Positions 1-64,000 of a DNA stretch of 64,000 nt are shown here, piece after piece. A program made the translations under genes and the position numbers. Numbering within the stretch: the first letter of the stretch is position 1; each line of letters begins with the position of its first letter. The stretch spans positions 1 to 64,000 of the forward strand of contig JAIVFI010000009.1 in NCBI GenBank assembly GCA_025558095.1, written 5' to 3'. This DNA comes from Hyaloraphidium curvatum SAG 235-1. Taxonomy: Eukaryota; Fungi; Monoblepharomycota. The notes under the pieces were generated by a model. The model saw only the letters and a list, made by a program, of their open reading frames with translations. It was not told the origin of the DNA and did not search any database.

Positions 1-1118
1 GATTCGACGCCGTGCTCGTCGTGGCCGATCGGTCGACCAAGCAGGCTCATTTCGCTGGCGCGCGGAAGGACTTCTCCGCCGACGACACCGCTCGGCTCTT
101 CCTTCGCGAAATATTCCGCCTCCACGGCTTCCCCTTCGACATCGTCAGCGACCGCGGACCGCAATTCATCGCCAAATTCTGGGAAAGGCTTCTTGGACTC
201 ATGGACATCAAGCTTTACCGCTCCTCGGCCGCGCACCCCGAGTCGGACGGCCAGACGGAGCGCATCAATCAGATTTTGGAGCAGTACCTCCGGACCTACG
301 TCAATTACGCCCAGGACGACTGGTTCAATCAGCTCCCGCTCGCCGAGTTCGCGTACAACAACTCGGTGCACGCCAGCATTGGCATGTCGCCTTTCCGCGC
401 CAACTACGGTTACGACCCGCGAGCCGACTTTTTAGCACCCGACGCGCCGCGCGTTCCCGCCGCCGAGGAACGCATCCGGGAGCTTCGTGCCCTCCACGAC
501 GTCCTTCGCGAGAACCTCCAGCGGGCCCAGGAACGCTACAAAGACTCCGCAGACGTCAGCCGTGAGGATGCTCCCGTTTTCCGCGTCGGCGACCGTGCTT
601 GGCTATCGGCGCGCAATATTCGTACGCGTCGACCGTCTCGCAAGCTCGACGTTCGCTACCTCGGGCCCTACCGCATTAAGGAGCAGATCAATCCCGTTGC
701 GTTTCGATTGGATCTTCCGCCCACGATGGGCATTCATGACGTTTTTCACGTCTCGCTTCTCGAACCCTATACTCCCTCGGACACCGCCGATTTTCCCGGC
801 CGCGTCGCAGAGACTCCACCCCCGGACATCATTGACGGCGAACCCGAGTACGAGGTTAACCAGATCCTGGATTCCCGCCGATTCCGCAATCACTTGCAGT
901 ACTTGGTGGACTGGAAGGACTTTCCTCCATCGGAGCGCTCATGGGAACCGTGGGAGCACCTCCAGCACGCCCCCGACGCCGTTGCCGACTTTCACCGCCG
1001 CTTTCCGGACAAGCCGGGTCCTACGCGGCGGTTGGGGGGGGGTGATGTAACGCGCCGGCGTCGGGGCAAGGGGGACGGTGGTCCCCGGCGAGGGAAGACT
1101 AGGCGCAGTGCTGTGTAG
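1..1118 (+). mobile_element. Ty3/Gypsy (chromovirus) LTR retrotransposon pol 3' end: integrase core, GPY/F module and chromodomain (5'-truncated by the window edge)
   Basis: ORF has IVSDRGPQF, HPESDGQTER..LEQYLR, AYNNSVH, YLGPYRI, HDVFHVSLL and chromodomain EYEVNQILDSR..YLVDWKDF..SWEP; polypurine tract GGTTGGGGGGGGG at ~1030-1042. Confidence 0.96.
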
Positions 1119-1176
1119 TGACTCCTCAACGTCGTCAACACAGGTCTTTACGGGTCCCCCGCGCCCCGTCCTGACA
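1046..1176 (+). repeat. Probable 3' LTR of the chromovirus (start well supported, end uncertain)
   Basis: TGTAACG starts right after the polypurine tract; candidate ends are ..CAACA(CA) at 1140-1142 and ..CTGACA at 1176; partner LTR lies outside the window. Confidence 0.5.
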
Positions 1177-2258
1177 GTGGCCCGTGGCGAGCTCCCACGC
1201 ACAAAACCGCGTCCCCGACCCGGCAAGCACCGGGAGACACGCGCCACAGTCGGCCCAGGTAGAGGGACGCGCCGGAAGACGGATCTCCGGCCGGAACGGG
1301 CAGCGCGGACGCCGTGCGGTCCGACTTGGTCGCCCTGCCAGCGCCGGTTCCCCAACCGCCCGCCGACCCCGCGCCGCCACCAGTAGCGAGCAGGACATAA
1401 CGCGGCAAGCTGGTGAGCAGCACGGAGGCAGGAGATGAGATTTCGGGGTGCGTGGTTTGGTGCTCGCATAGGCCAGCGGGGCGGCCCTTGCCGGGTCGCC
1501 CGGTTCTCCTGGGCCCCGCGCCGCCGAGGGTTCACCCGGGGGTAGCTGAGATACCACCGGGAATCGCTGCTCAGAGCTCTATCCGGCTCCGTTCCGGGGG
1601 TTTCGGGGGGATTTGCGAGGAATTGCGTGCAGGACGGAAGGATGGGGAGGGCAGGAGGGCCGTAGCATAGGGATTTTGCATAACCTGGGCGTACCACGGT
1701 AGGGGCCCAGCGGGTTCCGAACCCGCCTCCCCGCCACGCCGCGCCGTCCCCGCCTCTCGCAAGAGCAATCGCGCCGGCACCACGCCGGTGCATGGGGGAG
1801 GGGTTGCGAGACGACGCCGAGGACGGTCCCGCGTGGGCACCGCTTCCGCACTTCTTGAGGGCGGGGAACCTCGCCGTCGCCGGCGGCGTAAACGGGCGCA
1901 CTCGGCGAGCTTTCCCGCACATTGGCGGGCTTTTCGCCTGCTCAGATCGGTGCCGGCCCGGCGAGCCAAGGGCGGAACCGGGAGCGCGTGACTCACCCCA
2001 CACGACGTCATCAGGGACGCTGGAAGGACGCCATCTCCCAGCGCACGTCCAACGCACGGACAACGCCGAAGCAACCCCCACAAGGCCGGTGGCATCCCCC
2101 CGAACCCGGGCCGACCGGCCTCCTCGCGTTCTTGTGTCGTCCGGTTGTGGCGATAGCATCCAGAAGAAGCCTTCTCGATTCCATCGAACCCTTCTCTGCG
2201 CAACACACAACCGAGTGAGGATGAGACGTCAGACCACGCAAACCACACACACACATGA

Positions 2259-3314
2259 ATGGAACGCAACGTTGACACGCGATTGCCCCCGCCGAAACGG
2301 GCCGCGGGGCGGCGGGCCTCGGATCCGGCGGGGCTCGGCGGGGTGTGGGCGCACGACGTCGCCTTCGTCCGAGCGCTGCTCCCGCTGGCCCCCGAGGCCG
2401 CCAGGTGGGACAGCGGGTTCTCGGAAGGGGCGGCGGGCGCGGAAGAGTGGGCGGGGCGCGAGGCCGGCGGAACGCGCCCGTGCGGCGCGGGTGCGGGGGC
2501 TCGGTCGCCCGTTCCCCGTGGCGGACGGGTCAACGGCTGCGGGGCTGCGCTGCCCCGGGACCTCTTTGCCGCCCTCGCCATGCCGGTACCCCCACGGCGT
2601 GCTTCCGAGCCTGAACTGGCCTCGGGCCGCCGCTCCGAGGCCCGCCTGGCCGCCGCGCCGCCGCACACCCTCTCGCCCGCGCCGCACCGCCTGCCGCACC
2701 CCTCCCTGCGAATCGACACAATAACTGCAAGCGTACCCACTCCATCTCCCTCCCCCGACCCCTCATCCTCCTCTTTCGACCCCTCCTATCTCGGCGATTC
2801 ATCGCCCTCCTCCCTGGACGCCGCCGACGGTGACTCGCCCCGTCCCTTCGGGCTCCGATTCGCCTCCTCCTCCCTCCCCGCCGATCTGCTGGCGTTGGAC
2901 CTGCGGTTTGCATGCCTGCGCATGCCCCGCCCCTCCCGGGCACGGACGGGTCCGGGCCAGATCCGGCCTCCGGAACGCAGCAGGGTACGGTTCGCTTCCG
3001 GGGCCCCCGCGATCATCCCCACCTGGTCTAAACTCGACTACGACCGTGGCCTCGAGCCGCACGAGGCCGCCCGGGTGTTAAGCGAGGGCGCGCGGAGCTT
3101 GGAACCCGGGCAGCAGGGCGTCGGCCTGCTGGCGGGGGAGGCCGGGGGCGGGCTCCAGGTCGCCCACAGGCTCGTCAACGTGCCCGGGTGCGGATGCACC
3201 GTCGACGCGAGCCGGATGCCGGACCTGCGGCGGTACTGGGCCAAGGGGCAGACGCTTTGCAAGGACGGGAGGAGGCCGGGCAGGGACGGGCACGGGGAGG
3301 CGGCCGAGGGCTAG
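2259..3314 (+). CDS. Low-complexity protein with a PP1-docking module (neurabin/spinophilin/Bni4-like)
   Basis: SRVRFASGAPAIIPTWSKLDYDR (~2980-3045) matches the RVxF..TxSxxDYDR pattern; boundaries uncertain. Confidence 0.55.
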   Translation: MERNVDTRLPPPKRAAGRRASDPAGLGGVWAHDVAFVRALLPLAPEAARWDSGFSEGAAGAEEWAGREAGGTRPCGAGAGARSPVPRGGRVNGCGAALPRDLFAALAMPVPPRRASEPELASGRRSEARLAAAPPHTLSPAPHRLPHPSLRIDTITASVPTPSPSPDPSSSSFDPSYLGDSSPSSLDAADGDSPRPFGLRFASSSLPADLLALDLRFACLRMPRPSRARTGPGQIRPPERSRVRFASGAPAIIPTWSKLDYDRGLEPHEAARVLSEGARSLEPGQQGVGLLAGEAGGGLQVAHRLVNVPGCGCTVDASRMPDLRRYWAKGQTLCKDGRRPGRDGHGEAAEG

Positions 3315-3502
3315 GGACGACATCAAGGGCCTTGATGCAGCCGGAGGAACTGTCTGTCATAGATTTGCCCTCATTTTGAACGGGAAGGATCGCATCAGCT
3401 CTACGAGGGGGCGCCGCCGGGCAGCGTCGCTTCGGTCGGAGCTCTCATAGATTGAAGTGGAGCCCGCCCGAGTTTGAACGAGGCAATCTACACGAATAGA
3501 CC

Positions 3503-5182
3503 ATGAACGCGACCACGCGCCGCCGCCTCCTCCTCGGCCTGGGAGCCGCGCTCGTAGCGCTGCCCGCCGCCTTTGTCCTTTTGCGCGACGAGGGGAGCGC
3601 GGTGGGGCCGGACGGCGTCCCGTGGCGCGCCGAGCCCGTCGCGTTCGAGCCGCCGCCGCGCGAGCGCGAGTCGTTCTGGGCGACCGACGGCGCGGAGAGG
3701 GCCCCCGAGGACGACGCGGAGCCGGCCGAGCCCGCGGCTGCCCCGCCCCCTCCGCCTCCCGCGGACCCGGTGCCCGGCGCCCCCCCCTCCCCCGCCGCCC
3801 CGCCCGCCATCCCGCCGCACCTCGCCGACCTCGCGCCGCTCTTCACTTCGCCCCCCCCCCCCTGCCGCATCGCGCTCGTCAGGCAGCCCGGCGCAGAGTC
3901 CCTCTTCCGCAACTGCAGCCTGCCGGCAAACTTCACCCGCGACGACCTCTCGCCACAGGAGCTGTACGACCTCGCGCACATCATGCCCCGCCGCCTGAAG
4001 GACGCCGCGCACCGGCTGGGCGCCGTGGTCCCCGAGCAGGACGCCGACGTGCTTTTGGTCGACGACGAGCGCGAGCAGCGCTGCTTCATGGGCGACCAGG
4101 CCAACAAGGCAGACATGCGCCGGGCCGGCGAGCTGCTCGCCGCCCGCCTCAAGGGCCAAGGCCCCCCCGCCATCCTCGCCATCGACTACCCCCTGTGGAA
4201 CCGCGACGCCATCCGCGACACCCCGCGCGCCTTCCGCTTCGCCGTCGAGGAGCTGCAGGTCCCCCGCGAGACCGAGAAATCGGGCCGCCACATCTTCCTC
4301 CCGTACTACGCTCCCGACAACCCGCACGCCGCCGGCCGCGACCCCGAGGCGAAGGACGGCCACGACATCGCGCTGCTCGCCGCCTGCGGGCAGGAAGGCG
4401 ACGAGGTCGGCGCCCGCTGGGGCGGCAAGAAGCGCCGGCGGGAGCTCATTGCCGGCCTGTGGCGCGCCGCCAACGGCTCGTCCCGCGCCGCGGTGCACTG
4501 CCGGTGCTACCGCGAGTGCCCCGCCAACGCCACCCAGCCGGGCGTCGCGGCGCCGCTGGCCTACCTCCCGTTCCCGGAGCTGCAGAAGCTCTATGCCGAC
4601 AGCACCTTCTGCCCCGTCCCCGCCGGCGACACCCTCTCCTCACGGCGCCTCTCGGACGTCATGGTCTCGGGCTGCATCCCGGTCTTCATCGGCCCTTGGT
4701 TCCACTCCATGCCGTGGCACCCGCTCATCCGCTACGGCGACTTTGCCGTCTTCATCGACATCAAGGCCGACCACGACCGCCCCGCGCGGCGGCGGCGGCT
4801 CCTCCGCCGCCGGTCGCCCCCCGCAGGCGGCCGCCTGCACCGCCGCGAAGCTTCGCCGGGACCAAAGTACCGCCTCGACCCCCCCGTGTGGCGCGTGCCG
4901 ACCGTCGATCACGTGCTCCCCGTGCTCCTCACCATCCCCCCCGCGCGCGTGGCCGAGCTGAAGCGCGGCGTCCTCGCACACGCGAGGTACTTCCGCGGCT
5001 CTCCGTTCCCGCCCGACGTCGCGGGGTGGAAGGAAGCGCCGCCGGCCGAGTGGCCCGGACCGAAAGGAAACTACGCGCACGAGTGGGCCATCGCGGCGGC
5101 GTGCACGCTGCTGGACAAGGCGGGGGAGGGGTGGAAGGGGTGGGCCGAGAGGGCGAGGCCTCTGCTGCAGCAGGGACGGTGA
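3503..5182 (+). CDS. Exostosin-family (GT47) glycosyltransferase, type II membrane protein
   Basis: N-terminal TM, Pro-rich stem, YADSTFCPVPAGDTLSSRRLSDVMVSGCIPVFI; intronless, strong GC3 bias. Confidence 0.9.
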   Translation: MNATTRRRLLLGLGAALVALPAAFVLLRDEGSAVGPDGVPWRAEPVAFEPPPRERESFWATDGAERAPEDDAEPAEPAAAPPPPPPADPVPGAPPSPAAPPAIPPHLADLAPLFTSPPPPCRIALVRQPGAESLFRNCSLPANFTRDDLSPQELYDLAHIMPRRLKDAAHRLGAVVPEQDADVLLVDDEREQRCFMGDQANKADMRRAGELLAARLKGQGPPAILAIDYPLWNRDAIRDTPRAFRFAVEELQVPRETEKSGRHIFLPYYAPDNPHAAGRDPEAKDGHDIALLAACGQEGDEVGARWGGKKRRRELIAGLWRAANGSSRAAVHCRCYRECPANATQPGVAAPLAYLPFPELQKLYADSTFCPVPAGDTLSSRRLSDVMVSGCIPVFIGPWFHSMPWHPLIRYGDFAVFIDIKADHDRPARRRRLLRRRSPPAGGRLHRREASPGPKYRLDPPVWRVPTVDHVLPVLLTIPPARVAELKRGVLAHARYFRGSPFPPDVAGWKEAPPAEWPGPKGNYAHEWAIAAACTLLDKAGEGWKGWAERARPLLQQGR

Positions 5183-5492
5183 AGATGGCCGTGCGGGTGG
5201 GACGGAAGGCGAGCGTGCCGGCCATTTACATTGCTTTGGACGATGGAATCCGTCGCGGTGCGGGTTGCCGGATCGTCCGTTCCCGTGCGTGTGCCGGACC
5301 TGCCCCTTCTTCGCACTACGCGAGGTACGGAATGCAGGCCATCGCACCGAGCCATTGCCGTAGCGCCAACTATGGCCAGCGTCTCCCGGGTGCCGGTCCC
5401 TCAAAAGGACGGGGCCGTGAGTCGTCGGGTCCAGCCAGCCAGGGGACGCCAGCCCGAACGAGGAATCGAGCAACGCCACCCCCCACGCCGCG

Positions 5493-6204
5493 ATGCGCGC
5501 CCCTTTTTTCCTCGCCGCCCTATCAGCGGCCTTTGCGCTGGTCGGCGGCGCTCCCGCGTGGGTCCCGGTGGGCGGAACCGCGGGGAGGAAGCTGACGGTC
5601 CCCTATCCCCAGCGACCTCCGCGGCCTTGGCGAGCGCGTGGTGTTCGCCCGGAGCTGCTCCGAATGCGACCCTGCGGCATACTGGTGGGCCATCCTCCAC
5701 CCCCCCCTCCACCCCCGTCTTGCCCGTCTGACGCCCGCGCCCCCCACCCCCCCGCCCATTCGGCGTAGCGAGTTCGCCCACCCCTCCGCTCCCGCCGACG
5801 CCGTCGCCTGCGTCACCCACCGCACCTCCCGCTCCCTCATGCGGCGGTACTGTGCCGGCACCTGGACCACCCAGCCCCTGGGGCCGGGCCTGCGCTGCGC
5901 TGGTTCGGGCGGCGGGAGCTACATGGCCAGCGAGGGGACCGAGGCGGACGTGCCGACCTACGCTGACCAATGCAAGGACTACTGCGACGGGGATACGGGC
6001 AGCGCGACGGATGTGGTGGCGGAGGTGCGGCTGAACGATTTCGTGGGTCCGCCGCGCTCCCCGCCGCGGCGATCGGACTGACGGCCGACGCCGGTGCAGG
6101 GCCTCATCTGCTGCTTCTGCACCGCCGCATCGAGCTGCACGCCCGAGTCTGCGCCGTTCTTCAACGCGTCGATCGCCTACGTGAACGCCGGGGGCTGCAA
6201 CTGA
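5493..6204 (+). CDS. Small secreted Cys-rich protein, paralog 1 (3 introns)
   Basis: Signal peptide MRAPFFLAALSAAFALVGG; spliced exons give FARSCSECDPAAYCEF..CKDYCDG..ICCFCTAASSC..GGCN*. Confidence 0.75.
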
Positions 6205-6620
6205 GCCGCAACGCGTCGCCGGCAGGTGGGGTCGCCGATGTACATAGGCTGGCCGAGAAAATGCCGCGGCATCCTTCGGTGTATGCATATGGATGGTCTG
6301 TCGCCTCGGCAGATGTGGAACCGAAGCTCGTCCACGGCTTCGCGTCGCCCTCCGTGTTGGAACGGCCGCGCAGGGCTGTGCCCTCGGAACACGGATGCGA
6401 ACGCCTCCTGCGGGCGCTGTTTGCCCAAGGTGCGATGCGATGGAACCATACGGGTACCTAGATCGCTCCCGTTTGTGATCGCACCGCCAGACGGTGCTCG
6501 GCCTTGGCTCCGCATGCGGCCGGTCCCTCAAGTGGGTCGTCTCGGCTCAGCCAGTAGGACGCGACGCACGGCCACCTGGCAGGACACTCCACCGGGATCT
6601 CCGACCGCCCCGCGGTGAAG

Positions 6621-7345
6621 ATGCGCGCGTTCCTGCTCGTCGCCGCCCTCGGGGCGTGCTTCGCGCTGGCCGGCGGGGTTCCGGCGCCGTGGGTTCCGGC
6701 GGGGGGATCCGCGGGCGGCGGGCCGCGCTGATCTCCGTTGCGCTCCGCACCAGGGACCGCAGCGCCCTGGTCGCCGGCGGAGAGACCGTTCTGTTCGCCC
6801 GGAGCTGCGAGGCGTGCGACCCCGAGGCATATTGGTGCGCTGCCCGCCCGCCCTCTGAGGCCCCTCTGATACCCCGCCGCTCGGCAGCGAGTTCACCCAC
6901 CCCTCGGCCCCCGCAGACCACGTCGCCTGCGTCACCATCCCCACCTTCCGCTCCCTCTTCCGTCGCTACTACTCCGCCTGGACTGCGCAGACGCTCGGCG
7001 TGGGCCAGCGGTGCACAGGCGCGGGGAAGGGAATCTACCTCGGCGACGGGGTCCCCGAGGCCGACGTGCCCAACTTTGCCAACCAGTGCAGGAACCTCTG
7101 CGATGACGTCACGGGGAGCGCGCCGGGGTTGGTGGCGAAGGTGCGGAGGATGGGTCGGTCGTGCCGGAGGCGCGCCGCGTACGGCCGGGCTGACGGTCTG
7201 TACCACAACGACAGGCCACCGTGTGCTGCTATTGCTCGACAGCGTCGACGTGCACGATCGAGTCGGTGCCGCAGTTCAGCGTGTCATATGTCGCAACCGG
7301 GTGCTCCGGAGCTTCGCGCCTGGCCGATGCGAATTGCGCCATAGT
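6621..7345 (+). CDS. Small secreted Cys-rich protein, paralog 2 (tandem duplicate; 3' end uncertain)
   Basis: MRAFLLVAALGACFALAGG; FARSCEACDPEAYCEF..CRNLCDD..VCCYCSTASTC; first two introns at the same positions as in paralog 1. Confidence 0.7.
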
Positions 7346-7594
7346 ATTTGGATCCTGTTTCGACACATTGCTGTGGGCCTGGGCGCTATTTCACATGATG
7401 GTCTGGTTCCGCAAGTGCGCGGAGGCGTCGGGACCGCCTGCCGCGCGCAGCGCTCGTCCACGTCCGGACCGCATTAGCCCCAGCATTCCGTCCACTGTCA
7501 TTCGTCTTCCTCGCCGTGCCAAATCCCGCACCGATCGACGGTCGGGTGGTTCACGGCTTTTCCGGCAGATCCACGCTTTGCCACCCGGCCCGGT

Positions 7595-9271
7595 TTGGCT
7601 CCCGTTCCGTCCAAACATACCGCCATAAAGTGCCCCCCGGGAGCGGCCGGCCGGTGCGGGATCCCGGCAATGGCTGCAGCGGGAATGGAAGCGCTTCCAC
7701 CGCGGCACGAGGACGCCGGCGCGGGCGGGGATCCCGCGGAGGACGGGGCGCGGGGTGGGGCGGTCGCCGGCGTGTCGCCCGAAGACGGAGCGGCGCCGCG
7801 GGCCAGTTCCGAGTCTGGACGGACGCCGACTATTTGTGGCGACCCGGAAAAGGTGGACACTGACGTTCACGATGAGCCGACAACGACTGTTTGCGCCGTC
7901 GGCACGGAGAAGGAGAACTTGGAGAAAGAGCGACACGGGAAGGACGACGTCGACGAACTGGAAGTCGATGCCGCGGCAAAGGTCAAGGACCTGGAAGGCA
8001 AACCGGAACCCGAAGCCGCTGAGCCCGAAGTGCCCCCGCACTTGCGCCCGGACACTTCCACGCGAGCGTGGCTTGTGCTCTTCGCCGCCTGGAGCGCGCA
8101 GCTCTGGTCCGCGGCCTTTGTCGCATCCTGGGGCGTGTTCCAGCGGACGCTGATCGCCGAGGGCGCCTTCGACGGGGCCACCAACTTCCAGCTCTCATTC
8201 ATCGGCACCGTCGTCTTTTCCGTCAGCGTCGTCGCGGCCCTCTTCGTCGGCCCTCTCGCGGACCGTTTCCCCCCGGCCGCGCTGGCCTGCCTCGGCGGCC
8301 TGCTCTGTTCCGGCTCCCTCCTGGCTGCCTCGTTCGCCTCCCAGCTCTGGCAGATGTACCTCGCCTCGGCGCTCAACGGCCTGGGCGGCTCGCTGCTCTT
8401 CGTGCCGGGCACCGTGGCCACGAACCAGTGGTTCTCGCGCCGCCGCGGGCTGGCCATGGGCATCGTCTCTTCCGGCACCGGCATCGGCACGCTGATGGTC
8501 ACTCCGATCTCGCAGGCCTGCATCAACGCCGCGGGGTGGCGGTTCGCGCTGCGGATCCTCGCCGCCATCATCGCCGGCTGGATGTGCCCCGCGGCGCTGC
8601 TCCTGCGGAGGAGGGTGGCCGCGGTGCCGCGTAAGGGCCCGCTCATCACATTCGTCTACTTCCGAAACTGGACCTTTTCCCTCGTCTTTTCCTCCATCGC
8701 CATCATCATGTTCGTCTTCTTCCTCGTGCAAGCGTACGTGCCGCTCATGCTCTACGACGGCGGCTACCCGAACTCGGTCGGTGTCGCGGTCGTGAGCGCG
8801 TACTCCGCCGTTCTCGCCGTGGGCCGGATCGTCGGCGGCTTCCTCGCCTCCCGCGCCGGCGAGCTCAACCTCTTCTGCCTCGCCTGCTTCGTGCCCTGCG
8901 CCATGTCCCTCATCTGGATGTCGTCGCCCACCAACCTCGGCGTCACGGCCTCGGTGACCATGGTCTGGGCCTTCTTCTGCGGTGCCCCTCTCGTCACGAT
9001 GCCGCTCATCTGCGCCCAGGAGTTCGGCCTGCACCGCCTCGGTTCCGTGGTGGGCGTCATGACGCTATGCTTCTGGGCCGGCGAAACGTGGGGCAACGCC
9101 GTGCTGGGCGCCATCGTCGACGCGCACACGTACTACGTTGACGGGCAGAGGGCGGGCGCGGACTACAGGCCCATGCTGGCGTTCTCGGCGGCCATGTGGT
9201 TCCTGGGAGGCTGCGTGATATCGGGGCTGAGGTGGAGGAAGGTGGGGTGGAAACTCCTCGCGAGGATCTAG
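7595..9271 (+). CDS. MFS transporter, monocarboxylate porter (Mch-like)
   Basis: About 12 TM helices, PDTSTRAWLV, QWFSRRRGLAMGIVSSGTGIG; the start may be ATG 7670. Confidence 0.9.
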   Translation: MAPVPSKHTAIKCPPGAAGRCGIPAMAAAGMEALPPRHEDAGAGGDPAEDGARGGAVAGVSPEDGAAPRASSESGRTPTICGDPEKVDTDVHDEPTTTVCAVGTEKENLEKERHGKDDVDELEVDAAAKVKDLEGKPEPEAAEPEVPPHLRPDTSTRAWLVLFAAWSAQLWSAAFVASWGVFQRTLIAEGAFDGATNFQLSFIGTVVFSVSVVAALFVGPLADRFPPAALACLGGLLCSGSLLAASFASQLWQMYLASALNGLGGSLLFVPGTVATNQWFSRRRGLAMGIVSSGTGIGTLMVTPISQACINAAGWRFALRILAAIIAGWMCPAALLLRRRVAAVPRKGPLITFVYFRNWTFSLVFSSIAIIMFVFFLVQAYVPLMLYDGGYPNSVGVAVVSAYSAVLAVGRIVGGFLASRAGELNLFCLACFVPCAMSLIWMSSPTNLGVTASVTMVWAFFCGAPLVTMPLICAQEFGLHRLGSVVGVMTLCFWAGETWGNAVLGAIVDAHTYYVDGQRAGADYRPMLAFSAAMWFLGGCVISGLRWRKVGWKLLARI

Positions 9272-9398
9272 GGCTCCCGGTGTTGGGCAAACAGATCGTG
9301 CAAAACAACGCTACGATACCCATGCCTACATGTTAGATGACGCCACCTCCGCGCGGTCCTCTCAGTACATGGCATCCGCCCCGCCTCCGCGTGGCGCC

Positions 9399-10572
9399 TC
9401 ATGCCACCGCGAGCGACTTGTCCAGCGCGTCGTGGCCCATCTGCGTCTTCATCAGCGCCCGGTTGAGGGTGCGCCGCTGCTCCTTGCTCATGGCCTTGAG
9501 CTCCTCCAAGGCCGCGTGCTTGCGCCAGGCGCGCTGGATGCGGCTCGCAGACATCTTCTGCATGAAGGCGAGGACCTTTTTGACCTAGATCACGATGGTT
9601 TGAGCCCGACCCGGAATGCCAATGCAGATAGATACACACCTGCTCGATCCGCTTGGGAGTGATCTGCACGAGCGTAGTGCTCCGCTTGGCGAACCTCCCG
9701 TCCACGTACTTGATCCAGCTGAACTCGACGCTCCCGTCGGGCAAGGGGGTCGTATACTGCCTGATGCCCGACTCGCAACGCTCCAGAGCGACGCGCGCCA
9801 CTGCCGACAGGTCCGTCTCTCCGTCCGTGTCGAGCAGCTCGGGCATGAAGCGGCCATACTCCTCTGCGTACGCGTCCCGCTCGTGCTCAAGGGCCTGGAC
9901 GCAGCGCTCCAGGGCGCCGTGGAAGTCGAAGGTCACGTCCTCGTCGCCGTCGACCACACCATCCGCCAGCCGATCCCGCTGCTCCTGTGGGACCAGGGTC
10001 GTGGTCGCTGCGATGCAGCCCTCGGGCAGGTGGCACATGCGCAGCTGGATCGCGCCCCCGAGCCGTTCCTCCTTGCCGTCCGTCTGCTTCTCCGCCTTGC
10101 CCACCACGAACGCCACCGTCTTGCCCGACGGCACCACCACGAACGTGATGGTATCGCGCAGCTTCCCTCCGGTCCAGCTTCGAAGCAGCGCCGAGCGGTC
10201 GTGCGGGTCGCCAAGCCGGGAGAAGTCGCGAGCAAACTCGAGCGGGTTGGCCCACGAGAGCGTGCGGCAACCCTTGTCGTACTTGGACGTCACGTTGAGC
10301 GGCATCACCGTGTGGACGTTTGCCAGGACGAAGGGGCGGGAGGTGCGCCCCGCGATTTCGACGGCCTTCATCTCGTGCACGGCGTCGGAGGTGCTGTTGT
10401 CGACCATGCTGGGAAGGGGCCCATCAACGACCTTCCCCCGCCGCGGAACAGCAGCAGCGGACACCCACTAGTTGACCACGTGGTTGAAGAAGGCGTGGCT
10501 GTAGTCAATGGGCGTGTGGAGGTAGTTGATTTCCACGTCGCCGCCCTCGCAGGGCACGATGGTCCCCGGCAT
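9399..10572 (-). CDS. Hypothetical protein: Rhs-toxin/ART-like N-terminal domain plus C-terminal IQ motif (2 introns)
   Basis: MPGTIVPC..NY|MVDN.. SALLRSWTGG..VVVPSG..GKAEKQ..GGAIQL; last exon SASRIQRAWRKH. Confidence 0.65.
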
Positions 10573-10847
10573 CCTAGCGCCCGGGGCCGCGAAGGAAACG
10601 TCCCGGGCGGGTGCGGTGCTTCGGAAGGAAAGGGGGAGCCCACTGCGGTGGCCCTAGCTCGCGCGCGAGGCGATGGGGATAGCGAAGCGGCGCCCTGGTT
10701 CCTCGTTTGGGGACGCAGTATGCGGTAGGACCCTTCGCCAGTTAACCCATCGCCCTCTTGCGGATCCGAAAAAGATGGCAATTCAATAATCAATACATAG
10801 GCTCAAAGACCGGTCGCGATGGAGGATGTTCCTTGCCCGCGGTGCAG

Positions 10848-12187
10848 TCACTGTGCGGTGTAGCCTGGACGGCGTCACTCGTTAAGACATGCCACCGCCT
10901 CCAAAAACAACCCCGACCTACCTCCGTCGATTACCAGTTCCGACCCAGTCATCTGCGGCGGAATGTAGGTCAGATTTGTCCCGTCCGGCACCTCGCCGCC
11001 CGACAGCCCGGACACCCACGAATGAGCTCTCGTCCGATGCCAGGAACAAGATCCCGTCCGCGATCTCCCTCGGCTGCCCCATCCTCCCCAGCGGATGCCG
11101 CGCCTCGATGGCCGTCCGCGCGGCGACGGCCTCGGGGGAGTCAGATCCAGTGCCGACGCCGCCGAGGAGGGGGGTGGCGATGTAGCCGGGGTGAACCGAA
11201 TTAATACGGATGCCGTACTTTTGCTGCGCGCAATCTGCGGGAGGGGAGGCGGAGTAAGTCAGAGCGGAATCCGGGAAGGAGGAAGACTCGCAGAGGGCGG
11301 CAGCCTTGGTCGCGATCCTGACGCCGCCCTTCGACGCGTTGTCTGTGGGTTCCCCACCATCGAAGTCCACGGAATCGTCAGCAAAACGATTCCGCGGATC
11401 AGCAACGGACCCACAGCTAAGCGTGTGCGGCTCGGCGATGATCCCCTCGATCGAGCTGATGTTGATGATCGACCCGGCCTCCTTGGCCTTCCGCTCCTTC
11501 ATCGACCGGATGCCATACTTCATCCCGAGGACGGTGCCGGTCCTGTGCGTTTGAATCGCCTCGCAGTCAGCTGGGATCGCGAGCAGGCGGCCAGCGCGCG
11601 CGGGAAACTCACAAATTGATGGCGATGGTCCGGTCCCAGTTGGCCATGTCCAGATCCTCGATGACGGGGTCGATGATGCCGATGCCTGTGGGTCACATGG
11701 ATTGCGTGGAATCTCGGGAGACGACCTTCGGCATCCTCCCGCCAGTGACCCACCTGCCGAGTTGACGAGAACGTCCATCGGCCCCGCGAGCTTATGAGTC
11801 CTTCATGGCCAGTCCATGAGCTTCCCTCCGTCCTTCGTCAAGCAAACGAGCACCCACTCCTCGACGACCTTCACCCACTCCGCCTCCCTGGTCACGTCCT
11901 GCTCCACGAACGCGGCCTTGAGCCCGCTCCCGACCTCGTTCAGCGCCTGCTCGATGACGGACATCGCGAGGTCCCTTTGCTTTCCGAGGTCCGTCAAGAC
12001 GATGGCGCCCGCTCCCGCACGGGCAAAGGCGAGTGCCGAGGCGGCACCCAACCCCGACGCGCCTCCGGTTCTTCGGGGAGGCAGTCAGATTGTGTCTCCC
12101 GCCCGTCCTGCGGCCGCCCAACATCACGGCGACGCGTCCGAGGCCCGTGGACGCGTTGAGGAGGCGCTTCGTGAGGTGCGCAGCCAT
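10848..12187 (-). CDS. Classical short-chain dehydrogenase/reductase (multi-exon)
   Basis: GASGLGAA, DVLVNSAG, SIINISSIEG, (Y)NASKGGVR, IRINSVHPGYIATPL, LFLASDESSF|MTGSELVIDG|GYTAQ*. Confidence 0.9.
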
Positions 12188-12349
12188 TTCGAGGTCGATG
12201 GGGGGCAGCCGAGCTTGAGGTGTGGCAAGGTCACTCGTTCCGCCGAGGGCGTCGGGCGACCGCTGGGGCGTCCAATCAAAGTCCGTCCGATCAACCTCGT
12301 GTGCTCCATGTCATTTGCACTTCAATGTGCCATGTTCTCCGTCCGCGAG

Positions 12350-14156
12350 CTACCCGTACCCTGCCCCGGCCAGCGCCACCATCGCCCCGCCCAGCGCCCT
12401 CGTCCACAGCACCGCCGCCACCCCGAACCCCGCGAACCCGACCCCCGCCACAGCCGCCGCCGCCGGATCCGGCTGCAGCAGCGCCGCTGTCGCGATCCCG
12501 TGCGACGTCGCGCCCATCCCCAGCCCCCTCGCCAGCGGATCCGAATCCGGCACCCGCGCCAGCCGCAGCATCGCGGGCCCAAGCACGGCGCCGCTGATCC
12601 CCGTGCCGACCACGAGGGCGGTGCACAGCGGCACGTCGGCTGTGCCGCCCTGGAGGGCGAGGAGGGACTGCACCTGGATGGCGATGGGGGCGGTGACCGA
12701 ACGCGGGGCGAGGGCGAGAGAGAGGGCGGGGGGGAGCCAGAGGAGGCGGGCGAGGGCTGTGTGGAAGAAGAGGGAGAGGAGAGAGGAGAGGGCGAGGGCG
12801 GTGAGGAGCTCGAAGGGCTGGCGTAGGAGGAGGAGTTGGCCCGGCCGGCGCGCAAGACTCTCGACGACCGACACCCACGTATTTCGCGAGCACCTTCCTC
12901 TGTTCGTAGCACCGGAACCCCAGCGCCACCACCGCGGCGTCCAGCATGCTCAGCATCATGTCCCCGGCCCCGGGCCAGCCGACGTCGCCCGACAGGATGA
13001 CGGCGTACGTGTGGCCCGTCTGGTAGTACGACAGCGAGTCCTGGAACGGGATGCCGAGGACGAGGGAGAAGAGGTAGAGGGCGAGCCACATTAGGAGGGT
13101 GCAGGTGATGAGCGGGTGCAGGAAGATCTTGATCTGCGTTGTTGGTTTGATTGTAGACTTCAGCGCACACCGGGCAAGCGCGCACGTGCAACACACCTTG
13201 TCGGGCACGTACATCCCCACCAAGTACGCGAGCACGTTGAGCGCCCCCAGCATGAACATAGTCACCGCGTTGCCCGTCCCGGCGCTCGCGCCGATCCCAC
13301 CAAGCAGGATCAGCACCCATGCCGCGACGCCCCACGGATCGGGCCAGCCCGGGTGCGGAGCTTTGACTGGCAGGGGCTTGAGCGCCGGAAGGACTGCGGT
13401 TTCGCGGCCGAGGGTGCGCGAGAGCGTCGGGGGGAGGGCGACGGGGGTGAGGTGCAGCGCGAGGGGGGTCGAGGTGGGAGGGTGGAGAAAGGACGCCGAG
13501 CGCGAGAGGTCGGCAAGGTCCGCGTGGGGTTCTTCGTCCCGGTTTTCGGCCGGGGCCTGTTCGGCGGACGCAGGGACACCCTGCCCGGCTTCCAGGTCGG
13601 CCGCCTTGGCCTCGCCGGTTGCGTCGACGGCCTCGCTCCCCACGCTCTTCCTCTTCAGCGCCGCGAGCACCCGCTCTTTGAGGGCCCGCGCGCCGACGCC
13701 GAGGTACGCGTTGAGCGGCACAAAGAGCGCGAAGCCGACGACAAACACGGCCACGATTTTGAACGCGTCCGCCACGCCGACGGCGGGCGAGACGATGATG
13801 TCGAGCAGCGCAAAGGAAAAGTACAGCGCCATGTAGCGCAGCAGCAGGTTGGTTGCCGGGCGGAACGGGCCGAGGCAGAAGCGGTCCACCGCGCCGGCGG
13901 GCAGCACCGCACCAAGCAGCAGCAGCAGCCCAAACACGAGCAGCATCGCGGTGACGTTGGCCGGGAACCCGATGTGCGCCGCATTCAGGCCGGCCCGGAT
14001 GCCCCACAGGAGCAGCCAGAGGACGGCGATGCCCGGCGGGGCGAGGAGCCAGGACTCGGCGAGAGAGGCGCGCTCCGCCCAGAATGCCGCCGCGAGCCGG
14101 GAAAGCGGACCGGTCAGCCGGTCGGGCGGCTCGTCGGCAGCGTTGGAGATGTCCAT
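12350..14156 (-). CDS. LrgA/LrgB-like (CidAB-fusion, PLGG1-type) membrane transporter (2 introns)
   Basis: LrgA-like FPANVTAMLL..LRYMALYFS; LrgB-like LAPRSVTAPIA, GISGAVLG, ARGLGMGATSHGIATA. Confidence 0.88.
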
Positions 14157-14336
14157 GTTGCGAGTTTCGAGGTGTTTCGTTGGGGGTGACTCCCAGTGAC
14201 ATCACCTGGGCTGGAGCGTCCCGATCCTCGACCGGGCGCCGGCTCACCTGCGTGACGCGCTGATCCCGTTCAAACGACGCAGCCTAGGCAGATAAAGATC
14301 TGCCTTCCCGAAGGCACGGATACATCACGAGCCCGC

Positions 14337-14679
14337 CTACTTGGACACCTGGGCGGCTTGGAGCGTCTCCTTGAGGTTTCCGAGCCCCTGCTTGAGCTTC
14401 TCGGCGTCCAGGTTCGACAGCGCCTCCTTCTCGCGGGGTTCGCGATGGCGGCCTTGACCTTCTCGGCGATTTCTGCGGGGACGCCGCGGTCAGCGCGGGT
14501 AGGGCAATGTGACCGGGGAGTAGCCCACCCTCGAGCTGCTTCCTCCCCTCCTCCGTGCTGCTGAGCTCGGTGAGGCGCTCTTTCAGCGAGGCGGCAGCGG
14601 ACGCGGTGCCTGTGACGGGCTTCGATCAGCCCTACGGCGGAGCGACTGCGTGGTCCGCGGCACGCCGGAACCCACTCAT
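14337..14679 (-). CDS. Small (~75 aa) helical protein, 2 introns, apparent 1-nt frameshift at ~14435
   Basis: Spliced MSTASAAASLKERLTELSSTEEGRKQLEEIAEKVKAAIANP / EKEALSNLDAEKLKQGLGNLKETLQAAQVSK*; codon bias supports both segments. Confidence 0.55.
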
Positions 14680-15199
14680 GATGTCGTGCGCGGGGTTGAG
14701 CGGGCGGTCGAGCGTTCGCGAACGAACGGTGCGATGGAACGGCGATGGTGCGAGACTCGGGAAAGCACGCCACAGGGCCCTCGATGTTCACGGGTTCGGA
14801 GGCCCTGGGACTCCCGAACCATCCCGGAGACGGCCACGGCGAGTGGACTCGACGGGCTCTGGGACATCTCCCCATGCGCATCGTCCGACGGGGCGGTCCG
14901 GCAGCCCTGCCCCACGAGGGAGCGGAGCCGGTCGGGCTGGGGACGGTTGCACATTTCAATGATTTCGCGGCGGCCACCCACGGCCACCCCCGGCAACCGC
15001 TGTATCGTTCGTCGAATCCGCCCTCAGGGTCAATTCTTGGCAGGAACAACATCCCGGTCTCCGCTTACTGCTCCCCACGTCGTACGTGCCCTCTTCGCCA
15101 CATCCGCCTTCGGCCGCTCCGTCCCTTCTGCAGTCCCTCAAGCCTAGGTGAACCGCCCAAGCCGTCTATGACTCTCCAATAAAACACAGATCGTTTGCC

Positions 15200-15970
15200 C
15201 TAGATCCACTTGCCGCCGACGGGATAGCTGGTCCACCCCGCCGCCGTGCCCCTCGCGGCTAACCACGTTCCGACCGCCCTGTTCCACGCCCACCCGGTCC
15301 CCACCAGCACCGCTGCCGGCCCCGCTGCTCCCTGAACCGCAAACAGCCAGCCCATCGCCGCTACTGCCTCCCCGCCCAGCGCGCCGGCGATCAGCCCCGT
15401 CGCGGCGGCGGGGGGATGCATCGTGTCCGTGCGGAGCATGAGGAAGACCGATAGCGAGACGGAGAGGCCGCATGCTGCGACATAATCGAAGGGCGGGGGA
15501 AGGAGGGAAAGTGGGAGCAGGAAGCGGACGGCGCTGCCGGCGAACCCCGAGACGAGGTGGCCGCCAACGACGTTGCGTGGCCTGGAGAATGGCGCGGCGT
15601 GGGCGCCGTACACAAGGGCGGCGGAGGCGGCGAGGGAGGCGATGAGAGGCGGGAGGCCGAGGGCGGGGGAGGGGAAGAGCAGGGCCATGGCGGAAAAGCC
15701 GGCGAGGGAACCCGCGAACGCGGCGGTGTGGTGGAACAGAGGGGTGAGAGCGGACGGCGGGGCCGCAGGTGCAGGACTAGCAGGCTTCGGAATCGAGCCT
15801 GCAGTGGCCGGTTTGACCTCCGAGGCACCATTCGAGGAGTAGACGCGTAATCCGGGTCCTCCAGCCGCAGACACCGCGAGGTGGCATGCGGTCGCCGAAC
15901 CGCTTAATCCGCGTGCAGGACCCATCCTTGCACATCGAAGCACACCGAAGGCCGTCCGAATGACCTCCAT
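15200..15970 (-). CDS. HPP-family membrane protein (putative nitrite/anion transporter) with a presequence-like N-terminus
   Basis: LIASLAASAALVYGAHAAPFSRPRNVVGGHLVS, DTMHPPAAATGL, C-terminal YPVGGKW. Confidence 0.88.
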   Translation of the reverse strand: MEVIRTAFGVLRCARMGPARGLSGSATACHLAVSAAGGPGLRVYSSNGASEVKPATAGSIPKPASPAPAAPPSALTPLFHHTAAFAGSLAGFSAMALLFPSPALGLPPLIASLAASAALVYGAHAAPFSRPRNVVGGHLVSGFAGSAVRFLLPLSLLPPPFDYVAACGLSVSLSVFLMLRTDTMHPPAAATGLIAGALGGEAVAAMGWLFAVQGAAGPAAVLVGTGWAWNRAVGTWLAARGTAAGWTSYPVGGKWI

Positions 15971-16124
15971 GATCGCGATGTGGTTGGGAATCGCGGCCCC
16001 ACGGCGTGGTGTGCAGGGGTTGTATGCCGTGCGCGATCGGGCGATCGGGGCTCGGCTCACCGTTGAATTCGCGATTCACCGTCCAGCGAACCCGAGTCGT
16101 GGCCGCGAGAAACATCTTCAAAAC

Positions 16125-16790
16125 ATGGACACGTCACACTACTTCGACCCCTCTCCCGAGCGCGCCGACACGTCCTCGGTGCTCTTCCGACCGTCCCGCG
16201 ACGGCTCCCTGATCCCGTGCTCCGCCGCTTTCCGTCTGATGCGCGACCCCGGCCCCGACGGCGACGCGTTCCGCACGTCCTTCGTCGCGTCCCTGCGGCA
16301 CGGCCTGGACCATTTCTCTTCCTCGGCGAAATCAGACGCCGAAATCTACTTGGAATGCCGGCCGACTTCCCGCAGGAACCGCGGCACGGACCCCTTCGAG
16401 TTCCGTGTCGTCCGCGCGTTGGACCTCTCCTCGGCGGCGCGCCGCCCCGACCCGTCGGACTTTGCCGAGCACATCGAAGGGACGCGGGAGAAGTTCGTCC
16501 CCTTCGCTAACCTCGGCCGGGACGCGCTGCTCATCGCACCGAGCCCGCCCGCGGACCCGGCGGCGCGGTACGGGACCCTGGCCGGCTTCCTGAGGACCTC
16601 ACCGAAGGAGGATGCTTTGGAAATCTGGAAGGCGGTCGGCAGCGCGATCGAGGACTGCAGTGCGGACCCGCTGTGGGTTAGCACCTCGGGCGCCGGCGTC
16701 CCGTGGCTGCACGTCAGGCTAGATTCGAGGCCAAAGTACTACAAGACGCGGGAGTACATGGAGTATAGGGCGCCTGGAGGGCAGAGATAG
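16125..16790 (+). CDS. Conserved hypothetical protein (DUF6940-like)
   Basis: PDPSDFAEH, FANLGRDALLIAP, LWVSTSGAGVPWLHVRLDSRPKYY; intronless; family name from recall. Confidence 0.7.
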   Translation: MDTSHYFDPSPERADTSSVLFRPSRDGSLIPCSAAFRLMRDPGPDGDAFRTSFVASLRHGLDHFSSSAKSDAEIYLECRPTSRRNRGTDPFEFRVVRALDLSSAARRPDPSDFAEHIEGTREKFVPFANLGRDALLIAPSPPADPAARYGTLAGFLRTSPKEDALEIWKAVGSAIEDCSADPLWVSTSGAGVPWLHVRLDSRPKYYKTREYMEYRAPGGQR

Positions 16791-17109
16791 CTCGTGGCTT
16801 GTTGGCCTCGGTCTCCAACGGAGATTTGCCTCCCAGTGGCGATTGCCGAAGCCCCGCCTGATCTTCCCCATCTTCCCCATCCGCCCCGAGACACTCCAAT
16901 CAGATCCTGGAGCATCCAAATCACGTCTTCACCCGCTGGTGGGCGCCCAATCTCGAGTTTCCGCTCGCCCCGATGGGTCCGGGTGATACCGGGATCGGGC
17001 GGCCGTGTTCGAGCCCGACGTCATCCCCACACATCTCCCAAATCCTCCCGGCCGCTCTCGCTCCTCTCCCCACCGAATCGCGGCCGTCATCCCCTCCGCC
17101 GCACCGGCA

Positions 17110-17138
17110 ATGCCCACCGCGACCGCCCGCACGTGGGC

Positions 17139-17169
<31 letters not shown>

Positions 17170-18911
17170 TCCTTCCCCGCCGGCTGCGACACCCCCGAGC
17201 AGTACTTCGAACGCATGCTCGAGGCCAAGGACATCCGCACCGGCCCGCCCAACGAGCGGTGGAACACGCGGATCCGGCCCGAGTCGGGGTGGAAGGGCAC
17301 CTTCCTCGACAAGGTCGAGCATTTCGATCCGGAATTCTTTGGTTTGAAGGAGGCGGAGTCGCAGCAGCTGGACGCGCAGCAGAGGATCGCGGTACAGGTG
17401 GCGCACGAGGCGCTGGCCAATGCCGGGTACGCGGACGCGGCTACGCCCGAGGGGCAGAGGGAAGGGCTCAAGAGCTCCGAGTCGGCTGCGGTCTACGTCG
17501 GCGTGGCCAACGGTGGGCCGACTCGACTTCCCCTTTCCGGGCTCCCCGCTCATGGCCTTTGCTCCCCACCGGTCGTTGCCAGCCGACGGCGCCACCCTCG
17601 GGTTCCAGCTAGACGCCACCCCCTACACCCTCGTCGGCGTTCTCCCCTTCGGCACCGCCAACCGCGTCTCGCACTGCCTCGGCCTCAAGGGCCCCAGCGT
17701 GACCATGGACACGGGCTGCTCGTCGTCCCTGTACGCCCTCCATCAGGCCTGCAACGCGCTGCTGATGGGCGACCTCGAGATGGCCGTCGTCTGTGGATCG
17801 GTCGGTGCCCCCGGCGCGGCTTTCCGTAACTCGGCCGCTTATCCCCGCCGCGCAGACGGTCTTCACCAACCCCAACATGGCCAGCATGCTCTCCCAGGTC
17901 GGCGTCCTCTCCAAACGCTACATGACCTCCGCCTTCGACGACGCCGCGGACGGCTACGTCCGCGGGGAAGGCTGCGGCGCCGTGGTGCTCAAGCCCCTCT
18001 CGGCGGCCCTGCGCGACCGCGACCCCATCGTCGCGCTCGTGAGGGGCTCGGCGCTGGGCCACAACGGGCGGAGCAAGATGATCGCGGCGCCGTCGACGGA
18101 CGGGCAGATCGCGGTGATCAGGGCGGCGCTGGAGAAGGCGGGGGTGGACCCGGACGACGTGGATTTCCTCGAGTGCCATGCGACGGGGACGGTGTCGGGG
18201 GACAGGAAGGAGCTGGAGACGGTGGGGAGGGTGTTTGGCGAGAGGGACGGAAAGATCGTGCTGGGGACGGTCAAGAGCATGTTCGGACACGCCGAGGGCG
18301 CCGCAGGTGGGCATCTTTTTTCGCTGAGGGGCTCTGTGTGCCGCATGGAAAGGCTGACCACGTTCACCCCCCCGCCCACAGGCATCATGGGCGTGATCAA
18401 GGCCGCCATGGTTCTTCGGCACCGCCTCGTCCCCCCCAACCTCAACTTCACCGCCCTGCGCCACGACGCGCGCTGCGACCCCACCAAGCTCACCGTGCCC
18501 AGCGTCGCCTCGGGGCCGGTGAAGCTGGACAAGGACGGCGACCTGTTCGCGGGCGTCAACTCGTTCGGCGCCGGGGGGACCAACGCGCACGCGCTGCTGC
18601 AGGAGTGGAGGGGGGAGGGGAGCGACAGGGTGGTGTTTGGGGAGTTCAGCTACCCGAACATGAGGTGCGTCGCGAGCGGGACGAGCGACGTCTGTGCGCG
18701 GAGAGGTGATTCGGGCCCCTCTCGATCCAGATACCTTCCCTTCCCCTGCACCACGCACCCGTACTTCATCGGCGCGCACATCCGCGCGCTCGAGGCGCCC
18801 GACGAGGACGAGGAGAAGCTGGCCCGCGAGGAGGAGAAGAAGATGCTGGCGGCGGGGATGGCCCTGCGCAGGCCGAGCAAGATCCTGGTGCCGCCGACGA
18901 GCCACCAGTAA
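17110..18911 (+). CDS. Stand-alone type I PKS-like beta-ketoacyl synthase (KS only; 4 introns)
   Basis: EPIAIVGMACSFP, DAQQR, DTGCSSS, DGYVRGEG, ECHATGT, KSMFGHAEGAAG, VNSFGAGGTNAH; stop follows shortly with no AT or ACP. Confidence 0.9.
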
Positions 18912-19409
18912 ATCCGCGGCGCGAGGAAGGGGGACGAGCTTGTACCATGGCGAGGGGGATGCTGAGGATGCCATTCGCGATGCATAGATTTGCCATCTGA
19001 TCCAAGCGAAGCGACTGTCTCCGCCGCCACCCTCCAACCGATGGCCGCGGGCAGGTCGGCTGGTGTCCATCCTTCGGCGGGAACCTCGGGAGGCGCATGT
19101 GATCGGGCGGTGCCGGTGGGAGACGCCGCTGCACGGCCACAGGACCTCGGGGTGCAGGCGGGGAGGTCGGATGCGGGATCGGGCAGGCAATTTGCGCCGA
19201 GAGCGCCCTCGAGACACGAAGAATGGGATCCGCTCTGTTTGGCTGTGGCGGCCGAGTGTCGAAATCGAACCCCCGCCAAAGGGGGACCGGGGGACTTGCC
19301 GCTGGCTTAGGCTGGATCCGACAACCACCGACCGACGTCACTCGCATCCCCCCCGGGACGCAGGGCACCTGGGCTCTGCGGGAGCTGGCACGCCGGCAGG
19401 ACAACTGCG

Positions 19410-20590
19410 ATGGCGTCGGTGCCGCTCTCTTGGCTGCCGCCGGGCCCGGCGGCGTGGACGGCCGCTCCCCCGCCGCAGACCGTGCCCGCCGTCCCGCCGC
19501 CGATGCCCCCCCCCGGAGCGCCGGCAATCGCGTCGGCGCCACCTTTCGTGCTTCTCCCGATGGCGTCTCAGCGCCCGCCGCCGCCCGAACCGCCGCTGTA
19601 CCTGCAGTACGTCGTGGGCGACACCGTTGTGCTCGTCCCCCTCGCGCAGGCCCAGCACGCGCAAATGGCTCCCCAGCACGCATTCACCCCGGTGATGCGG
19701 TCGGTATCGTCGTCGTCGTCGGGCTCGTTTGGGCTGCTGCCGCACCCGCAGCTGGGCACCCAGGGACAGACTGTGCCGAGGGGGAGCGACCTCCTGTCGC
19801 TGCCGTCGCCACTCCTCCCGCCACGCGAACTTTCCCCCTCGGGGTGCCTGCTGTCTCAAATGGGGCTTGCTCCGCCCCTTCAGCTGCCCTTACCGGTCAC
19901 CCGTTCGCCCTCGAGCCCCCGAATCATCCCCATTGCCCTCCCCGGCGGTGCTCCCCCCCCTCCCTCCCGCGCGGACTCGCCCGATCGCCCCGCAGCGGAC
20001 GCCGACGGCAACTCGGAGGACGCCGGCAGCGACGACGACGACTTTGACGCCGGCACCTGGATCCACGACCTCTCCGACGGCGGCGGCCCGCTCCTCTCCG
20101 CGCAATCGACCCTCGCCGCAGGGTCTCGCGACCCCACCCTCCTCCCCCTCCCTGCAGACGACCCTCCCCCGGACCCCGACGACGCCTACTCGACCCCCAC
20201 CTCCCCCCGCCCCGCCCCCGGCCGCCCCCCGCTCAGCTTCGAAGCCTACGTCCCCGGCGCCCCCGCGCGCAAGCCCCGCCGCACGCGCACCCCGAAGCTC
20301 GGACGGGCCAAGCGGTTCCCGTGCGAGGTGTGCGGTGCAAAGTTCTTTTCCTCCGGGGTGAGCCTTCCTGCTCTCGGTTACCCGAGCATCCGCTGACTTG
20401 CGCCCCTCCCGATCGGCAGCACCTTTCCCGGCACAGGTACACGCACCGCCCCGACGACCTCAAGCCGCACGGGTGCCCCATCCCCGGGTGCCTCAGGCGC
20501 TTCTCGCGGTCGGACAATGCGAGGATACACCACAAAGCGCACCTGAGGCAGATCCAGGCCGAGGCGGAGGCCGAGGCGGAGGGGGATTGA
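19410..20590 (+). CDS. C2H2 zinc-finger transcription factor (2 fingers, 1 intron)
   Basis: FPCEVCGAKFFSSG|HLSRHRYTH..KPHGCPIPGCLRRFSRSDNARIHHKAH. Confidence 0.88.
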
Positions 20591-20757
20591 TCGCCACTTG
20601 GCGAAAGCGTGAGAGCAAAGAGTAGACTAGCACGGTAGATAGCAAGGAAGACTAGTAGCTCGGACGCGGGTTCAGGAGCGTTCCGCAGGTAGTGTACATT
20701 CCCGAGATACCCCGGCTGTAGGAGCCGGCGGAAGGAGAAGAGAGACCGATAGATAGT

Positions 20758-21225
20758 TTGCATAGCGATCACGGTTATTCATGCGGCCCTGGATGCGTGG
20801 CTGCGGGACTATGCCGCCCTTCGTTCGGACAACAACGGCGTAGCGCACCTGTCCGCGTCAATCACCGTTCTACTGCGATTGGAATCCGACCGTCAAGGTC
20901 ACCTTCACCTTACCGCGAAGCGACCGCCAGAACTCCCTCTCCTCCGCAGCCTCCCAAGGCTAACTGCTATCCGACTTCGACCCCTGCTAGCACGCCTGGA
21001 GTTACCCCGAAGCGCGAGGCTACTCCATCGGGATCCACCTCGGCCGGCGGCAAGCCCAAGCAATACCTCATGACTCTCCCCAACGGAATGCAGATCAGCA
21101 CCAGCACTTTCTCGCCCGATATGCTTATGGATATTGGCAGCGAGCTCAGGAAGATGGGGCTCGAGATGCCACGTGGAATAGGGAGAACCGATCCAGAGCT
21201 TGCATTCGACAATCGAAGGACATGA
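20758..21225 (+). CDS. Possible small low-complexity protein or gene fragment
   Basis: P/S/T-rich ORF with a helical C-terminus; no clear ATG; weak codon bias. Confidence 0.25.
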   Translation: MHSDHGYSCGPGCVAAGLCRPSFGQQRRSAPVRVNHRSTAIGIRPSRSPSPYREATARTPSPPQPPKANCYPTSTPASTPGVTPKREATPSGSTSAGGKPKQYLMTLPNGMQISTSTFSPDMLMDIGSELRKMGLEMPRGIGRTDPELAFDNRRT

Positions 21226-21273
21226 TCCCGAACCGTTCTGCATAGCTAGTCCGCCACCCTTCGACATCGACAC

Positions 21274-21855
21274 CTAGGCAGAGACCGCCTCGACCTGCTT
21301 GTCCGACCCGCCCCAGGCCTTCGGAACGTCCACGTACTTTGGCAGCCCGTCGTGGATCTGCGCCGGGTTGATGGCGAACGCATCCTCGCAGAAGATGTGC
21401 ATCGTGGGCTTGAACCAGCCCTTGCCGCCGTCCTCGGCGTGCGGCGGGAACAGCGCGGCCATCCGCGCGGTCTCGGGGCCGAACTTCGAGATGATCCGCG
21501 TGCCCCACTTGGAGCACGAGTAGCGCACCGCGCCGTTTTCCTTCTCGGTCACCTTGACCTGGATGAGGTCGCCGGTCTGTGGTTCCGGACGTCAACGAAT
21601 CACCGCGGTGCGTCCCGGTCGGGTCGGAAACTCGCCACGGACGTCGAGGCCTCGGGCCAAGCGCCGAGCGCTTCGACGGGGGAGGATTGCGAGCGCTGGC
21701 AGGAGTTGCACCAGCAGTAGAGGCACATTGCGGGGTCGCCCTTGGCGACGACGGTGAGCCTGCCGATGTGGGGAGGGAGACAAATCAGCGGCGAACGGCG
21801 GAAGAGAACGCGGGACGCACGCCTTGCAGGGGCACTGGAACGTGTGGTCCGACAT
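21274..21855 (-). CDS. GFA/Mss4-like (CENP-V) zinc protein (3 introns)
   Basis: FQCPCK, CLYC.., RYSCSKWGT, FKPTMHIFC, DGLPKY. Confidence 0.85.
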
Positions 21856-22239
21856 GGTTCCGTTCGGCGGCAGGAGAGGCGAATCGGAGTGGAGGGGATC
21901 GGCGTGCTTTCGCCTCGGGTCTCGGGTCGTCAGGGCGGCGCGGCAAAGTTCTCCCGAGGTCGGCGACCGAACCACCGCCCGCCACCTGGAGCCCATCCAT
22001 GCGGATGCCGCAAGTGGATGAAACGGGACTGGTCTTTATACCGTGATGCAGAGTTGCGATGCACGGAGCGCCCGAGGAAGGACAACAAAGACAGCGCAAG
22101 GGCAAGGGTCCGACACGGCGGCATTCGCCCGCACCCGCGGACTCATCATCCGAAGCGGAACCGATCATCACCGGAAACCCATGCTATTGCTCCCCATGCC
22201 GGCATGCCGAAGCCAAATACAAATGATCCCCCCCGCCGC

Positions 22240-23809
22240 CTACTGCTTCCTCCCCAGGCTCCTCCCCAGGCTCGCCACGACGGTGTTGTAGTCCACCCCT
22301 CCCCCGTCGTTCTGCACCGGCGGCACCGCGGCCGGCGGCGGCGCCTTGGGCTGCTCGGGGACGAACACGCCCTGGTTGGAGAGCCCGGCGCGGACGCTCG
22401 AGAAGCCGCCCTCCTCGTCCGCCACGGGCTTCTTGTCGTACGGGTTGGGCATGTCGGGGTTCGGGGGGGGCTTGGAGTCGGGCTTGAGGGTCGCGCTGCG
22501 GGGGAGGGTGTCGGCGGAGTTGACTGCGGGCAAGGAGGGGTGAGCAAAGGAAGGGGAGGCGGGGACGGGGGACGCACGGTGCTTGGCGAGGCCCTCGCCA
22601 AAGTTGCGGTATACGATGATGGCGGCCACGAGCACGGCGACGCCGACGACGATGCAGATCACGGCTGTGGGATGGGTGCACGTTCTGCGTCAGCGAATGG
22701 TCCGCGACGAGCGGCTTGCCGTCCCACCGAAGAAGGTCAGGTACTTGTAGGTGAACAGGTACTTGTACCTCTGGTCCGGCTGGTACATCCTCACGATCTT
22801 GAAGACAAAGTAGATGAGCGTCGCCACCAGCAGCACCATGAATGCGATGCTCATGGGCTTGTTCTCGCGCTTGGCGCCCCAGATGGCCGCGAACGAAAAG
22901 ACGATGGCCACGGGCAGGGCGACGATGGTGAGCCAGAACTCGTAGTCGCCCGGGTTGAGCTGCAGCACGAGGAACTGGATCGAGAAGGTGAGGGCGAAGA
23001 AGAGGTCGAACTTGACGAGCATGAGGAAGATCTGGTACCAGCGGTACATGTCTGTGGGGAAAACGGTGGACTTCCACGTTAGCTCCGCGAGACGCAAACG
23101 GCGCCGCGGTCTCCCCACATCGCATGTGCGGGTCCGCCCCGATCCGCTTGTACATCTTCCACCCGAACTCGCGCGTGAGCTTGAACGCCAGCCACACGAA
23201 CACGGCCTCGAACAGCGCGAGCACGGTCGGGATGACGATGAGGATGGCGCCGTACTTCTGCAGCACGGCCTTGTCGATCTCGAGCGCGTTGTCGTAGATG
23301 GCCTGGGTGAAGAGGGACTCGAGCTGCCAGTACTGGAAGAGGGCGTAGGCGAAGCAGCACGCGTTGAAGACCAGGAAGCCGTAGAGCTGGATCGAGTTCT
23401 TGTGCCAGATCTGGCGGGGCACGCGGGTCAGCATGCCGTGCGACGGACGGCGGAGCGGTCGGGGACACCCACGGCGTCCCAGCAGATGGCCAGGTTGAAC
23501 ACCTGCGACAGGCAGAACATGACCAGGTACACCGGCACCCCCTTGGCCGGCGTGTCTTCGACCATGGAGATGTTCCGGATGAAGAGCGAGGCCACGACGG
23601 CCTCGAGCGCGACGATCACGACGGCCTGCACGAAGACCAGGCCGAGGGTCAGGCGCTGGTAGAAGGTCTCGGGAAATTTCTGCGGGTGCGGGGCGGGCGG
23701 GCGGGCGGCGGACGGCGGCCGCGCGGGGGCAGCGGCACGTCAGCGGGCGGCGGACAGCGGAGGGAGGCGCGGCACCCACGTCCCGGATGGCGGAGACGAT
23801 GCCACCCAT
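22240..23809 (-). CDS. Multi-pass membrane protein (fungal UPF0658-like)
   Basis: WHKNSIQLYGFLVFN, KLTREFGWKMYKRIGAD, YQIFLMLVKFDLFF, KRENK, YKYLTFF; several introns. Confidence 0.82.
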
Positions 23810-24417
23810 CGCGGCGGCGCCCTCCCGGGGCGGGGAGGGAGGGGCAGGGAGCCCGGGGCTCCGCGGCCCGCCGCACTGCGGGCCGCCTAAGAGCCGCGTC
23901 TAAGAAGCCCTCCCGCGGTGCCGCTGCGGCCGCCGGGCGGCCGGGGAGCGGGCGGTCCGCGGTGCCTCTGCGCGGCCCGGGTCGTTCCTCAGCGGCGCCC
24001 GACGCGCGCGCACCACGCCGCCATCGCCGCCGTCCGCACGGCGCGCCTTTCGCTGTCTCTGCCGCGGTTGCTGGCCGCCGCGGGTCGGCTCGGGGGTTTT
24101 CGCTCGGAGAAGGCCGCGCCGAACTCTGGAAGGGCACCGCCCCGTCCAGCCCGCCATCACGTCACCTGAAAGTTCCGGGCCGCGCGCCCAGCCGGATGGC
24201 TTATCCCCAGACGTTCTATACACCGGCACGGGGCCGGGATTACATGTTTGCGGGCCGCTGCCGGCTCCCCACGCCGGGCATCCCCCGCCCGGCCCTCCCC
24301 GAGACAGAGCCGCGGGCCCAGGCGGCCCGCGCCGTCCGCACACGCACAACCAGAAGCAGTTCGGGCCGATCAAAGCCCAGCAAAAACGCAGTGGGGCGCG
24401 GGGGCCCCGGGAACAGG

Positions 24418-26628
24418 TCAGATGTGCGGCGATGCGCCGCCGGCCTTGGCCGAAGGCGGGGTGGCCGGCGCCGAGGGCGTCGGCGAGCCGGCGCCGCTGG
24501 GGGCCGCCGACGACTCGACGCTGCCGTCCGGCGAGGGCTCCTGCGTCGCCTCCGAAGCGGGCTGCGGCACCCGTGCGACGTACGCGAGGATGACGGTCAC
24601 GTCGTCGAGTTTCCTGTGGGGTCCCGGGTGTGAGTACGGTGCACAACCTCGCACCTTCCCGCAGCGACCACCCACCCTCCGAAATGCAGATGCCCCGCCT
24701 TCCTCGCGTTCCTCGAAAACGGGCTCGGCTTCCTCGCGTCCCTCGCCGCCAGCCTCGCATCCATGCACAGCTGCCGCGCGACCCTCTCCAGCCTCCTGTC
24801 GATCTCGGCCAGCTCCCCGTCCCCCCCTCCCAGCACGAACCCGTGCGTGGACCCCCTGTCCGCATCCACATCGAACCCCCCGTCCTCCTCGTGCGGCTCC
24901 CACCCGTGCCCGATGCCCCCCAGAGCCTGCTGCAGCCGCGCGTGGATCTCCTCCTCCCACAGGTTGTCCCACACCCCGTCCGTACCCAGGACCACCACGT
25001 CGCCCTCGCGGATGCCGTGCTCCCCGCCGAAATGCTCGCTCACCGCGTCCGAGGGCGAGTCGACGATGTTGGTGGGGTCGCTCCGCATGGGCGGGGGCAG
25101 GACCGAGAGCTGGAACGGCGCGTTGAAGTAGTGCTGCAGGTCCGTGGTGCGGAAGGGCACGTGGAACTCGGACAGCGAGGCGTCGCTGGCGCGGGAGCCC
25201 GTGGTGCTGGGGGGGGAGAGCGAGTCCGGGGTGCCCGAGGCGCGCGGGCCGGGGTCGGGGCGGGGGCGGATGACGATGGCGCCAGAGTCGCCGAGGTTGG
25301 TCGTGCGGACCGTGCCCGTGCGCTGTGGACACCACGGAGGAAGTCCGCGCATCAGCGGCCGCGCACCGATGCACCGCATCCGACGCCCACCTTGTCCAGG
25401 TTCATCAGGCACGCCGTCGAGCTCCCCGCCTCGACCCTGCCCTCCTCCACCACGCGCCTGTACCCGTCCGCGAGCAGCTTTGCCGTGTCCACCCCCCCGC
25501 GGGCGTCCGCGGCCTCGGCCTCCTCGCGGCAGCAGTTCATCAGGTCCCACGCGAACAGGGACGGGTCCACGCCGAGGGAGGTCCAGCCGCCCACGCCGTC
25601 GGCTGCGAAACACGTGCCGGCGATCAGATGCGAAAGAGGAGGGGGGGAGGTATGGGGACCCACCGACGCCGAGGGAAAAGCTCGTCGCGCCGTCGTGCAC
25701 AAAGTACGCGTCCTCGCCGCAGTCCTCCTTGCATATCGCGGGCAGGCGGTCCCGCGGGCGCGGGTTCTTGGGCTGCCCCGCTGCTGCCACCCTGTGCGTT
25801 CTCATGGATCAGCACGCCGCCGCAGGACAAGCGACACCGCGATCGCGCAACGCACCTCAGATCCCACACCACCCCCTTCCCCCCCCCCCTTGCCCTGGCC
25901 TCCGCCTCGGCCGCCTCCGGGGACGGCGGCGGCGTCGGCATCCCCTCCTCCTTCTTCGCCTCGGCCTCGTGCGGCAGCGGCAGCACCATCGGCGCGTCGT
26001 AGGTCGTCGGCGTCGGCGGCAGCGTGTCGGCGTCCGTGGGCGTGTCGCGCTCCGCGAGCTGCGGCTCCTCGAGCTCGAGGATGCCCACGTGCGCGCCGCC
26101 GGGGGCGGCGGGGTCCGCGAGGTCGAAGAGGAGGTCGTCTTCGGGGGGGTCGAGTGTGAAGCGGCCGGATTCGCTGGGGGGGAAGAGGATGCGGCCTCCG
26201 GGGGCGGTGTTGAGGTACGGGAAGTCCGAGGTGCCGGGGGGTGCGTAGACGACCACCTCGTCGGCGTCGATGTCCGCGTCGAGCAGGTCGACGTCCCCGT
26301 CGGCGCCGTCGGAGCCGCCCGAGGACCCGCGGAGGTGCGAGCCGCGCCCGCGGAGGGCGGCCATGGCCTCGAAGCCCATGAGCTTCGAGACCGCCGGCGG
26401 GGTGGGGGGAAGGGGGTCGACGTCCATGGCGTCCAGGGAGGGGGGTTTGGGGGAGGGAGTGCGGGGAGGGGTGGGGGTGGGGATGGCGACGAGGGAGGAC
26501 ATGCTGGGGGTGATGAAGAGGGCTTCGCGGGAAGGGAGGTGCAGGGTGGAGTGGGCCGCGGTGCGCGGGCGGCGTGCGGGATGCGCGAGGAGGCTCAGCA
26601 GGCCTGCGATGCGCGCCGCCGGCCGCAT
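24418..26628 (-). CDS. PTC7: PP2C-family phosphatase, PTC7-like, with a mitochondrial presequence-like N-terminus
   Basis: CGEDAYF, ADGVGGW, AGSSTAC, NLGDSG, LQHYFNAPFQL, TDGVWDNL, GKLDDVTVI; introns. Confidence 0.88.
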
Positions 26629-28412
26629 CGCGGGGCGGGGAACATGGTGGGTGGAGGGGGGAAGGGCGCTGCGGCGGCGATCCCCCGCGCCGGAGGGATG
26701 CTGGGGAGCGCGGTCGCTCGCGCTGCCAGGCGCAACAGCGGCGCAGCAAAGATGCGAGAACGAGGAACGGGATCAGAGAACGGCGAGGGCCGGGGCGGCA
26801 GGACGGCCCACCTGGCCCAGCCAAGTCCAATCCGACGGCCCTCCTCGGGTTCCGCCCGACGAAGCGTCCGCCCGCGCTGGCCCCTTCCTACGCCCGCCGC
26901 CGGCCTCTGCACGTGCGGGAAATGCGGGATCCGAGGGGCCGGGGCGGTGCGGCGGCCGATGGCGCAGGAAACGGGAGATGCGCGCCGGGGTCCGCGGCAG
27001 CCGCAGAAACAGCCGCAGGGCCACGGGGATCCAGGAAGAGAGCGGCAAAGGATCCAGAGAGGGCGCAAACAAGGGCGACGGGGCGCCGAGAGGAGTGGAG
27101 GGCGGGGCAGGGACGTGCGAAGAAGGGACCAGATTAGCCACTGCCCGCGAACAGCGCCCGGCCAACGGGCCCCGCGAGCCCGCGATCCGACTCCCGGGAG
27201 CAGTGGCGGCCGGCGGGGGCGGGCGCCGGGGCGCGCGCGCGGCGGGGGGCCGGCGCCCGGGAGGCTGCGGCGGCGGCCCCCCTCGCCCCCCGCCATCCGC
27301 CGCCGCGCCGCCGCGATCCGACGGCGATAAGCGCCCGCCGCGCGCCGCACCGTGCGGATTCGCCCGCTCGCCGTCCGCGCCGCCGGCGCCGCCGTGTCCC
27401 CCAGCCCGCCCGGCCGGCGCCGCCCCGCCGCCCCCGCGCTGCCGCCCGCCCGCGCCCTCTCCGCTCTCCGCGCCGCAGCGACCCGCGCCTCACCTGGAGC
27501 GCCGCGCGGCGATGGGTGCGCCCCGGCGTGTGTGTGCGAACTGCCGCCCCCCTGGCCGCCGCAGCCGGGCCCCGCCGTCCGAACCACACCGGAGCCCACC
27601 GATCCCTCGGCTACCGGCCGGGCAAAACCGCAGAATGCTAGATGGATATATTGATGTGCTGATCCCGGGCCCCGGCGGCCGGATCACTGCCCGCGCGCCC
27701 GATACGGCCCCTCGAACGCGCTCCCCAGCCAAGCCACGGCCATCCCCGCGCCGCGCTCGGACCGCCGTCGGACCTCCGCCCATCCGTCCGCTGCCGCCCC
27801 CACCGTCCCCACCCATCCAAAGGCACGGAATGGATCGTCCGACCCTGAATAGCCAGGCGATCGCCGCCCCACGGCTCGATGACGTGTGGGCGCCCGGAGC
27901 GCGCCGGGGGGACCCGGGTCCCCCGCCGCAGCAAGCTTCCCACCACAAGCCGCCCGCGGACGGTCGGGGGATCCGTGGACGGTGCGGAAGATTCGGAAGG
28001 AACATCGGAGAAGGCAAGGGTGGGATAGCGGATGGCCTTGGGCTTGATGGCTGGGGACGCAGAGGGTGACGTCCGAAAAGCAGCCAAGCGCGCGCTATAG
28101 AAAAGCTCAATAGGCCGCAGCCGGGGCGACGGACGCGATCCACTGCTCCAGAAGTCTCCACCGTCGCGTCGCTCCACGCGGTCTATGCCCTCATTGAAGA
28201 CCTCAACCCGACGGCGGACATCAAGAGAAAGGCGCCGGATCGCGTCGACCAGATCCTAAAGGTAGATGGATTCGAATCTTGATTGTAATCATTCGCTGCT
28301 GATATCGAGGCCGACACGTTTCGAACGGGACGGCCGGGAGGTTGATTGCTTCAACAAAAAACAAGCCCGCGACCGAGACAGCTGGCATGGCCCAACGCCC
28401 CTTCCCAACGCC

Positions 28413-29501
28413 ATGGCTCGCGACCCTCACGACCCACCTGCTCTCCCGGACCTTCCTCCCGAGCTGTTTTTGGGCATCGCCGAGGCGCTCGCGGCGCTCG
28501 GGCTCCGGCGGACGCTCCTGAGCCTCATGCTCGCGTGCCGCCAGAGCTTCGAAATCGGCCTCCCGGCGCTGGGGCGCGAAATCGAAATCGGCAGCGAGCG
28601 CGGCTGCATCGGTTGGGGCTCCACGGCCGGCAAGTTCCTGAACGGCTTTGCCAGGACGGGGAAGTACGGCTTCGTCAGGAGGATCGTCGTGCGGGGCGGG
28701 GGGTACCCCAACGGCTGGGGAACGTTCGACCGGATTCTGAACCTTTGCTTGCCGACGTGCGAGCGGCTGGACTTCTGCTCCGTGGCCGTGCGCGTGGACT
28801 GCGCCCTGGGCGTGGTCAACGCACTCGGCGGCCGGCTGCGGGAGCTCTCGCTGCTCGGGCGTTCGGCAGCAGATACAGTCACGTCGGTCCCCGCCGCGAT
28901 CCAGCGGCTCGTGGTGTCGGGGTCGTACCTGGCTGTGGAGCTCTACGGCACCCTGACGCAGCTCGGAGATCACCTCGCAAAGCTGCCGAAAGAGAGGCAC
29001 CTGGATCTGGACCTGGATCTGAACCGCAGCGACCTTCCCTCGGCAGCCCACGTGCTTCTCCCGCGCGTCAAGATCTGCCACGTCACCGACGCCTGCCTCG
29101 TCGGCTTCCTCGGCGTCCCTTCCTTCGCCCCTCACACGATCGACGTGACGTTCGAGCACCCGCCCCTGGAGACCTCCCTGCGCAGCCTCGCCAAGCTCCT
29201 CGGCCACTTCCCCTCGGTCCGCGTGCTGGTGCTCAAGGGCATGGACATGCGCACCTCGATGCTCGCGTCGTTCCCGCCTCCCGAGTGGGTCCGCGCGGTC
29301 GTGCTCGAAGGACCGCGGCAGGATCTGCGGCCCGCGGACTTTGACAAAATCAGGGCGCGGTGGGACGGATCGAGGCAGCTGGACCTGCGGATGAGGACGG
29401 CCGATTGGGAGACGGGGGCGGCGGCGGAGGAGAGGGAGTTCTGGCGATCGTTGCGCGGGAAGGTGAGGATCACTCTCGTCGATGGATTCTCCAGCTTGTA
29501 G
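28413..29501 (+). CDS. F-box-like/LRR-like hypothetical protein
   Basis: ALPDLPPELFLGIAEAL..LSLMLACR N-terminus, Leu-rich repeats; intronless. Confidence 0.65.
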   Translation: MARDPHDPPALPDLPPELFLGIAEALAALGLRRTLLSLMLACRQSFEIGLPALGREIEIGSERGCIGWGSTAGKFLNGFARTGKYGFVRRIVVRGGGYPNGWGTFDRILNLCLPTCERLDFCSVAVRVDCALGVVNALGGRLRELSLLGRSAADTVTSVPAAIQRLVVSGSYLAVELYGTLTQLGDHLAKLPKERHLDLDLDLNRSDLPSAAHVLLPRVKICHVTDACLVGFLGVPSFAPHTIDVTFEHPPLETSLRSLAKLLGHFPSVRVLVLKGMDMRTSMLASFPPPEWVRAVVLEGPRQDLRPADFDKIRARWDGSRQLDLRMRTADWETGAAAEEREFWRSLRGKVRITLVDGFSSL

Positions 29502-29617
29502 GCATGGGGAACATGGGAAAATGTGGCTCCGAGCCGCTGACGCTCGTTTGTGTTCCGCCGAGAGCGAATCCGGTGACGGCAGGAGGCCGGCGTCCGCGCA
29601 GCCTCGGCACCCGCCCC

Positions 29618-30196
29618 TCACGAAGATCCGCACTGCTCGCTCGGCCTGCAGGTCGGAAAGCCAAAGGTGCGCTTGACGCAGCACTCGCTCGTGCACTGGT
29701 AGTTGTACAGGCAGTGGTGATCTGCATCGCAGGTGCTCCGTCAGCCGCGCGCCCCGGCCGACCGCCCAGAGATGCCCACAGACGGGGAGGTTGGTGAGCT
29801 TCGACAGGGGTATCGGGCGCCGGGGCGGGGTGGTCCCCTCGTTGTCGGACTGGCTGTCGTCGTTGTCGTCGTCGTTCTGCCTTGGGTAGATGGCCGCTCC
29901 CTTGGGCCCGCACTGCCGGACGGTCGGCATCCGGCGGAGCCACGACCAGCCGACACCCACCTCCGCGGCGCACGTCCCGGCGCAGCACTTTGCGGCGAGG
30001 CAATCGGCGTCGGCGAGGCACGTCTCCCCGTGGCCTGCGGGCGCCGCGGGTGAATTCCGATCCGGACGGAACGCGGGAGACGCGCACCCTTTAGGCCCGC
30101 GACGACGAGCTCCGACGCCGGGGCGGCGGTGGCAGAGGGCGCCAGAAGGATGGTGAGTGCGAGGAACGCGAGGATCGAGGCGCGGAAGGGCTGCAT
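29618..30196 (-). CDS. Small secreted protein with two cystine-knot-like C-x5-C-x3/4-CC-xn-C units
   Basis: Signal MQPFRASILAFLALTILLAPSATA; CLADADCLAAKCCAGTC and CLYNYQCTSECCVKRTFGFPTC; introns. Confidence 0.65.
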
Positions 30197-30427
30197 GGCG
30201 CGAGTGACCGGGGAAGTTGTGGGGGTTTCGCGGGTCCAAGGGCCGGTAATGCCTGAGCTTCGGGCGGCGATCGGGCGGTGCGATGACCTTCCCCGAGGGT
30301 CGACCGATCGACCTCTAGTCATTCATCTCGCTGCAGTCTGGGACCTGTCAATCTCGGATTTCTTGTCCTGGACGTACTGCGGGTGCAGCGCTCGTCGTCC
30401 AATCGGTACACTGCCGGCCTCGCAGCG

Positions 30428-31521
30428 TCACCCCTCTCCCAATCCCGCCATGCCGGCCAGCACCCTCACGAGCTCCACCGACCTCTCCGTCAGCCGCACC
30501 TCCGGCATCGCGGCCCTCGCCTCCGCCGCACCCGCACGCTCCTCGGCCTGCCATGCGCGGGCTTCTGCGGCGCGGAGGCGGGCCAGCCGGTGGTCCGCCA
30601 TGCTCCCGGTCGCCGCGAGCCGGAGCTCGAGCTCCGAGACGCGCCGCTCGGAAGCATCCGCTCGCGATCCGCCGTCCGCCCCCCATGCCTCGGCTCCGAC
30701 GCACGGCCTTCGGCGGCGCAGAGACGGGCGAGCCGCTGGTCCGCGAGGCTTTCGGTCGCCGCCAGCTGCAGCTCCAGATCGGCGATGCGTTCCAGGGCGG
30801 ATGCGAGGTCCGAGCGCGGAGGGCGAAGATCGTCGGTGCGGCCCTCCGTGTCGTCGGCGGTAGGGCGGTTCCGGTCCTCGCGTGCGGAAGTTCGCCGCGA
30901 GGGGCGGCGGGGAGAATCGGATCGGTTCCTTGCCCTCGTGACGGCCTGGCCGCTCCGTGCCTTCCCCGTCGGATCCGAGTGCCTCCGCCGCGGTCCACCA
31001 TCCGCTCCGCTGCACCTGCACGCCGCCCGCAGCATCTCTTTGATGCGATCGGCCTCGACCCGCGAAGCAGACGCGCCGATCACCTCCCATGGCTTGTTCC
31101 CGTTCGCGTCCTCCGCGCCCGGGTCCACGCGCGGATCACCCAGCAGCAGCTCCACCATCCTCTCATCCCCCGCGGCCCAGGGAACGTGCAGCCCCGTCCG
31201 CCCCTTCCGGTCCCTGACGTCGACGTCCGTCCTCCCGCAGGCAAGGAACGCGCTTGCCACCCTCGGATCCCCGGAGCGGCACGCGGCGTGTAACGCGGTG
31301 CTCCCCGCGGCGTCGCGCGCATTGGCGTCGATCCGCGGGTCGGCGAGCAGCAGCTCGAGCACGCGGAGACGGCGGTGCGCGACGGCCTGGGCGACGGGGC
31401 ACGGCGCGTTTTCGGCGGGGACGGGAAGAGGCGAGGTGAGGAGCGTTGAGACGAGGCGCCAATCACCGCGGCGGCTAGCGTAGCAGAGGAGTTGGTAGTC
31501 GTCGGTCGGCACTATAGCCAT
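30428..31521 (-). CDS. Ankyrin-repeat protein with duplicated coiled-coil C-terminus (1-nt frameshift at ~30694)
   Basis: DAAGSTALHAAC, DRKGRTGLH, DANGNKPW; two ELELxLAATxSxADxRLARL repeats lie in different frames. Confidence 0.75.
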
Positions 31522-31979
31522 CTTGGGGATTAGCAACGGATGAGGTGTCGGTTGGTGGGGCGCCGGTCCCCGGAAGGCTACTATTCTAAACGTTGGGATT
31601 CAAAACTTTCCACCCAACCATGAAAGGGCCGGGACACCCCGGGGAGATCACTGAAGGGGAGGAAAGTTCCTTCATGATTTTTCGAAAGCACGGATCGGGC
31701 GTGAAGGGCGAGCACAGTGGAAATGGTGCCTTCATTCCCCCTGTTCAGCCTCGCGGGCAGATCCCCTTGAATCTCTTCCTCAATGCACATTGCGATTCGG
31801 AAATTGTCGGAACAGACGAATCGCAATGGACGAATCGACAGGCCGTCGGTCGTCGGCGATGGGATGAGCTGATCCACCGCCCGGCCGGCCACCGACGCCT
31901 GAAAAACAAAGCGCCCGATTCGACAGTCCCCGGCCGCCGCCCCTCGGCGCCGCCTCCGTACCCTCCAATCTCGCTCGAA

Positions 31980-33278
31980 ATGCTTCGCACCGCGTCCGCC
32001 CGCTGGGCGGCGGTGCCATCGTCGCCGCTGCGGACCCTTTGCTCCCCGCCCGCCCGCGCCTTCTCGGCCTCCGCCGCCGCGCCGTCGGCCAAGCCGTGGC
32101 GCGCCGCCACCAACCTCGTGCGCGGCGGCTCGCAGCGCACGCCGTACCGCGAGACGTCCGACGCGGTGTTCCTCACCTCGGGCTACGTGTACGAGTCGGC
32201 GGCGCAGGCCGAAAACACCTTCCTCGGCACCGAGGACAACTACCAGTACTCGCGCTTCGGCAACCCGACCGTGTCGGTGCTCGAGGCCAGGCTGTGCGCG
32301 CTCGAGGGCGCCGAGGCGTGCCGCACCACCGCCACCGGCATGGCCGCCGTGCACGCCTCGATGCTGTCGCACCTCAGGACCGGCGACAGGGTGGTCGCCT
32401 CGCGCGCGCTGTTCGGGAGCTGCCACTGGATCGTGTCGACACTGCTGCCGCGCTACGGCATCGAGCACGAGTTCGTGGATGGCGCCGACCTCGCGCAGTG
32501 GGAAAGGGCGCTCTCGCGCCCGGCCTCCATGGTGCTGCTCGAGACGCCCTCGAACCCCATGCTGGACCTCGTCGACCTGCGCGCCGTGTGCGACCTCGCC
32601 CACAAGGCCGGCGCCATGGTGGTCGTCGACAACGTCTTCGCCACGCCGCTCGCCCAGCGGCCCCTCGAGTTCGGCGCCGACGTCGTCGTCTACTCGGCCA
32701 CCAAGCACATGGACGGCCAGGGCCGCGTGCTCGCCGGCGCCGTGCTCGGCAGCAAGAAGTACATCGAGGAGACCCTCGTGCCGTTTGTCCGGAACACGGG
32801 GCCCAGCATCTCGCCCTTCAACGCCTGGGTGGTCCTCAAGGGCCTCGAGACCATGCACCTCCGCGTGCCCGCCATGTGCGCCAACGCCACCCGCGTGGCG
32901 GACTTCCTCGCCTCGAGGGAGGACGCGGTGCGCTCGGTGCGGTACCCCTTCCGCAAGGACCACCCGCAGCACGATCTGGCGCGCAAGCAGATGACCATGG
33001 GCGGCACCCTCGTCGCGTTCGACCTCGGGAGCAAGGCCGCCGCGTTCGCATTCATGGATGCCCTCAAGCTGGTGGACATCAGCAACAACCTGGGCGACGC
33101 GAGGTCGCTCATCACCCACCCGGCCACGACGACGCACATGCGGATCGGGGAGGAGGAGAGGGCCAAGCTCGGGATCGGGGAGGGCGCCGTGAGGCTGTCG
33201 GTGGGGCTGGAGGATGCGGATGACCTGGTGGAGGACCTGGGGAGGGGACTGGATGCCGCGGTGGCTGCCAGCAAGTGA
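31980..33278 (+). CDS. metZ: O-succinylhomoserine sulfhydrylase (MetZ-like, PLP-dependent) with a mitochondrial presequence-like N-terminus
   Basis: TNLVRGG..ETSDAVFLTSGYVY, YSRFGNPTV, LFGSCHWI, ETPSNP, DNVFATP, YSATKHMDGQGR, NNLGDARSLITHPATTTH; intronless. Confidence 0.93.
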   Translation: MLRTASARWAAVPSSPLRTLCSPPARAFSASAAAPSAKPWRAATNLVRGGSQRTPYRETSDAVFLTSGYVYESAAQAENTFLGTEDNYQYSRFGNPTVSVLEARLCALEGAEACRTTATGMAAVHASMLSHLRTGDRVVASRALFGSCHWIVSTLLPRYGIEHEFVDGADLAQWERALSRPASMVLLETPSNPMLDLVDLRAVCDLAHKAGAMVVVDNVFATPLAQRPLEFGADVVVYSATKHMDGQGRVLAGAVLGSKKYIEETLVPFVRNTGPSISPFNAWVVLKGLETMHLRVPAMCANATRVADFLASREDAVRSVRYPFRKDHPQHDLARKQMTMGGTLVAFDLGSKAAAFAFMDALKLVDISNNLGDARSLITHPATTTHMRIGEEERAKLGIGEGAVRLSVGLEDADDLVEDLGRGLDAAVAASK

Positions 33279-33503
33279 ACTTTGGAGCTCGGACTTGGGG
33301 ACCCGGTAGGGGTGGATTGCGTTCCGAGGGGCACGGGACGACATGCATCAGGCAGAGTGAGACTGTATCGCTAGAAAAACGAGATGATCTGCTTTTCCAG
33401 AGGGCCGGAGCAGGGCCCGACCCGGGAAGCGGCCTGCGGGATCCGCGGACCCTGACGCGCACGCGCACCCCACGCGTCCCCCTCTCCCCCCCGCCATCCC
33501 GCG

Positions 33504-35250
33504 ATGGCCGAGGCCGACGAAACCGCCGCCCTGCTCGACGCATCGCGCCCGCCGCTGATCGGCGCCCTCGGCCGGTCGCGCTCCGTCGCGCGGCGCGAGG
33601 ACACGGAGCTGCCGCCGCTGGGGCAGCAGCTGTACGAGGTCGCGACGAACACGTGGAGTGCGTGGAGCGGCGGCCGCGGACCGCCGGACGGGATCTGATC
33701 GCGGGCCCGCCGTGTGCCGCCAGTCAACGCGCTGCTGGTGTTCGTGCCGCTCGGGCTGCTGGCCGAGTGGCTGCACTGGGGCGACGTCGCGGTGTTCACG
33801 CTCAACTTCGTGGGTATCCGCGGCAGAACATCGAAGAAGCATTTTCACATCTTCATTGTGCTACGTGTTGGTGCCCACAGTTCGCCATCGTGCCGCTGGC
33901 CAAGCTGCTCGGCTTCGCGACCGAGGAAATCGCCCTCCGCACCTCGCAGGCCATCGGCGGCCTCCTGAACGCGACTTTCGGCAATGCAGTCGAACTCGTA
34001 CGTCCCATTTACGCGTGGGAATCCCGGCAGGACGGCCTCTCACCGGCGGTTCTCCTCCCGGAGATCATCGGCGCCATCGCCCTCAACCAGGGCCTCCTGC
34101 CCGTCGTGCAGGCCTCCATCCTCGGTTCCGTGCTCTCCAACCTGCTCCTCGTCCTGGGCCTCTCGTTCCTCTGCGGGGGGATCTACTTCAAGGAGCAGAA
34201 GTTCAACAGCACCGCCGCCGGCACGGCGGCCAGCCTGATGACCATGAGCGTGCTGGGCATGATTCTGCCCGCCGCGTTCCACGCCCAGGCTTCGGTACGT
34301 TGCTCACGCCCGGCTGCTCTCTTGTTCCCCGGCCTGACGACCCCGCAGAAGGACGATCCAACCAGCGCCGTCAGCATCCTCGACATCTCCCACTACACCG
34401 CCCTCATCCTCCTCTGCATCTACGTCCTCTACCTCATTTTCCAGCTCGGCACGCACGCGCACCTGTACGCCGAGGAGGCCGACGTCGCGGAGCACGCCGA
34501 GGACCCGGCGATCGGGCCGAAGCTGGCGCTGGGGCTGCTGGTGGGTGCCACGGTGCTGGTGGCCTTGTGCGCCGAGGGGCTCGTGGGCGCCATCGAGGGG
34601 GTGTCGGAGAAGGCCGGGATGGGGACGATGTTCGTCGGGTTCATCCTTCTGTGGGTTTCCGTGCGCGTGCCGAACGAGGACGGGTTTCTGATAGGGCATC
34701 ATCGCTGCGAAGGCCGCTGGTTGGTAACGCGGCCGAGCACTTGACCGCCGTCACCGTGGCCATGAAGAACAAGGTAGATTTGGGCTGTTTGCTGGCCCAG
34801 GGACGGCGAGCTGACTATTCGAGGCAGATGGAACTTTCCATCGGCGTCGCGCTGGGCTCCTCCATCCAGATTGCCCTCCTCGTCGGGCCTCTGCTCGTCG
34901 TCATCGGCTGGATCAGTGGGTCTGAGTCTGCCTTTCCTCGTGGACCTGTTCTAACCTTCTACATTGCGCAGTCGGCCAGCCCCTGACCTTCGACTTTGGC
35001 ACCTTCGAGACCATCGTTGCCTTTGTCGCCATCATCTTCACCAACGGTGTCGTCGTCGACGGCGTCTCCAACTGGTGCGCCCTTGCCCCGGCTGCCTGCC
35101 GGCCTCTTGCTAACCGACCTTCCCAGGCTCGAGGGCGCCATGCTCCTCGGCGCCTACGTCGTCGTCGCGGTGACGCACTGGTACCTGCCGGACCCGCCGC
35201 ACGCGGTGCCGCCGCCGATCCACAACGGGACCATGGTCATCGGAATCTGA
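33504..35250 (+). CDS. VCX1: Vacuolar Ca2+/H+ exchanger (CAX/Vcx1 family), multi-exon
   Basis: [62 protein letters not shown]. Confidence 0.92.
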
Positions 35251-35339
35251 GGAATAGAGCTGCAGTGGAACTGCCTTGATTTCAGACCTTGGCGCGGTCT
35301 TCGCCGGCCCCGAGGAATGCTACGAAAAGCGAATGGATT

Positions 35340-35846
35340 TTATCTCCTCTCGACGATGAATCGGAAGTTCTTTCCGTAGTCCGAATCCCACACCTGGAAA
35401 GCAAGGCCGTCAGCGCCGGCCCACGGGCTTCCCAGATGTCGCCCACCGTGCCCCACCTCCCCGTGTTCGAGAACCAGCATTCCCACTCCCCGGCATCGGG
35501 AACAACCACCTCGGTCTCCACCACCGGATCCTGGGACTTTTCTTCGGGAAACGTCATCGCCACGCTCGCCGGCTCCTCCCCGACCGGCCGGTGGTACATG
35601 ATGATGTTCCACGCCCGCTGGCCCATGTAGTCGCCCCTGACTGCTCCAGCGTCGCACTCAGGTCTCCATGGTCTCGTAGAAGGGCGAACGACGCGTACCT
35701 TGCGGCGTCCTCGCGGTGGAGAAGAGGACCCTGAGCGTCTCTCCGGTGCGCAGGCGGGCCTCGCGCGCCGGGACGGCGGCGCTGGGCGGGCGGCTGACCG
35801 ATACGGTGTGGTCGGGGTGGAAATGCAGGGTCGCGGAGGGAGCCAT
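35340..35846 (-). CDS. DUF6209/CBM21-like small beta-sandwich protein (2 introns)
   Basis: Spliced LRTGETLRVLFSTARTPQ|VRGDYMGQRAWNI..GEWECWFSNTGRWGT|VWDSDYGKNFRFIV; family name from recall. Confidence 0.65.
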
Positions 35847-36095
35847 GGCGGGGATTCGGTGGGGGGAGCCGACGTGATTCGGCGGACGCGCGGGACGAAG
35901 CTCCGCTACGTGGGACGGATGCGAAAGCAGTGTGACGCAGCTGCTGTACCGGAGCAAATACAAGAACTAAAATGCCGAACTCGTCAGAATCTCCCTCCTT
36001 TTCCTGGGCAGCGATCGCCAGAGCTCCCTTTCCTGCGCAGCGTAACCAATCCATCGTTTCAGCTCGCAACATCCACGTCGCGTTGAACATGTCTC

Positions 36096-37066
36096 CTACG
36101 GAGCATCCGCATGCCCTGCTCCGGCACCGTTGCCCGGAACCCCATGCTGCCTGCAATGCAGCTTGTGCCTCGGCCAGTGCTCCCGCTGGCACTCGGGCGA
36201 GCAGTACCACACGGCCTTGCACTGCGCGCACCGTCTGAGGTCTGCCTTGTCCTAGCTCGCCTTGCACGCGTAGCACGACATCCAGAACAGGTCCATCGGT
36301 CGGCCCGCCAGCGCTTCGTTGGCCTTGGTGAGCAGCTTTGGTGTGCGAGGTGCGCAGTGCAACGATTCGCAGGCCGGTGCCGACACGATCCAAAAGGAGT
36401 CGTACAAGCGGCCACCGGAGCCTAACGTTCCGAAGCACAGGGACCGAAAGTCCGCCGTACGGGTGCCGCAAACAATGCAGGGGCTGCGAAAGGCGGTGTG
36501 CCGCGGGGGCGACGCCTCGGGCGCGATGCGGGCGCGGAGGGTGGGGCGCACGGCGGAGGCCTCGAGAGCGAACGTGGCGGTCTGCACGAAAGCGTACTCG
36601 CGGCCCTCATTGCAGGGGGGCAGCTGGGGATCGAGCACCGGGCGCCCGGTGCGGACGCGCTCCGAGAGCACCGGGCCGACGAGCTTGCCCGCGGCGACTC
36701 TTGCGTAGCGGAGGCGGGAGAGCTCGCCAGGCATCTCGAAACCCGGGTCGGCGCCGGGCCTGCCATCCTCCGCGCGCCACAGCACCACGGCGAATGCGCC
36801 CTCGACGGCCTCGATGCGGTAGTCGGAAGGCGCGAGCCCGGCGCTGAAGCACTGAGCCAGGACCGCGCGGCACACCTCGGCCGAGTTTTCCTCGGCGCCG
36901 GCGAGCTCCTCGATGAAGCGGCGCCGCGCCCCGCCGCCGGCCGGGTCCGTCGAGAGCAGGCGCATCAGTTCCGGGACGCGGTCGGAGCCGTCGGGCGCGC
37001 GCTCCGACACGGCGAACGAGAGGCTCGGGATGGAGCGGCCGCGGAGCGTGTGCTTGACTTCGACAT
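36096..37066 (-). pseudogene. MYND zinc-finger protein with an in-frame TAG at 36252-36254 (start unclear)
   Basis: [40 protein letters not shown] in a single frame. Confidence 0.7.
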
Positions 37067-37389
37067 AGCCGTTGCGGTCATCAGTCGGTTTGGGCGCGAT
37101 GGGCCGGGGGTTCGGAGCAGGCTCCGCGGCGTTCCGGCTTCGGATGGCTCGAAACCAGCTGTCACCCCCGGTGCACTTCGCTCGTCCCGCCGGAACAGCA
37201 GCTCAAGTTCGCAGGAAGTGGCCTTCGATAGTCCGCGAGAAAATTGACTCCGGCTGTAGCACGTCCGTCCGGGCCTCGTGGACGATACGTGGACGATAGC
37301 TCGCGAGCCGGGCGGCCGCGGCGCACGAACTCGATCGTCCACCGCGGCTGATTCTCCGCACCGGACGCCGCCGTGGCGGACCGACCGCG

Positions 37390-38645
37390 ATGTTCGGCCT
37401 CACGGACGCCGAGCTGCTCGCTGTTTTCCCCTCGCGGCCTCGGCCGCGGTGCTTTGTGCCCGGCGCCGAGCTGACCCCCGCGCCGGAACTGTCCAGCGCG
37501 CCCCTGCCCCGCGACGAGCTCATTTCGGCCGTGCGTTCACTCCCCGCGATAAGGTTCGCCCTCCGCGTCGAGGACTTCCTGGCGCCGGTGACCACGCTCT
37601 CACCGCTTATCAACGCGGTCGCCGCGTGCTGCACAGTCGCGTCCATGGGACTCGTATTCAGCTTCAACGACGGCGCGTTCGGCACAGCGCAGATCGCAGC
37701 CAGTCTCGGGTGGACGGTCGTGTTTTACTTTGGCGGCGGCGTGGCGCCGTTCCTCTTTCCCGATACTAGGCAGCTCACCGAATAGGGATCTGGGCCCGCA
37801 AGGCCTCGTGGTTTGCCCTGCTGAGCCTTCCGACCGGCCTCCTCGTCCTGACAACGGTAACTTGCTGTTGGACGACGCTGGCCACTTTCGCGGCCCAGCT
37901 CTGGTCGACGTGGTGGGGCTGCTTGTTTGGATCCGTCACGGTCGCCTCCGTGTTCTCGTGGCCCCTGCTCAACGGCGTCGGCGCCGCAACCCTGCGCCCC
38001 AACCCGTTCCTCTCGGTCCTGGACTGCCGGGTACAGCACAGGGCCCTGCAAATCGCGATCGCGGACCTTTTCCGCCGAATTAGGGAGGAGGGCTCGGTGG
38101 ACGGCGTGCATGCGGAACCGGAACCCTATGCCGTGCTCCACCCTCTGCTTCAAGCGATGTGGGCCAACCCGCGTAGGGAGCTCCTCGACAAGTGGTTTCT
38201 CCTCATGGTGGCATTCCTGCTGACCATCTTTGTCGTGATCACCGTCGCCGTGGGCAACTGCATTTTGTCGCTACAGATCTTCACGCTCGCCTGGATCATC
38301 AGCATCCTCCTCATCGCCAGCGTCAGCACGGCCTCCGCCAACCTCCGCACCGCGGCCGCCGCGGCGCTCTGCCGCTGGGCAGCCCAAGAGCTCGCCGTGC
38401 TTGCCACCGTCGTCCCGGCGCACCGCGCCGGCCAGCATCGGCGCCTCTCCGACCACGCCAAGCTCCTCGACATGTTTGCCGCCGCCGACGATTCGGCGAG
38501 GGCAAAGTACCTCGGGTTCGCGGTGGATTTTGGCGTCGTGCGCACGATGCTGGTCACCTTGCTTACGGTGCTCGTGGCCCTGTGGTCTGTGCTGCGGGGG
38601 AGCGGAGTGTTCGTCACCATGGATTCGGTGTGTCCACTGCGTTGA
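37390..38645 (+). CDS. Multi-TM protein, candidate gustatory-receptor-like/7TM ion channel (frameshift at ~37778)
   Basis: About 6-7 hydrophobic helices over two frames; C-terminal KYLGFAVDFGVVRTMLVTLLTVLVALWSVL. Confidence 0.6.
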
Positions 38646-39428
38646 GGGCCGCATCGCTGGCACCGCTGTGACTCTACATTGGTGCGCGGACGGACACTGA
38701 CTCTAACTTGAGCTGCGGAAGTCTGATCCGCGTCCCCGCCGCTCCCTACCCGCTCCCTACCTTGCAAGCGCTCCCTACCATGCAAGCGCCCCGCGAGCGC
38801 CAGCGAGCCCCGCGCCAGCGGGCACGTAACCACGCCGAAGGCAGGCGTTCCCCCGCCGCTACCTGCCAGCTAGCTTCGCGCGGAGCGCGCCCCGAGCGTC
38901 AGCGAGGCCGCGGCAAGCGTCAGCGCAGCCGCGGGAAGTGCGGGAGGCGGGCCGGAGGTGTCGCGGAGCTCGGGAAACTGCGGGGCGGGGCCGGGACTCC
39001 CTGGTAGCTCGGGGTTTCGGACATCGCCCATTTCTCGGCCGCAACGCATCGTACGGGCCCGGACGACCCCGGAACGTGACCGCAGTGCGTCGGTTCCACG
39101 CCAATAGTGGTGTCAGATTTCAAAAATACCCACTGCCCGTTGTGATGGCCGGGGAGCGTTGCGGGCGTGCGGAGGAGGGCGGTGCGCACGCCCAAACCCC
39201 GAGGGGCAGCCCCCACAGACCGACCGCGTCCAAGGCACGCAGACCCCGACGTGGCTCGGAGGACGCGCTCCATTGCGCTGCGCGGGCGGGGCGGGCGCGG
39301 GAGACGTGCCGGGAGGGGTGGGAGGTCGGCGGCACCCCTCGGCGGTAACTCACCCCGAACCCTCCCTCCTGATGTTCATACTCAGAAGAGTTATTGCCAA
39401 GGAGAAATAGAACTTGTCTAAAGCTTTG

Positions 39429-39474
39429 CTGGACCAATGAGACTCGAACTCATACCGGTAGAACCAAAATCTAC
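39429..39474 (-). tRNA. trnQ: Partial mitochondrial tRNA-Gln(UUG): anticodon arm, T arm and 3' acceptor strand only
   Basis: GTAGA-TTTTGGT-TCTAC, ATGAG-TTCGAGT-CTCAT, TGGTCCA-G; no convincing D arm or 5' strand. Confidence 0.75.
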
Positions 39475-39737
39475 GTTAATAAACTTAGCCATTCGTCTTT
39501 CTTTTAAGGACTATCAATCCTCTTTATAAACGATTCACCAGTGGTTTACTTAGAAAGATCCTCTCGTACTAGATCTGGGCCTTCAGCTTTCCTTTTATTT
39601 GAGCTAACAGATAGGAACCCAACTGTCTTGCGACGTTGTTAACCCAACTCATGTACCTTTTTAATCTATGAACAATAGAACCCTTGGTAGCCCTTGCACT
39701 ACCAGGAAAAGATAAGTCGACATCGAGGTGCCAAACC
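39475..39737 (-). rRNA. rnl: Mitochondrial-type LSU rRNA fragment (domain V to just past the sarcin-ricin loop), non-functional copy
   Basis: Minus strand reads GGTTTGGCACCTCGATGTCG..GAGTTGGGTTAACAACGTCGCAAGACAGTTGGGTTCCTATC..AGTACGAGAGGA (SRL at 39559-39570). Confidence 0.92.
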
Positions 39738-39852
39738 GATCCCGGACGATCCATCACCTGCCGGCACAGCGGAGTCAGACAGGAGCAATGCCGGCTCGGA
39801 TCGAGATATTCCAGGGGTTGCTCGTGGCAGCAGATCGATTGCCCAGGTGAGG

Positions 39853-40896
39853 TCAAGTTCCGCCAGGCCGACCTCCCCCCCGATGCCTCCCGTCCGCATA
39901 CAGCGTCACGTTCCGCGACCTCTCCATCATCCTGTCCAGAAAGTAAAACGCCTGGTGCCGCCTCATCCCCGTCCTGTTCCTCACCAGCCGGTCCATGGCG
40001 TCGAACGCCGCCCCGATCCCCCCGGTCCGAGCATAAATCGCGTTGCCGTCCGCCATCGGCCGGACGTGCTCCATCGGTGCCGCGTCGAGGACCGCCATCA
40101 GCTCGCCGCGGCCGGACTCCCAGTCCCCGTGCCGCAGTTGCCGGGCCACGTCCCACGACCAGACGACGTCCAGGCCCCAGCCCGTCCTCTGCCCTTCGAA
40201 ATCGGGGAGGTACGTTTCCAGCGCGCGCCGGGAGAGGAGCGGGCACATGATCTCCACGAACCCCGAGCGCGGGCCCGCCCCTCCCCGCGCGAGGACGGAG
40301 GGGTCCTGCCGCAGGGCTTTGTGCCCGACGTGCGAGCCCTGTGTCAGCGCCGCCTGGGAAAGGTACAGGTCCAGCGTATCGGCGAGGTCGAAGAGGGTCT
40401 CCAGGTTGCGGCCGAGGAAGTCGACGTCGGCGTCGCAGAGGAGGAAGTGCGCGTACCGGGCGAACCGCGGTGCCAGCCCGCTCTTCCGGGCCCTGGAACG
40501 TTCCGCGGCGAGCACGGAATAAAGCGCGTCGAACTTGAACGAGTCCGGGCGGGAAAAGACCGTGTCGGCCCCGTTGCCGAGCATGGGGGCGCACGCGGAC
40601 GAGTTGCCGAAGTCCACGAGCGCCACGTCGAACGTCCGGTTCGGTGCGAGCAGCCACGGCTTGGCGGCCGCGAATTTGGAGGCGTCGCTGTCGCAGTCGG
40701 TGGAAATGAACGCGATGCGGCGTCGTCCGGCGGGAGGCGGGTCCGAGGACGCGGCGAGGAGCACCAGCACCGAGGCAGCCGCCAGCGCGGCAAGCAGGAG
40801 GGCGGCGCAGCGGAACGTGGGCGCCGGGGCCGCGATGCGCATATGGGGCGGCCTGGCGCCCCGGACGGGTACGGGGTTCGGTGTTTGCCGAGTCAA
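39853..40896 (-). CDS. DUF707-like putative glycosyltransferase, type II membrane protein
   Basis: TM, FDVALVDF, YAHFLLCDADV, LYLSQAALT, GFVEIMCPLLSR, GWGLDVVW, VLDAAPMEH; the 3' end may extend to the NUMT via a G7-run frameshift. Confidence 0.78.
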   Translation of the reverse strand: MTRQTPNPVPVRGARPPHMRIAAPAPTFRCAALLLAALAAASVLVLLAASSDPPPAGRRRIAFISTDCDSDASKFAAAKPWLLAPNRTFDVALVDFGNSSACAPMLGNGADTVFSRPDSFKFDALYSVLAAERSRARKSGLAPRFARYAHFLLCDADVDFLGRNLETLFDLADTLDLYLSQAALTQGSHVGHKALRQDPSVLARGGAGPRSGFVEIMCPLLSRRALETYLPDFEGQRTGWGLDVVWSWDVARQLRHGDWESGRGELMAVLDAAPMEHVRPMADGNAIYARTGGIGAAFDAMDRLVRNRTGMRRHQAFYFLDRMMERSRNVTLYADGRHRGGGRPGGT

Positions 40897-41115
40897 GTTG
40901 GGGGACGAGTCCGAGCGTCTCAGACATTCCTGCCTGCCGCCGAATCTCGGATCGCCGGCAACTCAATGAGCACCGCGCTTAGGCCACGGATCACCGGACA
41001 TGATGTAGATTCACCCCATTCCCCTCGCTCTTTCCCCCCCAAAACGCTCGCCGCCGTCTTTGGAAGGTTGCAGTCGGATAGCGGATCGGCCCCCACAATC
41101 AGCTAATCACGGCCA

Positions 41116-42562
41116 CTATATCATGCGGATCCTGGCGCTCCCGGTGATGTACAAGCGCTTCCTTGCGGTATCATACGCGAGGGCCGCCGGCAGGACGAAC
41201 TGCGTCGCCGTTGTCGACGGCGGCAGCCCGTCACATGCGAAGCCCTGGGTTCCCGTGCCCGCGAACGTGGAAGCGATCCCGTCCGGGGCTACGGCCCTGA
41301 TCAGGTTGCCCGAGCTGGACCCGACGTAGAGCGTCCCTCCGGAATCCTTGACGGCGCTGTAGGGGGTGATGACCGAGGCAGCGCTGGCCGGGCCGCCGTC
41401 ACCTGCGTTGGAGGCCGATCCGTTGCCCATGAAAACCGTAGCAGCTGCTCCCGAGATGGGCTGCATGAAAATCTTATGGGAAGACATCGCCATCATGAGG
41501 AGGTTGTCTTGGTCGAACATTGTCAGGAAGTCCGGGAGGACGGGGGCAACGAAGGAGCCGATTGTCGAGATGACGCCGCCCGACACTTTTCGCACCACTC
41601 GTGCACTGGATTGGGAAATGTAGACAGCTCCATCCGCCCCCACGGCCAACCCCTTTGGACTTCCGACCTGGGCAGCGGTCGGGACGTTTCCGTCCCCCGC
41701 CACGCCGGAAGTGCCGTTGCCGGCGAAGGTGGTGATGATTCCGGTCGTAAGAACGACCTTCCTGATGCGATTGGAGCCGAAGTCGGCGATGAGAAGGTCG
41801 CCCGACGAGTCGAATACGCATTGATGCGGATTGTTGATCTTCTCAAGCGTCGCCTGGCCCCCGTCGCCACAAAAGCCTGAGGTGCCGTTCCCGGCAAAGG
41901 TGGTGATGATGCCCGTCGTAACGTCCACGCGGCGCACGACGTGGTTGGTCGTGCTGAAGAAGACGTTGCCGGACGGATCCAGGCGGATTCCCCTCGTGGT
42001 GATGTTCGCCTCTGTCGCCAGCCCGCCGTCGCCCGTGTATCCCTGGGCTCCTGTGCCGGCAAACGTTGACACGATGGGGGGCGTGACGTATCTGGATGTG
42101 GGCGCGGTCAGCGTCGGGGAGCGGGGGCTGCTGGAGGCCCCACCTCCTATACAGGTGCCCGGAAAATGCTGTACTGGACGCAGGCGACGTGCCCTTCGGG
42201 GGATCGATGCGCGCCTCAGGTTCCTCTTCCAACTTAGCCGTTGGTGCCCTTGTGCTATGTGAGCAAACGAGAAAGGACACCGGTGGCGGCAAAGATATGA
42301 ACTCCGGGCCGGCGCCGAAAAGTCCATCCGGCGCGGGCGCAAATCCCTCCTCATCGACGACGGAGCGACGGGAGGACACGGCGTGGCGAGCGTACGAGTT
42401 CTTTTCCCGGGCTGGCGGCACAGTTGAACTGAGCGGAAACTGGGGAGGTTGGGGGACGAGAAGAAGACGCCGGGCAGGAATGATCCAATTGAGGAGAAGG
42501 ATAGTGGAACTGATCTTCCAATGCCCAAGTGATCGCTCGTACCCCTCCAGCACCTGAAGCAA
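41116..42562 (-). CDS. NHL-repeat beta-propeller protein (bacterial/teneurin-like repeats); 5' exons uncertain
   Basis: Repeated ITTFAGNGTSGFxGDGGxATxA, IADFGSNRIRKV; putative propeptide ending LYRR. Confidence 0.82.
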
Positions 42563-42817
42563 ATGCGCAAGAAGCCGTCACCGCACGATCGGGCACGTGC
42601 TCTCCACCCGCGAACCCGCTGTGTTCCTCAATCTGATCAGGCGACGGAACTTTCGACGATTGCTCGCCCCCTCGAGTCGGCGCCTCAGCTCGCCTTGACG
42701 CTTCAGTCCACCGATGGATCAAAGGCAGATGAGAATGTATCAATTCAACCAATGGCATCCGTCTATCCCAAATCAGTTCCCCATCCAAAAGCGTCCTCCC
42801 AACTTCACCATCCCCTC

Positions 42818-44968
42818 TCACCTCTCCGCCAGCGCCTGGTGCACCAAACTGACCACCACGCTCCCCTCCCCCACCCCGCTCGCCACCCTCTTCACGCTCG
42901 CGCTGCGGACGTCCCCCACGGCAAACACCCCCGGCGCCGCGGTCTCGAACAGCCGCGGGGGGCGGTCCAGAGGCCAGCCCGCCGAGGCGAGCTCCTCGGG
43001 GGTGAGGTGGAACCCGGTCTTGACGAAGCCCTGGGGGTCGAGGACGATGCGGGAGCAGCCCTTGAGCCACTCGCTGTTCCGGACGGATGGAGTAAGATGC
43101 TATCAGCGACGGGACAGGGTACGGGACCCACGTGTTGCTGGTCGCGCCGGCCATGCTGAAGACGTGCCGCACGGGCTTGGTGACGAGCTGTGGGGGGGAC
43201 ACTGCCGAGTCCTTCCACGTCACGGAGGCCAGGTGGCCGTCAGAATCCCCTGTCAGCTCGACGATCTCGGATTTGACGTGCAGCGAGATGTTGGGCGTGG
43301 ATTCGATCCGGTCGATCAGGTACTTGCTCATGGTCTCGCTCTGCGGTCGGCAGGTCAGCGGAATCCGGGGGACACGCAAGCCGGGGACCCACCAGCGCGC
43401 GCCGGACGAGGATGTACACGTGCGCCGAGGTCTGGCTGAGGAACACGGCCGCCTGGCCCGCCGAGTTGCCGCCGCCGACGATGATAACCTCCTCGGTCCG
43501 GCAGAGCTGGGCTTCGATGTAGGTGGCGCCGTAGTACACGCCTGCGGGCCCGGCTGGTCAAGCAATCGAAAGCGCGGCGCCAGCGGGGACGACCCACCCC
43601 GGCTCTCGAACTGCGCCAGGTTCGGCAGCCCCAGCTTGCGGTACTTTGCCCCCGTCGCGATGACCACCGACTTGGCCTTGACGGCCTTCTCGCCCTCCCT
43701 GTCGGCGAAGGAGACCGCGTACGGGAAGGAGGAGCAGTCGATGCCTTTGACGGCCGTGGCCACGCGCACCATGGCACCGAACTTCTCGGCCTGGGTGAGG
43801 GCGCGCGCCGAGAGGGCCTGGCCGGAGATGCCGGTGGGGAAGCCGAGGTCTGGCGGGCAACAATGTCAGCAAGCGGATGGAGTTCGGACGGCCCGTCCAT
43901 CGACCCACAGTTTTCGATCTTGGAGCTGGTCCCAGCCTGCCCTCCCGGCACGTTGGATTCGAGCACCACGGTGTCCAGCCCCTCACTAGCCGCGTACACG
44001 GCCGCGGCCAGTCCCGACGGCCCCGCCCCCACCACGATCACGTCGTGCACGCCCTCGGGGTCCAGGGTCGGGTTGAGCTCCAGGCACTCGGCGAGCTCCG
44101 CGTCGCTGGGGTTGCGGAGAACGTTGGTGCCGCGGCAGATGGCGACGGGGAAGTCGGCGATGGAGACGTGGAAGCGCTCCAGGAGGGTCTCGATCAGGGG
44201 GTCCTCATCGACGTCGATGTCTAGAACGGGGGAGGAAAGAGAGTCAGATCACGAGATCAACCGCCAGCGGCGCAGCCACCAACACTTGTAGGGGTGACCA
44301 GTGCGCGACAGGAACCCCTTGAGCCTCAGCGTGTCTGAGTTCCACTTGCTCCCGATGAGCAGCACGTCCCCGACGCTCCTCATGATCAGGCTGACCCTCC
44401 GCAGGATAAAGGCCCGCATGATGACGTCCGACAGTTCGCTGTCCGTCCGCACGAGCTGCTGCAGGTCTGCTGCCGACATGGTGATGGCCGTGCCGGCCTC
44501 GGTGCCGTGGATGTCGACCAGCGAGCGGCGGCCGGCCAGCATGTTGACCTCGCCCGTGAACTGGCCCGGGCCGTGCTCCACGATTACCACGTCGCCCTTG
44601 CCGTCCTCGGGCGCCGTCACGGTGATCTTGCCCGACTCGATGACGAGGAAGGGAACGTCGGCCGCGCCGGCGGTGATCAGCGCGTCGCCTGGCTTGAAGG
44701 CGACCTGGCGGGCGCCGGGACGGGCGCGGATGCGGGCGATCTGGGCCGGGCTCAGTCTGGGGAACACCTGCTCGCGCCGCTCCAGCGCGGGGTCGGCGGA
44801 AGCGCCTGGCCGCTTCACGGGGGGCATCTCGGGCACTTCGGGCACGGAGGGCGGCACTGCGGTCGCAGCGGCGGCCATCGCGGCGCGGAACGGGCGGTAA
44901 GAAACTCGGGCGGCGGGTCGGAGGAGCGGGAGGACGGCGGCCGTGGCAGCAAGCCTCAGGAGGAGCAT
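42818..44968 (-). CDS. cNMP-binding domain plus thioredoxin-reductase-like FAD oxidoreductase (no CXXC), 5 introns, presequence-like N-terminus
   Basis: FPRLSPAQIARI, GQFTGEVNML, LSDVIMRAFILRR, DVIVVGAGPSGLAAAVYAASEGL, GGQAGTSSKIENYLGFPTGISG, GVYYGATYIEAQLC, VGGGNSAGQAA, FAVGDVRSASVKRVASGVGEG. Confidence 0.93.
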
Positions 44969-45102
44969 GCGATGCTCGCGCAGCGATCGGAGTTGTCCCG
45001 CGGGGTGGCTGTGCGTTCCGATCTTCCGGCCGGGTTTCCAAATGGTTTGAAACGGCCGCTGCTCTTCCGCATTCCACTCGTTTCCACCGCTCCCTCGACG
45101 CT
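44969..45102. promoter_or_regulatory. Putative bidirectional promoter with an imperfect palindrome at 45027-45058
   Basis: 134 bp between divergent ATGs; CGGCC-GG-GTTT-C-CAAA-TGG-TTTG-AAAC-GGCCG. Confidence 0.45.
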
Positions 45103-45582
45103 ATGGCCTCGTGCACTCACACCGACTCGATCAAGTGGGACGTGAAGAGGCGGGTCTCGCCCAAGAGGGCCCGAAACGCCGCCCAACCCCCGCTCCCGCC
45201 GGCCGCAGCCACACTCACGGGAAGCGCGAATGCGAGGACTGCGTCAAGATCGGGGCCCGCTGGGTGCATCTCCGCAAGTGCATGACGTGCGGACACGTCG
45301 GTGGGCACCGGCGGAGCCGGAATCGCGTCCGCTTGCGTGGACTGTCTCCCCGTGCTTATCTCCGGCCCCGTTTCGTCGACGACAGCGTGCTGCGACTCGT
45401 CGCCCAACAAGCACGCGACCAAGCACTCTTATGCCAAGGAGCACCCGATCGTCATGTCGTACGAGCCGGGGGAGCAGTGGCTCTGGTGCTATGGTGGGCA
45501 GGACCGTCGCCGTTGGGGGTGAATGTGAGCTGACGCGACGCGCCGTCGGGCAGTTGACGAGGCAATGATGGAATACGAGTGA
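45103..45582 (+). CDS. Stand-alone bacterial-type UBP zinc-finger protein (~91 aa; 3 introns, the first GC-AG)
   Basis: Removing introns 45150-45208, 45301-45385 and 45494-45553 gives MASCTH..CEDCVKIGARWVHLRKCMTCGHVACCDSSPNKHATKH..HPIVMSYEPGEQWLWCYVDE. Confidence 0.92.
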
Positions 45583-45730
45583 CGAGGCGCTCGGGGGAGG
45601 CGAGAGGAGATTTGGATTTTCGCGGATCAGTTCTGCCATCTTGGTCGACGAATGGATGTCTTTCCCGCTTCCGCGCACCTGATCTCTGGACCATTTCCCT
45701 CCGGATTGTCTCTTGGATTGTCTTCTCGGT

Positions 45731-46138
45731 TCAGTTCTTTTTCGGGACCGGGCCCGCTCCCCCGGTGGTCCCCTGCCACCCTCCGCATCCCGTCCAGCCT
45801 GAAGCGAGCACCCTCACTAGCTCCACCGACCTCGCCGTCAGCTCCTTCTCGAGCTCCGCGGCCCTCGCTGGACCACTCGCCTCCGCCGCCTCCGCCCGTG
45901 ATCCCGCACCCACGGCGTCGGATTGCGCCCGCGCGGCGCGTTGCTCGGCATCCGTTGCGCGGGCTTCTGCGGAGCTGAGGCGGTCGAGCCGCTTGTCGGC
46001 CCAGCTTTCGGCGGCGGCCAGCCGGAGTTCGAGCTCGGCAACGCGTTCTCGGCAGCGGCGAACCACGTCTTCCACCGCGCAGCCGCCCGCCCACCCCCGC
46101 TCCGCCGCGCCCGCGCCGTCCAACTTGCCGTCCTCCAT
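45731..46138 (-). CDS. Coiled-coil protein homologous to the C-terminus of the ankyrin gene at 30428-31521
   Basis: RVAELELRLAAAESWADKRLDRL..LTARSVELVRVLA. Confidence 0.55.
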   Translation of the reverse strand: MEDGKLDGAGAAERGWAGGCAVEDVVRRCRERVAELELRLAAAESWADKRLDRLSSAEARATDAEQRAARAQSDAVGAGSRAEAAEASGPARAAELEKELTARSVELVRVLASGWTGCGGWQGTTGGAGPVPKKN

Positions 46139-46298
46139 CGTGCCTACGCCGCCGCCGATGTTTTGGTCCTGCCACGGACGAGAGAACTGTGACCGGCGCT
46201 TAGGCGCCTCCTCAATCCCTCACCGAATCGTGCCGAGTCAGACCGACCGCGTCCCCGAACCGCGGTTCCGACCGCCGGCTGGCCGGCGCGCCTCCGTA

Positions 46299-47617
46299 AT
46301 GTTCCGCGAGCGGGGGCCGGCGGCGTCCGGCGCGGCGGCGGCTCTGCTGGGGCTCCTCGCGGCGCTGTTTTCCGCCGCAGTGCGTGTGGGCCCGCCGCCG
46401 CCCCCCGTGGTGCGCCGGCCCGTGCCCCCCGACACGTCGCCGCGGGTCGCCACCGCTTCGCCCGACATTGTCGACATGCGCGGCCGCGTGGTGGTCCCGC
46501 TGCGGCACGGCGCCTGGGACCCCGAAAAGTGCGACCTCCCGCACACAAAGGTCGACGCGGGATGCCCGCGGTTCGTCGCACTGGAACTGATGCACGCCAT
46601 GGGATTGGGACACCTGGTAGCCGAAATCGCCGCGGGGATCGCCGCGGCCCACTTTTTCAACGCGACCTTTGCCATCGCGGCCAACCAGAAGTGGGGCTCG
46701 AATCACGGGGACTACTCGGACTGGTTCCCGGCCTTTTCGCGGATCTACCTCGGCGAAACCACGCTGGAGGAGGTCAGGGAGAAGTGCAAGCCGAAAGAAA
46801 TCCGCCCGAAGGTGTGGAGCGACATGCGCCTCCACTCCCGCGAGTGCAAAGCAATCTTCGTGCTCCCCAACCTGGGCGGGGACCTGTACGGCGGCCGCCC
46901 CGGGTACGTCACCTGGCAGACCCGTACGCGTCGGAGATCGCCGCCCCGGCCTTCCGGTGCAAGTTCCGCCGCACGCTCTGGAAGCCGTCCTACGAGCTCT
47001 TTTCGCGCGGGGACCCCTTCTTCAACGTCGTCACGCACGTGCGCGTGGGCGACATCAACACGCGGCACAACGACACGGACTACTTCCGCGGGTTCCACCG
47101 GGCGATGGAGGACGTCTTCTCGCGGCTTCCCGCCGACCTGAACTTCCCGCGGAGGTACATCTTCGTCTACGAGGGCTCGGTGCTCCCCCCCGCCCGCCGC
47201 CTCGCGCGCCGCCTGGACCTCGCATCTGCGCTCACCCCCGTTCCGGAACGCCTGCGCTTCCTCGCCGGCGCCGTCCCGGGCGCGCTCTTCCTCGCCGGGA
47301 TGGACCCCCCGCACGCGCTGTGGCACTTCCACCGCGCGGACGTGGTGCACACGACCGGGTCGTCGTTTCCCTACGTCGCGACGATCGCGGCGGAGGACGA
47401 TCGGCCGGTGGTTGTGGACGGGCCGCCGAAGGAGGCCAAGAATGGGGGGGGGATGTGGGGGCTTGCCAGGGCGGGGCATGCGAGGGTAGGGCCGGGGGGC
47501 GAGGTGGGGTATTTCGATAAAGCTATGCTGGAGGGGAAGATGCGGAGGTTGGGGGAAGAGAAGCGGCGGGCGGTGGGGGAGGGAAGTGCGACAGCGGGGA
47601 ACGAGGGTATCGGGTAA
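46299..47617 (+). CDS. Putative fucosyltransferase-like (GT-B fold) protein, apparent 1-nt frameshift at ~46921
   Basis: N-terminal TM, GLGHLVAE, VTHVRVGD, ADVVHTTGSSFPYVA. Confidence 0.6.
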
Positions 47618-47762
47618 TGCGGCGTGCTTCTCGAAGCGAACTTTGGGCCTGTTTGATATTCAGAGTGCACGACCTTGTCCGAAAGGAAACCTCGCCCTCA
47701 CCTAAACGTTTGAGAGGAGTGAGGGGCTTTCGCGCCGGGAGCGCCAGGTCACACCATTCGCC

Positions 47763-48987
47763 ATGGCCCCTCCTGCCTCGTGGGAGTCGGACTTTGACCG
47801 CTCCGCGTACGTTGAGGTCGTGTCGGTAGCCTCCGCCAGGCTTGCTGGCCTCGTGTCCCAAACCGCCGACCGCCTCGTCTCCCGGGACCCGTCGGAATGG
47901 CCGCGACTCTGGACCCGCGGCGACGTGCCTGAAGTCGATGTTCCACTCGATCTCTTCCTTCGGCGCGGTAAAGCGGCCACTGCGTACTTCGCCGTGCGGT
48001 TTTTCGGCGGGAAGCGGGTGCCCCCAGGTGCCGCGCCGCAGGCCGTGGTTGACGATGTCTGGCTCCAGATCTTCGCCAGATCATTCCACGTCTTGCGGCA
48101 GGCCGCCTTCAAGCTCGCCGCCGTGGCCGCTTTCAAGCTCGCCGCCGTGGCCGCTGCGGTTGGGTGGGAGGCGCGTTGGGAGAGCGGGACGGACGCCACC
48201 GTGGTCCCCGCAGCGACGGCGCCTTAGTACAGCGTTTACCGCACCTTCTTCGCCATGTCCGCCGAGTTCATGGTGTTCGACATCGGTCTGGCCATGGAGA
48301 GGTCGGAGCCGGCGGGCAGGAGGCTTGCCCGAGACGTCAACTTTGTGGACCTCGCGGCAGACCTTGCCGTGCTCATGCGGCCCGCGATCGATGCGGGCGG
48401 ATTCTACGCCAGCTCGCGAAGGGGATTGCAAGGGGTCGTCCGGGGTTACAGCTTCTACTGCTACGTGCTCCTCGGCATGGTCATCGGCGCGCCCGCAGTG
48501 TGGCCGGATCACTCCAAGGACCTGGCTTCGAAGGTCAGCGGACTTGCCCGCCCGGCCGAAGTCACTTTCTGACCCACGACATGCCCGGCAGGGACTCCGC
48601 TCTCCTGGCCACCACTTTGTCGCGTTCCTTTCGGATTATCTCGACTCGCTCACCCCCGCGGACCGCAGCGACCCGGACTGCCGGCGGCTGTTCTCCTTGC
48701 TTACGGACTTGCAGCTCCTCCTGTGCACCGACATGAAGGTCAAGAGCTGCCCCTGCTGCACCCAGAAGCACGATGGCGCCAACGCCGGCGATCGGTGCGA
48801 CAAGTGCGGCATGGCCGCCGGACCCGGGGTCAAGCTCAGGAGGTGCAAGAGGTGCGCCACGGCGCACTACTGCTCCCTCGAGTGCCAGAAGCAGGCATGG
48901 GCCGGCGGGCACAAGGTGGTGTGCGTCGAGGCAAGGGGGGCAGAGGTGGTCGGTGATGCGGGGGTCGGGCCTGGTTCGGCCGCGTGA
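47763..48987 (+). CDS. MYND zinc-finger protein (about 2 introns)
   Basis: CDKCG..LRRCKRCATAHYCSLECQKQAWAGGHKVVC. Confidence 0.8.
48108..48155 (+). repeat. Perfect 24-bp tandem duplication, in frame (FKLAAVAA x2)
   Basis: TTCAAGCTCGCCGCCGTGGCCGCT twice. Confidence 0.9.
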
Positions 48988-49207
48988 GGGCCGCAGTCAG
49001 CGGAGATTGCTCGATGCGAGGTGTCTTTGTATGTTTTGTCTTCATCCTGGTTGAGATGGTCTTGACTGCTTCGAAGGAGCGAACGCCTCCACAGCCAGCG
49101 CAGACGCGCCGCCACTCTACTGTCTCCCAAACACAACCGAGCTACTCGCTCTGCTTCGCACCCGCCGCAACTTTCCCGTCCCCACCCGCCGCTCGCCGCG
49201 CACCGCA

Positions 49208-49723
49208 ATGTCCGCCCCCACCCTCGCCGACCTCGCCCGCCGCGTCGCCCGCCTCGAGGACGCCGAGGCCATCAAGGCTCTCAAGGCGCGCTACTGCGCC
49301 GCCTGCGACCGCGGGTACGACGCCGACGCCATCGCCTCCATGTACGCCGAAGACGGAATCTGGGACGGCGGCCGCACGTTCGGGCGGAAGGTCGGCCGGG
49401 AGGCGATAAGGAAGCACTTCCAGGGCGCGGCGGGGAGGATCAGCATCGCGCGGCACCAGGTGATGAACCCCGACGTACGGGTGTCGGAGGACGGGAGCGA
49501 GGCCGAGGGGGAGTGGCTGCTTTTCCAGCCGTGCACGGACTCGGAGGCCGGTGCGGCGTGGTTGGCGGCGACGTATCATGACCGCTACGTCAAGGTGGCC
49601 GGGAAGTGGCTGTTCAAGGAGACGGTGATCGACGTGGCGTTTTATACGCCGTACAAGGAGGGATGGGGGGAGAAGAGGTTCATCCCGGGGAGGGAGCCTG
49701 AGGGGTTCGTGGGGAAGATGTGA
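49208..49723 (+). CDS. SnoaL-like/NTF2-fold protein (LinA/BaiE/scytalone dehydratase-like)
   Basis: LEDAEAIKALKARYCAACD, GREAI, HQVMNP, YHDRYVKVAGKWLF, YKEGW; intronless. Confidence 0.88.
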   Translation: MSAPTLADLARRVARLEDAEAIKALKARYCAACDRGYDADAIASMYAEDGIWDGGRTFGRKVGREAIRKHFQGAAGRISIARHQVMNPDVRVSEDGSEAEGEWLLFQPCTDSEAGAAWLAATYHDRYVKVAGKWLFKETVIDVAFYTPYKEGWGEKRFIPGREPEGFVGKM

Positions 49724-50193
49724 GGCTGGGAGGGTGCCGGAGGTGTCGGTTCGCCGGGAAACTGGGAGGTGGGGCCGTCGCGAGGCTGCCAAAGCGGCCG
49801 GCATTGTACGTTTTCAAGCTCTGAAACCTTGGATGATGTGCTTGGAGGTCTTAAGATAGCTGATGGGCTGTACGTGAGACGGGGTTGGACAAGCTCGTGA
49901 TAGCCTGAGGCGAAGAGGTCCGGGGAGCCATTCTGAGCAGCGAACCCCGATTGGACCCCAGGATGAGGAAACTCAAGAGCCTGTATTGCTGCAGAATTCC
50001 GTCCGGCTTCATTCGTCCTGGTTGGATGGCGCGGAGAGCGGGGTCCGTGTTGCCGACCGTTTTCACGTGCACGCCGATACAAGAGCCTGCGCGCGTCCCT
50101 CCCAACCTCCGCCTCGTTTGTTTCCCTCGGCCCCGCTCGCCTCGCCCGCCTCTCCTCCCGCCGCCGCACTTTCTCCTGCGTGCCTCCGTCGCC

Positions 50194-52296
50194 ATGGCCG
50201 AGCTCGTCGTCGCCGCCGAGGGAATGAAGAAGGTGCGGTCCGCCGGCCGCCGCCCTGACCGCGCTGACTCCGTGCCTCCCCCGCGCCCGGCCCGGCCCGC
50301 CCCGCCTCCGCCGCCCCTCGCTACTTCCGCACGGCGCGCCCTCGCCGCGCTCCGCCGCCTCCGCGCAAACAGGTCCTCAAGGAGTTCTCGCGCCAGGAGG
50401 TCGCCCAGCACAACAAGCCCGACGACTGCTGGATCATCGTCGACTCGCTCGTCTACAACGTCTCGACCTTTGCCGACCTGCACCCCGGCGGTACGTTGCT
50501 CCCCCGGGGTCTCGGGCCCCCCCGGCCCCCTTTGGTCAGGTGCCTGACAGGCGATCCCCGTTCCAGGCGCCGGCGTGATCCACGACGTCGCGGGCAAGGA
50601 CGCCACGGACGTCTTCTACCAGCTGCACAGGCACTCGGTGCTGCAGAAGTTCGGCCCCAGGCTGCTCGTCGGCACCGTCTTCAACGAGAAGCCCAAGGTT
50701 GTCGGCGAGGGCGACTTCTCCACGGTGCCCTACGCCGAGCCCTCGTCGATCCGCCCCGGGTGGAAGGAGTCGCCCTACTACAAGGAGTCGCACAAGGCGC
50801 TGCGCCTCTTCACCCGCAAGTTCGTCAACGAGTTCGTCCGGGCTGAGGCCATCGAGCACGAGGACCTGACCAACGAGCGGCCCTCGCCCGAGCTGTGGAA
50901 GCGCATGGCCGACGCCGGCCTGCTGGCTTGCCGTCTCGGGCCCGGGAAGCACCTGAGCCTGGGCATGAAGCTGCCCGACTGCGTTAAGCCCTCGGAGTTT
51001 GACTACTTGTGGGTCCCGCCTTGACACGTGCTTTTCGATCGACGTCTGATCCCGCCCCCCCGCCGCGCCCCGCAGCCACGAGATGGTGGTCAACGAGGAG
51101 CTCTCGACCCTCGCCTCGCGCGGCTACTCGGACGGCCTCGGCGGCGGCTTCGTCATCGGCCTGCCGACGGTGCTCAACTTTGGCCAGCCCGAGCTGCAGA
51201 AGCGCATCGTGCCGGGCATCATGAAGGGGGACAAGTTCATCTGCCTGGCCATCTCCGAGGCCTTTGCCGGGTCGGACGTCCAGGGGCTGCAGACCCGCGC
51301 CGTGCTGTCCGAGTGCGGCAAGTTCTACATCGTCAACGGCACCAAGAAGTGGTGGGTGCCCCGCCGCCATGATCCTTCCTTCCCTTCTTGAAATCTCACC
51401 CCCCACTCCTCCCAGGATCACCAACGGCACCTTCTCGGACTACTTCGCCACGGCCTGCCGCACCGACAAGGGCCTGACCATGCTCCTCATCGAGCGCTCC
51501 TTCGGCGGTGTGGAGACCAAGCCCATCAAGACCTCGTACTCGATCGCCGCCGGCACGGCCTACGTGACGTTCGAGAACGTCAAGGTGCCCGTGGGCAACG
51601 TGCTGGGCAAGGTGAACGACGGGCTCAAGGTCGTCCTGTCCAACTTCAACCAGTGGGTGGCTCCCTGGGCAGGGAGAAGGGACCATGCTGACGGCTGTTC
51701 GGTTTCCAGCGAGCGTTGGGGCATGTGCGTCGGCTCCAACCGCGGCGCCCGGCTCGTGCTCGAGGAGTGCATCAAGTGGGCCATGCAGCGCAAGGTGTTC
51801 GGCAAGCCCCTGATGGAGCAGCCCGTGGGTTCACCTTTGGTCCGCGTCCCGAGTGGACGTCGACTGACCCCGCCTTGGCGGCATCCAGGTGATCCGCCAG
51901 AAGATCGGCGCCATGGCCGCCAAGATCGAGGCCGACCACGCGCTGATCGAGAAGATCACGGACCAGATGAACAAGATGACGTACATGGAGATGTCGGAGC
52001 ACCTCGCCGGCCCCATCGCGCTGCTCAAGTACGAGATCACCCGCACGGCGGGCTTCGTCGCCGACGAGGCGGTGCAGGTGTTTGGCGGGCGCGCGCTGAC
52101 CAAGACCGGCATGGGGCGGACGATCGAGATGTGGAACCGGACCTACAAGTTCGACGCCATCTTGGGCGGGTCCGAGGAGATCCTGGTGCGTTGCCCCCGT
52201 TGGTTCTGCGGTCGTTCGTGTGCTGATCCGCGTGCTTTGCAGTGCGACCTCGCCGTGCGCCAGGCGATGAAGAAGATGCCCAACGCCCGCCTCTAA
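50194..52296 (+). CDS. Cytochrome b5-fused acyl-CoA dehydrogenase, peroxisomal (ends ARL); about 7 introns
   Basis: EVAQHNKPDDCWII..HPGG, PYAEP, CLAISEAFAGSDV, NGTKKWITNG, VQVFGGR, ILGGSEEI. Confidence 0.93.
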
Positions 52297-52405
52297 GCTT
52301 TCCCACGCGCCGTCCGGCGACTAGATTAAGCCCCGCGCTATGTACAGATCTGCTACTTCTTGTAGAGGGCTAATTTTTCTCCCTTCTCCACACGTTCCCC
52401 GCCGG

Positions 52406-53269
52406 TCATGCCGCCGCCGTCAGGATCCGGTCCAGCGCGTCGACCACGGCCTGCCGGTGTGCCTTGCTCCCGTGGATGTTGTGCCCGGCGCCCTTGACCT
52501 CGACGACCTCCACTTTCGGGGCCAGCGGGGCGAACCGTTCGACGTGCGAGGGGAAGAATGCCGCGCCGAGGTCGCCCTGGGCCCTGAGGAGGACGCCTCC
52601 CACCGAGGAGGAAGGGAGCGCACCGTGGTCCGCCATCTTGCCCTCGATGCTCTGGGTCCACAGCAACGGGTCCATAGCTGCCCGCGAGTGCCCCGTTGCC
52701 GCGAGGTCCGCGGCGGTGAGGATGTCCCCCATCTTGACCGTCGATCCCGGTGCGACGGGCATGGCGGCGATCTCGGCGGTGATCTCCGCCGGCGCGGCCT
52801 TGGCGGCCTGCATCCTGACCGTGTCCTCGCGGAGCTTTTCGAACATGGCCTTGTACCCCGATCCGGCAAAGTCCTCGGCGAGCCAGAAGGGCGGGTCTTC
52901 CAGGAGCACCTGCGTCACGGCATCCGGCCTGAGGCACGCGGCCAGGTAGGCGGTGACGGCACCCAACGAGTGCCCTGCGACGACGGCCCTCCCACCCAAG
53001 TGGTCGAGCAGCGCGGCGGCGTCGGCGGCGAAACGGGCCGTCGTGTACTTCTCCGGTGCGCGGCCCGACTTTCCGTGGCCCCGCATGTCGAAGAGCACGC
53101 AGCGGAAACCCTTTTCGGCCAGCGGGGCGGCGACGTCGAGCCACGAGTGGCGGGAACCGCTGAGGCCGTGGAGGAACACGACGAGCGGGCCGTCGGCGGG
53201 GCCGAGGACGGCGTAGTGCAGGGTCAGGCCGTCGTGGACGAAGGATTCTGTGGATTCGAGCGCGTCCAT
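52406..53269 (-). CDS. Alpha/beta hydrolase
   Basis: VFLHGL, DMRGHGKS, GHSLG, LEDPP, GAGHNIH; intronless. Confidence 0.92.
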   Translation of the reverse strand: MDALESTESFVHDGLTLHYAVLGPADGPLVVFLHGLSGSRHSWLDVAAPLAEKGFRCVLFDMRGHGKSGRAPEKYTTARFAADAAALLDHLGGRAVVAGHSLGAVTAYLAACLRPDAVTQVLLEDPPFWLAEDFAGSGYKAMFEKLREDTVRMQAAKAAPAEITAEIAAMPVAPGSTVKMGDILTAADLAATGHSRAAMDPLLWTQSIEGKMADHGALPSSSVGGVLLRAQGDLGAAFFPSHVERFAPLAPKVEVVEVKGAGHNIHGSKAHRQAVVDALDRILTAAA

Positions 53270-53438
53270 CGTGGATGCGAGTGCGATGCGGTGGCGGATG
53301 CGCTTGGGGGACGGCCGGGATTCGGGCGGAGTGGAGCCAGGAACCAGCGGGGTGGCGGACGGTGAAGGCCAGGATCAACAGATTTGAATGCTCACACATG
53401 CAGAGCTACTGTAGTTCAAGAAGCTCCCTCCTCTCCAA

Positions 53439-54481
53439 TCACTCCTTGACGTCGGTGCGGTAGACCTTGCTTACAATCCTCCACCCCTCGTCGGCCTTGA
53501 TCATCGTGAGGAAGTCCGTGAAGTACCTCGGCTGCAGCTGGCACTTGACTTTGGCGAAGGCCGTGTCGGGGGCGATCTGGGTGATGCTCAGGACGCGGTC
53601 GGCGCGCTTGACGCCCATCTCGGCGGGTTTGGGGCGCGAGTTGATGGCCTTGAACCTATTCAAGCACCGCGGTTAGCAAACGACATGGGGATGAAGGCGA
53701 TGTGCATACCAGTCATCGCGGGCGAGGTTGGTCACATTGCCCTCGGCGTCCAGCGAGCGGAGGTAGCTGCAAGGATGGAACACCTGGCCGAGCTTCTCCG
53801 TCGACGCCTCCCACAGCCCGTCAAAGTAGTTCTTGAGCAACTTAGAGATCTCGGCAAGGTCCTCGGAGCCCGTGTCCGGCACCTATGGCAGAATCACAGT
53901 GGATTAATGAAGGCCGGAAGGCCGTACTGGGCCAGCTACACACCACGTCGGGGTCGGCGGACTTGGCGGTGTGGAAAGTCTTGGAGACCACCTGCCACCC
54001 CTTGTTGGTCTTGAGGAGGATCAGAATGTCGGTCCAGAAGTTCGGCTCGACCGGGCAGCGCACGGTGACCGCGCAGGTCTCGGGGCCGGAAAAGTCGACG
54101 TTCAGCACGGCATCTGCGGCCAAATGTCACCCATCGTCCGGCCGCCCGCCATCGGTAGGCACCCACCGTGCCTCGGCACGCCGAGCTCCGTCGCCGGCGG
54201 GTTCTCCTTGAGGTACTTCTTGAACCCGTCGTGGGACAGCACCCAGACCTTGTTCTTGGCCTCGTCGCGCCCGTACAGCTCGGCAACGGGGTGGAACGAC
54301 TTGTCGACGTTTTCGGGGAGGTGCAGGAAGTTGGCGTCGAAGTCTGCACGCGGCGCAGGTGGAGGGTCAGAGGGGAAGGGAGACGAGTGCGGGAGACGGT
54401 ACAGGTCTGCACGACGTCGAGGATCTCGAGGAGCGACGCGCGGTTCTCGTCCGAGACGGCGTGGTGGCCGTTGCCGTTCAT
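53439..54481 (-). CDS. Tandem NTF2-like (putative lumazine-binding) two-domain protein, multi-exon
   Basis: Two repeats: YFD..VFHP..FTDFLTMIK..GWRIVSKVY and FWTDILILLK..GWQVVSKTF. Confidence 0.8.
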
Positions 54482-54720
54482 CGTGGCGGAGGAAGGAAGG
54501 GGCGGCGGTGCTTTATCGGGCGGAGAGGCGATTGGACAACGGGGGCGCAAGGATCCGCGGCGCTGCGCGTTAGATCGGCCGATCAGTTCGCCACGCGCGA
54601 AATCGGGGCTTTCCCTTTCTTCTGCTCCGTTCCACGACGAAGAATACAAATGAACTGTTAACCAGGGCCAGCATCGCGGGGAGGAGCGCCAAGGCGCATG
54701 TCTTCCACGGGATTGGGGAA

Positions 54721-56789
54721 CTACATAGCCAGGGCGAGCATCGCGGGCACGAGCGCCAACGCGACCGTCCGCCACGGGATCGCAGGTCCGATGGCACTGC
54801 TCGGCCTCGTCGTCGTGGTCGCAATCGGCGTGGTCACATTGGCTTGCCGGTCCGCGATCTCGATGAGAGTCCGGATGCCTTCGTCGCGCCAATCTGCAGC
54901 CAGCAAGTCAGAAAGCAGGCCAGCTCCGCGCAACATTCCGACACCCACTCGGAAGCTTGGTCTCGGGCATCACATCCACCGCCCCGTTGGTCCGGAAATA
55001 CGCCACCTCCCTCGCCGACGCGTTGTACCTCGGCCACGGCTCCAGCCCCTGCGCGAACCTTGCCCACGCGCCCGCCATTGCCGCCGCCGTCGCCTTCTCC
55101 GCCGGCGACATGAGGTCCGCGATGTACCACACGAACGGGATGTCGGCGCCGTGGAAAATGCCGAGGTCCTGGGTGACACCCTGCTGGTAGAGCTGCCTGA
55201 GGAGCGCGGCGACGGTGCCGAGCCGGTACTTGTAGCTGGGCACCCCAGTGCCGGCGACTTCCTGGGCGAACACCACGCCCGGCGCGAACCAGTACGCGTC
55301 CGAGATGAGCGCCGTGGAGGAGAGGTAGGCGGAGGAGAAGTTGCGATAGAGGGGGAGCAGCTTGGCCGCGGTCTCGGCGGCCCAGGTCGCGTTGATGGTG
55401 GCCTCGGCAGCCTCGGTGGTGAACTGGCGCAGGCCGACGGCGTAGATGGAACCTTCGTCGTCGTTGTCACCGAGGAGTAGACCGTCCAGTTTCGGGAAGC
55501 CGCCCTGCCAAAAGACTTAGCTCAACCGCCAAGAATGAGGGTGAAGGAACGCACCTGCCGAAGCATCTTCCGCGGGTCATCGCGCACCGTCTTGCCGTCG
55601 ATCGTCGGGTAGCCCCACGGCGACGTCGGTCCGTAGTTCATCCTATCGACGACCTCGAGTATCCGCTCCATGCTGACGTTGCGCATGGCGGAGATCTGTT
55701 CGGATGGGGCAAGGTTCGAGGTGTTAACTGGCAGAAAAGTCTTCGGTCAAGATCAAGCACTCCGAGCGAAAAAAAAAACACCCACAGTTGGAGGTAAAGT
55801 TCTTCCAATGGGCCTCGGCCTCCGCCATCGTCAGCGCGTACATCGTCTCCGGCGTCCCGCTCTGCATGATTGCCCGCGAGAACAGAGTCGTGTCCTTGCG
55901 GTTCAGGATGTGATACCCAATCGATACGGCCCCCGCCGACTCGCCAAACACCGTCACGCGGCGCGGGTCCCCATTGAACGCCGCGACATTGTCCTGCAGC
56001 CAGCGCAGAGCAGCAATCTGGTCCTGCATGCCGAAGTTGACGCCCGCGGGCGACTGGGCGAGGATCGCGTCGCCGCCGAGGAAGCCAAAGGCGTTCAGGC
56101 GGTAGTTCACCCCCACGACGACCACGTCCCATACATCCGCCACTCTGGAACCGTCGTAGAACCAGAAGTTGGCCGAGCCCGACATGAGGTGCCCTCCGTG
56201 GAGCCAGACCAGGACGGGGCATCCCGACGCGGGACACCGCGCCTTGTCCGGGGAGTAGACGTTCAGGTAGAGGCAGTCCTCCGAGACCGACGCGCACGGG
56301 CTGGTCTCCCCGCCCGAGTTCTGCGCGCAGCAGGGCCCGAAGGCGGTGGCGTTGCGGGCGCCCTCCCAGGGGGCCGGCGGGTACACTGGCGACGTCCAGC
56401 GCTGCGGAGGTTGGGCGTAGGGGATATTGAGGAAGCTAGTGGTGAGGAATGTTTCCAAAATAGTTCCCGAGGTGTTTATGTCCGAGTTAGGCGCGAACCG
56501 CGGCCACATGACGAAGACGCGGCGCGCGGCGGACGGCAACGGGTCAAGCAGGTACGAGACGGGGCACCAGAGAGGCCCACCTCCGGGTCGTGTTCTTCCG
56601 CACGCCAACCACATCGCCCTGCTGCGTCCGCACGGTCGTCGGGTCGCCCTGCCGCGGCTCGAGCACGGCGCGGGCTGCGAGGCGGTGCGCGCGCGGAGGC
56701 TCGCGGGGGAGCGGCAGGCGGGCCACCGCGTCCGCGGTCGAGAGCAGCGCCGCAAGAAAGACGGCGAGGAGGGCTAAAAGGCGCCTCAT
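54721..56789 (-). CDS. Secreted type-B carboxylesterase with a hydrophobic (GPI-like) C-terminus, multi-exon
   Basis: Signal peptide, FLNIPYAQPP, SEDCLYLNV, WLHGG, NYRL, VFGESAGA, FHGADIPF; last exon ends VALALVPAMLALAM*. Confidence 0.9.
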
Positions 56790-57578
56790 CGTAGACCACG
56801 GCCTCGAGAGGGGGATGCCGGTGTTCTCTGGAAGACGTGTGAGGCTGAGCATCCGATTTCCCGTCCCGCCTTCCCGTTGCCGATCGATTCACCGCCCAGG
56901 ATGTCCGGGGATTCGATGAACTGGTGATGCTGTTGCATAATGATGCTGGATCAACCACTAAGGTGACTTGTTGATGGTGCCTGGCGATGCGGTTGAGCTC
57001 GGCCGGCGCATGTACGCCGGAACCAGCAACCGGCTAGTAGCAGAAACAGCCTCTTCCGAAGGGAGGTCATCTTTCACGGTATGAAACTGAACTCCTAATG
57101 AAGCTTAGATTGTGCTTTGCGGTGGTGGTGTTGCTCTATCCAGAGTCTCGATATGCAAAGTAGGTAATTGTGTTGGGAAATGCCGCTGCGCCGGTGGCTG
57201 TCGAAAGTACTGGTCTCGAGGCCACTAGTCGAACTTGAAATATTCATCCAAGCCGGATCGATCGATCTGCGGAAGGAAGGGGGCTTTTTCGGCCCCGTGA
57301 ACGGCCCGGCCGGATGTCGGCATCCCGAATCCGCTAATCTGGTGCCGGCGGCACGGCGCAACACGGCCCAAGCTTTTCAGCCTCCTGACCGTCCAGACAC
57401 TGGCAGATAAGGCGGCCCAGCTTCCACTCTCAAGGCAGGAAGGGACCTGGAGACGATTGCCTCCGTCACGTCAACGTGGTCGGAAGGGCCCGGCCACCAG
57501 CCCGATCCTCGAAGCTTCTTCGTCGGCCCGTCGGTATCTCGTGACGCCATCGCCCCGACGACCCCTGGCAAAACAGTC

Positions 57579-58671
57579 ATGGCCCCCGCCTTCTCGCCCG
57601 CCCGGCCGCGGACGGGCCTCGCGCGGCTCTTTCAGCGCTCGGAAAGGCCAAAGGAACCGGGCAATCCCGGCGGCCCGCGGGACTACGCTGGCGAAGAGGA
57701 CGCCCGCGCGCGGGACTGGTTCGCGGCCCGGGGGCTCCTCGACGACCCGCATTCGGCCGCGGGGGAAGGACCGCTGGGAGAAATGGACGAAATCGAGATC
57801 GCGTCGCTCAACTCGGCCCAACGGGGCTCGGCGTGGTGCTTCGCCGGGGTCGTCGAGCGCTGCCGCGATGCCGCCTCCAACGGCGAGGTGACCTGCCTGC
57901 AAGACGACGCCGACGTGCCCCCCGAGGCACAGGGCACCCTGCCGTGCCACGTGCTGCGCTTCCCGCGGAGCAGGTTCCGCGACGACCAGCCCGTGGCCAA
58001 CCGCTCGGTCGTGGCCTCGCGGCCGCTGCAGCCGCCCTTCCCGCGCGAGAGGGGACTGCACTACTTCGAGGTCACGGTGCTGGAGATGCTCCCAGCGCAC
58101 TCTTTCTACGTCGGGCTCGTGGTGCCGCCGTTCCCCGACTTCCGAATGCCGGGCTGGCACGCCAACTCGATAGGATTTGGGTCGCGCGAGGGGAGCTTGT
58201 TCTTCGGCGACAGGCACGGGCCGGTGCCTTACATCAGCGGATTCAGGAAGGGGCAGACCATCGGGTGCGGGGCGCTGCTCGCGGACGAGGGTGGCGCGCT
58301 GGGCTTCTTCTTTACCAAGGTGATCTTGCCCCGGTCTGATCCCCGAATCCCAAAGCTCACCTCCTCCATCCCCACAGGACGGCCGCCTCATGCATCCCAG
58401 CGGTTTCGGCACCGTGCACCAACCCCTCGATGCCCTGATCGAACTCCCCCCGTGTGCCCAGCCCTTGCTCCGGAAGCTCGTCCACGCCTGCGTGGGCACC
58501 AACGGCCCCGCCAAGCTGGCGTGCAACTTTGGCGAGCGGCCGTTCGCGTGGGACAGGGCCAACGACAACGCCGTGGTGGCGAGGACGGATTCGGGGTGTT
58601 GGGCGGACGATCCGAGGTTCGGAGACTGGGAACCGCTGCCACCATACCCTGGATACCCAAAACTTGGATAG
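57579..58671 (+). CDS. SPRY-domain protein (Ssh4-like), 1 intron
   Basis: LHYFEVTV, FRMPGWHANSIG, GQTIGCG, FFFTK|DG, CNFGERPF. Confidence 0.85.
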
Positions 58672-58940
58672 GGCTGGATCACTCATGATCGTTTGGTGCG
58701 GATGACGAGTTAGAACCGATGCCGTTGGGACGATTGCCTGCCGTGGGCGCCAACCCTCGCTACACGGTCCTGGAGCCTCTTTCGTGCTGACCACTTTTTA
58801 GAGGATAGACAGATGAATTAGAAAATAGACATCTATCGATTGCCACCTCGATCGCGCCATCCCGCAGGACGTCGTCAGCGGCCCGCCATCGATCGCATAC
58901 CTCGCCTCCGCCGTGCCGAACCGCCGAAAAGAACGCCGCG

Positions 58941-60254
<1,314 letters not shown>

Positions 60255-60851
60255 GGCCCGGGACGGACACCGGGAGTGGAGAGAGTGGTTTCTAGATGTA
60301 GACGAAGAGAGCCTCTATGTCGAACGATAACTTTTCTGTCTCATCGACTCGAGAGGTTGTCTGATACAATGTCGATCGCAACGTCCTCCGCTGATTTGGC
60401 CCATCCGGGGCGAGAAATGCCGATGCAAGCACTTAAACACGACATCCGCCTTTGGGAGCCACTTTCGGAGGGCAACAGGTCCGGATCGCGAGTTTGTGCA
60501 TTGATCCGCCGAACCGGGTCCGACCGCCAACGCGGCGCCACCAAGCGCGGCGTGTTTTTCCGCGGCTTGCGCGGCACTTCGGAACCTTCGCCCCGGCGCC
60601 ACGTCAGAGGGAGGCAGCTGCCGCAGGACACCGTCCCGCGCGCTGCCATCCCCCGGGCCACTTTGAACCGGCTCCGGCGCCGCAGGGCGCCCGGCGGGGC
60701 GGGTCGACGTCGGCGCCTGTCAACCGCCTGCGCAGTGCCATCGGAGCCCTCCCGAGACCTAGAGGACACTTCAACACCCATCCGCCGGACCTAATCGTCT
60801 GGAATTCTCCTGAATTGCGCTCCGAAAGCTCCTCGGCACTTTGTTGGCACG

Positions 60852-62654
60852 ATGTACGGTCGCGGCGCCTTCCATCTTGGACGGCAGATCCTCGCGCCGG
60901 CCCACGGCCACTTCCAGTCGGGTCAGGCATACTCGCTATGGCAGGCCGGCTCGTCGGTCGCCTCGGGCTCGGCGGAGGACGAGAACGCCAAGCGGCGCGG
61001 CATGGGACACCACCCGCTGACAGCCACCACCGGCCACACGCACGCCCCGGCGAAGGCCATCCCGCCGACGCCGTGGCACCCTGCCCGTGTCGGCCAGCGG
61101 CTTCCCCATGGTGGCCACGTGGCCCCTGGAGCCCAGGGACATGCCTTCCCCGCCCTTCTCTCGTCGCCGGCTCCGCCTCCGCGCACCGCGGCCGGCAGCT
61201 CGGCAGATCCGCTGGCGAACCTCGGCCTGGACATGCTGCGCGGTATCAGGGCCGCACACGATCAATCCACCAAGGCCGTGGACTCGTTCGACCCCTTCGG
61301 CGAAGACGCCGCGGACATGCCGCTCGTAGCGGCGCTGTCGGGCGCAGCCGGGGCCTTCCACCCCGAGCACGGCCACGCCACCCGTTTCCTTGCCGTCGAC
61401 ATGGACGCATCCCGTCGGCATTCTGAGCCGATGCCCATCTTTGCCCCCGAGGTCGACACCGCCCCGCGCCGGGCGTCTCATCCGGTCTCGCCGTCCAGGC
61501 AGGCGCAGGTGGCACCCAAGCTCCCCCGCGGCAAGGATTACGGGGCGCTGATCAAGCAGCTCGGCAAGGAGGGCGGATGGGAGCGCGTGAGAGGTGTCTG
61601 GGAGGAGATGGAAAGGGGAGGCGTGGTTCCCGATCTCGGTGCGTTCACCTGGGGCGGTTGTCACGCTGCTTCATTCTGACGACGATGTTTCGGTTCAACG
61701 CGCACAGCTACGCGCAACGCCTACCTAGAGCACCTCGGCCGGCATCCGTCGCGCCTGCCGCTGGCGCGCCGCTTCTTCCTCTCCCTCCCTCTGGCCCACC
61801 GCAACCTGGCCACCTACAACGTCATGGTCAAGATGCACTCGGTCGCCCTCCAGCCCGAGCTCGCCGAGCAGTACTTCCTCGCCATCTCCAGCGAGGGCGG
61901 CGTCGCCCGCACCCCCTCTGGCGGCTGGGCCGTCACCCCCCTCGAGCCCAACGTCGTCTCGCGCACGCACCTCCTCGACGCCTACGCCCGCGCCGGCCGG
62001 CTGCCCCCCGCCCTCGCCGTCTTTCGCGAGATCGACACCTCGCGCCCGCCCGCGACCCCGGAACAGCTCCGCGTGGCATACAAGCACCTCCTCGTCGCAC
62101 ACGTCAACGGCGGCGACGTCCCCGGCGCCATGCGGCACTTCCGGCGCATGCGCGAGCGCGGGATCCCCGCCGACCCGTTCTCGTACGCGCTGGCGGCGAG
62201 GCACGCGCCCACGCTGGCCGAGGCCCGCGATGCGCTGGCGAGCTACCCTGGCCGGCCCGACGCGCGGATGCTCGAGGCCGGTTTCCTGGCCCATGCGAGG
62301 GCCGGGGAGTGGGACGGCGCGTGGGCGTGGTTCGCGCGCGCGCTGAGGGAGCGGCCCGGGGCGAGGATCTGGTCGGCTCTGGCGCGCGGCGTGTTTGGCG
62401 ACGCGCAGCACCGCGAGGCCGATGAGTTCGACGGTGATTTGCTCGAGGGGATGGAGGGCGAGGGTGAGCTGACGGACCGCCTCGGGGTACTGGACGCCCT
62501 GGGGATGTCCGCGCCCGCGCAGTCCGGGCCGTCGAGGGAAGAGGCAGAGAAGGCGATCGCGGCGGCGGTCGTCGGGATGGAGCGGGCCGGGATCACGAGG
62601 GGAGACAGGGAGCGGGCGAGGGAGGAGCTGACGAGGAGATGGTCGAGGCGCTGA
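60852..62654 (+). CDS. Pentatricopeptide-repeat (PPR) protein
   Basis: DYGALIKQLGK..EEMERGGVVPD, PNVVSRTHLLDAYARAG, MRERGIPADPFSY; an intron or break near 61650-61710. Confidence 0.82.
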
Positions 62655-62795
62655 GGGCGCTTCGATTTTCGGAAATCTTGGGATCCTTTTGGATCAATGT
62701 AGATAGTGCAAAGGCGTTCTAGACCAATGGCGTAGATGTGCGAGAGGATAGCGAACTCTCGGCCACGAGGTCTAATGATAAATTACCATCACTCG

Positions 62796-64000
62796 TTAAC
62801 TCAGCCCGTGTGGGAAGGTGTGGGAAGGACAAAGACTAGCCCAGACAGAATCCCTACCACGCGGCCTCAACAGCACACCTGCGCCGAAGCAGTTGCTCCC
62901 ACGTCGTAGCTCGCCGAGCACGGGTTGCTGCACCCCGATGTCGAACAGTCCATCCCAGAGAAGGAAAACTCCCACGAGAGCGTGCTGGGTACCGGCGCGG
63001 GCAACGTCGAGAGGTCGACCGGGGAGCCGACGGCCAGCGGGAGGTTGCTGAATCCAGGGATGGCAATCCTGGCGTCGTCGAAGAAGGTGATTGTTGCGGA
63101 GGTGAAGCCGCGAGTGGTCGAGACGAGGGTGAAGTGGTTCCAGCCCTGGAACGACTGCGTGCCTGCAGATTCGGTGGTTGACATGCGGCGCGGCCCAGGT
63201 GGCCGAGGTGCACCTACAGCTGCTGTTTGCGAGCACGACCGGTGTATAGCTCGCCGAACCCTGCGGATCGTTCGTGCAGCCCTTTGTCTGGGTGAAGGGG
63301 TTGAAGAGCCAGATAGCGCCGGAGTGAGCGTTCGTCCCTGGGGAAAACAGTCGTTTTCAGGGCCAAGAAGCTACCGGCGGCGAGGAAATTCACAGTAGCA
63401 CGTCGGCGTCTGCTCTCTGATCACGTATGTGCTGTAGGTTGCTGCGGACGGGGCCAGATTGAGCAGTGGCCACACGCCGGTGCACAGTTGGTTAGTGGTC
63501 ATGTCGAAACAGCCCACGCCCGAGTCGTAGGGGAAAAGGTACTTGGTCCCCGTGAAGATTGTTCCCGATGCGACCATGATTTCGAGCCCAGTGTTTCCGG
63601 GGTTGACGGGCCCCGCAACCAGCGTCCCAGCGAAGTCCCAGCAGCGGATCTGGCCGCTGGAGGTGTCAAAAGCGTACGGAAGCTGCTTAACGCCGCCAAT
63701 GCAGATGCCCGCCGGGTTTCCCGCGGATGGGACATATGGGAAAAGGCTCGCCGCCTTGCCTTGATCGGCGTCCACCGTTACGTCCGATGGAACCGCGACG
63801 CGCCCGTCTGTCCCGAAACCCGAGCACATCTGCTTAGTGGCAACATCCCAGCAGAATATGTAGTTCTGGTTGAATATGCTCCCCTGGGGGATCCCGTTCA
63901 AGTAGATGAAGATGCGTCCAGCCGTCTCCTGGATCCACGCCGCATCCTCGAAGATACCGTTGGTAGCTGCGACCACCCAGCCACTCGGGTAAGTGATGGG
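62796..64000 (-). CDS. C-terminal part of a large Cys-containing, probably extracellular protein (continues past the window)
   Basis: Repeated C-W/F-D-x-x-T-x-Q-x-C blade-like motifs in 63371-63976; Cys-rich ORF 62867-63184. Confidence 0.5.

Follow-up and report, generated by a model that had tools for sequence, protein, structure and literature searches.

A prokaryotic-type flavoreductase and stand-alone zinc finger retained as a divergent, expressed gene pair in the fungus Hyaloraphidium curvatum

Background

Thioredoxin reductases of the TrxB type (TIGR01292) are built from FAD and NADPH domains with GxGxxG, GGGNSA and GD motifs, and in AhpF and NTRC a thioredoxin-fold domain is fused in front of the TrxR module. 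Both features are found in a reductase of the fungus Hyaloraphidium curvatum SAG 235-1, which differs from TrxB, AhpF and NTRC in having no CxxC in its NADPH or thioredoxin-fold domain and in carrying an extra cyclic-nucleotide (cNMP)-binding domain. The same three-domain architecture occurs in a prokaryotic cNMP/FAD oxidoreductase family, which is about 51-57% identical to the fungal protein over residues 66-619 and has the same GVYYGATxxEAQLC motif and five conserved Cys residues. At the glutaredoxin site, Asn rather than Cys is present in the fungal reductase and in about half of the prokaryotic members. Compared with this family, the fungal reductase has five added introns, 92% GC3 and an added 50-residue presequence-like extension. 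Members of the family are labelled 'thioredoxin reductase (NADPH)' by JGI and 'cyclic nucleotide-regulated FAD-dependent pyridine nucleotide-disulfide oxidoreductase' in GenBank.

The neighbouring gene encodes a small zinc finger of the ZnF-UBP type. A bacterial stand-alone ZnF-UBP of 102 aa has been solved (PDB 2IDA) and is a member of the family that also contains the fungal finger and its relatives in prokaryotes (E 1.7e-30 to locus L087, 4.8e-35 to the profile), with which it shares the pattern WVHLR...CGHVGCCD...HATRH...HP...WCY; it differs in being bacterial, and its entry is without an assigned function ('hypothetical protein'). The eukaryotic BUZ domains of USP5, USP16, USP49 and HDAC6 have the Pfam family and the zinc-ligand pattern in common with the fungal finger which, unlike modules of the USP, HDAC6 or BRAP type, stands alone with no deubiquitinase or deacetylase. 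Its similarity to these eukaryotic domains is marginal (E 1e-5 or weaker), and it lacks the carboxylate-binding Arg found in the C-G-R loop of USP49, USP16 and HDAC6. An earlier mention of prokaryotic ZnF-UBP contexts is likeliest in the 2011 work of Burroughs, Iyer and Aravind.

The siderophore operon of Wickerhamiella/Starmerella yeasts, on which Kominek et al. reportedly published in 2019, is said to be a bacterial operon acquired by fungi. As in that operon, the prokaryotic operon neighbours described here stay adjacent and are expressed as eukaryotic genes, but the Hyaloraphidium case involves only two genes, made into a divergent pair with introns acquired after transfer, and an early-diverging host. 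In the literature we found no paper on the reductase family, on the pair, on the function of RPA1320/2IDA, or on horizontal gene transfer in Hyaloraphidium.

Results and discussion

Gene models and expression

The DNA analysed here, referred to as the window, is a 64-kb stretch (positions 1 to 64,000 of contig JAIVFI010000009.1), and the contig carrying the gene pair is 849 kb long. The features of the locus are collected in Table 1. The initial annotation described two divergent genes, and the start codons at 44968-44966 on the minus strand (reductase) and 45103 on the plus strand (finger) indeed leave a spacer of 134 bp. After its exons were joined, the spliced reductase product of 620 aa was identical to P0270, the database entry KAI9026704.1 of Hyaloraphidium, and the gene is present in a single copy in that genome.

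Five introns had been proposed for the reductase and three for the finger, as a sign that the locus was not bacterial contamination. All eight were found spliced out in RNA contigs from a single public run (X1), those of the reductase in a single 2146-nt contig, while DNA contigs from run X2 keep both of the introns that they span, namely reductase intron 1 and finger intron 2. The evidence for co-expression of the two genes comes from contigs of this one run. The first X1 contig is continuous across 44284-45134, that is, over the whole spacer. For finger intron 1 a minor GT..AG donor at 45135 was also observed (joint 45134>45209, depth 13), giving an in-frame product of 86 aa. GC counts were computed on the concatenated exon DNA of the two genes; the GC3 of the reductase coding sequence was 0.92, compared with a GC content of 0.67 for the window. 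Contamination or an assembly artefact is ruled out by the introns, the spliced RNA contigs, the DNA contigs that retain the introns they span, and the host-like GC3. Both are therefore intron-bearing, expressed, domesticated fungal genes.

Table 1. Coordinates of the gene pair and its features in the window
Feature	Position	Strand	Remarks
Reductase gene, 620 aa, cNMP-binding / glutaredoxin-like / TrxR-like flavoprotein	42818..44968	-	6 exons
Reductase exons	44284-44968, 43909-44220, 43598-43849, 43393-43541, 43132-43340, 42818-43073 (stop included)	-	spliced RNA contig
Reductase introns, 5, all GT..AG	43074-43131, 43341-43392, 43542-43597, 43850-43908, 44221-44283	-	
Reductase intron 1, 63 nt, GT..AG	44221-44283	-	same codon and phase as the sole intron of the L081 orthologue
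Reductase transcript 3' untranslated end, as far as the contig goes	42724..42817	-	X1 contig 1 begins at 42724 after adaptor letters
N-terminal 50 residues, Arg/Ala/Leu-rich, second Met at residue 31	44819..44968	-	not in prokaryotic homologues
Cyclic-nucleotide-binding domain, residues 89-176	44441..44704	-	PF00027, 38.6 bits vs cut-off 27.5, exon 1
Glutaredoxin-like thioredoxin fold, residues 202-275, split by intron 1	44081..44365	-	AF2 model; PF00462 in homologues
YYGATYIEAQLC, residues 419-430, site of the TrxR redox-active CATC, then invariant Cys430	43501..43536	-	HMMER alignment to TrxR 9vv4
Spacer between the two starts, presumed bidirectional promoter/5' UTR region	44969..45102	.	transcribed throughout in X1
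ZnF-UBP gene, 91 aa, stand-alone	45103..45582	+	4 exons, RNA joints
ZnF exons	45103-45149, 45209-45300, 45386-45493, 45554-45582 (stop included)	+	
ZnF intron 1, GC..AG, major form	45150..45208	+	joint 45147>45207 (shiftable by 2), depth 3868
ZnF introns 2 and 3	45301-45385, 45494-45553	+	X1 contig joints
Cys-Cys-Asp of the finger (C55, C56, D57)	45388..45396	+	alignments

Domain structure of the reductase

The reductase, searched with the database protein P0270 and with single exons, consists of four parts: a presequence-like extension, a cNMP-binding domain, a glutaredoxin-like fold, and a TrxR-like FAD/NADPH module without CxxC. The fusion of a cNMP domain to a TrxB-like FAD/NADPH domain, as the initial annotation had it, is borne out by the Pfam cNMP_binding match on exon 1 (38.6 bits) and by matches to TrxR/Pyr_redox pieces in the other exons. 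Within the cNMP domain the phosphate-binding cassette G-E...R is kept (FTGEVNMLAGRRS); among 99 sequences F137, G139 and E140 are invariant and R147 is nearly so, and in most family members the cassette Arg is followed by R/P, not S/T.

Residues 202-274 of the AF2 model (mean pLDDT 85.9 for the protein) follow a beta-alpha-beta-alpha-beta-beta-alpha order resembling the thioredoxin fold, and PF00462 matches were found in homologues of the reductase. At the glutaredoxin active site the fungal domain reads SKWNSD and has no CxxC, and prokaryotic members have at most one Cys there. At position 210 the fungus has Asn, and 51% of the prokaryotic members have Cys; both eukaryotic reductases and about half of the prokaryotic ones have no Cys at this position.

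In the HMMER alignment to TrxR 9vv4 the position of the redox-active CATC is occupied by G-A-T-Y, within GVYYGATYIEAQLC. This replacement had been reported for the fungal protein and is present, but it is not specific to the fungus, being the consensus of the whole prokaryotic family (GVYYGATFxEAQLC, with C430 invariant). Five Cys residues (C257, C274, C371, C430 and C542) are invariant or nearly invariant in the family, and the dinucleotide-binding motifs are invariant at G293/G295/G298, G439-G440-N442-S443-A444 and G589-D590. The best Foldseek E-value for the model was obtained with AhpF 4O5Q, over 481 columns, and the TrxR part fits the FR-state TrxR structures 5MH4, 1F6M, 3R9U and 5VT3 with TM scores of 0.84-0.89 and an rmsd of about 3 A (Foldseek). 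By sequence, true TrxRs are matched at E 1e-40 and the ferredoxin-NADP+ reductases (FNRs) of the PDB at E 1e-9 to 1e-11. The reductase scores 200.6 bits against the NCBIfam TIGR01292 cut-off of 343.45.

The alignment of prokaryotic homologues to the reductase begins at about residue 45-66. The first 44 residues contain five Arg/Lys and one Asp/Glu, and residues 1-50 have a pLDDT below 50 in the AF2 model. From its composition and the model, this extension looks like a mitochondrial presequence; it is absent from the called ORF of the second eukaryotic homologue, L081. From the extension and the second Met at residue 31 the initial annotation had suggested dual targeting, which would be a matter of transcription starts that contigs do not show.

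The zinc finger

For the finger, searches were run with one exon at a time, and its exons entered alignment A4 as separate rows. Its third exon alone matches PF02148 (zf-UBP) at 28.4 bits against a cut-off of 22.7, while a bacterial orthologue reaches 39 bits in the same Pfam family. The product of 91 aa has no further domain attached, in agreement with the earlier description of a ZnF-UBP of about that length without a deubiquitinase; prokaryotic orthologues are 87-108 aa long. Further zf-UBP matches in the Hyaloraphidium genome are located elsewhere, several of them within far longer open frames.

The zinc-ligand residues C13, H15, C31, C34, C47, C50, C55, H63, H67, H73 and C88 show no variation, and the fungal exons contain every one of them. 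C55, C56 and D57 do not vary across 32 sequences, and in a set of 144 their conservation is 95% or higher. In alignments with USP49, USP16 and HDAC6, the second Cys and the Asp fall at the loop that holds Gly-Arg in ubiquitin-binding ZnF-UBPs. The pocket loop of the fungal finger reads C-C-D-S-S-P-N, with no basic residue and no ubiquitin-tail-binding Arg.

Linkage of the two genes in prokaryotes

Eighty prokaryote loci were fetched, 73 of which contained a full reductase ORF. A ZnF was present in the fetched flank of the reductase in 38 of these 73, nearly all of the linked pairs being immediate same-strand neighbours separated by 0-18 bp, which upholds the view that the genes are of bacterial type and neighbours in operons. 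The finger lies directly upstream of the reductase in a subclade with P0300, P0294 and P0280. Where the reductase was unlinked, a small zf-UBP ORF was found elsewhere in the genome in 27 of 35 prokaryotes, so that about nine in ten reductase carriers have the finger somewhere in the genome. In one phylum, from which 101 genomes were sampled, the finger was present in 4 of 5 reductase carriers and in 14 of 96 others (Fisher p 0.003); with 18 genomes against 5, it occurs there about three times as often as the reductase. Across 14 loci, fingers without a reductase showed no constant partner. Since the finger is commoner than the reductase and has no constant neighbour when alone, it is not solely a client of this enzyme.

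The 132 flanking ORFs were variable in family (MOSC/YiiM 7, Zn-ADH 6, SDR 4, cyclase 4, and also aldo-keto reductase), and no third gene was constant in the neighbourhood of the pair. A histidine kinase with a cNMP domain, which had been named as a frequent neighbour, was not borne out: HATPase_c, HisKA and cNMP_binding were all outside the 25 commonest families of these ORFs. A single fusion of the finger was seen, its partner being an LtrA membrane protein. Fusions of reductase and finger were sought as a Rosetta stone and none was obtained, the long ORFs of loci L030 and L044 being explained by a domain-less C-terminal extension and by read-through into a MacB/FtsX gene. A role in anti-phage defence was also rejected, as there was no match to a PADLOC system; P0270 gave only weak Rossmann-motif and cNMP matches (E 2e-4 or weaker) and the finger gave none.

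Distribution in eukaryotes and transfer of the pair

A homologue search covering 5.8 billion proteins found the reductase in eukaryotes only as P0270 and in one Logan contig, L081 (SRR26194948_5838); these two sequences stand against at least 8000 prokaryotic candidates, and they alone outscore the prokaryotic matches, which are at most 60% identical. L081 carries the same head-to-head pair with a spacer of 213 bp. No other similarity was detected between L081 and the window, and the two spacers showed no sequence conservation that would indicate a shared promoter motif. Each gene has one intron position in common between Hyaloraphidium and L081, which in the finger is that of intron 1, with the same phase.

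In quick trees the two eukaryotic sequences form one clade (SH-aLRT 100) outside a large prokaryote clade of 39 rows (99). The eukaryote clade has a long stem of about 0.5 changes per site and lies in a polytomy that includes four prokaryote subclades, one of them with a Kofleriaceae sequence. Donor assignment from the 65-aa finger core was abandoned, as the core is 55-71% identical to all of the prokaryotic operon partners and does not discriminate between them; its identity to these partners is uncorrelated with reductase similarity (Spearman 0.06).

Because L081 has the same head-to-head pair, shares intron positions and has no other synteny, a single transfer of the linked pair is indicated. 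This supports the co-transfer with retained linkage that the initial annotation had suggested and fits selection for linkage. The comparison points to the linked pair having been transferred once into an ancestor of Hyaloraphidium and then domesticated.

Proposed function and alternative explanations

As a whole, the data are best explained by a two-gene bacterial module that was probably transferred in one linked step and then domesticated. That the pair was kept together after transfer suggests joint working of the two proteins, and on this linkage we consider it likely that reductase and finger act as one unit. The large protein would be an NADPH- and FAD-dependent flavoenzyme resembling AhpF or NTRC, with the thioredoxin-fold domain ahead of the TrxR module; it would itself lack a redox disulfide, and a cyclic-nucleotide domain of the CAP type in front could serve as the regulatory input. 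The three-zinc finger might be its dedicated client, close to the role of redox substrate or thiol relay that the initial annotation had put forward; this assignment is tentative and draws on hints from residue conservation. In that case the 'ubiquitin-tail pocket' of the finger would have been remodelled, an invariant free Cys-Asp replacing the carboxylate-binding Arg, and this site could be reduced by the flavoprotein as a thiol, a mixed disulfide or a bound metal, with electrons possibly reaching the finger by way of the five conserved Cys residues of the reductase. In the fungus the operon would have become a divergent pair, allowing both genes to keep a shared control region, and the reductase would have gained its N-terminal extension resembling a mitochondrial presequence.

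The finger could instead be a regulatory or adaptor subunit: by gripping a peptide terminus or tail, belonging to the reductase or to some third protein, it would localise or gate the flavoenzyme, whose actual electron acceptor would be a small molecule or another protein. ZnF-UBPs of known function do bind peptide tails (PDB entries of USP5, HDAC6 and USP16 were matched), some genomes carry the finger but no reductase, in one case it is fused to LtrA, and the pair is often flanked by small-molecule oxidoreductases such as MOSC/YiiM, Zn-ADH, SDR and aldo-keto reductase. Since the Arg for the tail carboxylate is gone, with the invariant Cys-Asp in its place, neither reductase nor finger ends in Gly-Gly, and the neighbourhood yields no constant third gene, we regard an adaptor as rather unlikely. 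It is also conceivable, though quite improbable, that the finger is a metalloprotein electron carrier or metal shuttle holding Fe or another redox metal, with the flavoprotein as its NADPH-dependent reductase. Parallels to such an arrangement are rubredoxin reductase with rubredoxin, and the TrxR-type ferredoxin-NADP+ reductase with ferredoxin. A TrxR-fold flavoprotein without CxxC is reminiscent of TrxR-type FNRs, the 13 invariant Cys/His plus Asp of the finger are one or two beyond the need of three zinc sites, and the pair shows tight operon coupling; yet the enzyme is much nearer to true TrxRs than to FNRs, the entry of the solved homologue 2IDA bears just the label 'hypothetical protein', and genes for iron or metal handling do not recur among the 132 flanking ORFs.

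Separate arrivals of the two genes, or ancient vertical inheritance with massive loss, would make their adjacency coincidental and functionless. The position of the eukaryote clade in a polytomy on a long stem would agree with this, as would an orientation unlike the usual bacterial one. The same adjacency and orientation recur in L081, however, with no other synteny within the compared regions, each gene has an intron position common to both eukaryotes, prokaryotes have the two genes as partners in operons, and two eukaryotic sequences face at least 8000 prokaryotic ones. Coincidence is thus highly improbable and counts as refuted as far as the present data reach.

A further reading, speculative and on the whole unlikely, sees the pair as an NADPH-flavin-finger relay gated by cyclic nucleotides. 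The prokaryotic ZnF-UBP would then be a redox- or metal-active client with a reactive Cys-Asp in its pocket and not a ubiquitin reader. If this were true, it would provide the first function for prokaryotic ZnF-UBPs, the eukaryotic ubiquitin-tail pocket would perhaps have been recruited from such a site, and the presequence-bearing fungal copy would take this chemistry into mitochondria under cAMP/cGMP control.

Conclusions

The pair does not represent a new kind of system; it is an interesting instance of horizontal gene transfer that offers a good way into an uncharacterised module. As a clean example, it shows prokaryotic operon partners that have outlasted transfer into an early-diverging fungus, where they now form a divergent pair of expressed genes with introns. 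The two lineages that retain the linkage have nothing else in common in the compared regions, which is independent evolutionary evidence that the two proteins need each other. The pair also flags a widespread prokaryotic module of thousands of sequences, carried by Acidobacteriota, Myxococcota-like bacteria, Nitrospirota, Binatota and Nitrososphaeria archaea. Its two parts travel together: a stand-alone ZnF-UBP, and a flavoprotein of the TrxR type that no longer has the disulfide and has acquired a cNMP sensor as well as a glutaredoxin-like domain. Solving the role of this pair would show what ZnF-UBP domains did prior to ubiquitin.

Gene models and transcripts

The reductase and finger genes are divergent, and their start codons at 44968 (-) and 45103 (+) are 134 bp apart, as the initial annotation had proposed. 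Six exons were found in the minus-strand reductase gene by six-frame translation and splice-site reading. A 2146-nt contig from X1, a public run of the same organism whose contigs are spliced and represent RNA, covers 42724-45134 and omits exactly five GT..AG stretches on the minus strand. The exons were joined with a local script for comparison with P0270, the database protein of this gene. The spliced product of 620 aa was identical at every letter to P0270, which is GenBank KAI9026704.1 of Hyaloraphidium, labelled 'cyclic nucleotide-regulated FAD-dependent pyridine nucleotide-disulfide oxidoreductase' and encoded on an 849-kb contig. One reductase copy is present in the 31.9-Mb genome of this member of the Monoblepharomycota. 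Searches used single exons for the finger, and P0270 plus exon references for the reductase.

The three finger introns all appear as joints in X1, the major form giving a 91-aa product. Short contigs from a second run, X2, which are DNA, cover 44070-44273 and 45242-45452 without gaps. The introns they span, reductase intron 1 and finger intron 2, are thus present in DNA and absent from RNA. The spliceosomal introns first counted from sequence, five and three, were thus all removed in the X1 contigs, with two of them retained in X2.

Features of the divergent gene pair and of the reductase protein
Feature	Position	Strand	Remarks
Reductase introns	43074-43131, 43341-43392, 43542-43597, 43850-43908, 44221-44283	-	GT..AG, skipped in X1 contig
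Finger exons	45103-45149, 45209-45300, 45386-45493, 45554-45582	+	three introns
N-terminal part	residues 1-50		disordered in AlphaFold2 model, Arg/Ala/Leu-rich
cNMP-binding domain	residues about 60-195		Pfam 38.6 bits, cut-off 27.5
Thioredoxin/glutaredoxin-like fold	residues 202-275		AlphaFold2 model; Pfam Glutaredoxin matches several homologues
TrxR-type FAD/NADPH module	residues 286-620		AlphaFold2 model

Finger intron 1 (45150-45208) is of the GC..AG type in a deep X1 contig. A rare contig uses a GT..AG donor at 45135, 15 nt upstream of the GC donor at 45150, and both are in frame; the GT donor yields an 86-aa form that is without KWDVK and has Asn in place of Ser at the junction. The 2146-nt X1 contig extends from the 3' end of the reductase across the spacer and into finger exon 1, where it ends exactly at the GT donor. 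This continuity indicates that the 5' ends of the two transcripts overlap or abut, although a de Bruijn contig cannot prove one molecule, nor mark transcription starts. Beside the reductase 3' end lies a long open frame (41116-42570, minus strand), whose TFAGNGTSG..GDGG repeats resemble NHL/beta-propeller repeats. Exon DNA of both genes was concatenated for GC counts with a local script; third-position GC in the reductase coding sequence was 92%, giving no compositional sign of recent arrival.

Architecture of the two proteins

The AlphaFold2 model of P0270, built from a 99-sequence alignment, has four parts (mean pLDDT 85.9, pTM 0.83). The first 44 residues include 5 basic and 1 acidic, the second Met, from which dual targeting had been suggested, is residue 31, and the G-E...R cassette of the cNMP-binding domain is conserved in the alignment. 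AhpF gave the best Foldseek E-value for the model, across 481 columns, while the FAD/NADPH module superposes on TrxR structures in the flavin-reducing state at TM 0.84-0.89, and in sequence it resembles true TrxRs (E 1e-40) far more closely than TrxR-type ferredoxin reductases (E 1e-10). Despite this closeness, the module falls outside TrxR: the CATC positions read G-A-T-Y, and the reductase scores 200.6 bits against TIGR01292, below the cut-off of 343.45. The motif YYGAT..EAQLC had been read correctly in place of CATC, but the whole prokaryotic family shares it as its consensus, and it is not a fungal change. Across about 100 reductase homologues, cysteines C257, C274, C371, C430 and C542 show 94-100% conservation; at a sixth position, in the glutaredoxin active site, the fungus has Asn where 51% of prokaryotes have Cys.

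The finger matches Pfam zf-UBP and has every Cys and His that is invariant among its prokaryotic relatives, one of which, from a bacterium, has a solved structure filed as 'hypothetical protein' (PDB 2IDA, E 1.7e-30). In USP5 and HDAC6, the Arg of a C-G-R loop holds the C-terminal carboxylate of ubiquitin. This loop carries Arg in USP49, USP16 and HDAC6, whereas in the finger it reads C-C-D-S-S-P-N, free of basic residues and with a Cys-Cys-Asp that is invariant in finger family alignments. The finger thus belongs to the ZnF-UBP fold family but, with the carboxylate-holding Arg replaced, does not qualify as a ubiquitin-tail binder. The only prokaryotic finger fusion seen was a 475-aa ORF in an Acidobacteriota-phylum genome (L098, 2285-3709, plus strand), in which an LtrA membrane protein (PF06772, 278 bits) carries a C-terminal zf-UBP.

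Linkage in prokaryotes

One genome per prokaryotic species was scanned with exon 1, giving 80 loci with products 41-53% identical; complete full-length prokaryotic ORFs were 51-57% identical to P0270 over residues 66-619. At 38 of these 80 loci the fetched flank contained the finger, which in nearly all cases followed the reductase immediately, 0-18 bp away and on the same strand, in agreement with the proposal that the two genes are bacterial operon neighbours. Exceptions were two loci where the finger immediately preceded the reductase and two others, near-identical and from Nitrospirota, with a divergent pair (L062 and L065; finger 4856-5206 on the minus strand, reductase 5953-7632 on the plus strand, about 750 bp between), whose orientation matches that of the fungus. 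Where a reductase had no adjacent finger, a small zf-UBP ORF was found elsewhere in 27 of 35 genomes, so about 9 in 10 reductase carriers own a finger. In a sample of 101 genomes from a single phylum, 18 held the finger and 5 the reductase; a finger was present in 4 of the 5 reductase carriers and in 14 of the remaining 96 (Fisher p 0.003 for this one-phylum sample). The dependence is one-sided, the finger being commoner than the reductase.

No constant neighbour was found at finger loci without a reductase, and the other genes flanking the pair vary (MOSC/YiiM, Zn-ADH, SDR, aldo-keto reductase, nucleotide cyclases and DsbA-like proteins). A histidine kinase with a cNMP domain had been named as a frequent neighbour, but histidine-kinase domains fell outside the 25 commonest flanking families. 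NCBIfam holds no family specific to the reductase or the finger, and neither matches in PADLOC. Five loci of Nitrososphaeria, which are ammonia-oxidising archaea (L023, L033, L034, L059 and L061), carry a reductase that the tree nests within bacterial sequences; the finger is adjacent in none of them, and zf-UBP ORFs occur elsewhere in 3 of 4 archaeal genomes searched.

A second eukaryotic pair and the origin of the genes

In a collection of 5.8 billion proteins, the only eukaryote-type sequences above the prokaryotic matches (at most 60% identical) were P0270 and a gene on L081, a 40-kb Logan contig of run SRR26194948 with 53% GC. Spliceosomal introns and the presence of Rpb2, CTLH and RING genes show that L081 is eukaryotic, and the Rpb2 fragment shares 81-90% identity with its counterpart in the Hyaloraphidium genome. 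L081 also carries the pair head-to-head, with a 213-bp spacer that is not alignable with the 134-bp one, and no match to the 64-kb window was found outside the pair. The sole L081 reductase intron shares codon and phase with reductase intron 1 of Hyaloraphidium (T|AC of Tyr after HPY[K/R]). Finger intron 1 is likewise common in position and phase, being GT..AG in L081 and GC..AG in the window, and the remaining introns differ. The L081 finger gene has at least four introns and a 13-nt micro-exon (about 3888-3900, minus strand) encoding part of the invariant W-V-H-L-R.

In quick trees of the C-terminal 405 reductase residues, the two eukaryotic sequences form a clade (SH-aLRT 100) with a long stem, outside a large clade of Acidobacteriota, Nitrospirota, Binatota and Nitrososphaeria (support 99) and joined in a polytomy by four metagenomic subclades, among them one with a Kofleriaceae sequence. 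All operon partners share 55-71% identity with the 65-aa finger core. The best match of the core is the finger of metagenomic locus L082, partner of one of the nearest reductase relatives by tree distance, by a margin too small to name a donor. Named best matches of a finger profile were mostly Myxococcota (Kofleriaceae, Polyangiaceae, Myxococcaceae), a ranking that is not independent donor evidence since the profile was seeded with L082 and L087. At metagenomic relatives nearer the eukaryotic sequences (L082, L087 and the P0294 contig) the finger is directly upstream and co-directional, and the fungal order is the same with one gene inverted.

On the most economical history, the finger-reductase operon was already linked when a single transfer brought it into an ancestor common to Hyaloraphidium and the L081 organism. 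Inversion of one gene would then have given the two a shared control region. Each gene would have acquired at least one intron before the lineages diverged, with an N-terminal extension added to the reductase in Hyaloraphidium. Separate acquisition of the two genes, with adjacency arising by chance, is very unlikely.

Function and significance

Linkage kept amid changed surroundings, the tight operons and the prokaryotic co-occurrence together make a functional partnership of reductase and finger probable. Our preferred reading, put forward tentatively, is that a disulfide-less AhpF-like flavoprotein uses NADPH on the invariant pocket Cys-Asp of the finger, under control of the cNMP domain; the group acted on there would be a thiol or a bound metal. 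That the finger is instead an adaptor or regulatory protein is a rather doubtful alternative, and a role as a metalloprotein electron carrier seems improbable.

GenBank already carried an annotation of the fungal protein, automatic annotation of the prokaryotic family is routine, and one bacterial finger has a structure. A literature search found no paper on what the family does, on the pairing or on the transfer into this fungus; a 2011 survey of prokaryotic treble-clef fingers may mention the context. The pair is an operon-derived, horizontally transferred gene pair in a fungus, built from known domain families, and it offers a handle on a widespread, uncharacterised module.
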